NCBI GenBank assembly: GCA_026770705.1
Contig: JANJGN010000210.1
Span: 434,001 to 498,000 of the forward strand
Source of the DNA: Isurus oxyrinchus
Lineage: Eukaryota
Direction: 5' to 3'
DNA: 64,000 nucleotides
Shown here: positions 1-64,000 of the stretch, in pieces
Layout: the number at the start of each line of letters is the position of its first letter
Numbering within the stretch: the stretch's first letter is position 1
The notes under the pieces: generated by a model
What the model saw: the letters and a program-made list of their open reading frames with translations, nothing else
Database searches by the model: none
Told to the model about the DNA's origin: nothing
Translations under genes and position numbers: made by a program

Positions 1-801
1 TGGTGCAGGAGCTGAGAAGCTGGAGCATGTTGGTTGTCTCTTGAAAGATGAATTGCGGGTCATTGAAATCCAGGCCAGTGAAATATGCCTTACCCGTAAT
101 CTGCACGTAGAGGAAATGTCCGACGTTGGTGACCCACAGGAGGAGAAAGCTGAGGGAGATGGCGAAGAGCAGGACAATGGACCTTTTATGGTTGTCCATC
201 TCTGGATCTCTGTCACTCTCGGCTCCCTGGAGCCTCCTGCGAGCTCTGCTGGCCGCTAAGATGCGCCTTACTGTCAGTGCATTGAACAGCAGAATGAGTA
301 GGAACGGGAGGAAGGGGGTTAAGATGCGGTCAAGCCAGTCGTAGGCCTGCCAGATGGGCAATGTGTAATAGGTAGACTTGATGTTGCAGAATCAGGGCAC
401 ACTGTCCAGAATATACAAGGGCTGGTAGCTGAAGTAGAAAGAGACGTTCTTGACACAGCTCAGGGCACTGACTAGTCCTATAAACAGTGATGCAGTTTTC
501 TCAGTGCAGTATCTGGCCTTCAGGCTCTGACAGCAGATGGCCACAAAACGGTCGATGGTGAAGATGACCGTCAGCCAGACTGAGCCATCTCGTGTGGCAT
601 AGACAAGCACGATGCTAACAGCACATCCAGGGGTGGTGGAGAGGACACTCTCACGAAAGTAGATGCCACTGATCCGGTTGAATGTGACAGCGGTGATGAT
701 TACCAGGAAATGTGTCACCACTATCACCACCAGGTAATAGGTGATGCATTGGGAGAGCACGCACCGGCCACGGGATAAGATTATGATCGCCACCATGTTG
801 A
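1..801 (-). pseudogene. GPR139-like class A GPCR, main coding exon, premature stop; runs off the window edge
   Basis: Acceptor ccctcacag| at 803/802, then VNMVAIIILSRGRC...SVWLTVIFTIDRFVAICC (DRF motif)...YCTEKTA. TGA at 392-394 (VP*FC, probably Trp originally). The frame continues open: YDWLDRILTPFLPFLLILLFNALTVRRIL...DPEMDNHKRSIVLLFAISLSFLLLW...LLSSCT. Confidence 0.8.
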
Positions 802-861
802 CTGTGAGGGAGGAAAAGAGAGATATGTTACCAAGCGAACTCCATACACCAGCTGCTGGTG

Positions 862-1000
862 TCTTATATTTCAACTCTTTCTTGGACTCGAACTCAAGTT
901 CTGTCAAAGGGTCATGAGGACGCGAAACGTCAACTCTTTTCTTCTCCGCCGATGCTGCCAGACCTGCTGAGTTTTTCCAGGTAATTCTGTTTTTGTTATA
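862..1000 (+). mobile_element. Penelope-like element 3' terminal-repeat fragment
   Basis: Near-identical to ~21580-21715, the 3' end of the RT/GIY-YIG element. Confidence 0.8.
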
Positions 1001-1039
1001 GCTGAACAATTTTAGAGGGACTGCCCTGAACAATTTTAG

Positions 1040-1740
1040 AGGGACTGCCCTTGATATCAAGGCAGCATTTGCCCGAGTGTGGCAACAAGGAGCCCAAGCA
1101 AATCTGCAATCAGTGGGCATCAGGGGAAAAAGTCTCCGAAGGTTGGAGTCATACTTAGCACAAAGGAAGGTGGTTATGGCTGTTGCAGGTCAGTCATCAC
1201 AGCTCCAGGACAGTACTGCAGTGTTCCCTCAGGGTAGTGTCCTCAGCCCAACCATCTTCAGCTGCTTCATAAATTAACTTCCTTCCATCATAAGGTAAGA
1301 AGTGGGGATATTGGCTGATGATTGCACAATGTTCAGCACCATTCGCGACTCCTCAGATACTGGAGCAGTCCATGTCCAAATGCAGTAAGGCCTGGATAAT
1401 ATCCAGGCTTGGGCTGACAAGTGGCAAATAACAGGCAATGACAATCTCCAGCAAAAGAGAATCCAACCATCGTCTGCTTGATGTTCAATAGCATTACTAT
1501 CACTGAATCCCCACTATCAACATCCTAGGGGGGGGGCTACTTTTGATCAAAAAATGAGCTGAACTAGCCGTACAAATACAGTGGCATCAAGAGCAGGTCA
1601 GAGGCTAGGACTTATGCGACGAGTAACTCACCTCCGGACACCCCAAAGCCTGTACACCATCTAAAAGGCACAAGTCAGGAGTGTGATGGAACATTCTCCT
1701 CTTGCCTGGATGAGTGCAGTTCCCACAACACTCAAGAAGG
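1040..1740 (+). mobile_element. Decayed CR1/L2-clade LINE reverse-transcriptase fragment
   Basis: LDIKAAFARVWQQG...PQGSVLSPTIFSCFIN RT motifs with stops. Confidence 0.75.
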
Positions 1741-2169
1741 ATAGGTGGGATGCAGATTTCAGGTTAATATCAGATCATCCATGATCTTATTAAATGGCGC
1801 AACATGCCCGAGGAACTGAATGGCCTACTCCTGCTCCTTTTTGTATGCTCGTATCTTCGAATGGTCCAGTGCAATCATAACTGAGATAAGGTCATCAGGT
1901 CAAGGGCAGTGATCACTGAAACTGGGTAAAGTGGCCATCTCACATTTTAAAGCTGCTCTGCCATTCAGTAATATCGTGGCTGATTTCCAAACTCAACGTC
2001 ACATTCCCGCACTCTCCCCATAACCCCTGATTCTTTTAGTATCCAAAACCTATCGAATATTGTCTTGCATACACACATGAACACCCACCGCTCTCTGAGT
2101 TACAGAATGCCACAGATTCACAACAATAGTTCTACTGCAGATCCTTTTGCCTTCTCCGTGCTGTGACCC

Positions 2170-2945
2170 CGAGTCAAGTGGCAAGTAAATGCAGAAAAGT
2201 ATGACCTGATTCATCTTAGTACTAAAAGTGAAAAGAAGCAATATGAAATTAAGGATTCAGTTGCAAAGGGGATGCAGGAGTAGAGGAGCCTTTGCGTCCA
2301 TGTGCATAACTAATTGAATAGTGCAGGGCAGATTGAGAAAACGGTTACTAAATATACAGCATGCCGGGCTTTATAAATAGGGTATAAAGGATGCAAACAA
2401 GGGAATTATGATAAATCTGTGCAAAAGACGTGGCCTCAGCTGGAGTATTATATGTCGCTTTGGCCATCGCATTTTCGGGTGGAAGTGAAGGCATGAGAGC
2501 TGGTGCAGAAAAGGCTCATGGGAATGATTCCAATGAAAATTAATTTAAGTTACGTGGATGGTTGTTCTCTGTGGAGAGGGGAAGATTAAGTGGAGATTTG
2601 TTAGGGATGTGCAAAATGATGCGGGAATTGGACAACATATATAGGGAAGGATCGAGAATGAAAGGGCTCCGATACAAGGCGATTGGAAAATGATGCAACG
2701 GCGACATGATGGAAATCTTTTCCCATGGACTGAGTAATTCACATCTGAAATGCACATCCTGAGTGTATGGTGGCAGCAGGTCCAGTCGTGGATTTCAATA
2801 GGGTATCAAATAATGACCTGAAGAGCAAAGCATTGCAGAGCTAGAGAGAAAAGACGGATAGTGGGACCGGGAGAGTTACATTTGAAATGGGCTAGCACGG
2901 ACACTACAGGGTGAATGGCCTCTATCTGAATTATAATCATGCGAC
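2170..2945 (+). mobile_element. Old CR1 LINE 3' fragment
   Basis: Degenerate match to the CR1 RT tail seen at 60180-61270, ending in a gaatggcct-type 3' UTR. Confidence 0.6.
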
Positions 2946-3973
2946 GATTCAGTGATTTAATAATTCTATATATTTTCTACTTGAGCAACAAAAACATCCT
3001 TAAATAGGAAGGAGGTGAGAAAATGGAACAACTGAAGGAATGTCTTTAACAGAATAAATGGACAAGAAACACGAAATTTACTCTTTGATGGCACGTGGGC
3101 GTCGCTAGCAAGGCCAGCGTTTGTTGCCTATCTCTAATTGCCCTTGCATTGAGTGCCTTGCTGGGCCATTTGCGAGGGAGTTTAAGGGTCGACCATATTG
3201 TAGTGGCTCTGCCCAGCCATTGATTCAATGGTGAAATTGGCCAATCATGGTGCTGTGACTGATAGAAAGTGTTGGGGGTGTCGTCGATTCCAAGGGGCAA
3301 ACTTTCATCATATTTGTGAAAAGTGCATTCAACAATGTTTGTGGGTCGTAACCTCTACATAAATGCAGTCGGTTATTAAGATAGAACGGCCTTATTTTAA
3401 GAGGGATCCCTGTTGAGGTACGCATGTTCTCACCCACTGCAGCGCGGCCCGTGAACACAAAGGGACCTTTCCCAGCTGCGGTAATTGTGGGAGATGCTGA
3501 CCTCCATGGAAGGATCATGGGTGGAGTGAATCCAAACCCAAACTACCCTCAGCTGGGAACTGCCCGGTCTCTTGCGTGTTCCCTGGAGCGGAGGGAATCT
3601 CTCAGTCGATTGTATCCCGAATGCTGGAAATCACAGGAGATGGTGAAGGTTTATCAAGTCAAACGAGGAAAAACGGATTCAACAGCAAAAGGCAAAGAAA
3701 CTAATTTGCCGTTATCTGAGGTAAAAGGCAGCAATAAATTCACCTCAGATTACAAATCGGTACATTATGAATTTTTACAGGAAAAGGGAGATGAGAATGT
3801 GGAATAATTTCATAAACTATGTTTGAAGGCGAATTGGACAGGAGAAGATACCAAGAATTATAAGCAGCAAGAAGGAAATGCAGATTTAATCAGCTTAATC
3901 ACTTCATTCTGTAAAATTTTAAGAGCCACTGGAAATATATTCATGAACAATATGTGTACTCCAAATTTCCATG

Positions 3974-4355
3974 CACTGTGTATCTCCATGTCTCTGCAAT
4001 CCCACGATGTGCAGGATTTTGCACAGCTCTCTCCGTGTTCTGTATCACTGTGTGTCTGTAATCCCACCATGTTCAGGTTTTTGTACAGCTCTCTCCGTGC
4101 TCTGTATCACTGTGAAATCCCACCATGTTAAATTTTTGTACAGCGCCCTCCCGTGCTCTGTACCACTGTATGTCTGTAATCCCACCATGTTCAGGTTTTT
4201 GTACAGCTCTCTCCGTGCTCTGTATCACTGTGTGCCTCTAATCCCACCATGTTAAATTGTTGCACAGCGCCCTCCGTGCTCTGTATCACTGTGTGTCTGT
4301 GATCTCACCATGTTCAGGTTTTTGTACGGCTCTTTCCGTGCTCTGTATCACTGTG
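3974..4355 (-). repeat. Tandem array of six 23-spacer RSS (~56-62 bp unit)
   Basis: Minus-strand CACAGTG heptamers at 4349-4355, 4287-4293, 4226-4232, 4108-4114, 4046-4052, a degenerate one at 4164-4170 and an orphan at 3974-3980. Perfect ACAAAAACC nonamers at 4317-4325, 4194-4202, 4076-4084, each exactly 23 bp from its heptamer. Confidence 0.92.
4317..4355 (-). promoter_or_regulatory. 23-RSS of the supporting V-delta
   Basis: CACAGTG-atacagagcacggaaagagccgt(23)-ACAAAAACC directly after YYCALSRRR. Confidence 0.95.
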
Positions 4356-4661
4356 CTCTGCGCCGACTCAGTGCACAATAATACACAACGGAGTCGCTTA
4401 GTTGTAGTTTGGAGATATTTAACCGGCTGATTTTCTCGGCAGAATCGATAGAAGCAGAAATTCTCTCCCCGGCAGCATTTTCTTTATTCTCCTCTCCTGA
4501 AGTGTGTCTCTGAAGCAGGTATTCCGGAGCCTGTCCTGGGGACTGACGGTACCAGTGTACTGTGTACTGACAGATGCTTGAATATTCACAGCTTAAAGTA
4601 ACGGTGTCACCGGCAGCAGAGGTTTGTAAAGGTGGATTCTGGAATATCAGGAGACTGGAAC
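4356..4661 (-). CDS. TCR-delta V segment, leaderless 'supporting' V-delta of the NAR-TCR type
   Basis: Acceptor acccttcag| (phase 1); SSLLIFQNPP...TVTLSC EYSSICQY TVHWYRQSPGQAPEYLL...LQLSDSVVYYCALS. Canonical Cys/Trp/Cys plus a non-canonical CDR1 Cys, a 23-RSS, and no recognisable hydrophobic leader exon upstream. Confidence 0.9.
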
Positions 4662-6360
4662 CTGAAGGGTGAAAAATGAACATTTTGTGTTTGTTTAGCT
4701 ACTGCTGATATGGGGAATTTGTCAATCGCGCGAACAGCTTTGTGTTTTTTACCTTGATTTGAAGCCTGTTTGAACGCTGCTCATTGTTACTGAAATATGA
4801 TCAACTGGGGAATGAGGTGATATTTTCTCTTCCATAGCGAATTCCTCCGATCAGGACTTCACTATCTGAATGGGTTTTGGGAACAGATTCAATAGTAACT
4901 TTCAAACGGGCGATGTATCTGTTCTGAAGCAGAAAAATGCAGGAATATGGGGAATATGCATGAGTGGTGGGAACAATTGGATTACACTTTTAAAGGGACT
5001 GCACCTACACGATGGGCCGGATGTCATCCTTCCGCGCTGTATGGTTCTATTATGTATATTAGATTTGTTTTGATTTTCCCCGCTGAGAGACAAACCCGAG
5101 GGAACTTCTTATTAACAGTGAAACAGTCAGTTTCCAAAAACTATTTGTCTGACAGTGACCTAGATATAACGCATCACTGCGCACAGCAAAATCCAACAGA
5201 ATGCGATTGCAATTCGTCAGCACCAATCGGGTCAAACAGATAGTGAATATCGATGGTGAAATGTCAACCATTAGCTTCAGTTTCACACTTCTCAGGAGTT
5301 TCCATCTGCCTTTGGGTCTATTAGTTTATTTTTTTCGATCAATCTATGTTTCCACATTTCTCTTTAAGTTGAAATATTTACAGTTAGTTTCATTTTATTT
5401 CTACATTTACTTTGCACTGTTTATACGTCTTGCAATCGTGGGAACTTGTCCTAAACTCTCTCAGTTGTCGGTTGGGTTCAGCGTGTTCAGTTTCCGCAGT
5501 GGTTTTACTGTTACTCACTGGGAACTGCCTCTTCCGGCTCTCTGATGATTTCAATTCTTTCCGCCCATTGACTGATTCTCTCCACTTTCTCTGGGCGGAG
5601 TTTTCTCTAAATTTTTCATTGTACTCAATCTGCAGGAGAGGGATCAGCCATTTGGCACAGTGAATTATGTTGTGGGTATACTCCACAGCAGTCTCCCCAA
5701 CCCGAAACCTAATTGACCATTTCCATCCATATTTCTTTCTCCCTCCTGTATTTTCAGCCTTCCCATAAATCTATCAATAACGTCTGCTCCAACTACTCAG
5801 TGTAGCATCAAGTTCCACATTCTGACGGTTTTAGTGTACATTTTTCTTCTTAATGTCTTTGTTCTCTTAGTGACGATCTGATATTAATGTCCTACTGATC
5901 TCGGCTCATCCATCAATATACAGCTGCCACACACGCACTCCATTAAACCCGTTCATAATTTTAAAGATTTCTCTGAATTCTCATTCCGGTTCTCTGTTTT
6001 CCAGATATAAGTGAACCAGACTTTTCAATCATTCCAGAGAGATGTGCAGTTTTGCTGATTCCTTTTCTCAGACATTTAAAAAATCTTTGCGAAGAATCTT
6101 ACAAATAGAAGCAGGAATGGCCATAACAACTTACAAACCCGCTCCGATGTTCAATAATATCGTGGATGATCATCAACGTAAGCATCACATTCCCATATTC
6201 CTAGATTCTTTTAATAACCAAAAATCTATGGAACAGTCCCATTGATCCACTGAGTATACGCAGCTCTCTGAACTATAGAATGCAAGAGGTTTACAACACC
6301 CACCCGTATCTGCCATGTCAGCCGTTGAGAATGAGATCTGCTCACATTCCTCTAAACTAC

Positions 6361-7270
6361 TGTTATGAAAGTACAATGAGTTTAAAAATATTTTTCTGGC
6401 TAATTGTGCAATGTGTTAATGGGTGTAAGTATAGTTGGTTCTGCCTGTGTGATTTATTGCATTTGGAGTCAAGTGCACGGCAAGTTTGAAATTATCAAAG
6501 GAAGCTACATGTGGAAATATGCTTGAAATTCTAAGATGTAAATGTGGATGCTGGCTTAGCATTTAAGGTGTGAAGGAAAGTTGTGTTTCAAAGTGGTGTT
6601 AGACTGTTTACAATGAACCAGATAAACAAGGCTAAGGAGTCAGATTTAATTTGTTCTGAGGGGTGCTGACAATATTGGCAACATGAAAGTTTTTATGTTA
6701 TGAGGAAGATACAGTTTCAAAGAAATGTCAAACAATAGAATTTACATGTTAAAGAGAGAGAAACATACATACAGGAGAATGAAAGGCTATGTGAGGAGAG
6801 TGCCATGTAAGATCTAACAGGTGTCCGTGAAACAACCTTCATGAAGCCTCCTGCCATTTTTGCATATGCCTGCTATGTAAAAGTAGTGAAGTTGGGGAAG
6901 CCATTTGGAATTCCACTGTCAAGTGTGTGCTATGTTAACTTGCTGGTTGTATTTGAAATCGAAATCTATTTGGAGTGTTGCCTTAAAGGGGTGTATAACT
7001 GGGAGTCATGTTAATTCAGAATTTTAGGAGTTGTTATAATAGTAAATAACTTGTCTCTTATGTATGTGTTTGAAATATTTTATTTTGTTAATAAATATTA
7101 TAATTTAATTTCTCAAAAGACTCTAAAGGTCTTGCTGGTCTCATTACTTCAGAACCAGTGCATACATCTTCCCGTAATACATATAGATTGCAAAACCGTT
7201 GTGACAGAGCGACAAAGTTTCCTTTGTGGATTTGGTCTGCCTGGCACACATCACCTGCCACGTGATAACA
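6361..7270. mobile_element. Possible solo LTR or other insertion
   Basis: Bounded by TGTTA...TAACA, internal AATAAA, interrupts sequence homologous to the ~23500 region. No clear TSD. Confidence 0.35.
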
Positions 7271-7639
7271 TGACTGAGGGCTCTCTTTGGGTTACAGGAA
7301 GTTGCTCAATTGGTTCGGAGTTGGTCAATCTTAAGGCTACCAGAAGAAAATTGAATCCAGGAATTACTTTGAGGGGTTTCAAAGTGAGAAGAGTGCAAAA
7401 ATTGTTGCATCCATGGCACACATCATCTGTAACGTCATAATACGAGGCAATGCAGGCTGTCACGACTTCATCTCTTCTCATAGGATAAACCATTTAACTC
7501 AGAAAGCTGCCTGACGAAACTTTGTTCACTTCCTTCAAGGCATGTAGATGTTTTCTCAATTATGAATCTAAAACTTTACACAGCATCCAGACTGGAGTCC
7601 AGTGCAGTCCTTCCCACACACAATACTTCTCCCAATAGC

Positions 7640-8215
7640 TTTGTAATACCGAGGAGTACTGATTCATCAGCTGAGGTGGCAGTTCGTGCATAGGTGGTAA
7701 CCAGCAGGAGGTTTCCTTCCTATCATTGGGCTGATACCATGAGACATCCTGCCATGGGAGTCAATGTTGAGGGCTCCAAGGGCAACTCCCTGCTGACTGC
7801 ATATAACCTCGCCACCATTTCTAGGACTATCATGCTGGTGGCCCAGGACATACACAGAGATAGTGATGGTGCTAGATAAGACACTGCCTCTAAGTTATGA
7901 TTCCGTGAGTTTGACTCTGCCAGGTTGTTGCTTGACAAATATTTGGGAAAGCTCTCCCAGTTTTAGCACATACCTCCAGATGTTAGTAAGGAGGACACTG
8001 CAGGATGGACAGGCCTAGGTTTGCCATTGTCATTTGCGAAGCCTAGGTCGATTGCAAGTGGTGTGGTCCATGGATTATTCTTTTTTTTAGACTTAGCAGC
8101 CATTTGATTCAAATAAGTGGCTTGCTCTGTCATCATTTTACAAAGCACTGAAGAGTAAACTACAATTCTTTGTGTCTGAAGTTTTATGTAGGTTAGACCA
8201 GGTAAGAACAGCAAA
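7640..8215 (-). mobile_element. Old LINE fragment carried in each duplicated block (paralogs ~13690-14270, ~16870-17610)
   Basis: Shared motifs ctgattcatcagctg, aatgttgaggactcccagg and gacatacacagggatagtga recur in all three blocks. Confidence 0.6.
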
Positions 8216-8480
8216 TTTCCTTCGATTAAGTAGACTAGGGCGCTGGGCGGCTCGCAACAATCGGCAACAGTTTCATGATCACTATACTACCAACAGCTTT
8301 TAACTCCTGGTGCTTGAATGCCACCAGCTGCTGCAGTGGGGTTTGAACCAGTATTAACACACAGAGGATTGACAGGGCATATGGGTTACTAGTCTAATGA
8401 CATTACCACGAGGCCACCCTTCCCCATGGCGATTATTTGCCTGGATTCTTTACAACATGTCACGGTTTGGAGTCACTTAC

Positions 8481-8825
8481 CAGCTGTGACAGTCACCTCT
8501 GTCCCGGATCCGTCTGCATAACCATCTTTCCAAACGGAACCACATCCATATTTGTACTGAGCTTTACAGTAATAGGTGGCCGTGTCTTCAACGCTCAGAT
8601 CCCGAATTTCCAGCGAAAAATTATTTACTGCTTTATTTATCGACACAACAAATCTCCCTTCGCTGGGGATCCGCTTCCACTCAGTGCCTGTCTGGGTTTT
8701 TCTGAAGAAATGTCCATCCTGTAAACGATGAGAATTACCATGGAATACACAGGTAATGATGAGGGACTGACACTCCTTTCTGGTCACCGCTACCGGGGTC
8801 TGTGTCACTGACTGACTGAAAGAGC
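8481..8825 (-). CDS. Germline-joined NAR-TCR-like V(D)J exon A (345 bp, phase 1-1)
   Basis: Acceptor ctgtttaatttccag|; SFSQSVTQTPVAVTRKECQSLIITC...TATYYCKAQYKYGCGSVWKDGYADGSGTEVTVTA G|gtaagt. No RSS and no stops. Confidence 0.93.
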
Positions 8826-8973
8826 CTGGAAATTAAACAGAGAGAGTTTAATGGGCCATCAGATCCGAAGTACAAAACGCGGCGCAAACGCCAGACAGTG
8901 TCTGTAATTGAGAAGGACTCCGGCAGCTTTAGGTAAAATGCACACAACGTCGATTAGTTAGATTGGTTGCCAC

Positions 8974-9007
8974 GGAGTATACAGGGCAAAACAAGCTAAA
9001 TTCCCAT
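8974..9007 (-). pseudogene. Dead leader exon of joined exon A
   Basis: ATG GGA ATT TAG: in-frame stop at 8996-8998. Internal deletion relative to leader 26004-26046 and a weakened donor (gtggca). Confidence 0.8.
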
Positions 9008-9061
9008 TCTTCTGCTTCCCGGAGCTGATAGTTTGTACAACGGGGAGCAGGAGATTGCGGC

Positions 9062-9562
9062 AATAAAAGCAGAAAGTACTGGAAAAACTCAGCAAGTCTG
9101 GCAGCCTCTGTGGAGAGAGCAACAGCGTTAACGTTTCCAGTCGCTGTGGAGTGGTGTTGTTTTCAGACTAGTAGCCCAGGGACGCAGGCCAATATTCTGG
9201 GGTCCCGGGTTCGAGTTTAGCCAAGGCAGATGGTGGAATTTGAATTGAATCAACATCCGGAATCAAAAGTCTAATGATGACCATAAAACCATTGTCGATT
9301 GTTGTAAAAACCCATCAGGTTAACTTATGCCTTTTAAGGAAGGAAATCTGCCAATCTTATCGGGTCTGCCCTACATATGACTCCAGACGCACAGCAATGT
9401 GGTTGTCTCTGAAATGCCCGGATAGGCAATAAATGCTGGCCTTGGCAGTAGCGCCCACATCCAAAGATTAAAATAAAAGATGTTGCCAGAACTGCTGAGG
9501 ATTTTCCAGCATTTTCTGTTTTTATTTCCGGTTTCTAGCATCCGCAGTATTTTGTTTTTATG
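9062..9562. mobile_element. SINE-like element nested in Penelope-terminus-derived inverted fragments, inserted into the former promoter of exon A
   Basis: ggttcgag B-box-like motif at ~9209 and a repeat body to ~9480. Flanks 9062-9145 and 9490-9560 resemble PLE termini in opposite orientations. The promoter motif ggagcaggagactgcag of the paralogs is split by the insert. Confidence 0.65.
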
Positions 9563-10875
9563 TAGGAGACTGCAGCTCTGAACTGCTCATGGAGACTGCA
9601 ACTCAGAGCTGGACTGAAATATTTTAGACTGTACAGTTCATTTGCCGTGGACTGTGTCCCTCGGATGATTGATGAGCCGCCCCATTTCCATCTCTCCGCT
9701 TGTGTATTGCCTGAATGAGTGACAGGTTTAAAAACGGAACCAGCGGTTTCATGTTGCTTCTTTGGGTCTGGAAGCCTGATGTGAAGTCCCCTCTCCCATT
9801 TGTCTGATGTACAGTTGCTGGCAGGATGGGACGAGGGAAGTGGAATGGTTTTCCTTAGGAAAGTCTGCCTTCCTCTTTCTCCCATAATAATGAAATTGCA
9901 GGTGCGTCCATGTGCTTTTAATAAGAGGTAATGTTTGAGGGTGGGATGTGGGAGAATCTCTCTGTCTCCAATATTGTCCTAACTGTAGTTAAAAGCAGAC
10001 AAAATCTGGAAAAACCCTGGATATCTGGCAGCATCTAGCGCGGGTGAAACAGAGTTAACGTTTCGAGTCCCCATGACTGCTTCAAAGCTGCCTCTGCCGG
10101 AAATTGTTAAACATCTCCCTGAACTGGCTGGTGAGACTTCATTTGACTGCTTGATCAAAGGGAAGAAGCCTTATACCCGCCTCAGACAAGCAACTGAGGA
10201 TCAAGTTGCAATATGAGGTAGTCCAGTGACTTCCCAATGTTCAGGCAGAAAGAATCAACTCTCCATATCATTTAAACAAAAGCTTGTTGCACTCCTTCCA
10301 TTATGATTTGCATTTGAACTGATCTATCCAGTAAACTATGGTTGATTTCCAGGTCCGGATTACTTACAGCTTCCAGTTGCAATTAAATAACACGAAGAAA
10401 CACTTAGAAGGGCAGTAGAAATGCAGAAACACGGTTTTTTTAATTTTATTTAAAGATCACAGTCACTGCCTTATGAAAGCTTTCATGTGGATTAGTTGTC
10501 CCTGATCCAACAACACTGTTAAAATATAGCTCGTGAACAGTACCGGAGCAAAATCTGGAACTCCCTCCCTAACAGCACTGTGGGTGTACCTACACCACAT
10601 AGAATGCAGCGGTTCTGGAAGGCAGCTCACCTTCTCAAGGGAAACTAGGGATGGGCAATAAATGCTGGCCCAGCCAGTGAAGCCCACATCCAGTCAATGA
10701 GAAAAAAAAAACTATCTGCTCCAACATTTCCCTGTGGCAACAAGTTTCAAATCCTGGCGTGTCTTTGTTTAAATTTACCTTTCTTAATGCCTTTATTTTT
10801 TTGTTAGTGAGGATCATACATTGACGGCCCATTCCTCTGGACTCGCCCACAAATAAATTTGTGCTCCACATCCAC

Positions 10876-12845
10876 CCATAAGACCATAAGACATAGGAGC
10901 AGAAATTAGGCCATTCGGCCCAATGAATCTGCTCCGCCATTCAATCATGGCTGATAAGTTTCTCAACCCCATTCTCCCGCCTTCTCCGCGTAACATATGA
11001 CCTCTTACCATCAAGAACCTATCTATCTCGGTCTTAAATACACTCAATGACTTGCCTCCACAGCCTTCTGTGGCAATGAATTCCATAGATTCACCACTCT
11101 CTGGCTAAAGAAGTTTCTCCTCATCTCTTGTTCTAAAAGGTCTTCCCTTTACTCTGACGCTCTGCCCTCGGGTCCTAGTCTCTCCTACTAATGGAAGCAT
11201 CTTCCCCCTGTCCACTCTATCCAGGCCTTTCAGTATTCTGTTAGTTTCAATCAGATCCCCACTCATCCTTCTAAACTTCATCGAGTATAGAACCAGAGTC
11301 CTCAAACGTTCCTCATATGTTAAGCCTTTCATTCCTGGGATCATTCCAGTGAAACTCTTCTGGATCCTCTCCAGGCCCAGCACATCCTTCCTGAGATACG
11401 GGGCCCAAAATTGCTCACAATATTCTAAATGTGGTCTGACCAGAGCCTTATAAAGCCTCAGCAGCACATCCCTGCTTTTATATTCTAGTCCTCTTGAAAT
11501 AAATGCCAACATTGCATTTGGCTTCCTAACTACTGACTCTGCACTTTAGCCTTAAGAGAATCCTGTACTAGGACTCCCAAGTCCTTTTGCACTCCAGATT
11601 TCTGTATTCTCTCCTCATTTAGAAAATAGTCTATGCCTCTAATCTTCCTACCAAAGTGCATGACCTTACACTTCCCCACATTGTAATCCATCTGCCACTT
11701 CTTTGCCCATTCTCCTAACCTGTGCAAATCCGTATGCAGCCTCCCCGCCTCCTTAATACTACCTGTCCCTCCACCTAACTTTGTATCATTTGCAAACTTC
11801 GCCAGAATGCCCTCAGTTCTTTCATCTAGATCATTAATGTATAAAGTGAAAAGTTGTGGTCCCAACCTGACCCCTGCGGAACTCCACTAAACTCCGGCCA
11901 TCATCCTGAGAAGGACCCCTTTAAGCCCACTCTTTGCCTCCTGCCAGACGGCCAATCTTCTTTCCATGCTAGTACCTTGCCTCTAACACCATGGGCTCTT
12001 ATCTTACTGAGCAGCCTCCTGTGCGGCACCTTGTCAAAGCCCTTCTGGAAGTCCAAGTAGATAACATCCATTGGCTCTCCTTTGTCTAACCTACTCGTTA
12101 CCTCCTCAAAGAATTCTAACAGATTTGTCAGGTATGACCTCCCCTTGATGAAACCAGGCTGACTTTGCCCTAATTTACCATGCACTTCCAAGTATTCTGA
12201 AATCTCATCCTTAATAATGGTCTCTAAAATCTTACCAACGACTGAGGTCAGGCTAATCGGCCAGTAATTTCCCGTCTTTTGCCTCAGTCCTTCTTAAACA
12301 GGGGGGTTACATTAGCGATTTTCCGGTCCTCTGGAACCCTCCCTGACTCCAGTGGTTCGTGAAAGATCACCACTAACGCCTCCACTATCTCTTCAGCTAT
12401 CTCCTTCAGAACTCTGGGGTGTAATTCATCTGCTCCAGGTTATTTGTCCACCTTCAGACCTTTCCGTTTTCCTAGCACCTTCTCCTTGGTAATGGCCACC
12501 ATACTCACCTCTGCACACCCCCCCGACTTTCTTGAACTAGGGGGATGTTACTCGTGTTTTCCACCATGAAGACTGATGCAACGTACGTATTCCGTTCCTC
12601 TGCCATGTCTTTGTTCCCCAATATTACTTCTCCAACGTCATTTTCCAGGGCCCAATGTCCATTTTTGCCACTTTCTTACCCTTTATATATCTAAAAAAAA
12701 ACCTCTTGCAATCTTGTTTTATATTACTGGCTAGTTTACCCTCATATTTAATCTTCTCCCTCCTTATTTCTTTTTCAGTTGTCCTCTGTTGGTCTTTGTA
12801 GCCTTCCCAATCCCTTGGTTTCCCACTGCTCACCCCAGTGAACAC
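10876..12845 (-). mobile_element. CR1 LINE, 5'-truncated
   Basis: ORF pieces DVIYLDFQKGFDKVPH, GPQLFTLYINDL...KFANDTKLGG, LYKALVRPHLEYCEQFWAPYLRKD; (CTTATGGT)-type tail at 10876-10895. Confidence 0.92.
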
Positions 12846-14318
12846 GTTCATTATTTAGAAGATTTCTCTGAATTCTCCTCGCGTTTCTCTGTTTTCTAGA
12901 GAAAAGAAACCAGGCCTGTTCAGCCTTTCCAGACAGATGTCGATTTATTTTCCAAAAAGTGGAAGAAATCAAAGAAGGTGACATAAGAAATAGGAGCTGC
13001 CGCCACCTTTCAAATCTGCTCCTCTGTTCAAGAATATAGTGGCTGATCTGCGTCCTGAATATCACAATCACGCACTGTCTCCATATCCCTTGATTCTTTC
13101 AGAGTCCAAACATCTATGAACACTGCCCATCTTTGATTAGATGCCATGAGACCTCATGGCGTCTGGAGTCAATGTTGAGGACTCCCAGGGGCAACACCCT
13201 GCTGAGTGTATATCACCGTGCAGCTGCCTCTGGGACTGTCCTGCTGGTGGCAAAGGACATACACAGGGACACTCACTTTTGAGTATCCACAGCTCTCTCA
13301 GGTATAGAATGTCACGGATTCAAAATAATATTTTGACCGAAGACAAATCTCCTCATCTCAGTTCTAATGGCCGACTTCATATTCTAAACTCTGACACCTG
13401 GAGAAACACCAACCCCAGAAGCTGCCCTGTTAGGCCCCTTAAGAATACTTCATGTTCCAATGATATCAGCTGTAATTTCTTCAAGCTCGAGGAAATCTAT
13501 GCTTTGACTACGTAACTTCTCCTCATAGGACAATCCGTTTGGCTCTGGTATCAGTACGATGAACGTTGTTCACTTGCACCAAAGCATGTAGATCCTTTCT
13601 GAAGAATGAGCCTCCAAGTTTACACAGCATCCCAGACTGGAGCCCATTGCAGTCATTGCCACACTGAATGCTTCCTCCAATTAATGTTCAATACGGAGGA
13701 AAACTGATTCATCAGCTGGTGGGTCGATGGTAATCAGCAGGAGGTTTCCTTGCCCATCTTTGATTAGTTGCCATGAGACCTCATGGTGTCTGGAGCCGAT
13801 GTTGAGGACCCCCAGGGGCAACACCCTGCTGAGTGTATATCACCTTGCAGCTACCTCTGGGACTGTCCTGCTGGTGGCACAGGACATACACAGGGACAGT
13901 GATGGTGGTGCCTAAGACATTGTCAAAAGGCTATGATTCTGTGAGCATGACTCTTGTCAGTGTGTTGCCAGTGACTAGGCCATCATTTCAGGGAGCATTT
14001 AAGAGTAAACCACATTGTTTTGTGTCTGGAGTCGCATGCGGGTTAGACTAGGTTTAAACTGAATATTTCCATCACTAAAGGACATTCGTGAATCAGATAG
14101 CTTCCAGCAATGATTTCATGATCACTAGTTTAAATGCCAGTTGTTTATATTATTTGATTTTTAATTCCACCAGTTGCTGGGATTTGAAGCCGATTTCCCA
14201 GTTCATTTGCCTTGCCCTCTGGATTACGAGTCTAATGACATTACAACTAGACCACTCCCTCTCCAATGTGAACATTAACCTGGATACTCTGTAATACATG
14301 GTGGTTGGTGTCACTTAC

Positions 14319-14666
14319 CGTCAGTGACAGTCAACACCGTCCCTGATCCGAGTTCATAAACATCTTTCGAAACGGTGCTCCCACATCTATATCTGTACTG
14401 AGCTTTACAGAAATAGGTGGCGGTGTCTTCAACTCTCAAATCTCGAATTTCCAACGACAATGTCTTTTTTTCTTTATTCACCGACACAACAAATCTCCCT
14501 CCGCTGGAGATCCACTCCCGCTCTGTCCCGGTCTGGGTTTTTCTGAAGAAACGCCCGCCTTCTAAACTTTGAGAATTACCAGATAAAGCACAGGTGATGG
14601 TGAGAGACTGACACTCCTTCCTGGTCACAGCTGCCGGGGTCTGTGTCACTGACTGACTCAAAGAGC
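14319..14666 (-). CDS. Germline-joined NAR-TCR-like V(D)J exon B (348 bp, phase 1-1)
   Basis: Acceptor ctgtttattttccag|; SLSQSVTQTPAAVTRKECQSLTITC...TATYFCKAQYRYRCGSTVSKDVYELGSGTVLTVTD G|gtaagt. Confidence 0.93.
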
Positions 14667-14813
14667 CTGGAAAATAAACAGAGAGAGTTTAATGGACATT
14701 CAGAGCCGAAACACAGAACGGGCTTAAACCCCAGACAGTGTCTGTAATTGGGATGGACTCCGGCAGCTTTATATTAAATCCATACAATGTCTGTTTGTTT
14801 GACCAGTGCTCAC

Positions 14814-14856
14814 GGGGTAAAAAAACACAAAGGGTGAAATCAAGGAGGGTTCGCAT
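14814..14856 (-). CDS. Leader exon of exon B, frame still open, function doubtful
   Basis: MRTLLDFTLCVFLP+C|gtgagc, 43 bp like the functional leader. Asp in the hydrophobic core; upstream octamer (ctttgcag, 14974-14981) and TATA mutated. Confidence 0.55.
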
Positions 14857-17663
14857 CGTTCTGCTGTTTGGAGTTGGTGGTTTATTTGACATGGAGCAGG
14901 AGACTGCAGACCGAACCTGCTCTTGGAGACTGGGCCTCAGAGCTGGATTGAAATACTTTAGAGGGTAGAGTTGCTTTGCAGAGGGCGGTGTCCCACGAGC
15001 CACGCTGTATCCATCTCTCTGGTTGTGTGTTGTGTGAATAAGTTACAGATTTAAAAACGGAACCTGCAGTTTCATGTTGCTTCATTGGGCCTGTGAGCCT
15101 GAGGTGAAGTCCCCTCTCCTATTTACCTGATGTACAGTGCCCGGCGGGGTGGGTGAAGGGAGGTAGGGTTGTTTCCATTAGTGAAGTGTTCCGCCCTCAT
15201 TCTCCCAAAACAATGAGCTTGTAGCTCCATCCATGTGTTTGTAGTGAGAGCTACTTCATGAGGATGGGATGTGGGAGAATCCCTCTTTCCTCAATATTAT
15301 TCTAACTGTCACGAGTATCAGAAAATGATGGAAACCTCATTAGTTCTGGCAGCATCTATGGAGAGTGAAACAAAATTAAAGTTTCGAGTCCATATGACGC
15401 TTCTTCGGAGTTGACTGTGCTGGGGATTATTAAACATCTCTCTGAACTGTCTGGTGGGACTTCGGTTGAACGTCTTATCCAAGGGAAGGAACCTTATACC
15501 CGCCTTAGTCCAGCAACTGAAAACCTGGTTGAAATAAAAGACAGCCAAGTGATTTTGCCAAAACTGAGGCAGAAGTACATAATGACCGGAAAGAATAACG
15601 TGTCCACATCATTGAAAGAAATGCTTGCTGCACTCCTTCCTCTGTGATTTGCATTTGAAATAATGCTTCCAGTAAACAATGTTTGATATCCTAGTCTGGA
15701 TAATTCAGAGTTTCCAGTTGCAGTGTTAGAACTTGAAGCCACACTCAGATGGACAGTTGAAATGGAGGCGGACACTGTGTTTGGGAATTGTTCAAAATAT
15801 CACACTCACTACCTTGTGAAACCTGGTCACTGTGTATAAACTGCACCAGGTCTAACAACACGTTCTGTTGAAATAAACCTCGTGAAGCAGCCGCGGTCAA
15901 ATGCTCCTGGAAACTGACAGGGACGAGGACATGGGTCTGCTCAATAAACCAGATAGGTGCGCCAAGGGCTGAAAAAGGTCAAAAAAACGACTTTAGGAGC
16001 ACCGAACTTCAAACTAATTTGGTCCACTGTACGTCACACAAACATGGCCGATCGTCCGACACTCAAATGTGGTCGATTGCTGAATGGACCTTTGAGTAGG
16101 GCCGGATGGGCTACCGCTGATCCCCAATGTGCCATCAAAGATATCAACCTCATCTCATTGACCGAAAAAGAAAATGAAGATCTGACAAGACCTCCTTGCT
16201 TCATAAACAAGTTTTGTAGATTAAATATCATCCATTTTCCTTCTGATTTTTCCGAATTCTCCTCGGGGTTCTGTGTTTTCCAGAGGGAAGAGGCCCCGCC
16301 TGCTCACCCTCTCCCGAGAGATGTCGATTGTTACTTATTTCTTTTCTCAAAAGCTGAATAAATCATAGCAGAGAACATAAGAAATAGAAGCTGGAGCCAC
16401 CATAACACATTTCAAACCTACTCTGCCATTCAACAATTTCCTGGCTGATCTCCTTCTTCAAAATCACATTCCCACACTTTCCCCATATCCCTTGATTCTA
16501 TCAGAGTCCAAACATTTATCGAACACTGTCTTGAATCCACTCACCACTGAGTGTAATCTGAAACTGTGACCCCTAGTTACAGACTGGACAGTCTGGAGAA
16601 ACACCAATCCAGAATCTGCCTGTCAAGAATATTTTACATTCCAATGATATCAGCTGTTATTTCTCTAAACTCTCAGGAATATATGCTTTGACTACTTAAT
16701 CTCTTCTCCTAGGACACTCCCTTTAACTCAGGAAGCAGTCTGCCGAGTCTTTGTTCGCTTCCTTCAAAGCATGTAGTTCCTTTCTTAATACTGAGTGCAA
16801 AGCTTTACACAGCATGCTGACTGGAGTCCATTACAATCCTTGCCGCCCTCAATGCTTCTTCCAATTGATGCTCAATAAGGGGGAGGACTGATTCATCAGC
16901 TGAACTAGAGATAGATGGTCATCAGCGGGAGGTTTCCTTGCCTATCTTTAACCTGATGCCAGGAGACTTCATGGGGCATGGATTCAATGTTGAGGACTCC
17001 CAGGGGCAACTCGCTGCAGACTGCATATCAGCGCGCCGCTACCTCTGGTCTGTCTTGTCCGTGGCACAGGGCATACACAGGGATAGTGAAGACATTGTCA
17101 GTACGTTAAGTTAAGTGAGTATGACTATGTCAGGCTGTTGCTTGATAAACCTCCCAATTTTGGCACATGCCTCCAGAGTTACGAGGACATTGCAGGTTCG
17201 ACAGGGCAGGGTTTAGCCACGGTCATATTGGGTACCTGTGTCGATGGCAGATGCTATGCCAAGTGGTGGGTCCAGGTTTCATTCCTTTTTATTTCAGGCT
17301 TCGCAGCGATTTCATTCATCTGAGTGACTAGGCCACCATTTCAAGCAGCATTAAAGAGTAATCCACATTGCTTTGTGTCTGGAGTCGCATGTACGTTAGA
17401 CCAGGTTCAAACGGAAGATATCATTTCCTAAAGGGCATTGGTGAATCAGACATCTTGCAGCAATGGTTTTCTGATCACTTGTTTATATTATTAGATTTTT
17501 AATTCCATGCGTTGCTGCTGGTGGGATTTGAAGTAAGTTTCTCAGCTCATGGGCCTTGGCCTCTGGATTACGAGTCCAATGACATTACAACTAGACCACC
17601 CCCTCCCCAATGTGATCATTAACCTGGATAGACAGTAATACATGGCGGTTTGGTGTCACTTAC

Positions 17664-17999
17664 CGGCAGTGACGGTCAACAACGTCCCAGGTCCGTCTTC
17701 ATAAGCATCTTTCGAAACGGTGCTCCAACAATTATATCTGTACTGAGATCTACAGTAATAGGTGGCGGTGTCTTCAACTCTCAAATCTCGAATTTCCAGC
17801 GAAAAGGTTTTTTCTGTTTTATTCACCGACACAACAAATCTCTCCCACTCCCATTCTGTCCCGCTCTGGGGTTGTCTGAAGAAATGTCCGCTCACTAAAC
17901 TATGAGAATTACCAGAGAAAACACAGGTGATGGTGAGAGACTGACACTCCTTCCTGGTCACCGCTGCCGGGGTCTGTGTCACTGAGTGACTGAAATGGC
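17664..17999 (-). CDS. Germline-joined NAR-TCR-like V(D)J exon C (336 bp, phase 1-1)
   Basis: Acceptor ctgtttaatttccag|; HFSHSVTQTPAAVTRKECQSLTITC...TATYYCRSQYRYNCWSTVSKDAYEDGPGTLLTVTA G|gtaagt. 12-bp in-frame deletion in the HV2 region. Confidence 0.93.
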
Positions 18000-18145
18000 C
18001 TGGAAATTAAACAGAGAGAGTTTAATGGACATTCAGAGCCGAACCACAGAACGGGGTTAAAACCCCCAGACAGTGTCGGTAATTGGGATGGACTTGGGCA
18101 GCTTTATATTAAATCCACACAATATCTGTTTGTTTAACCGGTACT

Positions 18146-18190
18146 CAGGGGTAAACAGACACACAAGGTGAAAACAAGGAGGACTCCCTT
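18146..18190 (-). pseudogene. Dead leader exon of joined exon C
   Basis: ATG>AAG at 18188-18190; donor cct|gtgagt changed to ccctgagt (GT lost); octamer changed to ctttgcaa (18308-18315). Confidence 0.85.
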
Positions 18191-19264
18191 CGTTCTGCTG
18201 CCTGGAGCTGAGGGTTTATATTACGGGAAGCTGGAGACTGCAGCCCTGAACTGCTCTGGGATACCGGACCTCAGAGCTGGACTGAAATACTTTAGGAGCT
18301 AGAGTTTCTTTGCAAAGGGCGGTGTCCCGCGGAGCATTGACGGGCCACACGATTCCCATCTCTCTGGGTGATTTCTCTGTGATTAAGTGACAGGTTTAAA
18401 AAGGGAACTTACAGTTTCATGTTGTTTCATTGGGCCTGTAAGCCTGATGTGAAGCCCCCTCTCCCATTTCTCTGATGTACAATGGCCTGCATAATGGGGC
18501 AAGGGAGGTGGAGTTGTTTCGGTTAGTGAAGTCTACCTCCTTCATTCTCCCACAGTAATGTGCTGGCCGGTCTGTCCATGTGTGTTTGGCAAATGGTATT
18601 TTATGAGAATGGGGTGTGGGAAAATTCCTCCTTCTCCAATATTATTCTAACTGTCATAAAAAAAAACAGAAAATGCTGGAAAGAGCTCGTCAAGTCTGGC
18701 AGCATCTGTGAAGAGTGAAACAGAATTAACGTTTCGAGTTTGTATGACTCTTCTTCAGAGCTACCTGTGCCGGAAATTATGAAACATCTCCCTGAACTGG
18801 CTGGTGGGTCTTCAGTTGAAAGTCTGTTCCAAGGGAACGAGCTTTATACCCGCCTTAGTCCAGCAGCTGAGGACCAGATAACAATGTGAGACAGTCCAGT
18901 GACTTTTCCAATATTCAGGCGGAAGTACAGAAATACCACAAAGAATAAACTCTCCACTTCATTGAAACAAATGCTTGCTGCAGACCTTCCCCTGTGACTT
19001 GCAATTAAAATGATGTTTCCAGAAAGTAATGTTTGATTTCCAGGTCTTGATTATTCAGTTTCCAGTTTTAGTGTTAAAACTTGAAGCCACACTCAGAGGG
19101 ACAGTTGAAATGGGGGCGGACACTGTGTTTGGGACTTGTTGAAAGTATCACACTCACTACTTTAGTGAAATCTGTTAGTTATGTTTAAACTGTCCTGGAT
19201 CTAACAACACGTTCTATTTAAGTGAAACTTGTGAACCGGCCGCAGTCAAATGCTCCTGGAAACT

Positions 19265-21531
19265 CAGAACAAAAACACAATTACCTGGAAAAACTCAGCA
19301 GGTCTGGCAGCATCGGCGGAGAAGAAAAGAGTTGACGTTTCGAGTCCTCATGACCCTTCGACAGAACTTGATTTCGAGTCCAAGAAAGAGTTGAATTATA
19401 AGCTGGTTTAAGGTGTGTGGTCAGTGACAGTCCTGGAAACAATGGCTTGATGGCTGAGCGTCAACTCGCAGACACTTCCTCCTACCTCTCCCTGGACCAT
19501 GACCCCACCACTGAACATCATGCCATTGTTCCCAGGACTGTCACTGACCTCATCTCCTCTGGGGATCTCCCTCCCACAGCTTCCAACCTGATAGTCGCCC
19601 AACCTCGGACGGCCCGCTTCTATCTCCTACCCAAAATCCACAAACAGAACTGCCCCGGTAGACCGATCGTCTCAGCTTGCTCCTGCCCCACAGAACTCAT
19701 TTCTCGTTATCTTGACTCCCTTCTCTCTCCCCTTGTCCAGTCCCTTCCCACCTACATCCGTGATTCCTCTGACACCTTACGTCACATCAACAATTTCCAG
19801 TTCCCTGGCTCCAACCACTTCCTCTTCACCATGGACGTCCAATCCCTCTACACCTCCATCCCCCCCCCAGGATGGTCTGAGGGCCCTTAGCTTCTTCCTC
19901 GAACAGAGGCCCGAACAATCCCCATCCACCACTACACTCCTCCGTCTGGCTGAACTTGTTCTCACGTTGAACAATTTCTCCTTCAACTCCTCTCACTTTC
20001 TCCAAATAAAAGGTGTGGCTATGGGTACCCGCATGGGCCCCAGCTATGCCTGTCTCTTTATGGGGTATGTGGAACATTCCTTGTTGCAGTCCTACTCCGG
20101 CCCCCTTCCACAACTTTTTCTCCGGTGCATCGATGATTACTTCGGTGCCGCTTCATGCTCTCGTCGGGACTTGGAAAAATTTATTAATTTTGCTTCCAAT
20201 CTCCACCCCTCCATCATTTTCACGTGGTCCATCTCTGACACTTCCCTCCCCTTCCTTGACCTCTCTGTCTCAATCACTGGTGATAGACTGTCCACCAATA
20301 TCCATTACAAACCCACCGACTCCCACAGCTACCTTGACTACAGCTCCTCACACCCCGCTTCCTGTAAGGACTCCATCCCATTCTCCCAGTTCCTTCGCCT
20401 TCGTCGCATCTGTTCCGATGATGCTACCTTCAAAAACGGTTCCTCTGACATGTCCTCCTTCTTCCTTAACCGAGGTTTTCCACCGACGGTCGTTGACAGG
20501 GCCCTCAACCGTGTCCGGCCCATCTCCCGCACATCCGCCCTCACGCCTTCTCCTCCCTCCCAGAAACATGATAGGGTCCCCCTTGTCCTCACTTATCACC
20601 CCACCAGCCTCCGCATTCAAAGGATCATCCTCCGCCATTTCCGCCAAGTCCAGCATGATGCCACCACCAAACACATCTTCCCTTCAACCCCCTTATCGGC
20701 ATTCCATAGGGATCGCTCCCTCCAGGACACCCTGGTCCACTCCTCCATCACCCCCTACTCCTCAACCCCCTCCTATGGCACCACCCCATGCCCACGCAAA
20801 AGATGTAACACCTGCCCCTTCACTTCCTCTCTCCTCACCGTCCAAGGGCCCAAACGCTCCTTTCAAGTGAAGCAGCATTTCACTTGCATTTCCCCCAACT
20901 TAGTCTACTGCATTCGTTGCTCCCAATGTGGTCTCCTCTACATTGGAGAGACCAAACGTAAACTGGGCGACCGCTTTGCAGAATACCTGCAGTCTGTCCG
21001 CAAGAATGACCCAAACCTCCCTGTCGCTTGCCATTTTAACACTCCACCCTGCTCTCTTGCCCACATGTCTGTCCTTGGCTTACTGCATTGTTCCAGTGAA
21101 GCCCAACGCAAACTGGAGGAACAGCACCTCATCTTCCGACTAGGCACCTTACAGCCTTCCGGTCTGAATATTGAATTCAATAACTTTAGGTCGTGAGCTC
21201 CCTCCCCCATCGCCACCCCCTTTCTGTTTTCCCCCCTTTTCCCCCTTTTTTTTCCCTATAAATTTTATAGATTTTTCTTTTCCCACCTATTTCCATTATT
21301 TTTAAATATTTTAAAATCTTTTATGCTCCCCCCACCCCCAGTAGAGCTGTACCTTGAGTGCCCTATCATCCATTCTTAATTAGCACATTCGTTTAGATAA
21401 TATCACCAACTTTAACTTTAACACCTATGTGTTCTTTTGTACCATTGTCGCTGACATCTTTTGATGATCTGCTTCTATCACTGCTTGTTTGTCTACACAA
21501 GCACCTGTCTCTCTCTATCTCTCCGCCCCCC

Positions 21532-21562
<31 letters not shown>

Positions 21563-21754
21563 ACACAGCTTAAACCAGCTTATATTTCAACTCTTTCTTG
21601 GACTCGAAATCAAGTTCTGTCAAAGGGTCATGAGGACTCGAAACGTCAACTCTTTTCTTCTCCGCCGATGCTGCCAGACCTGCTGAGTTTTTCCAGGTAA
21701 TTCTGTTTTTGTTTTGGATTTCCAGCATCCGCAGTTTTCTTTGTTTTTATTTTT
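19265..21754 (+). mobile_element. Penelope-like retroelement (RT + GIY-YIG), 5'-truncated, with an inverted copy of its 3' terminus at the 5' end
   Basis: FYLLPKIHK..PGRPIVS, TMDVQSLYT, GVAMGTRMGPSYACLFM, CIDD, LVYCIRCSQCGLLYIGETKR. One frameshift in the poly-C at ~19860. 19265-19418 is the reverse complement of ~21560-21715. TSD TGCTCCTGGAAACT at 19251-19264 and 21755-21768. Confidence 0.95.
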
Positions 21755-23599
21755 TGCTCCTGGAAACTGACGGGGACAAGGACATGGCGCTGCTCAGTAA
21801 TCCAGGCAGGCATGCAAAGGGCAGAAAAGGGCCAAGAAACTCCTTCAGGAGCAGAGGACCTCACCCTATCTTGGTCGACTGTACATCACACAAAAATGGC
21901 CGATCGTACGTCATTCAAAAGTGGTCGATTGTTTAATCGACCTTTGAGTAGCTCCGGATTGGCTGCAGCTGATCCCCAATGTGCAATCAAAGACATAAAC
22001 ATCATCTGATCCGTCGAAAACTAAAATAAAAGCCTGAAAAAGCCTTTTTGCTTCATCTACATGTTTTGCACATTAAATATTGTCCAATTTTCTTCTGATT
22101 TTGAATGCTACTGACGCGAAACGGCGCAGAACAGCGCATGACATAAACATGTTTTGCCTCAGAGCTACCACAAATACAACTTGTATTTTAAAGCACATTT
22201 AATACAATGAAAGGTCCCTTCAGCAGCTCGTGACAGTGATCTTCGTGAAGCATGAATCGTGAGAGGCGGATGTGGCCGATCACCCGAGTCACCGTCTGCA
22301 ATGTGGGACCGTGGATACATTTTAGCATCGTGGTTACCAACACTCAGATTGTAGCAGTCTCATTTTAAGAGACCACGATTCTTTAAAAGCAACCGGCAGG
22401 AGAAATATTATCTGAATGTTTTTCAATCAGCATTTGTTTGGGAAAAAAAACATAAGTTCTTCCATCAATAGTTTTAATTTTTCTTCCATTCAATTTATCT
22501 TGATATATTTACATTTAGTTTCATTTTATTTCTCCATTTCCTTTGTGCAGTTTGCGCTTCTTGCATGGGAACGTAGCAATCGTGAGAACTTGCCCCAAAG
22601 TCTCTCAGTTGTCTGTTGGGTTCAGTCTGTTCAGTTTCCCTAGTGGTTTTACTGTTACTCACTGGGAACTGCGTCTTCCCCCTCTCTGACAATTTCAAAT
22701 TTGTTCCGCCCATTTACTGATTGAAGTTTTCTTGAAGTTTTACTTTACTCAGTATCTACCAGAGGAGGAACAATCCATTCTGCTCAACTGATTTATGCCT
22801 GTGTATTTACTACGGACCAGCCCTCATCCGCCCGAAATCTAATTTCCAATAAGCTCCCTGAGTCAGTCTGCTCGGCTCTCCTTCCTGTACTTTCAAGTCT
22901 TCCCCTAAATGTATCAATACTCTCTGCTCCAACCACTCCCTGTGGCAGCAGGTTCCACATTCTGACCTGCCTGTTTTTACACTTCTTCTTCTTAATGTCA
23001 TTATTTGTTCTGTGAGTGACTGTCTTATTCTAATAGCTCTAGGCTCACCCACAAATAAGCAGCTATTCCACAAATACTCCAATGAACCCACTCGTTACTT
23101 AAACGATTTCCATGAATTCTCCTCCTCTTTCCCTGTTCTGCAGGGACAAGAGGCCCGGCCTGTTCCATCTCTCCACAGAGATGTAGATTATTCTTTTCTT
23201 TTTCTTTTCTTTTCTCAGAAGTGTAACAGATCAATGCGGTTAATGTAACAAACAGAAGCAGGAGCGGCCATGTTACCTTTCAAACCTTTTCCCATTCAAA
23301 AATGTCCTGACTCATCTCCTAGCTCAACATCACTTTGCCGCAATGTCCCCATATCCCTGGATTCTTTAGCATCCCGAAATCCATTGAAGACTTCCTTTAA
23401 TACACTGAAGTACTGAGCATCCACAGCTTTCTGAGGAAGAGAATGTCAGAGATTCACAACAGTGGCTTCACCGAAGAAATTTCTCTTCTTCTCATTTCTC
23501 ATGGTCGAGTCCTTATTCTGAAACTGTGACCCCTAGTTATAGGCTTCTCAGCCTGGGGAGATACCCACCGGGAATCTATCGTGCCCTGGATGTTAGATG

Positions 23600-23780
23600 T
23601 TCTAATGAAATTACATCTCATTCACATAATCCCCAGGGAACATAGGTCTAGACAACTCAATCTCTTCTTATACGACAATCCCTTTATCTTAGGGATCAGT
23701 CTAATGAACATTTGTTGCACTCCCTCTAAGGTACGTAGATCCTTCCTTAAGTAAGGAGACCAAAACTTAACCCAGCATTT
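23600..23780 (-). mobile_element. CR1 fragment
   Basis: FWSPYLRKDLRTLEGVQQMFIRLIP..GLSYKKRL. Confidence 0.7.
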
Positions 23781-24711
23781 CAGACTGGAGCCCATTTCAG
23801 TCCTTTCGTCCATAAACCTCACCCACCTCCCTGGGCTCGGATTGTACTTTGAATGGGCCAGAGATCCTCCATTCCTTTTCTCCTTTTCGATGAATTATTT
23901 ACTCCAGTTTCTAAATGAACATTCCCCCAATTTACAACTTACTATTGTTTCCTTGGTTTCCTGTTCTCCTTTATAAGATTAATGCATCATCCTCACTATC
24001 TCACTGCACTGTGTTGTTTCAATTCACGTAATCAGGGATAGAGATAAATTTCACCAATCCCATCTCTCAAACATCTACATTCAATATAGAGCAGTGTCTG
24101 CAGTTCCAAACTTTCACATTTCGGTCTGAGGGTGGAAAAGGAGGAGAGTGATTGGTTCTATGAAGATAATTGAAGGAAATGGCGGGGACAATGTCATTTA
24201 TTTCAGTCACTGATTGTCCAAAAATAAAATTCCATCTGGACCCACATCAGGATCTCTTATAACTGTGTCACTTATAACATTGTGTCACTCTCCCGTTTTA
24301 CTCTCGGGATTGGTATTGAACGAGCCGCTGCAGGTACCCGAACTGGCCGCAGTTGTGTTGAGTTTATTCACCCGGTACTTCATTCACATTGCACGACTCG
24401 GACTGCAATCTGCTGCCCAGGAGAGAGCTCTGTGACCCCGCTCCCGGGCTCTAAGGGACAGAAAGAGCTCCCTCGGTCACAATTAACACCGGGAGTGGAG
24501 TCCGGAGTGTCGACAATCTGCGCTCATTAAAAGTGATTCAGAGAGTGAGTCTGTGATGTTGATATTGTCCCCGATGTGCCCGTTGAACAAATAATGGGCC
24601 AGAATCCACCAACTCCCACATCCCACCCAAACTCTACTGATATCAATAATAAACTGACGGTGAAAATTACACGGGACAGGCTGTAACCCGGCGGGGTTTG
24701 GAGTCACTTAC

Positions 24712-24769
24712 CGGCTGTGACAGTCACCACTGTCCCGGATCCATCCACATAATCATCTTTATAACTCAC
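24712..24769 (-). CDS. NAR-TCR-like J segment (unrearranged)
   Basis: VSYKDDYVDGSGTVVTVTA G|gtaagt; matches the 3' ends of the joined exons. Confidence 0.93.
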
Positions 24770-24808
24770 CACAGTGACACCGCTCTCAATCTCCCTGGTA
24801 CAACAACC
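24770..24808 (-). promoter_or_regulatory. 23-RSS of J
   Basis: Plus strand CACAGTG 24770-24776, 23 bp, ACAACAACC 24800-24808. Confidence 0.9.
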
Positions 24809-25124
24809 ACCGACACTTCAAACTGGCTGGAGATCATCATCAGACAGTAGGAACTGCCCAACTATTCAACGGATTCAAATAAATAAACAGTATTCAATGG
24901 TTCAAAGTCTCTGTTGAGTCAAACTGTTTTTTGTGAGTCCCTGAGCTCTGAGTAAATGGTCTCGGGAACGAGATGTTCATTTCATATAAACCGAGAAAAA
25001 TATCAAAGAAAGATAACTGAATGGTGGAAATTACAATAAAATGTAACCAGATTTCAGCGATAATAACATCAACACGACAATTCACTATCCGGACCCGGCG
25101 AATTTATATTTAAATTTTTGCAGA

Positions 25125-25200
25125 AGTATTTGTTAAGGTCTCTCCCACTGTGATTTCCCCAGTCACCACCCACACAGTATTACAAGTCAGCATGAAATCC
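25125..25200 (-). other. D segment (25153-25172, TGGGTGGTGACTGGGGAAAT) flanked by 12/12 RSS
   Basis: 3' RSS: CACAGTG (25146-25152), 12 bp, ACAAATACT (25125-25133). 5' RSS: CACAGTA (25173-25179), 12 bp, ATGAAATCC (25192-25200). Frames WVVTGE / GW*LGK / GGDWGN. Confidence 0.88.
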
Positions 25201-25527
25201 CCCGGGTAATTGCTGAGATTTCGGGACATCAGTTAAACAGCGGGGACTGCGGTTACCGGTTCCAGCTGTTAGACCAGGATCACATCTGGTGTTAGGGGTT
25301 TGTAACTGGGATCAGTCATTCCCAATCCCCATTCACTGACACCAATCCTGGGAAAGACATCACCATCTGCGCACACTCGGCATTTATAAAACTCAAGATG
25401 TTAACGGCAATAATCCAATCTAATTATAAACTAGACTGTGGGGCAGACGGTGTGAGGCGGAACTGTGGGGGTTTAACTGCAAATTAACTCCGCTTTTTCG
25501 TTTGTTTCTGTAATAATCTGCAGTGAG

Positions 25528-25565
25528 AGTTTTTGTATCGCGCGAAGGCGAAGCCCATCACTGTG
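25528..25565 (-). promoter_or_regulatory. 22-spacer RSS of the NAR-TCR-like V
   Basis: CACAGTG (25559-25565), 22 bp, ACAAAAACT (25528-25536). Confidence 0.92.
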
Positions 25566-25854
25566 TATGTGTAGTATCTGTACTGAGCTTTACAGTAATA
25601 GGTGGCGGTGTCTTCAACTCTCAGATCTCGAATTTCCAGCGAAAATGTGTTTTCTGCATGATTCACCGACACAATAAACCTCCCCCCGCTGGAGATCCGC
25701 TTCCACTCTGTCCCGGTCTGGGTTTCTTTGAAGAAATGTCCCGTTCGGAAATAATGCCACGAAGCACCGGAGAAAACACAGGTGATGGTGAGAGACTGAC
25801 ACTCCTTCCTGGTCACCGCTGCCGGGGTCTGTGTCACTGACTGACTGAAAGAGC
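25566..25854 (-). CDS. Unrearranged IgNAR-like (NAR-TCR) V segment
   Basis: SFSQSVTQTPAAVTRKECQSLTITCVFSG...GHFFKETQTGTEWKRISSGGRFIVSVN..TFSLEIRDLRVEDTATYYCKAQYRYYT. VNAR-type short FR2/CDR2 region, extra FR1 Cys, RSS follows. Confidence 0.93.
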
Positions 25855-26003
25855 CTGGAAGTTAAAGAGAGAGAGAGTTTAATGGGCATTCAGAACCGAA
25901 CCACAGAACGGGATTAAATCCTGGACAGTGTCTGTAATTGGGATGGACTCGGGCAGCCTGATATTCAATCCACACAATGTCTGTTTGTTTGACCGGTACT
26001 CAC

Positions 26004-26046
26004 AGGGGAAACAGACACACAGGGTGAAAACAAAGAGGATTCCCAT
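26004..26046 (-). CDS. Leader exon of the rearranging V
   Basis: MGILFVFTLCVCFP+T|gtgagt, phase 1, 149-bp intron to the V acceptor. Confidence 0.9.
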
Positions 26047-26070
26047 CGTTCTGCTGCCTGTAGCTGAGGG

Positions 26071-26293
26071 TTTATATGACGGGGAGCTGGAGACTGTAGC
26101 CCTGGACTGCACTGGGAGACCGGGCCTCAGAGCTGGACTGAAATACTTTCGCGGGTCCGAGTTGATTTGCATAGGGCAGTGTAGTTGAGATTGTAGATGG
26201 GCCGCACGGGTCCCGGGCCGCTGGCTAAGTGTTGTGTGAATTAGAGACAGGTTTACAAAAGGAGGCTGCAATTTTCTGCTTCTTCATTTGCAT
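26071..26293 (-). promoter_or_regulatory. IgH-like V promoter: TATAAA plus two octamers
   Basis: Minus-strand TATAAA at 26071-26076; ATGCAAAT at 26165-26172 and 26286-26293. Confidence 0.8.
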
Positions 26294-28819
26294 TGTGATT
26301 CAGATGTGAAAGCCCCTCCCACAATACTCTGGTCTACAGGGGTGGGGGAGGGGAGCTTTTCTTTCTGCCAGTTGTGCTGCCGCCTTCCTTTCCCCACAGT
26401 AATGAACTGGGAGGTCGGTGCATGTGTTTGTATTGGGTGGTGTTTGTTAAAGATGGAATGTGGGCCCAGGACACCAGGAGAACCCCCCGCCCCGATCTTA
26501 CTCCAATATTCCGGAGATTGTTTCACATCGCCCTGACCGGACTGGCGGGACCTCAGTTAGACTTCTGATCTGAAGGTCGGCGCCTCAGGCCCGGCATCTT
26601 CCCTGGCCCAGCAACTGGGGGCCAGGTTACAATACGAGGAGTCTAGTGACATTACCAATATCCTGGCAGATGTACACAACATACACAAAGACGAAGTAGC
26701 AGCTCGTTATCTTACTTGGCTAGGTGGCTAGTGTCTGCTGCGGAATAATGCCAATATTACGGGATCTGGAAGCATAGGAACATTCGAACATGAGAAGGCC
26801 ATTCAGCCCGTCGAACCTGCTCCACCATTCAATACAATCATGGCTGATCGAACACTTCAAAGCCTTTTTAAGCAGTAGTAATTCAGAAATGGCCGGGTGT
26901 GATGCAAGCAGACATGAGTGATGCCGCAATAAATGAGATTGGGCCTCATGCACCATAAATAGAGACAAAGGCTATTGTAATAAAAAGAGTGACATTATCT
27001 TGTGTAATACTGAGACAGGATGTTGCCTAACACTAATGGAGATGACCTCCTGCAGTAGTAACTGCGATATTACCTTGGATCACATTGACAAAGATGCAAT
27101 CTATTGCAAATAACTGAAAAAAGGAACGAATGCAATATAAAGTGAGATGTGGTCTAGTGTCATTCGATTGGGGCAGTGTCAAGTGTAATATAAACATTAG
27201 CATTAAAATGTTGTAGTCAGTAATAACAAAAATAGGGCCTCGTCTAACATAAGCGGAGGCAGATCTAATGCAATAATAGCTAACACATCATCTAATGTAA
27301 CAGTGCAGTGCAGTAATAAACGAGGCGACCTCTGGTTTAATATAAACAGAGGAATTGTGCAATGCACTAATAAATGAGTAATGCTTCATCCTTGAGTAAC
27401 TGTGTACGATCAGGCACTGAGCTCATGCACTGAGGTGTACATCACTCAAGTCACAGTAAAGGTGCTCAGATTCCTATACCACGACTTTGTTTTATTTTAA
27501 CTTGCTGTTTTTTTCTGTTAGCTGTGTGCTAATGTTTGCCTTTGTTTTCCATTGTTTCCTTTAGCGTCAGTCCCATCTTCCTTGTTAAAATCTGCAGGAT
27601 TCTCCAATGTTCATGTTTCCTGGTGTTGCTGAGGAGTCTTCAGACTGTGTGTGCATCCCAGAACTTCAGTCAGTGTTAGTCTCTCTTGTCCATTTGTATT
27701 ACCCAGAGCAGTGATGATCCCTTTCCCGCAGTTCACTGCACCATGTGCCATATGGGAGAATAACCATTACGAACCATTTACTTTCTGTGCCTTTATATTT
27801 ATAAATACATTTCTGCATCAATACCCTTCTGCTATTCTCGATTTGTACCACTAACTGTCCTCACCTCAGCATCATACACCTCTCTCTGTTAATATGTCTC
27901 TCTGCCACTCAATGTAATCAATCTCACCTTCATTTATGTCCCTCTATTAGTGTTTCTGTGCATTATTACCATACCGAGTGTTATTTTTATCAAACTCCCT
28001 ATGAATCGTCCATCGTTCTTAGTCTCAACTTTATATTCGGCATTGTGTAGGTGTCTGAAAGCATACAGACAGAAACAGGGCTAATCTGTAGACGAGGTAC
28101 ACATTCGCCTGTCACAGCTCAATGTTTCAAATCTTTAACTAGTGAGAGCAGACGGCACTGAAATTATTCACCATGGAGACCTCATTCGCTGATCTTCACA
28201 GGAAAATCTCTCTGGTCTTTAACCATGGAGGCCAGACAGGCATTGAGCCGATATACGACGGTGATGGTGGAGGCGGCGACGGAAGGAGGGGTTTTCATTC
28301 ACCGTCACCGAACATTGTTCAGATTTTGAACACTCGGTATAAAGTGTGGGGCTGATGCACCGTGGAACAGGCGGCATCGCGTGCACAGGGACAATGTTCC
28401 TTTCAATCACAGCCATCGCACGATTCAATAATTTTAACCCGTTCTCCCCTTTTCTGCTTCCTGCCTGGATTTGTTAACTTGATTTATTTATATAATTTCT
28501 GTTTTTATTTATGCTTCTCTCTCTCCGTCTCCCTCTTCCGTTTACAATCCACAGGATCCCCCGCTGCCAGGCGGTGAGAAATTCTCCGTCTATTTACTGA
28601 ATTCGCTGGACTTTCTTTACATGAGCAGCTGGGTTTGGGCGGCTGAAAGGAGTCGTGAGGTGCGGGGAGTCCCCTGGGGGTTCGGGGGTTGGGAGTGTCC
28701 CGTGGGGGGAGTTGGAGTCTGAGAGGTGGGGGGACTTCCTGGGAGTTCGGGGGTGTGGAAGGAGACTCGTGGGCGTCAGGGTGGCTCTGTACAAAGTTAC
28801 TCAGAAGCTAGAAGTGGTT

Positions 28820-29170
28820 TTAATTCTAACTTTCTGGGCAACTCTTGATGTCGGACAGTCGGAACCATTCGAGGTTTGCAATGTAAATTGTGTTTTCTGT
28901 TTGTTCCCAGTACAGAGCAATTGCCCATGGGAAGTTTCCACTTCCCGGACAATTGCCGTGTAAACCTTGCCTGGGAACTCCAGGCGGGGTGTTCCCCGGC
29001 GCATCTTCGGTGTATCCCCCTCTTACACGGCCTTGGAGCTCGGAGGCCATGGCCCAACAAAATGTTACGGTTGTCTTGCTCTTTTAAGGAAGCTCCTCCT
29101 GAATCTGAAACGAAGGATGAATATTTGCCCTTGTTTCCCGGTGTTCGAGCGCCCTCTGCTGAGCATTAAC
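28820..29170 (-). pseudogene. Possible heavily decayed TCR V relic
   Basis: Across frames: FQIQEELP*KSKTTVTFC ... GYTEDAPGNTP/PRLEF ... GNKQKTQFTLQTSN/RLSD, at roughly V-domain spacing. No YYC or RSS. Confidence 0.35.
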
Positions 29171-30014
29171 TGAGTCGCTCGTTCTGGCATTTTGACCGGG
29201 ATCCGCCGAATCTCTGCCGCAGTGTGGGGTTTGTGCACAGAAATACTCGGCTGCGCCGCAGATCAGAGCCTCAGCTCCGTTATCTTGGTAGTTCTGTTAA
29301 GTGTAGAAGAGAATTGACCAACAATGTCTGTCTTCTTGTTTTCATTCACATCGATCAGATTATTCGGGAGCTGTGGATGTTGCTCGGGCTGCTGACTATA
29401 CCAGAACAAATGGTTATGGAGCAAATATAAAAATAGCTGGAAAAACTCAGCAAGTCTGACAGCATCTGCGGAGAGGAAGACAGTTAACGTTTCGAGTCCG
29501 TATGACTCTTTGTATGGTTGTGGAGATATGTTTTCAAGATGCAGATCACGTGGTGTTACTGCCGTCTTCGGCATCGTTTCAGCTTCGGCATCATTTCAGC
29601 AACTGACCCGACCAGTGTGTGTGGATGGCTCCATCCTAACATAAAGTAGTCGGGTAGATGTCATCATTATAAGGATCATCATCACCATCATTTCAAGTAG
29701 CTTCATCACCTTACAATTAATAACATGTGGGTTACAGCAGTCAGGGGGAGAACGGATTTTTTCTGGGAAGGAAATACTTACTAAGAAGTGATATAATGAC
29801 GAGGACCGGGTGTGATGAAATTCCCCATGATGCTCCCTGAGTCTGTGACTCTACAGTCCGCCAAATCCTCTGTCAGGGCAGAAGTGCAGATCCCCGGCAA
29901 ACTGTACTGTTGATCCAACCAACGTCAAACCAGGAACAGTGGAAAACAACTTTCCATTTCAGAGGAAAGGCAAGGAAGGTCAGAGCGAAAGAAACGAACA
30001 GAACTATGGGGGAT

Positions 30015-31718
30015 AAAAACAAAAAAAACTGCGGATGCTGGAAATCCAAAACAAAAACAGAATTACCTGGAAAAACTCAGCAGGTCTGGCAGCATCGGCG
30101 GAGAAGAAAAGAGTTGACGTTTCGAGTCCTCATGACCCTTCGACAGAACTTGAGTTCGAGTCCAAGAAAAAGTTGAAATATAAGCTGGTTTACGGTGTGT
30201 GTGTGGTGGGCGGACAGATAGAGAGAGAGAGAGGTTGGGGGGGGGGGGGGGGGGGGGGGTTGGGGGTTGGGGGGTTGGGGGTGTGGTTGTATGGACAAAC
30301 AAGCAGTGATAGAAGCAGATCATCAAAAGATGTCAACGACAATGGTACAATAGAACACATAGGTGTTAAAGTTAAAGTTGGTGATATTATCTAAACGAAT
30401 GTGCTAATTAAGAATGGATGGTAGGGCACTCAATGTATAGCTCTAGTGGGGGTGTTTTTTTTATATAATGGAAATAGATGGGAAAAGGAAAATCTTTATA
30501 ATTTATTGGAAAAAAAAGGAAGGGGGAAACAGAAAGGGGGTGGGGATGGGGGAGGCAGCTCACGACCTAAAGTTGTTGAATTCAATATTCAGTCCGGAAG
30601 GCTGTAAGGTGCCTAGTCGGAAGATGAGGTGTTGTTCATCCAGTTTGCGTTGGACTTCACTGGAACAATGCAGCAAGCCAAGGACAGACATGTGGGCAAG
30701 AGAGCAGGGTGGAGTGTTAAAATGGCAAGCGACAGGGAGGTTTGGATCATTCTTGTGGACAGACCGCAGGTGTTCTGCAAAGCGGTCGCCCAGTTTATGT
30801 TTGGTCTCTCCAATGTAGAGGAGACCACATTGGGAGCAACGAATGCAGTAGACTAAGTTGGGGGAAATGCAAGTGAAATGCTGCTTCACTTGAAAGGAGT
30901 GTTTGGGCCCTTGGACGGTGAGGAGAGAGGAAGTGAAGGGGCAGGTGTTACATCTTTTGCGTGGGCATGGGGTGGTGCCATAGGTGGGGGTTGAGGAGTA
31001 GGGGGTGATGGAGGAGTGGACCAGGGTGTCCCGGAGGGAGCGATCCCTACGGAATGCCGATAAGTGGGGTGAAGGGAAGATGTGTTTGGTGGTGGCATCA
31101 TGCTGGAGTTGGCGGAAATGGCGGAGGATGATCCTTTGAATGCGGAGGCTGGTGGGGTGATACATGAGGACAAGGGGGACCCTATCATGTTTCTGGGAGG
31201 GAGGAGAAGGCGTGAGGGTGGATGCGCGGGAGATGGGTTGGACACGGTTGAGGGCCCTGTCAACGACCGTGGGTGGAAAACCTCGGTTAAGGAAGAAGGA
31301 GGACATGTCAGAGGAACCGTTTTTGAAGGTAGCATCATTGGAACAGATGAGATGGAGGCGAAGGAACTGGGAGAATGGGATGGAGTCCTTACAGGAAGCA
31401 GGGTGTGAGAGGCTGTAGTCGAGGTAGCTGTGGGAGTCGGTGGGTTTGTAATGGATATTGGTGGACAGTCTATCACCAGAGATTGAGACAGAGAGGTCAA
31501 GGAAGGGAAGGGAAGTGTCAGAGATGGACCACGTGAAAATGATGGAGGGGTGGAGATTGGAAGCAAAATTAATAAAGTTTTCCAAGTCCCGACGAGAGCA
31601 TGAAGTGGCACCGAAGTAATCATCGATGTACCGGAGAAAAAGTTGTGGAAGGGGGCCGGAGTAGGACTGCAACAAGGAATGTTCCACATACCCCATAAAA
31701 AGACAGGCATAGCTGGGG
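30015..31718 (-). mobile_element. Penelope-like element, 5'-truncated
   Basis: ORF 30560-31744 with PSYACLFM, YIDD and the GIY-YIG motif LLYIGETK; highly similar to 19265-21754; 3' terminal repeat at ~30015-30460. Confidence 0.93.
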
Positions 31719-32249
31719 GAGGCGGCCGCGGGCACTGTTGTCACTCGTAAAATCTAACGATAATGAGCTGAATTCAAAACTAACACGCTCAACAGAAATT
31801 ATATAATTCTGCCTGTCTGTAAGGACTGCGTTACGTTCATAGTCATTTCGAATCTGGGGAAAACAGTCTGGCGACAGGAATTAGGGAATTGTTGTATTAT
31901 TCCGTAATGACAGATACCTTCATAGTTGAAATCAATTAAATCAAGGGGCTGAATCTGTCGTGGGGAGCAGAACAACTGGGCATCCCATCCCAATGTACTG
32001 GAGCTGGGCTGTTGATTAACACTGAAATAAAACTTCCCAATTATGGGTCTCTAAGGAAACGTCACACTGATGGGCATAAATACGAGATGAAACGCCATTT
32101 TGCCTCAAGTATTTTTAAGAAAGTTTGTCAGGAGGTGGGAATCCACGGCTTTATGCGCCACCTGGTGGCCGAACCTAATGAATCTTATTTTCACTGATCT
32201 CACAAAACACGGGAACGGTGTGAGTTGCCCCGAGGCCTTTCTCAATGAG

Positions 32250-32540
32250 GGTCTCAGCACACAGTAATACATGGGGTTGTCAGCGACATGAAGCACAAAC
32301 AAGGTGAAAGCAGCTATATTCCTGGCTATTTTTCGAATGACTGAAAAGCGACATTTAATGTTTTTTCCACAAGAATGTGCCCGAATTACGAAAGCTGGAG
32401 CCGGGTTCTGGTTTTGACGATGAAGCAGCAAAAAATAATTTACATCGTAAGTTGAATAGATGCAACTGATGCTCATCGAGATGCCTCCAGTTATTGGGCT
32501 TCTGTTGACCACTGTCCGACTGAACATCCAGAACTGACTC
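32250..32540 (-). pseudogene. TCR alpha/delta-type V pseudogene
   Basis: Acceptor ctgcag| GVSSGCSVGQW, frameshift, then SISCIYSTYDVNYFLLLHRQNQNPAPAFVIR...RFSV...LHVADNPMYYCVLR. Conserved Trp lost; heptamer decayed to CTCATTG. Confidence 0.75.
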
Positions 32541-32607
32541 CTGCAGAAATTATTACATGGTTAACCATGGAAACATAATGAACAACAGATAACGAATAGA
32601 TGAATTA

Positions 32608-32752
32608 NNNNNNNNNNNNNNNNNNNNNNNNNNNNNNNNNNNNNNNNNNNNNNNNNNNNNNNNNNNNNNNNNNNNNNNNNNNNNNNNNNNNNNNNNNNNN
32701 NNNNNNNNNNNNNNNNNNNNNNNNNNNNNNNNNNNNNNNNNNNNNNNNNNNN
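32608..32752. other. Assembly gap (145 N) beside (GGAT/GGAC)n simple repeats
   Basis: N run. Confidence 0.99.
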
Positions 32753-34493
32753 GGATGGAGTGATGGACAGATGGAGGGCTGGACAGATGGACAGATCGGG
32801 ATTGGAGAGATGGATAGATGGGCGGATGTAAAAACAGAAAATGCTGGAAAAGCTGAGCAGGTCTGACAGCATTTGTGGAGAGAGAACGAGTGTTAATGGT
32901 TTAGAGTCCGTATGACTCTTCTTCAGATGGATGAATGGATCGGTGGAGTGTGGGTGGATGTGCCTGACATTTTCACCTTTACGATTGACTGCTCCATAAC
33001 TTACAGCAGGTCCTTTATTCCATTTGCGTCTGTCTGGTGCTTTCAGTCCTTCACGGATTTCTGAATCATTCCCATTCCTTGGCTGTTGACAGCTGACGAG
33101 CTGAACGTCACCAAGTGCAACCTGGAGATATCCCTGCCTGATCAGTGCCTGATGATCCTTTTCTGGTGATGCTGAATCTTCATCTTAAAGTTAGAAAGCT
33201 GTTTCATGACTCTGATAAGAAACGGGGATTATAACATGTGCAACATGTGGCCTTTTCACATCTAACAAAGCACTCAGCATAACCTCAACCAAATTACTTC
33301 AATCTCAGCAGAAACAAACCAGATGGTTGAATACATACATTCTTGCTGCTCTGTGATTCTGGTGCAGTCACACTATTCTGAACACCACGGGTAAAACGTG
33401 CATGAACTGTGACTTTCTTTACGGCAAAATATTGATTGTAAACCGATTGTCACAATGAAATATATCCGATGGGTATTACAGATTGTTGTCGCAAATTCAA
33501 AAGCCCTTAACCCCTTTAACCACACTCCCGAGATGCTTCCCATTCAGTACATTCGTGCAGAGAATCAATTCTTCACGAGTTGGATGGGTGAGGTCAGTAC
33601 TCCAATGAGATGTGCTCAGGATCGCCGCAATGGAGATTCTGGTTAGATCTGACATGGTGCATGAACAGGACAGAACTGAGTCGGTGAATTGGCTGAAGTG
33701 ATTTGAATCACAGTTTTGAACATGAATACAGAGTCAGTGCTCTATGGGACGATATGAATCCAATCTCATGTTTATCATATTGTTGCAGTTGCATTGTGAG
33801 ACGTTTTAGGATCGGAGAGAAACGGCGTTGTGATATGAAACTTCCAACGAGGAATCAATGTGGGAATATTCAGTAATTACCTTTCCACACAAATTTCTGC
33901 TCTGAATTTATACCTTGAAACCCGTTGCAAATGTTCGAAACTACGGCAAAATGAAGTATTAATATTGTTATTAATATGGTCATTAATATCATATTGGGGA
34001 AATCTTTTTAGGTAAACAGCACAGAGTTCCTTAATACACATTGATCCTCCCTTAATTGCAGAAAAGGATCTCTACCTTTAACGTGGATAACTACCTGCTC
34101 TGTACACATTGTCATTCATGTTCAATGTCCCACTATCAGGAGTAACTGTCGCTGTACCAACTAACAGAAACAGTGACAGACAAATGGAGAGATAGTTCCA
34201 GATCCATGTGTTATGGCGTAGCAGATGATATGTGGCCTGGTGGACCAAATCTACAGGGAAACATGGTCACACCATCACAAAGGTTCTCAATTTCTAATTA
34301 TTATGAGAAGATGAGTGAACTGCCTTCAGAGGTAACGAGTCCACTAAGACTTTTGGAGATTTTCAAAATTAAATTAAAATATACATTGACAAAATAAAAG
34401 ATTTCAAAAACATACATAATTCTGTAGCAAATTCTAAAATTCTCAATTAACCTGACTCTCAGTCACACACCTCTTGAAGGCAGCAGCCCAAAA

Positions 34494-34705
34494 TCATAGA
34501 ATCACAGAATCTCAGAATCACACAGTGCAGAAGAGGGCCTTCAGCTCATCGAGTCTGCACCAACACATGAGAAACACCTGAGCTACCTACCTAATCCCAT
34601 TTACCAGCACTTGGCCCATAGCCTTTAATGTTATGACGTGCCAAGTACTCATTCAAGTACTTTTTAAAGGACGTGAGGTAACCCGCCTCCACCACCCTCC
34701 CAGGT
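34494..34705 (-). mobile_element. CR1 3' end fragment
   Basis: (ATCACAGA)n tail and similarity to the reverse complement of 61080-61270. Confidence 0.7.
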
Positions 34706-35904
34706 ACTGTGACTGTAGATTTCAAAGAAAATCAGCAAGTTAACCCAGTAATTACTTGGCAGTGGAATTGTAAATGGTTTGCTCCAACTTCAGTTACTGG
34801 ACAGAGCCGGTTTATGCACAAAAGGCTGGAGGCTTCTTGAAGGCTATTTCACACACTCCATCTGACATGGCCCTTGCCTCACATAGCCTTTCATTCTCCT
34901 TTATGTATTTTTATCTCTCTTTAATATGTAAATTCTACTGTTCCATATGACTTTGGAGCGGTACCTTTCTCATAATAAAGAACAATTCATGTTCCAATAT
35001 TATCAGTAACCTTTGGAAAAAATAAACACACTCCTTAGCCTTGCTTAGCTGGCTACTTGTGAACTTAAAATCCATACAATCCTTTCATTTATGTAAAAAG
35101 GCAAACTCCCTTCCTTCCTTGCATTCTAAGCCAGCACCCATGTTTATTCATTAGCATTTCAAACACATTTCTACACCTAGCTTCTTTTGATAATTCCAAG
35201 TTTGCAGTCTATCTGACTCCAAATGTATTTAAATCACATAAACAGAACCAAGTTTACTCACTCCCATAAACCTACTTTCCCATAATCCAGAAAAATATTA
35301 TGAAATTATTATACTTTCGTCATAATAGGTGTTCCCAGGCTGTCATATTGCAAAACAATCTATATTTCTTGGTATTTTTGCCATTGATTATGTTAAATAA
35401 ACTTCAGCTGTGCCTCAATCCATTAATGGTTTAATCTATTGATAGTTCCAAACCTTCAACTTCCCCATACAAGCGATGGCTTGCAACTGAATGATGTTTC
35501 TCACTGTATCAAGAATCCTCCACACTTTCACCACTCCTAATCGATTGGTGAAATCTATTAATGATCTCCAATTCTGTAACGATTCAAGGCTCAATGAATA
35601 TTCTTTTGTTTAAGGAAATGAGCTAGTTGGTCCACAAATCATTTGAATTACTGTTAAGTTCTGGTTAACCAACAAACTGGTTGGATCTTACAGTACAACT
35701 CACACAGTGAAGTAGCTGTACTGTTGTCAGATTCAAGATCACACCCACAGTCAGTGCCTGTCCTACCAGCGGAACTCTACGATAGGGTTTGTGGTACCGC
35801 TGGGGCCAGGTCCAGTCTGATTTAACTACGTACCCATGTATAAAGTTGAGCCATTGGATGCCTGGATTTCTATTTATTTATGTCATATTCATTCACAAGG
35901 GACT

Positions 35905-36235
35905 TTGGTTGTCAGCTGTGGCTCAGTTGGCAGCACTTTCCCCTCTGACATTAAACTGGGGGCCGTCTGCCCTCTCAGGTCGATGTGAAAGATTCCATGG
36001 TACTATTCCATCTGGGTTATCCCCGGTGCCTTAGCATTTATCAGTTAATAAATGTTTTAAAATACGCAAAGGTGCAGATTACCTGGTCATTATCATATTG
36101 CGGTTTGTGGGAACTTGCTGTGCTCAAACAGGCTGCGGTGTTTCCTACATTACAACTGTGAACATACATCCTAAGTGCATTTTTGGTTGTAAAACACTCG
36201 GAGACTTCCGGTGATCGTGAAAAGTGCTATAATAT
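35905..36235 (+). mobile_element. Deu-domain-type SINE (another copy ~62100-62345)
   Basis: A-box-like gtggctcagttgg; core ggtttgtgggaacttgctgtgctcaaacaggctgcggtgtttcctacattacaac. Confidence 0.6.
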
Positions 36236-37112
36236 ATATATATTCTTTTCTTTTTTTCCTTTTCCATTTTATGAAGTATAAGTGCAAAATGAAAAGTGTT
36301 GCATTAAGCCTATTATTCATAGACTTCTAGAATGAACCCACGCTCCCGGCTGGGAAGGAGGTCATTCAGCTCCTCAGGATTGTACCAGCAAATAAAAAAA
36401 AAACTATCGAATTTGCCTCATACACTCTCACCACACCCACTACCCATCCCGCAGTCGCCTCCCCGCCCCCACCAACACCCACCCCCCCACCCCACCCCCC
36501 CACCTACACCCATGCTGTTTCCCCATAGCCCAGCAATTTATGCCCATTGGAGATCATGTCTTCGTTGATAATGGATCAGATTCTGTCCAGTTGTCCCACT
36601 TATATTGCTCTGGACCATGGGGCCTTTTATATTATGTAAATCTGTTTTTTAACTATTATTTCACTACATCATACCCGAGGGTTTGGAAGATATTGGAGCG
36701 GAAATGATGAATGTAATGGGGTAAGAAGGAATAACGTGACAACAGAAATAGTGTGAAACTTGCTGGAGAGCAGCAAGTGTTTCATTCCTTTCCAAGCAAG
36801 GGAAATAATAAATCGGGGTTTTAAAACTGAGTAAATTTATGTCAGATATAGGTATTATCATTTGCACAACGTATCACACCCTCAACGTTTATGTCAGGAG
36901 TTTCTATTTAATGCTGAGCGAAGCACTTAACACAAATGCAAAGACTGGTGGGTATATGCTCACCATTCTTGGAATAATTTAGTCCATTTTCCAACAGAAT
37001 TATAGAACAGAGGTATTCGTTGTTAAGGGAATGCGCAATGTCTTCTCAATCAATGCTAACGATGTTAAACGAACAGCGAATACATTTTCAATAAAATAAA
37101 ATCTGGAACATA

Positions 37113-38499
37113 ATAGGTAATAATGGTTATTTATCGTTGTGGACTTCACTTGTCAGTAAAGCTGAAGCATGCAATCACACACACACATTTCATCTTAAGA
37201 TCCCATCTTTCCTACTTTGGAGGCTCTGTCGCACCTGCAGAATCGGAGAAAATCACCACCACCACATTTCAGGTGGTTCCATGAAGAAAAAAATCTCTCC
37301 CCACTTCACACCGGTTGAGTTGGTCATTAAAGCTCCCATCATTCCCACAATGAGCTCCTTAGTCCACATTCTTCGGTTAATCTGCCACAGTTGCACCATA
37401 AGTATTAGGAGTTCGCTCAGGAGGTAATGAGCCGATACTTCAGTAGAAGTGGTTTCTTGATACGTTAAGCCAGCATGGATCTGTTAAGGGAAAATCATGT
37501 TTAACTAACTTGCTTGAGTTTTGTGATGATATAGCAGCGATGGTTGATGAGGGTAATGCTTTTGACGTGGTTTACATGGTCTCTGAAAGGCATTTGATGA
37601 AGTGCCGCATAACAGACTTGTGAGCAAAATTGGACCTCACTGGAATAAAATGGACGGTAACATCCATTGGGATTGGGAACTGGCTGCGTGCCAGGAAACA
37701 AAGAGTAGTTTTGAACATTTGTTTTTCGGTCTGGGGGAAGGGTTTTAATGAAGTTCCCCAAGGGTCAGTGATACAACGCCTACTTTTCATAATATTTATT
37801 CATAAACTGGGCCTTGGTGTACAGGGCACAATGTCAAAATATGCGGACGATGCGAAATGTGGAAGCATTGCGGGCCATGAGGAGGATAGTGTAGAACTTC
37901 AAAAAGACATCGAGAGGTTGGTGGAAAGGGCGGACAAATGACAGATGAAATTTTGGTGTGAAGAACGCAGATAGACAGTATAAAGGAAAGGGTGTGATTC
38001 CAAAGGGGCTGCAGGAGCCGAGCGACCTTTCAGAGACCATGTAAACCATGCCAAAAGCATTACCCTCATACCATCGCTGCTAATGTCATCAAAAAACTCA
38101 AGCAAGTTAGTTAAACATGATTTTCTCTTAACAGATCCATGCTGGCTTAACATATCAAGAAACCACTTCTACTGAAGTATCGGCTCATTACCTCCTGTGA
38201 GAACTCCTAATACTTATGGTGCAACTGTAGCAGATTAACCGAAGAATGTGGACTAAGGCGCACATTTTGGGAATGATGGGAGCTTTAATGACCAACTCAA
38301 CCGGTGTGAAGTGGGGAGAGATTTTTTCTTCATGGAACCACCTGAAATGTGCTGGTGGTGATTTTCTCCGATTCTGCAGGTGCTACAGAGCCTCCGAGGG
38401 AGGAAGGATGGGATCTTAAGATGAAATGTGTGTGTGAGTGCACACATCAGCTTTACTGACAAGTGAAGTCCACAACGATAAATAACCATTGTTACCTAT
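37113..38499. repeat. Inverted duplication, arms 37113-37590 and 38026-38499
   Basis: The arms are reverse complements with scattered substitutions; both yield near-identical ORF text (THTFHLKIPSFL..CRIGENHH..ISGGSMKKK). Confidence 0.93.
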
Positions 38500-39190
38500 G
38501 GGTATAAATTATTGAAGGTGGCAGGACAAGTTGAAAGAGCACGATTAATAAAGTATGCAACATCCTGCGCTTTATTAATAGAGGAAAAGCGTTTAAAAGC
38601 AAACTAGTTATGTTAAACCGGTGTGGCACACTGGTTAGGCCTCAACTGGAGAATTGCATCCAATTGCAGGCACTGCACTTTTGGAAGAATTTGAAGGCAT
38701 GAGAGAGGGCACAGGAAAGGTTCATGGAAACTATTTCAGGGATGAAGAACTCCAGTTATGTATAAAGAGTGGAACAGTTGGCTTTAATCTCGTTTGAGGA
38801 GAGTAAGTTCAGAGGAGATTTGATACAGGTATTAAATATCATGAAGGGCCTGGGCAGAATAGATAGTGTGAAATTGTTTCCATTGGTGGAAGGATTGAGA
38901 ACCAGATGGCTCAGATTTAAAGTAATCTGGAGAAGAAGCAATAGAGACAAGAGGAAAAACATTTCTCGCAGTGAGTGGTTAGGATCTGGAATGCACTGCC
39001 TGACAGTGTGGTGGATTGAGGGACAATTGATGATTTCAAAACGAAATTGGATCCTTATCTGAAAAGAAAAAAAGATGCTGGACTACAGGGAAAGCTGTAG
39101 CCCAAGGTCAATTACTCCTTCAGAGGGTTACCACGGACAGGAGTAGCCGAATGGCATCCCCCTGCGCTGTAAGAATTCTATGATTCTATC
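37460..39190 (+). mobile_element. Decayed CR1 LINE, interrupted by the inverted arm
   Basis: KSCLTNLLEF, VPQGSVI..KYADDAK, RGDLIQVLNIMKGLGRID, ttctatgattctat tail. Confidence 0.85.
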
Positions 39191-39299
39191 ATTAATGTCG
39201 GAAGCAGCAACTAAAATCGACATTTTCACAACATCTGCAATAGAAGTATCCGTCCAGTAGATGGCAGTGAAACAGTGAATACTGACATCATATGAAACG

Positions 39300-41120
39300 A
39301 GCACTGTCTCAATCATTTCTGCACCAAACCCTGTCCCTGTTCATATTAAACTTGACCTTTGACTGTATGTATTACACTCAGTGATGTCTCTGATCATATT
39401 ATAACAGGCTGTGTCACAGTTGTTTCTACAATAGCTCAATCTCAGTCAATATACAGGGCAAAGACCATATTACACTATACATTCTCTCAGTTATCACATC
39501 ACTAAACCATGTCTTGGCTAATATGACAATAGTCCATGTCTCAGTTGTTACTGCACTGGTACTTGTCTCTACTTATACGAAACCAGATCATGTTCCTGTT
39601 TACATGTCACGAAGCTCTGTCTCAGTTATTGCACTACTAGACTCTGCCACGTTAATACTAAACTAGGGGATGCCTTGGCAAACACTGCACCAATCTATGT
39701 CTTTGTTTATATCACACGATGCCCTGTCACTGTTATTATTGTATAATACCATGCCTCTATCTTATTGCTGCACTTGCCCACATCTCTGTTTATATTAATC
39801 TAGGCCCTGTGTTGGTAGTTATTGCACGAAGTTCTGTCTCATTTTATATTAGACAACGTCCTGTATCAGATGAAACTGCAGTAGACCCAGTGTCAGTTTC
39901 CTTTCACTAGATCCTGCCTCAGTTATTACTGAACTAGACCATGTTGGTGTTCATATTACACAAGACACTGTCTCAATTATTATTGCACTCAGCACTGCCT
40001 CACTTTTTACTCCACTATATCATGCCTCTGTTTATATTACACTAGATCACTTTTTTGCTTATATTCTGTTAGACCCTATCTCAGTTTATATAACACTCGA
40101 CCCTGTCTCAGTTTATATCACATTAGACCCCGTCTCAGATAATATTATACTGGAGCCCGTCTCGGTTTATATTATACTAGAGCATGTCTTTGTTTACATT
40201 ACAATAGACCCTGTCTCAGTTTATATTACACTAGACCCTGTCTCAGTTTATATTACATTAGATCCCGCCCCAGTCTATATCACACTAGACCCTGTTTCAG
40301 TTTATATTACACTAGACCCTATCTCAGTTTATATTACACTAGACCCTGTCTCAGGTTACATTACACTAGACCCTGTCTCAGTTTATATTACACGAGGCCC
40401 TGGCTCCGTTTATATGACACTAGGCATTGCTTCTGTTTATATTATAATAGGCTCTGTCAATGTTATTTCTGTGTAGACCATGTCTCTGTTTATACTACAC
40501 AAGGCCGAGTCTGTTATTACTGCACTAAACCCTGGCTCAATAATTGCTGATACTAGCCCCAGCCTTCGTTTGTATTACTGTAGATGCTGTGTCAATAATT
40601 GGTGCACTCGGGCCTGTCTCAGCATTACTGCACCAGACCCTGACTTTTTTTATATTGAAATGGATTACGCCTATGGTAATATTACACCAGTTCCTGCCTC
40701 GGTTATTTCAGTGCTTGGCCTCGTCTCAGCTGGCCCTGAATTCGGCTGTGGCTCTGTATTACGTGTGGAAAACCCTCAGTTATTTCTGCTCTCGGCCCTG
40801 TGTCTGTATATACAACGTGAAACCCTGTCTTAGTTTCTGCTGCACTAATCCATACATCTCCTTTTATTACACTCGCCCTGTCCCTGTTCTTATTCCACTA
40901 GATCATGTTTTTGTATGTCTTACACTGTAGGCAATCTGAGTTATTAGTGCACCAGACCCTGTCTAGGGTGTTATTAATCCATGTGTCGGATCAATCATTA
41001 CTGTTCTAGCCCCGAGACAGGATTAATATCAATTGACCCAGTGCTTAGTGCGCTAACCCTGCCTCAGTTATTTCTACGCTTGGCCATGTCTCTGTGATTA
41101 TTGCAGTGGTCAATGTCTCC
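39300..41120 (-). repeat. 27-bp minisatellite (CTAGACCCTGTCTCAGTTTATATTACA), homogeneous core ~40060-40400
   Basis: 27-bp period, e.g. tcagtttata at 40081 and 40108. Orientation is opposite to the 42.3-62 kb array. Confidence 0.9.
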
Positions 41121-41574
41121 AGCTGTGAGTTGGAGAGATAATATTATACACAAAGATGTTGAGGTGGGAATTGTTCCCTGGCGTTGGCCTAAAACGGGCG
41201 GTATTGGATGGCCCGTTCTTTGCAGTACCTGATTGTTATTTTCATTTAGTTTTAGTCAAAGAAATTATAGATCAGATACGGTCAGTTATGTGTGCCGTAT
41301 AGAAAAAAAAATCACGCCTCTTGCTTATACCGCCATTTCTCAAAGATAAATGATGACCTTTACCCGAGTGTTTCAGTATTTAATTTTCTTTTACTCAAAC
41401 TGTCACTGCGGATCATTTAGTGCTGTAAACATTTATTAATAGTATGTTTCGTTGTGTACTTTTGCTTAGAAAGTGATGTCATACTGACACTTTCGTCACT
41501 AAGACGAGCATGTTTATCGCCAAACTCATTTGGTGTCTCCTCTCTCCGTCTGAGGCAGCGTCTAACTCATCGAA

Positions 41575-41725
41575 TCTCTTCTCTCTCTCTCTCTCTCTCT
41601 CTCAACCTTTCTTTCTCTCTCTCTCTCGCTGTCTCTTCACCCACCATCAAACTCCCGCCTTCCACCCCCCCACCCCCCAACCCCCAGCCCCCTTCTCCCC
41701 CGCACTCTCTCTCTCTCTCTCTCTG
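41575..41725 (+). repeat. (CT)n / C-rich simple repeats
   Basis: Direct inspection. Confidence 0.85.
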
Positions 41726-42339
41726 AGACAGTCCCTTATTCATTTTGAATCCCCTGTTATCTATTAACACTCATTGGAGATTTCTTTTCGCAATTTCTCT
41801 TCATTTCTCCTAGTGACAACTTTCAGTTCACTCCTGCCTTCAGTGATGGTGCTCAAATCCAAAACTATGCATTTATTTAAATTGTAGATAGTTTAATACT
41901 GTAAGTATTGATAACCAGTCTGTTGTGTGCATTTGTTTATAAAGTGATGTTAGACTGACGATTTCGTTTCTAAGGTGCTCTATCTGTCTCCGGTGATCAG
42001 TTGGAAAGCGGAGCAAATCACATCCAGAAGAACCAGCAGTTTATTAACAAATGATCACCTCAATATCTCACAGAAGCTCCTCAAAATCTCGAATGTGTGA
42101 TGATTTGTGCAAGTGATGGCAAAAATCAAACTTCACCTACACCTGACATGAGACTAATACACCTGTAATTCTCCAATTTATTATTCCGGTTGATAGGAAG
42201 GATTGAAACTCCTGCTGTTATCCGGAGAATTTCACTATTTCTATGTCCTCTTTTTTTAACTGTTATCTTCACAAATTCCACCACAACCACTCGAATCATG
42301 TTTGAATAGACTGCAGGTTGTATATTCATTGTAATCTTA

Positions 42340-43006
42340 ACGAAAATAAACCAGGGCCTAGTCGAGCATAAACAGACACCGGACCTGGTGTAACATAAGC
42401 AGAGATATGGACTACTGCATTAATAACAGAGACAGTATCTGCTTTAATATAAAAGGAGATATCGGCCAATGAAGTAATAAAAGAGACAAAGCCTGGTGTT
42501 GTATAACCAAGGATATGGGCCCGTGCAGTAATATCAGAGACAGGACCTGGTGTAATATAAACTTAGGTATCGGCTAGTGTAAGTAATAACAGGCACAATA
42601 CCTGGTATAGTACAGACAGAGGCATGTGCTAGTGCGATGATAACACAAATTGGTCCGAGGAGTCAGATCAGCAGAGAAATTGGCTAGTTCAGGAATAAGA
42701 CAGAGGGAGGACTTGGTATAACATTGAATGAACCGATATTTGTGTGAACATTATAACAAAAACACTTTGTATAAAATACCAACTGAAAGAGGTCATGGTG
42801 AAACACTAGCAGAAACAGGGTCAACGTTAACAATATCAGAATCAGGTTACAATTGAAAACTGATCGGCACAAGGTTTTCAGAAATAATGAGAGAGATTTG
42901 CATTAGGATTGAATGACATGTAGGCTGTTCGTGCAACAGAGATAGCGTTTTATACAATGAGATTGGATATAGGGAACAGATTAAAAACGGTAAAGCTCTG
43001 TGTAAT
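42340..43006 (+). repeat. Degenerate 27-bp satellite (also ~26960-27380, ~45170-45440, ~49200-49330, ~50460-50700, ~51410-52200)
   Basis: Recurrent gagacagggcctagtg/taata motifs. Confidence 0.6.
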
Positions 43007-45153
43007 AAAAATAAAAACAAAAAGCTGCGGATGCTGGAAATCCAAAACAAAAACAGAATTACCTGGAAAAACTCAGCAGGTCTGGCAGCATCAGCGGAGA
43101 AGAAAAGAGTTGACATTTCGAGTCCTCATGACCCTTCGACAGAACTAGGTGAATCCCAGGAAGGGTTGAAATATAAGCTGGTTTAAGGTGGTGGGGCGGG
43201 GGTGGGGGTGGGGGGTGCGGCGTTGGGTGGGGGGAGAGAAGTGGAGGGGGGTGGTGTGGTTGTAGGCAAAAGCAGTGATAGAAACAGATCTTCAAAAGAT
43301 GTCACAGACGGCAGAACAAAAGAACACATAGGTGTCGAAGTTGGTGATATTATCTAAACGAATGTGTTAATTAAGAATGGATGGTAGGGCACTCAAGGTA
43401 TAGCTCTAGTGGGGGTGGGGGGAGCATAAAAGATTTAAAAATATTTAAAATAATGGAAATAGGAGGGAAAAAGAAAAATCTATATAATTTATTGGAAAAA
43501 AAACAAAAGGAAGGGGGAAGAAACAGAAGGGGGGTGGGGATGGAGGAGGGGGGTCAAGACCTAAAGTTGTTCAATTCAATATTCAGACCGGAAGGCTCTA
43601 AGGTGCCTAGTCGGAAGATGAGGTATTGTTCCTCCAGTTTGCGTTGGGCTTCACTGGAACAATGCAGCAAGCCAAGGACAGACATGTGGGCAAGAGAGCA
43701 GGGTGCAGTGTTGAAATGGCAAGCGACAGGGAGGTTTGGGTCATTCTTGCGGACAGACTGCAGGTGTTCTGCAAAGCGGTCGCCCAGTTTACGTTTGGTC
43801 TCCCTAATATAGAGGAGACCACATTGGAAGCAACGAATGCAGTAGACTAAGTTGTGGGAAATGCAAGTGAAATGCTGCTTCACTTGAAAGGAGTGTTTGG
43901 GCCCTTGGACGGTGAGGAGAGAGGAAGTGAAGGGGCAGGTGTTACATCTTTTGCGTGGGCATGGGGTGGTGCCATAGGTGGGGGTTTGGGAGTAGGGGAT
44001 GATGGAGGATGGACCAGGGTGTTCCGGAGGGAACGATCCCTACGGAATGCCGATAGGGGGAGTGAAGGGAAGATGTGTTTGGTGGTGGCATCATGCTGGA
44101 GTTGGCAGAAATGGCGGAGGATGATCCTTTGAATGAGGAGGCTGGTGGGGTGATACGTGAGGGCAAGGGGGACCCTATCATGATTCTGGGAGGGAGGAGA
44201 AGGCGTGAGGGCAGATGCGCAGGAGATGGGCCGGACACGGTTGAGGGCCCTGTCAACGACCACGGTTAAGGAAGAAGGAGGACAGGTCAGAGGAACTGTT
44301 TTTGAAGGTAGCATCATCAGAACAGATGCGACGGAGGCGAAGGAACTGAGAGAATGGGATGGAGTCGTATGGGAAGCGGGGTGTGAGGAGCTGTAGTCAA
44401 GGTAGCTGTGGGAGTCGGTAGGCTTGTAATGGATATTGGTGGACAGTCTATCACCAGAGATTGAGACAGCGAGGTCAAGGAAGGGAAGGGAAATGTCAGA
44501 GATGGACCACGTGAAAATGATGGAGGGGTGGAGATTGGAAGCAAAATTAATACATTTTTCCAAGTCCCGACGAGAGCACGAAGCAGCACCGAAGTAATCA
44601 TCGAGAAAGAGTTGTGGAAGGGGGCCGGAGTAGGACTGCAACAAGGAATGTTCCACATACCCCATAAAGAGACAGGCATAGCTGGGGCCCATGCGGGTAC
44701 CCATAGCCACACCTTTTATTTGGAGAAAGTGAGAGGAGTTGAAGGAGAAATTGTTCAACGTGAGAACAAGTTCAGCCAGACGGAGGAGATTAATGGTGGA
44801 TGGGGATTGTTCGGGCCTCTGTTCGAGGAAGAAGCTAAGGGCCCTCAGACCATCCTGGCGGGGGATGGAGGTGTAGAGGGATTGGACGTCCATGGTGAAG
44901 AGGAAGCGGTTGGGGCCAGGGAACTGGAAATTGTTGATGTGACGTAAGGTGTCAGAGGAATCACGTGTTCTTTTATTCTGCCATCTGTGACATCTTTTGA
45001 TGATCTGCTTCTATCACTGCTTTTGCCTACAACCACACCACCCCCCTCCACTTCTCTCCCCCCACCCAACCCTCCCCCCCTAACCCCCCTTCCCCCCACG
45101 ACCTTAAACCAGCTTATATTTCAACCCTTCCTGGGACTCACCTAGTTCTGTCG
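43007..45153 (-). mobile_element. Penelope-like element with a 5' inverted terminal fragment and 15-bp TSD
   Basis: RT/GIY-YIG ORF fragments 43554-44893. ~44965-45153 is an inverted copy of ~43135-43330. TSD AAAGCTCTGTGTAAT at 42992-43006 and 45154-45168. Confidence 0.93.
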
Positions 45154-48100
45154 AAAGCTCTGTGTAATTAGTGCAATATTTGATGATAACAGAGGATAGC
45201 AGGTCAATGCATTACTGAATACATCACTGGGTCCAGTGTGATAACGACACAGTCAGCACCTCATCCACCGAAATCGAAGTTGGGTCTGATATAATAGTGT
45301 TTGTGAGACAGCGCCAATTGATACAATAGCAAATCTTTTGCCTAATGCCCAATAACAGAGTCAAGCGCCACTGCAATATGAATGGGATGGAGTTGGTGCA
45401 ATAACACTGACACAGTCTAGTGTAATAGCAAATAAAACATAACAATTTGGAATCATTCTGCAGGTCAGGCAGAATCTGTGGCGATAAACCGAGTGAACGT
45501 TTCATGGCGATGACCCTTCAGCAGAACCGGAGTCATCGATTGGAAACTTTAACTCTACTTCTCTCCACAGCCACTGCACTCCCAAGTGGTACAGTTGATC
45601 GTCCTCCTGCTTTTGAGCTGTAGGATCTGTGTTCAGATTTCACTCCAGGCTCAGTTGACCACGGGAAGAGTGTCTGTGTGCCAGACGCCGGTTTTTAATC
45701 AGCTTCCAAATTCCTCCCGCCTCTCCACTTTCCCCAAGGCTGCAAAGTATATGACGAACCGGAAAACAAACAGGCTCGACACTTGCTGTCTGACCTGTTG
45801 AGGATTTCCAGCACACTCGGTTTTTATTTTAGATTTCTAGCATCTTTATCTTGCCGTTGTACTAATGCAATGGGGACTGGGGATACATCATGTCAGCATT
45901 GACGAATTAGCATCACTCTTACCCCTGGGTCAAACGGTTGTGGGTTGAAGCCTCGATCCAGAGATCTGTCCATTTAAAAACGCCCAGTGCTCACGGTGAG
46001 AGTTTATATGTCAGCCTTTCTGTTCTTCTATCCATTATTTCCTTACAGTCAGGAGGAGGAATTAAAAGCAGAGAAACTCTGGACAGTTTCTCCATCCAGC
46101 AAAGGGCGGGTTCCTGGGACTTTGTTGCTGCTTTGATCTTCCCGCCCTCTCCAAAAATACAAAGAACATCACCCTTCTTGGACTTGCGAAGGAAATTCTG
46201 ACTGCCGGGCCCGGGCCAGACTGGGGCCTGGTCCAATAATAATCACAGAGGCCGTCTCCAGTGTGTCAGTAACAGAGGCTGTTGGGAATCTGACATAAAG
46301 AAAGGCAGGGGTTCTAATAAGTATCTGACTGTAAAAGGGTGTGAAAGTGTGAGGAAACAATGATGTTTAGGGCCTTAGCGCAGACTCTGTGTTATGGTGA
46401 GTGACACAGGGATTTGTGTGGTAAAAACGGAGCGGAAACATCATGACAGAGGCCCGGGTGACTGACTCCACCTGACTGAGAGCTGTTATACCCAAGGGGA
46501 GGACAATCATGGCGGACTCCAGAGATTTCTGATATCTGCAGGGTCAATGCTGCATGTGTCAGAGGAAAAGAAAATAACCTGCTCCCTCTCATTCTTACCG
46601 ACAGTTCTCCATTTACACAGACCCGGCAGCTTGTAGAAACCAATGTTTCAATCTTCAGCTCGAGGCACATGATGACTGAAAGGATTAAACACCGAAAACT
46701 CACCAGAGGAAAAATCAGAGCCGAAAATGTTAAAGATAATCGTACTTTCTACTAAACGAGCTCTATTCAGTGTTATTATTTTGTTCAAAGTAGTGGTTTG
46801 TAAACAATAGTGAACTTCTGAATGATTCCTGGCAATTATAGACACACACACACTCAAGCTCTGTCAAAAGACAGGATTAGCAGAAGACGAAAGCTGTATA
46901 ATTATTGCATTTTATTTGGGCTCAATGAGGGACCGAGGTAGATACAGGAAAGGTTCTGGGACATTGATATAGATGAGTATTTCAATTGACCCCATTCCCT
47001 GTAATCCTTCAAATTCTCACACCTTTAAATAATTACAGAATTCATTTTACAAAGTTACTATTGGTCTAATGCCATCACCCTTTCAAACTGTGCATTCCAG
47101 TTCAGAACAACTTGCCGTGTTAAAAAAATAAGCAATTATCCTCCTGTCTTCCTGTTCAATAAAGGAAATTTGCGTCCCCTGGTTACCGACCCTCCTATCA
47201 GTTGAAATAATCTCTCTTTATTCACACTATTAAAACTTTCATGATTTTGAACGCTTCTATTTAATAGACACTCAGTGAGGTGGACAGAGATACACAGAGA
47301 GATAGACAGAGATAAAACTAAGGGAAGGAGACTTAAAATGAAAAACGGAGATGGAATGTTGCAGAGAAACAGAGGAAACAAGTTTCGAGGGAAAGTATAT
47401 GTGCAGGGAGTGTGTGTGTGCGTGGCGGGGGGCGGTGTTGGTGAGGTGTGGAGGGGGAGTTAGAATGGGGGCAGGTGGTGGAGCATGACAAAGAAAAATG
47501 AAAGGTAGCAAGATCTCATTTCCCAGCTTCAGGGAATCGAGGGATCTCAGTGACTGACCATCCAGTTATGTCCTGGAAATGGAAGCTCTAAACGGATCAC
47601 ACAGGCTCATTTGCAAATGTCACCACCATGTGATCTGCGTGACTCTGCCCTGACTCTGTGGCCAGATATAAGCCGCCTTGACAGATGTTCTCACCAGATT
47701 GTGGCCCCTGGATTTATTTTCTGCTCAGAAGTGAGATGTGCGGTTTGGAACCAGCAGCAGAGAAGCAGGAAGTTGTGTTACCTGAGAATGAAAAAGCTGG
47801 CGTCAGTTTCATGTTATCACCATGAACAGTCTTCCTGCCTGTAAGGGTGAACTCACTCTGATAGCATCAAGAACAACCACACAGATTGAGGTCGGCCTCA
47901 GCATTACATTCACCTCCATTCCCAATTTAAACAATTAAATAAATGAGGTTAGTTTGGTTATAACATATTAACGGAAGACGAGATGGACTGAAGGTTATCA
48001 CTGGGAGAAAAGAACGGAAATTAAAACAATAATACCACTCACAGGGGGTTATTCTGAAATAGAAAGTTTTAAGAGGGTTTGGTGGTGTCTGAGAGAAAAT

Positions 48101-48534
48101 GAGGAGAGAGGTTAAGTGAGTGATCTGGTGTCTTTCTGGGACTGAATTTTCCTCTGATGAGGTTTTGGCGCTTAATCTTTTCAGTGATAATGTGCCTTAA
48201 GCAAAAGATTTAAACATTGGTTACTCGAAGCTGCCAGATCCGGCCCTTGTGAGTCTGTGTAAGTGAGTTAAGTGAAGTCTGAGACAGAGGAAGAGAGGGA
48301 AGAAGTTCAGCGAGTCATTTGAAAGGTGTATTTTCCTTGACAACGCAATGGCCAGTTTGACATTACTTTCCAGAGCACTCAAGACAATGCATTACCGATA
48401 AATATTAACGACAGCATAGGCAGCATATTGATAAATTCTCAATAAACTATCGTAATGTGTTAAAAAATAATTATGTCTTTTGCAAGCAATGAAGCATGAT
48501 ATGTTCTAGATGTACCTGCATCCACAACATACAG

Positions 48535-48638
48535 CTGCACACATTTACACACACAGCCACACACAAGGACACACGCACACACACAGCCACGCAGACACAC
48601 AAACAGTGACACAGACACACACACACACAGACACACAG

Positions 48639-48671
<33 letters not shown>

Positions 48672-48710
48672 GACACACACATATGCACACACACACACCT
48701 TTCATACACA
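48535..48710 (+). repeat. (CA)n compound microsatellite
   Basis: Direct inspection. Confidence 0.95.
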
Positions 48711-49336
48711 AGAACATTGGATATTCGAAGCCTGCGGCCGCCCATTTGCCTGAGGTTGCGGTTTCAGATCCTGTCTCTCACAATCAGTGGCCACGCCAAA
48801 AGCAAACAGAAATTCCTATTGGAAAAATGAAAAGTATCTGGAAATTAAAGAAAACTGTGAGCAATTGCCACTGATCAACTCAAGTATGAATTATTCATCT
48901 CCAACACAATGCAGTTTGTGACTTCAGTTGTGCAATGTGCAGTGCAATGTGGTTCACCTTTATTTCTGTTAGTCAATCTCATTGATGAAGGGAATGTTAC
49001 AAGATTCACCCCAACCATTCAACACAAACATTACACACATCACACTAGAGCAATTAGAAATTGCACACAACGTCTCATAGTTAGTAACAAGACTAAATGT
49101 ATTCTTCCAAAATCTTTTTACCTACCAGATATTATAACATTTTAAAAATTAATACCCACCTATCCACCTGGCTCTCTCTTGAGCTCTATCCAGTTAGCAG
49201 AGACCTGTTACAGTGCAGTAATAACTGAGACTTGGTCTAGTGTATTAATAAATGGTATAGGACCTTTATAATATAAGGTGAGATATAAAAGAGTACAGTA
49301 ATGAATGAAGCAGCCTAATACAGTAATATCACAGGT

Positions 49337-50460
49337 TCATAGAATCACAGAACTTTAACACACAGAAGGAGGCCATTCGGCCCATCTTGTCTACATCGGC
49401 TCTCCAAATGAGCATTCTGACCTAGTGCCATTGCCCTGGCTTTTCTCCACACCCTTGCACTTTGTTTCTATTCAAATAATCATTTAATGCCCTCTTGAAT
49501 GCCACAATTGAACCTGCATCCCTCACACTTCCAGACAGTGTATTCCAGACCCGGACCACTCATTGTGTGAAAAAGTTTTTTTCTCACATCAAATTTGCTT
49601 TTTTTTGCAAATCACTTTAAACCTGTGCCCTCTCGTTCTTTATCCTTTTACGAATGGGAACAGCTTCTTCCTCTCTACTCTGTCCAGCCCACTCATGATT
49701 TTGAAAACTTCAATCAAGTCTCCTCTCAGCCTTCTCCTCTCCATGGAACACAGTCCCAACTTCATCCCTGGGAATATTCTTGTAAACCTCTTCAGCACTC
49801 TCTCCAATATCTTCACATCCTTCCTATAATATGGTACTAAGGACGGTACACAATATTCCAGCTGAGGGCTAATGAAGGCCTTATATAAATTCCGCATAAC
49901 CTCCCTGCTCTTGTACTCTATGCCCCTATTAATAGAACCCAGGATACTATATGCTTTAGTAACAGCTCTCTCCACCTGTCCTGCCACTTTCAATGATCTA
50001 TGCATATCTACACCCAAGTCTTTCTGCTCCTGCACTCCTTTCAAAACTCCACTCCTTATTTTATATTGTCCATGTTCCTCCTCCCAAAATGCATCATCTC
50101 ACACTTCTCCACATTGAACTTCATCTGCCACCTATCTGCCCACTCCAACAACTTGTCTGTGACCTCTTGAGGTTCCACACTGTTCTCCTGGCAGTTTGCA
50201 ACACTCCCAAGCTTTCTATCATCCTCAAACTTTCAAATTGTTCCCTGCAGACCAAGGCCTAGATTGTTAATATATAACAGGAAAAGCAAGGGTCCCAATA
50301 CCGGCCCCTGGGGAACTCGACAACAAACCTTCCTCCAGCCCGAAAAACATCCATTGACCATTAACCTCTGCTTCCTTTTTTTCCAGCTAATTTTGTATCC
50401 ACTTTGCCACTGTCCCTTTTATTCCATGAGCAATAACTTTTCTCACAAGTTGGTTATCAG
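49337..50460 (-). mobile_element. CR1 LINE 3' portion
   Basis: QKDLGVDMHRSLKVAGQVERAV..INRGIEYKSREV..LRGDLIEVFKIM; tail at ~49337-49352. Confidence 0.88.
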
Positions 50461-50734
50461 ATAGATCCTAATTTAATACAAACAGAGACTGTGCAATGCA
50501 ACAGCAGCTCAGAAATTGTCACTTGCAGTATATATAGAGGCACGGCCATGTGCATTAATAAATGAAGCATCATATAATGTAATAGAGATAGAGACATAGT
50601 CTAGTGCAGTAATAACTGAGAAAAGGTCAATTGTAGTGTATATAGAGGCATGGTCCAGTGCATTAATAAGTTAAACTGCAGATAGCATTATATACACTGA
50701 TGCAGTGCTGAGAGAAAGATAAAAGGAGAAGTGG

Positions 50735-51400
50735 TAAGTAATTGGGAAAACTAATAGAATGTTATCATTTATTGCGAGGGGAATTGAATACAAATGTACA
50801 GAAGTTATGTTTCAGCTATACAGGGCACCAGTGAGATCATGTTTGGTGCACTGTGTACAGTATTGGTCACCTTAATTAAGGAAGGATGTAAATGTATTGT
50901 AAGAGGTTCAGAGAAGGTTTATTAGAGTAATACTTGGAATGGGTGGGTTGTCTCATGAGGAATGGTTGGATAGACTAGGCTTATATCTTCTGGGGTTTAG
51001 AAGAGTAAGAGGTGACTTGACTGAAATATATAAGATCCTGAGGGGTCTTGATCAGGTGAATGTGGAGAGGATGGTTCCCCTTGTGGGAGAATCTAGAACG
51101 AGGGAGTCACTGTTTAAAATAAGGGGTCGCCCATGTGAAACGGAGATGAGGCAAATTGCTTTCACTCTCAGGGTCGTGAGTCTTTGGGAATCTCTTCCTA
51201 AAAAGACAGTGGAAGCAGAGCCTTTGAATATTTTTAAGGCAGAGGTGGATAGATTCTTGCTGAGCAAGGGGGCAATAGGTTATCGGGGGTAGGCAGGATG
51301 CAGATTTCATGTTACTGTCAGATCAGCCATGATCTTATTAAATGGCAGAACAGGCTCGAGGGCCTGAATGGCCTACTCCTGTTTTTTCTTCGTATGCTCC
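50735..51400 (+). mobile_element. CR1 LINE 3' portion
   Basis: GLSHEEWLDRLGLY..RVRGDLTEIYKILRGLD..FKAEVDRFL. Confidence 0.85.
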
Positions 51401-52202
51401 TATCTTCATATGATGCAGTACAGTCATCACTGAGAAAAGGTCAACAGGTCAAGGAGAGTGATAACTGAAGCATTGTTCAGTATAATATAACGAAACACAA
51501 GGTGCAGTGAAATATAAATTAAAACATGGTTGTACTACAGTGTGAACTGGAACAGTGTTAATTGGAGTGTCTACAGAAGCAGGGCCTGATGTAGTAATAA
51601 CTGGCGCAAGACCTAATGATATAAAGAGGAGCAGGGTCAGGTGCAGTGATAACTGGGAAAGGACCAATTGCAACACAAGTCAAGATATTGATGGCTGCAA
51701 TAATAAACAATATAGGGCCTGAGATTTAGACTGAGATAGATAGGTTCTTGATTGGTAAGGGGATCAAAGGTTACGGGGAGAAGGGGGGAGAATGGGGTTG
51801 AGAAACTTATCAGCCATGATTGAATGGCAGAGCAGACTCGATGGGCTGAATGGCCTAATTTCTGCTACTATGTCTTATAGTCTTATGGTCTTATGGCCCA
51901 TTGAACTATTAACAGTGACGTTCACCTATTCAACAATAACTAAAGCAAAGTGTAATCTAACGTTTACAGTTACACATGAGGGCATAAAATAAATTGAACA
52001 GGGAATGTATAGGAATTATTAAAACAGGGCCTTGATTGACATAAACTGAGGCAAGGTCTAGCGCAGTGATTCCTGATGCATGGCCTGGATAATTATAGGC
52101 TGAGACAGGGCCTAGTGCAGTGATTACTTTTACAGGGCCGAGATTAATGTCAATGGAGGCAGGGTCCAATCCAATAATTACTGATACAGGGTCTAGGCTG
52201 AT

Positions 52203-53532
52203 ACAAAAACAGAAAATGCTGGAAAGACGATATCCCATCCTGTCAGTTCCCTCGCCTCCTTCACATCTGTTCTGATGATGCCACTATTCAAAACGATGCT
52301 TCTGACATGCCTTCCTTCTTCTTTAACCAAGGTTTCCCACCCACTGTGGTCGACAGGGCCCTCAACCACGTCCGACCCATCTCCCATGTCACTGCTATCA
52401 TGCATTCCTCTCTCTCCCAGAATCATGAAAGGGTACCCCTTCTGATCACATTTCACCCCGCCATCCCCGCATCCAAAGGATCATCCTCCATCATTTCCAC
52501 TAACTCCAACATGATGCCACAACCAAACACAGCTTTCCTTCAACACTCCACCCCCACCCACCCACTCCAGTCAGCATTCCACAGGGACCGTTCCCTCTGA
52601 AACACTCTGGTCCACTCTTCCATCACCCCCAACACCTCATCCCTTCCCATGGCACCTTCCCAAGCAATCAGAGAAGATGTCACTCCTGTACTTTTCCCTC
52701 CTCCCTCCTCATCATCCAAGAGCCCAAATATGTCTTTCAGGTGAAGTACCGTTTCTTTGCACCTCCTTCAATTTGGTCTACTGCATTCGATGCTCCCAAT
52801 GCAGTGTCCTCTAGATTGGTGCACCAAACACAGACTGGCAGATGGTTTTGTGGGACACCTTCAGTCTTTCTGCAAGCATGACCTAGGCCTTCCTGTCCCT
52901 TAGAATTTCAACACGCCATCCTTCTCTGACACCCACATGCCCCTCTTTGACCTGCTGCATTGTCCCAGTGAAGTCCAACTCAAACTGGAGGAACAGAAAC
53001 GCATCATCCGAATATGCACTTTACAGCCTTATTCATTTATTCATTGTTTTATCCTCTTTTTTATCCCCTTTCTTATTCCCGTTTATGCCATTTTTCCCCA
53101 ACCACTGCCCCCTCTCCCTACCACACCCCCAAAAGGGCCATCAGTTACTAGTCCCATGTTGTTCTTTCACAGTGTGCTGATTCTGGCTCTGCTGTTAACA
53201 CATTCTGCTTTCTTACCTTTATGACTTTAGTAGCACCTACTTTAGCCTTACCATTACCATTAACACTCCATTTTTCCTTTTACCTATGATATGTTTGGCA
53301 GTGTCACCTTACCCCCACCTATTGCTTGCCTTCTATCCAACCTGACCTGCTCCATTCTGCTTAAACAGCAAATGTCATCACATTTTGACTTCTCTTTAGC
53401 TCTGAGGAAGGTCATACAGTCTCAGAAAGTTAGCTCTGCTTCTCTCACCACAGGTGCTGTCAGACCTACTGTGATGTCCCAGCATTTTATGCTATTCTTT
53501 CAGATTTCCAGCATCCGCACTATTTTGCTTTT
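52203..53532 (+). mobile_element. Older Penelope-like element inserted in satellite
   Basis: FFFNQGFPPTVVDRALNHVRPIS, a decayed GIY-YIG region and the PLE 3' terminus gatttccagcatccgca. Confidence 0.85.
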
Positions 53533-54628
53533 ATCCAGATTGATATAAAGTGAGACAGTGCCTCGTGCAGTGCTTACTAATGGAGGGTCTAGATCATCAA
53601 GAACTGAGACAGGGCCTAGTGCAATGCTTACTGATACAGGATCTAGATTTATATGAACTGCGACATGCTCGAGTGCGGTGATTACAGACACAGATCTAGA
53701 TTAATATAAACTGAGATGGGGTCTAGTCCAGTGTTTACTGATATTGGGTCACCGTCAATATAAATTCAGACAATATCCAGGGCAACGATTACTGATACGG
53801 GGTCTAGGTTTATATACACTGAGGCTGGCCATAGTGCAGTGATTACTCATACAGGGCTGAGATAAAAATAAACTAGGACAGGGGGTAGTGCAATGATTAC
53901 TGATACAGGGTGTAGATCAATATAAACAGAGACAGTGTCCTTTGCACTGATTATGATATAGGGTCTAGATCAATATAAACTGAGGCAGTGTTCAGCGCAG
54001 TAATTACTGATACAGGGTCTAGATTAATAAAACTTGTGATGGGGCCAAGTGCAGTGATTACTGTTGTCGGGTCTAGGTTGATATAAACTGGTGCAGGGGA
54101 TAGTGCAGTGATTACTCATAATGGGTCTAGATTAATATAAACTGAGACAGGACCAAGTGCAATTATTACTGATACATGGTCGAGATCAATATAAACTGAG
54201 GCAGTGTCCAGTCGAGTGATTACTGATACAGGTCTTGATTAATATGAACCGAGACAGGGTATAGTGCTGTGATTACTGATACAGGTTCCAGCTTGATATA
54301 AACTGAGACAGGGCATTGTGCAGTGATTATTGATACAGTGTCTAGATAAATATAAACTGGGACAGGGGCTAGTGCAATGATCATTCTTACAGTGTCTGGA
54401 CTAAAATAAACTGAGTCATTCCCTAGTTCTGTCATTATTAAAACAGGTTCTGGACTAATATAAATTGAGTTAAGGCCTAGTGCAGTGATTACTGATACAG
54501 GATACAGATTGATATAAACTGAGGCATGGCATAGTACAGTGATTACTGATACAGGGCTTCGATTAATATAAAATGAGACAGTGTCCATTCACTGATTATG
54601 ATGCAGGGCCAAGATCAATATAAACTGA

Positions 54629-55007
54629 AACAAAAACAAAAATACCTGGAAAAACTCAGCAGGTCTGGCAGCATCTGTGGAGAGGAACACAGTTAACATT
54701 TTGAGTCTGCATGACTCTTCAACAGAACTAAGAAAAAATAGAAAAGGTGTGAAATATAATCTGGTTTTAAGTTGGGAGGTTGGGACAAGAAGAGCTGGAT
54801 AGAGGGCCAGTAATAGGTGGACATAACCAAAAGATATCACAGACAAAAGGACAAAGAGGTGTTAAAGGTGGTGATATTATCTGAAGGAATGTGTTAATTA
54901 TGGGTAGAAAACAGGATGAGCAAGGTACAGATAGCCCTAGTGGGGGTGGGGTGAAGGAATTGAAAAAGGCTAAATGGTAGAGATAAAACAATGGATGGAA
55001 ATATATT
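54629..55007 (-). mobile_element. Penelope 3' terminal fragment in satellite
   Basis: acctggaaaaactcagcaggtctggcagcatc...ggtggtgatattatctgaaggaatgtgttaatt. Confidence 0.8.
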
Positions 55008-58000
55008 TGGGTCTAGTGCCGTGATTACTGATACAGGGTCTAGATTAATAGAACTTGAGACAGGCCAAGTGCAGTGATTACTGCTAGAGGGTTTATATTG
55101 ATATAAACTGATGCTGGGTCTAGTGCAGCGATTACTGACATAGGGTTTAGATCAATATAAACAGAGATGGGAGCAAGTGCAGTGATTACTGATCCAGGGT
55201 CTATATAAGTATATACTGGGATGGGGGCCAATGCAGTGATTACTGATACAGGGTTTGGACTCTTATAAACTGAGGCATTTTCTAGCTCTGTCATTATTCA
55301 TACAGGGTGTGGACTCATATAAACTGAGACAGGGCTGAGTGAAGTGATTACTGATACAGGATCTGGATTGATATAAGAAGAGGCAGGCTATAGTGCAGTG
55401 ATTACTGATATGGGGTCTAGATCAATATAAACTGAGACAGATCATAGTGCAATGATGACTGTTACAGGGTCTAGATGATAAAGACTGAGGCAGGGCATAT
55501 TGCAGGGATTACTGATACAGGGTCTACATTAATGTAAACTGTGACAGAGCCTAGTGCAGTGATTGCTGATACAGGGCCGAGGTAAATATAAAGTAGGACA
55601 GAGGCTAGTGCAGTGATTAATGATACAGGATCAGGATCAATATAAACTGAGGCAGTGTCCATTGCAGTGATTACTGATACAGGGCCTAAATTAATATGAA
55701 CTCAGGCAGGGCCTAATGCAGCGATTACTGATTTAGGGACCAGATTAATATGAACTGAAGCAGGCCATAGTGCAATGATTACTGATACTGGGTGTAGATC
55801 AATATAAACTGAGACAGGGCCCAGTACAGTGATTACTGATACATGGTGTAGATCAATATAAACTGAGACAGGCCCTAGTGCAGTGATTACTGATAGACGG
55901 TCTAGGTTGATATAAAGTGAGGCAGGGCCTAGTGCAGTGATTACCGACACAGGGACTAGAGTAATATAAACTAGGTCAGGGGCTAGTGCAGTGATTAATG
56001 ATATCAATGATACAGGATGAGGATCAATATAATTTGAGACAGTGTCCATTGAAGTGATTACAGTTACAGGGTTTACATCAGTATAAACTGAGATAAGTTC
56101 CACTGATGTGATTAATGATGCAGGGTCTGGATTAATATACCATGAGATAGTGTCTAGTGCAGTGATCACTGATCCAAGGTCTTGATAAATATAAAACTGA
56201 GATAGTGTCTAGTGCTGTGATTACTGATACATGGTCTAGATTAATATGAACTGAGGCACAGACTAGTGTAGCCATTACTGATTTAAAGTCCTAGATTGAA
56301 ATAAACTAAGACAGGGCATATTGCAGTGATTGCTGATACAGGGTCTAAATTATTATAGGCTGGGGCAGGGCATATTGAAGTGATTACTGATACAGGGTCT
56401 AGGTTAATAGAAACTGAGAGAGGGCAAAGTGCAATGATTATAGATTCAGGGTGCAGATTATTATAATCCCAACAGGGACGAGTGCAGTGATTACTGAAAC
56501 AGGGCCTTGATTAATATAAACTGAATCAGGCTTTTGTACAGTAATCACCAACACACGGACTGAATTAACATAACCTGAGACAAGGCCTGGTGCAGTGTTC
56601 ACTGACACAGGGCCCAGATAAATATAACTGAGACAGGGGCTCGGGCAGTGATTACTGCTGCAGGAACTAAATTAATGTAAACTTTGATAGGGCCTAGTGC
56701 AGTGATTACTGATACAGCATCTAGAATGATTTAAAAAAAACTGAGGCAGGGCATAGTGCAGTGATTGCTGATACAGGGTACAGATTTATATAAACTCAGA
56801 CAGGGCCTAGATAAATATAAGCCAGGCCAAGGGCTAGTGCAATGATTAATGATACAGGATCATGATCAATATAAACTGAGACAGTGTCCTTTGCAGTGAT
56901 TACCGATACAAGATCTAGATCAATATTAATGGAGATAGGGCCCAGTGCAGTGATTACTGATAGAGGCTCTGGACTAATATAAACTGAGACAGGGCCTAGT
57001 GCAGAGATTACTGATACAGGGTCTTGATTGTTATAAACTGAGTCAGGGCATTATGCAATGATGACAAATGCAGGCTCTATGTTAATATAAACTGTAACAG
57101 GATCTTGTTCAGTGATTACTGATACAAGGTCTATTGGATATAAACTGAGGGAGGGCATATTGCAGTAATACAGAGCCTAGATCAATATATATGGAGACAG
57201 TGTTCATTGCAGTGATTACTGATGCAGGGTCTTAATTAATAAAAGTGGAGACACTGCCAAGTGCAGTGATTACAGATACAGAGTCTAGGCTGATATAAAC
57301 TGAGGCAGACCATAGTCAGTGGTTACTGATACTGGGTCCAGATAAATTTTAAACTGAGACAGGCTCTAATGCAGAAAGAATTTTTGCAAAGTCTAGATCA
57401 ATAGAAACTGATGCAGGGTCTAATGCAGTGATGATTGATACAGGGTATAGATTAATATAACCTGAGACAGGGCCTGCTGTATTGATTAAAGATACAGGGT
57501 CAAGATTGATAAATACTGAGGCAAGGCATAGTGCAGGGATTACTGATACAGGGTCGAGATTAATCTAAATTGAGACATGGTTTGGTGCAGTGCTTACTGA
57601 TAGAGAATCAGGATCAATATAAACTGAGACAGGGGCCCAGTGCAGTGATTACTGACACAGGGTCTAGCTTAATATAAACTGTGGCAGGGCTCAGTGCAGT
57701 GATTACTGACATTTGGTCTCAATCAATATTAACTCAGACAATGTCCAGTGCAATGATTACTGACCCAGAGCCTAGATTAATAGAAAATGAGGCAGGGTCT
57801 AGTGCAGTGATAACTGATACAGTGCCCAGATCAATATAAACTGAGATAGGTCCAAGTGCAGCGATTACTGATTCAGGGCCCGGATTAATATAAACTGAGA
57901 CAGGGTCCAGTACAGTCATTACTGATACAGGATCTAAATTAATATAAACTGAGACAGGGTCTCGTCCAGTGTTTACTGATACAGTGTCTCAATCAATATA

Positions 58001-60169
58001 AACTCAGACAATGTCGAGTGCACTGATTACTGATACAGGATCTGGATTTATAAAAACTGAGGCATGTTCGTGTGCAGTGATTATAGACACAGGATCTAAC
58101 TTAATATAAACTGAGACAGGTTCTTGTGCAGTAATTACTGATACAGGGTCTCAATCAATATAAACTCAGACAATGTCCAAAGCAGTGATTACTGATACAG
58201 GGCCGAGATAAATATAACTTGTGGCAGGGCCTACTGCAGTGATTACTGATACAGCGTTTAGGTTAACAGAAACTAAGAGAGGGCCAAGTGCAGTGATTGT
58301 AGATTCAGGGTGCAGATTATAATAACCAGAACAGGGACGAGTGCAGTGATTACTGAAACAGGGCCTTGATTAATATAAACTGAGACAGGGTCTTGTACAG
58401 TAATTACTGATACACGGTCTGAACTAACATAAACTGAGACAGGGCCTGGTGAAGTGTTCAATGATATAGGGCCTAGATAAATATAACTGGGACAGGGGCT
58501 CGGGCAGTGATAACTGACACAGGGTCTAGGTTAATATATATTGAGATGGGGCCTAGTGCAGTGATAACTGAAACATGGTCTAGATTCATAAAAAAAAGCT
58601 GAGGCAGGACATAGTGCAGGGATTAATGATAAAGGGACTCGGCTAATATCAAGTGAGACAGAGTCTAGTGCAGAGATAACAGATGTGGGACCACGATCAA
58701 CATCAACTGAGATAGCTTCTACTGTGGTGAATCCTGATACAGGGTCTCAATCAATATAAACTCAATGTGCAATGCAGTGATTACTGATACAGAGCCAAGA
58801 TAAATATGAAATGAGGCAGGGCCTACTGCAGTGATTACTGATACAGGGTCTAGGTTAATAGAAACTGAGAGAGGGCCAAGTGCAGTGATTATAGATTCAG
58901 TGTGCAGTTTATTATAACCAGAACAGGGACGAGTGCAGTGATTACTGAAACAGGGCCTTGATTAATATAAACTGAGACAGGCTCTTCTATAATAATTACA
59001 AATACACTGTCTGAACTAACATAAACTGAGAAAGGGCCTGGCAAAGTGTTAATTGATATAGGGCCTAGATAAATATAACTGGGATGAGGCTCGGGCAGTG
59101 ATAACTGATACAGGGTCTAGATTGATAAAAAAAAAACCTGAGGCAGGACATAGTGCAGGGATTACTGATACCGGGCCGAGATTAATATAAACTCAGAGAG
59201 GGTCAAGTGCAGTGATTACTGGTATAAGGTTCAAATTGATATAAAATGACATAGGGTCTACTGCAGTGATTACGGATATAGGGTCTAGACTGATATGAAC
59301 TGAGACAAGGCCTGGTGCCGTGATTTGTGTTACAGGGTTGGATGCATATAAAATGGGACAGGGCCTAGTGCAGTGATTACAGGCACAGGCTTTAGATTAA
59401 TTGAAACTGAGAAACAGTCCAGTGCAGTGCTTTTAGGTTCAAGGTGCAAATTATTAATACCAGAACAGGGTTGAGTGCAATGATTACTGAAACAGGGTCT
59501 TGATTAATATAAACTGAGACAGGCTCTTGTGCAGTAATTACTAATGCAGGGTCTGAACCAACATAAACTGAGACAGGGCCTGGTGAAATGTTCACTGGTA
59601 CAGTGCCTAGATAAATACAACTGGGACAGGAGCTCTTGCAGTGATGACTGCTGCAGGGACTAAATTAATATAAACTGAGGCTGGATCTAGTGCAGTGATT
59701 ACTAATAAAGGGACTAGACTAATATAAAGTGCGACAGAATTTAGTGCAGAGATAACTGATGCGGGGTCAAGATCAATATAAACTGAGACAGGGTCTGTTG
59801 CAATGATTACTGATACAGGGTCTAGATCAAAGTCAACTGAGACAATGTCCATTGCAGTGATTACTGATCCAGAGTCTTAACTGATAAAAACTGAGACAGG
59901 GCCTAGTGCAGTAAGTAATGTTACAGGGTCTAGATTAATATAAACTGAGAGAGCCTCAAGTACAGAGGTTACAGATACAAGGTCTAGATTATTATATTCT
60001 GAGACAGATCTAGTGTGGAGACTACTGATACATGGTTTAGCTCAATATAAACTGTGGCAGGGCACAGTGCAGTGATTACTGATGCTCTAAAGTAATGTAA
60101 GGAAGACAAGGTCTAGTACGGTGATTACTGATACAGGGTCTAGATTGATAAAAACTGAGGCAGGGAAAA

Positions 60170-61272
60170 ATATAATTCTAAAATTGGCTTAGTTGTTGGA
60201 GAGAGAGGGTGATGACAGAAGGACACTTTATTAACTGGAAGCCAGTGTCCAGTCATGTACCACAGGGATCTGTGCTGGGTACCCCATTATTTATTATTTA
60301 TATAAACAAAAGTAGATGCCTACATGTGGGGTAGGATTAGTAAGTTTGTGGAGGACACAAAGATTGACCGGTTGGTTAACAGTGATGTTGAGTGCTTTGG
60401 GCTACAGGAAGATATAGATGGAATGGTCAAATGGGCAGATAAGTGGCAAATAGAATTTAGCACTGAAAAGTGTGAGGTGATACACTTTGGAAGGAGTAAT
60501 TTGACTAGGAAGTATTCAATGAATGGGATGACACTAGGAAGTTCTGAGGAACAAAGGGACCTTGGTGTGTGTGTCCATAGGTCTCTGAAGGCAGAGGGGC
60601 ATGTTTGTCGGGTGGTGAAAAAGGCATATGGGACACTTGCCTTTATCAATCAAGGCATAGATTACAAAAGTAGGGAGGCCATATTGGACTTGTATAGAAC
60701 CTTGGTGAGGTCACAGCTGGAGTACAGTATGCAGTTCTGGTCGCCAGATTATAGGAAGGATGTGATGCACTGGAGACGATGCAGAGGAGATTCACCGGGA
60801 TGTTGCCTGGTATGAAACATTTAAGTTATGAAGAGAGGTTGGATAGACTTGGGTTGTTTTCAGTGGAGCAGAGAAGACTGAGGGGAGACCTGATCGAGGT
60901 GTACAAGATTATGAGGGGCGTGGTCAGGGTGGATAGGGAGCAGCTGTTGTCCTTAGTTGAAGGGTCAGTCACAAGGAGACATAAGTTCAAGGTGAGGGGC
61001 AGTAGGTTTAGGGGGCTTTTGAGGAAAAACTTTTTTACCCAGAGGGTGGTGACAGTCTGGAATGCACTGCCTGGGAGGGTAGTGGAGGTGGGTTGCCTTA
61101 CATCCTTTGAAAAGTACCTGGATGAGCACTTGGCATGTCATAAAATTCAAGGCTATGGACCAAGTGCTGGTAAATGGGGTTAGGCAGGTAGGTCAGGTGT
61201 TTTTCACGTGTCGGTGCAGACTCAATGGGCCAAAGGCCCTCTTCTGTACTGTGTGATTCTGTGATTCTGTGA
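60170..61272 (+). mobile_element. CR1 LINE 3' portion
   Basis: PQGSVLG, ISKFVEDTKI, WADKWQIEF, QRDLGVCVHRSLK, LRGDLIEVYKIMRG; (ATTCTGTG)n tail. Confidence 0.92.
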
Positions 61273-63149
61273 TAATATAAACTGAAATTACCGATAGAAG
61301 TCTAGATCAATATCAAGGGAGACAGCGTCTAGTGCAGTGATTACTGGCACAGAATCTAGATTAATACAAACTGTGACAGGGCTGAGTGCTGTGATTACTG
61401 ACACAGGGACGAGATTATTATAAACTAGGACAGGGGCTAGTTACTGATACAGGATCAGGATCAATATAATCTGAGACAGTGTCCTTTCCAATGATTAATG
61501 ATAAAGGGTCTGGACTAATATACACTGTATCAGGGCCAAGACCAGTCATTACTAATACAGATTCAGGATTAATAGAAACTAAGAGAGGGTCCAGTGCAGT
61601 ATTTACTGATACATGGTCCTGATCAATATAAGCTCAGACAATGTCCAGTGCAGTCATTACTGATACAGGGTCTGGATTAATAAAAACTGAGACAGGCCTA
61701 GTGCAGTGGTTACTGATGCAGGGTGTAGGTTAATATAAACCCAGACAATGTCCAGTGCAGAGATGACTGATACATGGTCTAGATTAATGTAAACTGAGAC
61801 AGGGTCCACTGCAGTTATTAATGATTCAGGGTCTAAATTAATATAAACTGGGACTGTGTCTAGTGCATTGATTCCTGATATATGGTCTGGACCAGAATAA
61901 ACTGAGACAGGGCCAAGTGCAAGAATTACTTCATCATTGATGCCCATATCCTAAGAACGAATTAAAACACTGCAAAATACTACAGATTCTGGAAATCAAA
62001 AGCAGGGCAAAAAATAACCACTCAGCAGGTCAGTGGGCATCAATAGAAAGAGAAACAGGTCAAACGTTCAGGCCAATGACAGGTGCAAAATCTCCCTTGG
62101 TACCAATCTATAGAGCAGGACTGTTCTCCCCACTATCCTAGTCCAGTATTCATTCTTCAACTAAAATCACATATTATCTCATCATTTTTCGCAGGTCTAT
62201 TCATGGGAGCTTGCTGTGCACAAATCACCGGATGGATTTCCAATATTACAGCAGTGACTAAACTTCAACAAATGTACATCAACGAATTTCAAGGGCTTTA
62301 GGATGTCCTGGGGTCATAAGCAGCATTCTATAAATGTAAATTCTTCCTAAATGTTAACATTTTAAAATGCTAGTTGTGATATGTTGAAAACTCTGAGATT
62401 AATATGATTATAGGTCGCTCCTCTGGCTGCTGTTTTAAATTGTCCATTTTAATCGGTTAAATCTTCCAACAAATTGACAATGAGTGTAATCCCAGCCTGT
62501 TCAAATATTCATCATTGATTGTGACAGTAGAACTTACAGAATTGAATTATTAATTTAAATGCATTTTTAATTATTTGAAATAAATAACATCTGTTCTAAT
62601 GGATGTTGAAAATGTTTCTATTAATTTTATACCAACTGTCAATATTCTTAAAATAAACCCTTGTTTTGAGTTGAAACCAATCAATAAGTGTCTATGTTTA
62701 TCTGGTTTTGCTGCCATGAACACTTCATTGAAGTCAGTTTATGTAAATGAACACAGAAATAGAAGTCCCAGATTAGATTCTGGAGACACAAAAACACAGC
62801 AATAGAGTCAAACATGCAAATACATCAACCGATTTCAGTAGCAATTGTTTTTGGGCATTTTTAAAATCAGTTATATGAGAATTATGTCACGATGATATCT
62901 ATGTTTAGAATTAAGTAAGATTCCCACTTATCATGAAATATAATGTCATGGCAAATGTGTTTGGAGGGATGTCCTGTATCCTCTCTCTCTCTCTCTCTCT
63001 CTCTTTCTCCTCTCTGGTACTTTGTCTTGTCTCTCCAACATTGGTCACTGTCTTTACTCCACAACATGAAGTCAATGTCTAGCCAATATATTCTCTCAGA
63101 CCGATTCATACACTTCAAACTAAATTGATCTAATGAAATGGATTATAAT

Positions 63150-64000
63150 CCGTAGAGGGAACTTTATTCTAAATCTGTTTTGAGCATTCACTGACTTGAG
63201 AGTGCTTGGTGGGAAACTGCAGACAAAACTTTACTCTGTATCTAACCTGTGTTGCAGCCAGTAGCATAGATATGATGTGGCCGTGCCAAAGAATCTTTCC
63301 CTGTATCTAACCCGTGCTGTTCCTGCCTTTGGAGTGTCTGATGGAGTGTAGAGGGAGCTTTATTTTGCACCTAACCTGCACTGTGACTGCCCTGGGAGTG
63401 TTTGATACAACTGTGTCGAGGGAGATTTATTCTGCATCTAAACTGTGCTATACCTGGCCTGAGATTAATTTATAGGGCCGTTTAGAGAGATCTTTACTCT
63501 GCATCTAAACCACGCTATATTTGACATGGCTGTAGACACTGTAGAGGGGGATTTGCCCCTATCTAAGCCCTGGAAATATCTGATGTGACGGTGCAGAGGC
63601 AGCTTTCCTCTTTACCTGCCCCCAGTGCCGAGCTTCCTGGGAAATGTCTGATGAAGAGTGCAGAGGAAACTTTACACTGCATAGAACCCTTACCCTACAT
63701 GCCTCAACTGTGTTTGAGCGGACAAGGTAGAGCAAGTTTTACCCTGTTTCTGAACTGTGCTGCACCTGTCCTGGAAATGTTTGAAGGTGACAGTGTCGAG
63801 GGAGATTCACTCTGAATCTAACCCATGCTATACCTGCATTGGGAGATTTTCATGTGGCAATGTAGAGGGAACTTTACATTATTAATGTAGCCCCATGCTA
63901 CACCTGCACTGGCACTGTTTGGTGGAGCCATGGGCCTTGTCTATGCATTACACTAGACCATGTCCAACCGTATCTAACCCGTGCTGTACCTGCCCTGAGA
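63150..64000 (+). repeat. ~67-bp satellite (GTGTAGAGGGAGCTTTACTCTGTATCTAACCCGTGCTGTACCTGCCCTGGGAGTGTTTGATGG...)
   Basis: Period 67, e.g. gtagagggag at 63348 and gtcgagggag at 63415. Confidence 0.9.

Follow-up and report, generated by a model that had tools for sequence, protein, structure and literature searches.

Purifying selection on the heptamer and nonamer of the recombination signals (RSSs) behind the supporting V-delta family of Isurus oxyrinchus is confined to the V-proximal unit, and the distal units of the tandem array that follows it change at the neutral rate. We are inclined, with some reserve, to regard this array as an ancient minisatellite built from the 23-RSS of the supporting V-delta itself; unequal exchange likely renews it, and it has likely been tolerated and not selected for. 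Its distal signals are probably cuttable decoys. Coordinates given without further label refer to the window, that is, the whole stretch of 64,000 nucleotides that was analysed.

Array architecture behind the supporting V-delta

The window array lies on the minus strand and consists of six head-to-tail units of about 62 bp, each formed by a 23-RSS and a linker of about 23 bp. The units start at 4355, 4293, 4232, 4170, 4114 and 4052 and are 62, 61, 62, 56, 62 and 62 bp long, respectively; TRF reported a period of 62 bp with 6.0 copies and also a period of 118 bp with 2.8 copies. With up to two mismatches allowed, five RSS matches were found in the whole window, four of which fall in the array (shuffle mean 0.10, 100 shuffles). 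The coordinates, TRF and the shuffle control thus bear out the six tandem 23-RSS units described by the sequence-only reading, and RSS matching confirmed the perfect heptamer-23-nonamer that it had seen in units 1, 3 and 5.

Unit 1 (4294..4355) comprises a perfect 23-RSS (4317-4355) and a 23-bp linker, and is the productive, selectively constrained signal. Unit 2 (4233..4293) has a consensus heptamer, a spacer of 23 bp and a nonamer with four mismatches. Unit 3 (4171..4232), with a perfect 23-RSS at 4194-4232, equals the majority unit of the family, and unit 5 (4053..4114; perfect 23-RSS at 4076-4114) is identical to it. Unit 6 (3991..4052) has a consensus heptamer, a spacer of 23 bp and two nonamer mismatches. 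Weaker nonamers had been attributed to units 2, 4 and 6; this holds for units 2 and 6, but in unit 4 (4115..4170) the heptamer also begins with T and has lost CAC, the spacer measures 24 bp and the linker is shortened. Because of the lost CAC and the 24-bp spacer, the RSS of unit 4 is predicted to be dead, beyond merely weak. When the distal units are judged by a CAC heptamer, a 23-bp spacer and an A-rich nonamer, units 3 and 5 are perfect, unit 6 is near, unit 2 is poor and unit 4 falls outside. The duplication of a dimer of ~120 bp, also proposed earlier, agrees with units 1-2 and 3-4, since units 2 and 4 are each other's nearest (7 differences) and units 3 and 5 are identical; however, unit 6 differs from units 2 and 4 at 12 and 15 positions, and hence belongs to a different type.

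A decayed terminal half-unit, the seventh (~3945..3990, minus strand), retains a heptamer and part of a spacer, with a heptamer-like word at 3974-3980; it is likely a relic of the seed duplication, homology between terminal half-unit classes being judged by eye. As translation confirmed, the V frame runs into a stop at the TGA overlapping the first heptamer, which supports the earlier proposal that use of a distal RSS would be non-productive yet leave the proximal RSSs in place. Much of the window's right part is occupied by long arrays of a 27/54-bp minisatellite (39834-42606 and 53537-61921).

The supporting V-delta and its NAR-TCR cassette

The V exon (4356..4661, minus strand) has an open frame, no leader, a splice acceptor at 4662-4663 and an extra cysteine in CDR1, placed in the translation five residues past the first canonical cysteine. 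The absence of a leader and the presence of a CDR1 cysteine are features described for NAR-TCR-associated V-delta in the available passages of PMC1845163. No leader exon was found in the 3.8 kb upstream of the window V, nor in 45 family loci, by a scan that recovered leaders for 14 of 28 control Vs and two of four NAR Vs, and whose sensitivity is therefore about half per locus. The nearest named proteins are Carcharodon models (94-95% identity) in which a NAR V-J is spliced to the V, and a NAR-TCR J is likewise spliced onto the start of the supporting-V exon in an RNA-run contig of a relative.

Upstream of the supporting V, and also on the minus strand, the cassette map shows three NAR V(D)J exons that are joined in the germline, as well as one unrearranged set of NAR V, D and J. 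The joined exon nearest to the supporting V (8481..8830) is open from V to J, with a splice donor and no RSS, and those at 14319..14670 and 17664..18010 have an open frame and a splice donor. The unrearranged set (24700..25860) has a V RSS with a 22-bp spacer at 25565, a D with 12/12 RSSs at 25152-25173 and a J with a 23-RSS at 24770. The NAR-TCR V RSS spacer measured 22 bp in all 22 readable loci (L121-L150; in the window 25528-25565, minus strand), and the NAR D has a 12-RSS on both sides. Two Carcharodon models (P0002 and P0003) have joined CDR3s near-identical to those of the window's germline-joined exons, and for this reason the germline joins are probably common to more than one species.

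The RNA-run contigs contained two V junctions, both at the end of unit 1 (4356 and 4362). The first, from a family member (one contig, depth 2, another organism), joins the V end, a D core and the first J-delta, and the second has a D-like word at its end; no joint was listed at any distal heptamer in these contigs, an observation that weighs neither way. Four RNA runs were considered, one of which contributed nothing, and no RNA data set was listed for the stretch itself. Taken together, the missing leader, the CDR1 cysteine, the NAR V-D-J upstream, the splice and the V-D-J-delta join support the identification as a NAR-TCR supporting V-delta. In two further RNA-run contigs (X19), a hydrophobic leader-like stretch, and not a NAR J, is spliced to the start of a family V exon (window 4660; agreement 0.63), hinting that some family members may be used with a leader.

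C-delta, one D-delta with 12/23 RSSs and 11-13 J-delta per haplotype or locus copy were found on C26 and C242, the D-delta being single in each copy (L168 and L169; C26:29,928,776 and C242:590,146). D and C-delta have diverged strongly between the two copies (68 and 72% against a common query). The nearby flanks of the copies are ~88-92% identical, and the copies correspond either to very divergent haplotypes or to two loci. The supporting-V family spans ~17 Mb (C26:23.1-40.2 Mb) on both sides of C-delta; about half of its members are inverted, so many would join by inversion.

Distribution of the array in the genome and in other sharks

The family set comprised 77 distinct loci, namely the first 30 from DNA and protein searches and the remaining C26 matches; it leaves out further matches on small contigs, which may correspond to C26 haplotypes, and two loci end before the RSS, giving 75 loci counted. 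Two to ten full units were present in 55 of these, one unit plus a half-unit in 5, and one unit in 15, whereas for C26 alone (n=52) the numbers were 39 (at least two full units), 3 and 10; 21 of the 30 clades average at least two units. A second array-type unit occurred in none of 28 loci of other V families, where a general RSS scan placed a single RSS in 22, one RSS plus a weak second match in 1 and none in 2, with 3 unplaced. The NAR V loci gave the same picture (0 of the 22 readable ones arrayed; 30 loci examined). The unit junction had 131 matches in the genome, and all 100 listed ones lie on C26 at 23-39 Mb or on six small contigs of the locus; a metagenome scan for this junction returned 0 matches.

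Fifteen additional junction sites were recovered, one behind a whole family V, 11 behind a V remnant of at most 82 bases and three without a V. An 11-locus clade (L171-L173, L176, L178-L184) shares a deletion of the V after ~82 bases, fused in the middle of the RSS spacer; 2-5 units come next, followed in most loci by a GATA-type microsatellite. At L073 and L074, an insertion of ~125 bp splits a linker within the array, and the loose end was likewise seen in the DNA runs of another organism.

Of 57 homologous proteins, 12 have models that continue past the V end and were compared with shuffles, an analysis that is at the protein level and not DNA. The translated models contained a second unit above the shuffles in seven cases (three of four from Hemiscyllium, two of two from Rhincodon, one from Pristiophorus with seven residues, and one ENA record with five units); in two it was not significant (P0040, P=0.25; P0038 from Callorhinchus, P=0.063) and three were too short. 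Judged from these models, the array is present in Lamniformes, Orectolobiformes and a sawshark, and hence appears to be old, the splits among these groups dating to ~200 million years ago or more. The array is thus not private, contrary to part of the refuting condition named in the sequence-only reading; it is family-wide (55/75 loci) and common to several shark orders. The comparison across other supporting V-deltas and species that had been suggested gave one to ten full units among family loci and a second unit in the models of other sharks.

It is hardly conceivable, given these data, that the array is an assembly artefact or a private recent expansion. Copy number does vary among close copies, and repeats can be mis-assembled, but the units show structured differences (0-15), 55 loci are arrayed, and contigs of four DNA runs from two organisms, though short and not spanning the array, cover the window array with common variant units; the models of other species point the same way. 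As regards the existence of the array, the artefact reading is refuted.

Turnover of unit number

Nearest-neighbour loci differed in the number of full units in 1 of 23 pairs below 1% divergence, 6 of 13 at 1-3%, 1 of 4 at 3-6% and 8 of 13 at greater divergence. The window array has six units, and its two closest copies, each ~2% diverged from it, have 7 and 10. The array therefore shows what defines a VNTR, namely head-to-tail units of 10-100 bp in variable number, the variation being between paralogues or haplotypes. A single full RSS was found behind 13 of the 51 intact Vs. Intact Vs and broken Vs were alike in unit number (P=0.27 for all loci and 0.88 for C26), which was also unrelated to the distance from D-delta (rho -0.08, n=52; 0.12 on 30 clades). 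An apparent excess of units on the C26 minus strand (P=0.015) was discarded, as it rests on a clade of nine near-identical loci.

Terminal half-units numbered 25 in the set of 77 loci. Under the minisatellite reading, an early partial duplication of the RSS, the linker, a second heptamer and part of a spacer would have created the direct repeat; the Hemiscyllium models seem to end in a half-unit, judged by eye, which would fit such a seed. Unequal crossover or slippage may then lengthen and shorten the stack, with unit 1, which is under selection, as the source of new copies; the distal units would resemble good signals in the absence of selection because they are copies of it. Birth-and-death among dozens of cassettes would keep the array from vanishing everywhere.

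Selection on heptamer and nonamer

Changes were tallied by two methods, of which one followed a spanning tree of 166 unique full units and the other applied parsimony to an ML tree built from 135 non-terminal units; expected changes were derived, by base, from non-CpG spacer and linker sites. In unit 1, heptamer and nonamer together showed 14 changes versus 30.8 expected (spanning tree) and 4 versus 15.8 (ML/parsimony), whereas the distal units showed 85 versus 73.8 and 50 versus 53.6. The observed/expected ratio was thus 0.25-0.45 for unit 1 and 0.93-1.15 for the distal units, the 95% intervals of the latter (0.92-1.42 and 0.69-1.23) ignoring error in the null. The contrast between unit 1 and the distal units was significant (Fisher P=0.0017) and remained so when only C26 (P=0.008) or only loci with intact Vs (P=0.003) were considered; behind broken Vs it was absent (P=0.31). 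Since constraint is detected at unit 1, the test has power, and the distal signals are not individually conserved. These tests concern short units related by exchange in one genome, with a null taken from spacer and linker, and a distal ratio as low as ~0.7 is compatible with the data; redundant copies under selection at the level of the array would each be under weak constraint.

A simple rule for RAG competence was passed by 129 of the 183 distal units, 42 of which are perfect, as would be expected if they are recent copies. Distal indels were fewer in the spacer than in the linker (4 versus 14, P=0.03), but the addition of nonamer indels raised P to 0.57. An excess of change in the distal CAC was not significant (23 versus 15.9 expected, P=0.056; 11 versus 10.1 by the second method). 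The lower share of competent distal units behind intact Vs (70/113) than behind broken ones (59/70; P=0.0014) was not retained, because the counts are non-independent and the tree ratios are alike (1.01 and 1.08).

We consider it unlikely that the whole stack has been selected because several 23-RSSs raise RAG capture at the leaderless V, with redundancy hiding the constraint on each unit; lacking a leader, such a V probably also lacks its own promoter, and its recombination has to be coordinated with that of its NAR V. The confinement of arrays to the leaderless family (0/28 other V loci; 0/22 readable NAR V loci of 30) is in keeping with this explanation, but a single origin explains it equally well. 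The restriction of all 100 listed junction matches, out of 131, to the locus, the long persistence of the array and the 129/183 competent-looking distal units are also in its favour, and the unit heptamer with the first two spacer bases ranks near the top in a mammalian-RAG 12-RSS assay, as far as the accessible part of PMC9723617 goes. However, there is no distal constraint, no extra units are found at intact or D-delta-distant Vs, 13/51 intact Vs manage with one full RSS, and RAG captured on a distal unit would cut there.

Of the four readings offered from the sequence, neutral minisatellite expansion is the one that these results fit best, on account of the lack of distal constraint, the labile number and the 13/51 intact Vs with a single RSS. 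The near-neutral distal ratios, both RNA junctions at unit 1 and the change in number of an array without a V, described below, also favour a tolerated repeat. Against this, the structure has lasted across shark orders although collapse to one unit should be a dead end, 55/75 loci are still arrayed with 129/183 distal units competent and 42 perfect, indels in distal units are rarer in the spacer than in the linker as long as nonamer indels are not counted (4 vs 14, P=0.03), and there are only two RNA junctions, both from contigs.

A germline signal joint in a V-less array

At C26:29,964,820 (L185:5820) and C242:380,224 (L186), we found a cassette in which the NAR D 12-RSS is fused to the first heptamer of an array. 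The NAR V and its RSS come first, followed by V-D spacer DNA, the D 5' 12-RSS, directly next to it the array heptamer, and then the flank normally found downstream. The heptamers abut exactly head to head, and the cassette lacks the D, the J and the supporting V. A genome search found the junction at these two sites only. A signal joint is defined by the exact fusion of RSSs (PMC2193153, in the passages available), and the exact head-to-head fusion therefore shows that, on at least one occasion in the germline, RAG has cut some array 23-RSS, with the 12-RSS of the NAR D as its partner. The best V-bearing relative in the set is only 74-80% identical over the flank, so the cut may have fallen at unit 1 or at a distal unit. 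The flanks of the two copies are 88-92% identical, and the copies have three and six full units; the stack therefore kept changing with no V to serve. A further V-less array (L175/L187, C26:29,872,902) has one unit and a half-unit, and its first heptamer stands behind GTG; the DNA upstream contains no recognisable RSS or cassette part, and this may be a cryptic signal joint or chance.

On the tolerated-minisatellite reading, unit 1 would make the productive V-D-J join, and a distal cut would give a dead join that nevertheless leaves proximal 23-RSSs for joining to any of the 11-13 J-delta 12-RSSs. Decoy use might be cheap enough to be tolerated because the proximal 23-RSS can rescue the V through J-delta.

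A selected role for the same events seems to us distinctly improbable. In this scheme, RAG coming from D-delta would meet the distal units first, which would lower or delay productive use of the supporting V, and rescue by the proximal RSS straight to J-delta would give D-less, short supporting CDR3s. RAG scanning is linear and orientation-dependent in mouse Igh (bioRxiv 10.1101/2020.06.30.181222, as given in the part available), but its extension to sharks is an analogy from mouse; the nearest C26 copy shares the orientation of D-delta and sits 8.8 Mb upstream of it, but about half of the C26 members are inverted relative to D-delta. The single D-delta, the many J-delta and a germline signal joint showing that an array RSS is cleavable suit the scheme, as does the D-less supporting V of platypus TCR-mu (PMC3457774, seen in excerpt). 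However, selection for decoys should conserve the distal signals, and none is conserved; moreover, the one readable RNA junction holds a D-type core and the other ends in a D-like word.

The linker and its likeness to D-delta

The linker resembles the D-delta core, with eight common bases and 11 in a four-G variant, in register with the edge of the D 5' heptamer (empirical P 0.013, and 0.0004-0.0014; 0.0004-0.02 over all comparisons, post hoc). It is very doubtful that the linker, with a reversed cryptic heptamer on one side and the following 23-RSS on the other, is a D-delta-like segment that can be joined to V as an extra D. The reversed heptamer falls in the top quartile of an assay table (PMC9723617, in the portion available), but it has no nonamer at 12 or 23 bp, it was not detected as a reverse RSS, and the linker is thus not flanked by two complete RSSs. 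The four-G form occurs in only 8/258 full units, and the word is common in nearby DNA. A class of 50-bp units has lost exactly the stretch from the reversed heptamer-like word to the next heptamer, which leaves the signal-joint-like, head-to-head arrangement that excision of such a stub would produce, but this class goes back to one inherited event. The D-like part of the linker is under-changed (5 versus 13.2 expected in unit 1; 32 versus 42.8 in the distal units), the conservation of the linker end being taken from non-terminal units and being, in the spanning-tree count, partly a masking artefact. One RNA junction fits a linker variant at 13/14 bases by eye, but a D with added N bases explains it equally well, and the Ds of the two locus copies are strongly different. 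A germline RAG origin of D segments has been proposed (PMC2193153, available in part). The D-like linker is therefore a lead, not a finding.

A combined proposal, in which the ladder is a selected RAG device of D-delta-like stub and 23-RSS units, produced by germline RAG, that lets the promoterless V capture RAG and rearrange stepwise and so tunes the timing of the supporting-domain join and its CDR3 length, is in our judgement quite unlikely. Its steps would be a first cut at a distal unit, followed by proximal rescue to J, or by use of the linker as an extra D.

Significance and comparison with known systems

A single RSS for each V segment is nearly the rule in antigen-receptor loci. Dozens of Vs with 1 to 10 stacked signals, in competition for one D-delta, amount to a natural dose series for RAG choice, which bears on RAG scanning from the D and on the coordination of the two NAR-TCR joins; as distal and proximal use leave different junctions, the question is testable from thymocyte DNA. 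The inherited signal joint represents another type of germline product of RAG, here in a shark TCR locus, and shows a route by which cassettes are lost. Should the stack be no more than tolerated, annotation based on RSSs counts too many signals here, and the long life of a signal repeat is no proof of function.

No description of tandem RSSs behind a V was found in a full-text literature search, which lacked the main NAR-TCR papers. In the parts available, an RSS stack was not found in PMC12227049, PMC5931798, PMC3457774, PMC9248892, PMC7615758, PMC1845163, PMC9723617, PMC2193153 or bioRxiv 2020.06.30.181222, and a search of the elephant-shark supplement (PMC3964593) gave no match.

The gene itself belongs to NAR-TCR, a known system, and what is new here is that selection is limited to the proximal unit. 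The NAR-TCR cassette of cartilaginous fishes was reportedly described by Criscitiello et al. in 2006. As presented in passages of PMC1845163 and PMC5931798, such a cassette likewise has a leadered NAR V with D and J upstream of a leaderless supporting V with a CDR1 cysteine, the NAR J being spliced onto the V and the V joined to D and J-delta; those passages mention no repeated RSS, whereas here the supporting V is followed by 1-10 tandem 23-RSSs, and three of the upstream NAR V(D)J exons are joined in the germline. Units 1, 3 and 5 match exactly the consensus of the canonical V 23-RSS (PMC2193153, in part), but one such signal per V is usual, as in the control Vs that were read, and the distal units have no coding segment beside them.

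Germline RAG rearrangement in sharks is said to have been reported by Lee et al. in 2000. The joined Ig clusters and the hybrid joint (PMC2193153, as excerpted) are likewise inherited RAG joins; the present case differs in being a chromosomal signal joint, formed by the 12-RSS of a NAR-TCR D and the 23-RSS of a supporting-V array, through which a cassette lost its D, J and V. DeltaRec and the kappa-deleting element are single conserved RSSs without a coding segment, whose non-productive use deletes the locus. The distal units resemble them in being orphan, non-productive RSSs, but are many, variable and unconstrained, and so do not belong to that class. Minisatellites and VNTRs turn over by unequal exchange, and the array shares with them units of 50-63 bp, higher-order dimers, a labile number and a decayed distal end; here, however, the unit is a working recombinase site, and the repeat is anchored on one selected copy in dozens of paralogues.

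What the first reader, a model, noticed from the sequence alone, without database searches (positions are those of the whole stretch)
8481..17999. One germline DNA-level joining event, then tandem triplication
Seen: the junctions share sequence absent from the germline V end and J start: CAGTACAAATATGGATGTGGTTCCGTTTGGAAAGAT (A), CAGTACAGATATAGATGTGGGAGCACCGTTTCGAAAGAT (B), CAGTACAGATATAATTGTTGGAGCACCGTTTCGAAAGAT (C). They also share a GNS CDR1 one residue shorter than the free V. Leader introns, promoter remnants and J 3' flanks are retained. Established: germline-joined Ig genes in sharks are attributed to RAG activity in germ cells, whereas marsupial TCR-mu Vj lacks the leader intron (retroposition). 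Inference: a single RAG-type joint in a TCR-associated cassette was fixed and amplified; B and C look closer to each other than to A.
Basis: partly seen in the sequence, partly recalled or inferred. Interest (0 to 1): 0.7.

Follow-up and report, generated by a model that had tools for sequence, protein, structure and literature searches.

The report
Pre-joined extra domains in shark TCR
In mackerel sharks a T-cell-receptor segment that is normally cut and joined afresh in each lymphocyte is inherited already joined, likely from one ancient event, and sits here in three tandem copies that are predicted to be spliced in as extra fixed domains of an unusually long receptor.

Summary
Confirmed and extended. 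The window holds a shark NAR-TCR cassette (minus strand): rearranging V-D-J, three V(D)J-joined exons (C, B, A), then a supporting V-delta. The joints are inherited: the same CDR3s occur in white-shark and basking-shark gene models and in DNA runs of a second species. One origin is well supported: A and B/C junctions match far beyond simulated independent joints, and all copies share a private CDR1 and a flank insertion absent beside free J segments. The assembly holds 28 such joints; other cassettes are C/B or C/A crossover chimeras, so C-B-A looks parental. New point: leaders are dead in nearly all copies (here A and C), yet exons stay open with intact splice sites; in the leader-dead A clade about 9 disabling events were expected and at most 1 was seen (omega 0.57). 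Best reading: the exons are spliced behind the somatic VDJ as extra invariant V domains, a shark parallel of marsupial TCR-mu Vj. No RNA support was obtained. This scan noted a broken joined NAR-TCR copy on other DNA before; I found no paper on it, but two key papers were unavailable.

The parts
26004..26046 (-). Intact leader exon of the rearranging NAR-TCR V (V0)
   Evidence: ATG, open, GT donor
25566..25854 (-). Rearranging NAR-TCR V exon (V0), open, a-b loop Cys, Phe in place of the WYR Trp
25528..25565 (-). V0 RSS, perfect heptamer, 22-nt spacer
25125..25200 (-). D0 (25172-25153) with 12-spacer RSS on both sides (5' nonamer weak)
24712..24808 (-). J0 (24769-24712) with 23-spacer RSS and GT donor
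18148..18190 (-). Dead leader of C (ATG to AAG; GT donor lost in this copy)
17664..17999 (-). Germline-joined exon C, open, 12-nt in-frame deletion, junction 17733-17713
14814..14856 (-). Leader of B, the only joined copy with ATG, open frame and GT donor (carries an Asp in the hydrophobic core)
14319..14666 (-). Germline-joined exon B, open, junction 14388-14368
9062..9564 (.). Repeat-derived insertion between the A promoter region and its leader, shared by the leader-dead A clade
8965..9007 (-). Dead leader of A (stop at codon 4, later indels, weakened donor)
8481..8825 (-). Germline-joined exon A, open, junction 8547-8530
7620..8433 (.). Joined-specific insertion beginning about 48 nt after the J donor; homologues follow B and C and the other joined copies
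4356..4661 (-). Supporting TCR-delta V, open, CDR1 Cys, followed by a 23-spacer RSS at 4355 and tandem RSS copies down to about 3976

Best explanation
The three exons are inherited copies of what is most likely one germ-cell V(D)J joint in a duplicated NAR-TCR V-D-J unit, and they are predicted to be spliced as extra invariant V domains between the somatically rearranged NAR V domain and the supporting V-delta. Steps: (1, inferred) the promoter-L-V-D-J unit of one cassette duplicated in tandem; (2, inheritance shown, RAG inferred) the downstream unit was V(D)J-joined in the germline before the basking-shark and lamnid lineages split; (3, shown as shared characters, order inferred) it was copied in tandem to A, then B and C, and unequal crossovers produced the shorter C/B and C/A arrays in other cassettes; (4, shown) leaders were lost repeatedly while frames and splice sites were kept; (5, inferred, no RNA) a T cell that rearranges V0-D0-J0 and the supporting V would make L-V0DJ0-[C-B-A, or a subset]-Vdelta(DJ)-Cdelta, four to six extracellular Ig domains instead of three; (6, speculative) the CDR3 Cys of each joined domain would take the role of the supporting V's CDR1 Cys as partner of the a-b loop Cys of the domain above it. 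I put steps 1-4 at about 0.85 and step 5 at about 0.6.
For: Inherited: the A-type CDR3 is in Carcharodon models XP_041031384.1 (twice) and XP_041031398.1, and the BC-type CDR3 YRYRCGSTVSKDAYEDGSG is identical in Carcharodon XP_041031388.1 and Cetorhinus XP_078393265.1; contigs of a second organism bridge the A junction in 2 studies (X5, X15). Single origin: junction score 24 against a null maximum of 14.5 in 4561 simulations; J plus flank tree puts 21 joined rows on one side against 72 free J, 100/100; the flank insertion gave 28 hits over 150 nt, 26 beside joined J and 2 partial hits elsewhere; V-only protein tree groups 17 joined domains of three species, 82/85. Order: sliding identity shows the C26:37.91 Mb unit is C-like 5' (89-96%) and B-like 3' (93-95%), and A-only cassettes are C-like in the distal promoter (84-93%) and A-like from the exon on. 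Internal-exon use: intact leaders in 3 of 19 open joined V (all three are B) against 54 of 66 open free or VD-joined V (copies are not independent); leader loss by several different lesions; in the clade that shares the codon-4 stop, 6 distinct exons are open with intact splice sites where about 9 disabling events are expected (P(at most 1) 0.00025-0.007), omega 0.57, p=0.024; all exons are phase 1-1 like J0 and the supporting V; the upstream V and its leader are intact in all 6 C26/window cassettes checked that carry an open joined exon.
Against: No transcript shows the splice. B, C and the C26:37.91 Mb copy give omega 1.1, not different from 1. 5 of 17 full-length A-type exons carry a stop, the C242 BC copy is frameshifted, and three truncated A copies share one deletion that I found only after the simulation. 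One cassette has an open upstream VD-J but a stop in its A exon. In the DNA tree of V plus leader intron, A and BC are separate clades and their union is only not rejected (p-AU 0.44). No significant D remnant (P=0.12). NCBI models draw leader-joined exon-supporting V, not the longer chain, for P0004-P0006.
Confidence: 0.6

Rival explanations
1. Same single germline joint, but the joined exon serves as the N-terminal domain of an invariant NAR-TCR (like IgM1gj): it uses B's own leader, or the V0 leader spliced past the unrearranged V0, giving L-VJ-Vdelta-Cdelta.
For: B keeps ATG, frame and donor. NCBI models P0004-P0006 and P0050 have this shape. The BC CDR3 is identical in white and basking shark. 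Germline-joined shark Ig are expressed early in ontogeny (PMC2193156 abstract; PMC4279169 passages).
Against: 0 of 17 full-length A-type copies have a working leader, yet A is the clade with omega below 1. The leader in P0004 matches the free-V consensus, not the A-type leader remnant of the orthologous copy here, so that model probably borrowed the upstream leader. B's leader has an Asp in its core.
Confidence: 0.2
2. The joined exons are inherited relics that are skipped or never transcribed; open frames reflect slow decay, gene conversion or earlier function.
For: Omega about 1 for B/C; broken copies exist; dead leaders; extensive crossover between copies can blur the timing of leader loss.
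Against: About 9 disabling events expected after the shared leader stop, at most 1 seen; scaling the same rate to the B-C distance of 0.22 predicts about 7 events and none is seen (my arithmetic); frames are also open in white and basking shark models.
Confidence: 0.13
3. A and B/C come from two independent germline joints made in sister copies of one duplicated, still unjoined unit.
For: This genome shows at least six different V-D germline junctions, so germline joining recurs at these cassettes. A and BC junctions differ by 3 nt in length and form separate V clades. CDR1 and flank insertion could predate joining.
Against: 14 of 18 aligned junction letters, the CDR3 Cys and the J trimming point are shared; 0 of 4561 simulated joints came near. 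No unjoined V with this CDR1 or free J with this flank was found.
Confidence: 0.05
4. The joints are somatic rearrangements or assembly artefacts, or arose by retroposition of a lymphocyte mRNA.
For: Three near-identical copies of the whole cassette (98.8-99.0%) exist in the assembly, so some redundancy is likely artefactual or allelic.
Against: Joints are shared across species; copies differ by 19-25% in flanks; leader intron, promoter and J-proximal intron are all present, which a cDNA would lack.
Confidence: 0.02

Closest known systems
NAR-TCR (doubly rearranging TCR-delta of cartilaginous fish; Criscitiello 2006, not held; features read in PMC1845163, PMC5931798, PMC6795676 passages)
   Same: IgNAR-like V with a-b loop Cys and no WYR Trp, own D and J, followed by a supporting V-delta with CDR1 Cys and its own RSS.
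   Different: One to three germline-joined, mostly leaderless NAR-type V(D)J exons lie between the rearranging V-D-J and the supporting V; the passages read describe two V domains, both somatically rearranged.
Marsupial TCR-mu Vj (PMC7615758 part 1 of 4; PMC2275272 and PMC3457774 passages)
   Same: Order V-D-J then a pre-joined invariant V exon; PMC2275272 Fig. 10 proposes duplication of V-D-J followed by germ-cell RAG joining as one of two routes, which is the route seen here.
   Different: V is VNAR-like, not VH-like; the leader intron is kept (no retroposition); no C gene in the cassette; a rearranging supporting V-delta still follows; independent origin in sharks.
Germline-joined shark Ig genes: NS4 light chains, IgM1gj, VD-J and VDJ clusters (PMC2193156 abstract; PMC4279169 passages)
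   Same: Inherited coding joint with loss of RSS and intervening DNA, introns and flanks kept; VD-only joins co-occur in the same family.
   Different: It is in a TCR cassette, was amplified after joining, and mostly lost its leader rather than serving as a stand-alone expressed V.

Membership tests
NAR-TCR cassette | N-terminal V related to IgNAR V | tested here: met
   Best solved-structure matches of exon A are shark VNARs, E 1e-19; V-set by Pfam
NAR-TCR cassette | Cys in the a-b loop and no Trp in the WYRK motif | tested here: met
   KECQS and HFF/RFF in V0, A, B, C; feature read in PMC1845163
NAR-TCR cassette | Supporting TCR-delta V with CDR1 Cys and RSS downstream | tested here: met
   4661-4356, SICQY, perfect 23-RSS
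NAR-TCR cassette | Supporting V lacks a leader | tested here: inconclusive
   No match of the V0 leader probe near it; other leader types not searched
NAR-TCR cassette | NAR V carries its own leader | tested here: met
   Met for V0 and B; A and C leaders are dead, which is the variant feature
NAR-TCR cassette | Second rearrangement to D-delta/J-delta and splicing to C-delta | not tested
   Only linkage seen: a TCR-alpha-type C exon at C26:29.90 Mb among the cassettes; C-delta not located
RAG-type germline-joined antigen receptor genes | Joint inherited, not somatic | tested here: met
   Same CDR3 in Carcharodon and Cetorhinus models and in organism B DNA contigs
RAG-type germline-joined antigen receptor genes | Joint at coding ends with RSS and intervening DNA removed, modest trimming | tested here: met
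   21 nt kept from the Cys codon (free V ends 17-29 nt), J trimmed about 9 nt against J0, no RSS
RAG-type germline-joined antigen receptor genes | Leader intron and genomic flanks retained | tested here: met
RAG-type germline-joined antigen receptor genes | Recognisable D core | tested here: inconclusive
   Best match to 19 D segments P=0.12 for B, 0.54 for C, 0.90 for A
RAG-type germline-joined antigen receptor genes | P nucleotides from hairpin opening | not tested
   The donor V and J ends are unknown and the joint is old
TCR-mu (TRM) | V-D-J followed by a germline-joined V exon | tested here: met
TCR-mu (TRM) | VH-related V domains | tested here: not met
   VNAR-related
TCR-mu (TRM) | Vj lacks the leader intron | tested here: not met
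   Intron present in A, B, C; feature read in PMC2275272
TCR-mu (TRM) | Joined V followed directly by the cluster's own C gene | tested here: not met
   A supporting V with RSS follows instead
TCR-mu (TRM) | Joined exon spliced behind the somatic VDJ in mRNA | tested here: inconclusive
   Four RNA-labelled runs gave no informative contig

The most novel reading that the evidence does not exclude
Lamniform sharks build TCR-delta chains with four to six extracellular Ig domains by stacking germline-joined, leader-dead NAR V exons under the somatically rearranged NAR V; each added domain brings a CDR3 Cys on top and an a-b loop Cys below, forming a disulfide-linked extendable stalk whose length is set by unequal crossover. 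It is an intron-retaining, RAG-route parallel of marsupial TCR-mu Vj, and horn shark may have done the same independently.
Probability: 0.4. Interest if true: 0.82.

Novelty: new variant of a known kind. Interest (0 to 1): 0.66.

Why it matters
Germline joining in sharks is described for immunoglobulins; here it is shown for a T-cell-receptor cassette, old enough to be shared by basking and white sharks, and recurrent (one VDJ joint plus at least six VD junction types). If the exons are spliced in, they extend a TCR beyond the three-domain forms known from NAR-TCR and TCR-mu, and give a living example of the germ-cell-RAG route that was proposed as one of two origins for TCR-mu Vj. The prediction is testable with one RT-PCR.

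Tried and rejected
RNA: the run search listed no holder on record as RNA. Four runs guessed to be RNA (X16, X17, X18, X23) were laid on a compact sister cassette (L141): only X23 had a few short contigs on the supporting V and on a NAR V exon, one running unspliced into the intron, and no exon-exon joint among the rows shown; no verdict. The DNA lay was swamped by repeats; only 32 pieces were shown, the B junction is covered by one organism B contig that ends 2 bases into V (below the tool's 31-letter bridging rule), and C was not seen bridged. AlphaFold2 of P0003 without alignment failed (pLDDT 38) and was not used; no complex prediction was run, so the disulfide idea is untested. D assignment was not significant. 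My first leader count (last table) had a wrong pattern and was redone. A sequence look-up in earlier scan notes found nothing. Criscitiello 2006 and Ott 2021 were not held. Retroposition and somatic or assembly origin were rejected. V classification covered 123 V (2 more lacked a readable Cys) from the 150-151 best-scored of 519-757 candidates, so counts are lower bounds; the simulation left out the deletion-truncated A lineage, and one search left out one A copy whose flank is not homologous throughout.
Full report
What is there. The window is G000:C210:434001-498000 of a 5.0-Gb genome; the nearest named proteins are from Carcharodon and Cetorhinus, so the animal is a lamniform shark (inference). 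On the minus strand lie an intact leader and V (V0, 25854-25566, 22-spacer RSS), a D with two 12-spacer RSS, a J with a 23-spacer RSS, three V(D)J-joined exons C (17999-17664), B (14666-14319) and A (8825-8481), and a V-delta with a CDR1 Cys and a perfect RSS (4661-4356). The V domains have the a-b loop Cys and lack the WYR Trp, as given for NAR-TCR V in PMC1845163 (passages), and match VNAR structures best. A TCR-alpha-type C exon lies at C26:29.90 Mb among sister cassettes.

Two details differ: the leaders of A and C are dead, and the J flank is homologous to a free J flank for only about 48 nt before a joined-specific insertion.

The joints are inherited. A protein search returned Carcharodon models with the A-type CDR3 (P0003 twice, P0004) and Carcharodon and Cetorhinus models with the identical BC-type CDR3 (P0006, P0005, P0050). 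In DNA contigs of a second organism, record 18 of X5 covers 8507-8822 with 8 differences, and records 9, 10 and 17 of X15 and X5 span flank, J, junction and V of A-type paralogues. The best holder X1 may be the source sample and is not counted. That organism differs from this one by about 2.7% in flanks (20 of 741), roughly a tenth of the A-to-B/C distance, so the joint is far older than that split.

The family is larger than the window. Of 123 NAR-type V classified from about 0.96 Mb of fetched DNA, 26 are VDJ-joined (18 A-type, 8 BC-type), 28 are joined to D only, in at least six different junctions, and 69 are free. A DNA search added two truncated A copies, giving 28 VDJ joints. The window's whole cassette is present three times at 98.8-99.0% identity, so counts include alleles or redundant contigs.

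One joint. The A and BC junction regions align with one 3-nt gap at score 24; 4561 simulated independent joints from 33 V ends, 19 D and 28 J reached at most 14.5. The GNS-type CDR1 is confined to joined V. J plus flank separates 21 joined rows from 72 free J at 100/100, driven by an insertion whose long hits lie beside joined J in 26 of 28 cases. A V-only protein tree without the junction groups 17 joined domains of three species at 82/85, unstarred. Against this, the DNA tree of V plus intron leaves A and BC as separate clades, their union not rejected (p-AU 0.44), and no D core is significant. Retained leader introns exclude a cDNA route; RAG in germ cells is inferred by analogy with PMC2193156 (abstract) and PMC4279169 (passages).

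Order of copying. All joined units checked sit behind a V-D-J or VD-J unit with the same spacer, except one at C26:25.2 Mb with no V found upstream. The unit at C26:37.91 Mb is C-like up to its exon and B-like after; A-only cassettes are C-like in the distal promoter and A-like downstream. These are the products expected from unequal crossover within a C-B-A array, so the window likely keeps the parental arrangement. The C242 cassette with one BC unit and a different V0 and supporting V may be the pre-triplication form; it is broken here, while matching models in white and basking shark are open.

What the exons likely do. Leaders are intact in 3 of 19 open joined V, all three being B, against 54 of 66 open free or VD-joined V (copies are related, so the contrast is descriptive). 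They died by a codon-4 stop, ATG loss, donor loss or deletion. In the clade that shares the stop and an upstream insertion, six distinct exons are open with both splice sites; neutral simulation on the clade's own non-coding tree expects 4.1 stops, 3.9 frameshifts and 1.1 splice hits, with P(at most one event) 0.00025, or 0.007 at half the indel rate. One deletion event in this clade was found afterwards. Omega is 0.57 (p=0.024) for these six and 0.51 (p=0.0004) for nine A-type exons, but 1.1 for B, C and the chimera, and 0.88 for 19 free V. An exon without a leader that must stay in frame is most simply an internal exon. All are phase 1-1, matching the J0 donor and the supporting V acceptor, and the upstream V is intact where the joined exon is open. 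B and C fit a passenger or spacer whose frame matters more than its residues. Every joined CDR3 seen has a Cys; a role as partner for the a-b loop Cys of the domain above is my inference from the putative bridge named in PMC1845163. No RNA confirms any of this (no verdict).

Comparison. The cassette is a NAR-TCR member; the joined exons work like TCR-mu Vj in position (PMC7615758, part 1 of 4; PMC3457774 passages) but fail TRM membership on V type, leader intron and C gene. PMC2275272 (passages) proposes V-D-J duplication plus germ-cell joining as one route to Vj; this locus shows that route. Eight searches (listings) and passages of PMC12227049, PMC6795676 and PMC5931798 showed no report of germline-joined NAR-TCR V; Criscitiello 2006 and Ott 2021 were not held, and no supplements were read, so prior mention cannot be excluded. 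Earlier scan notes on other pieces of this genome record a broken joined copy and a partly joined cassette; they are not independent support.

Verdict. Real, inherited, most likely a single joint amplified in tandem; new variant of a known kind; interest 0.66, with the extra-domain reading at about 0.6 and the stacked-stalk reading at about 0.4.

Noticed in passing
G000 C26 29.8-38.7 Mb and C242 370-545 kb (L061-L131): 28 NAR-TCR V are germline-joined to D only, keeping the D 3' RSS, in at least six different junction types; one type matches a Carcharodon model (P0012) and another a Cetorhinus model (P0011). Germline joining recurs in this family.
   Followed up: partly
P0048 (Heterodontus francisci gene model): Three repeats of an identical J-containing junction, one in a full NAR V with a CDR1 Cys, precede a supporting V: possibly an independent tandem of joined exons, possibly a gene-model artefact; not in the lamniform joined clade.
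   Followed up: partly
window 3976-4355: The supporting V is followed by a tandem array of 23-spacer RSS copies (four scored, more degenerate); many sister cassettes have 1-6.
   Followed up: partly
window 19256-21725: A 2.5-kb retroelement-like insertion with inverted ends upstream of C; the C26:38.76 Mb copy of the cassette is shorter by about that length, so it is likely a recent insertion. Related copies at 30.0-31.7 kb and 43.0-45.0 kb.
   Followed up: partly
window 392-814, minus strand: Rhodopsin-family GPCR reading frame (7tm_1) next to the cassette; an earlier scan note calls such genes GPR139-like.
   Followed up: partly
window 39.4-40.7 kb and 51.9-61.9 kb: Long arrays of a roughly 54-nt diverged repeat unit; no Pfam zinc-finger match in the two frames tried; identity unknown.
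   Followed up: no
G000 C210, C151:1.07-1.09 Mb, C26:38.75-38.77 Mb: Three copies of the whole cassette at about 99% identity; the C26 copy keeps the GT donor of C's leader that the other two lack.
   Followed up: partly
P0005, P0050 (Cetorhinus): The supporting V behind the BC-type exon lacks the CDR1 Cys (SGLRQY).
   Followed up: no
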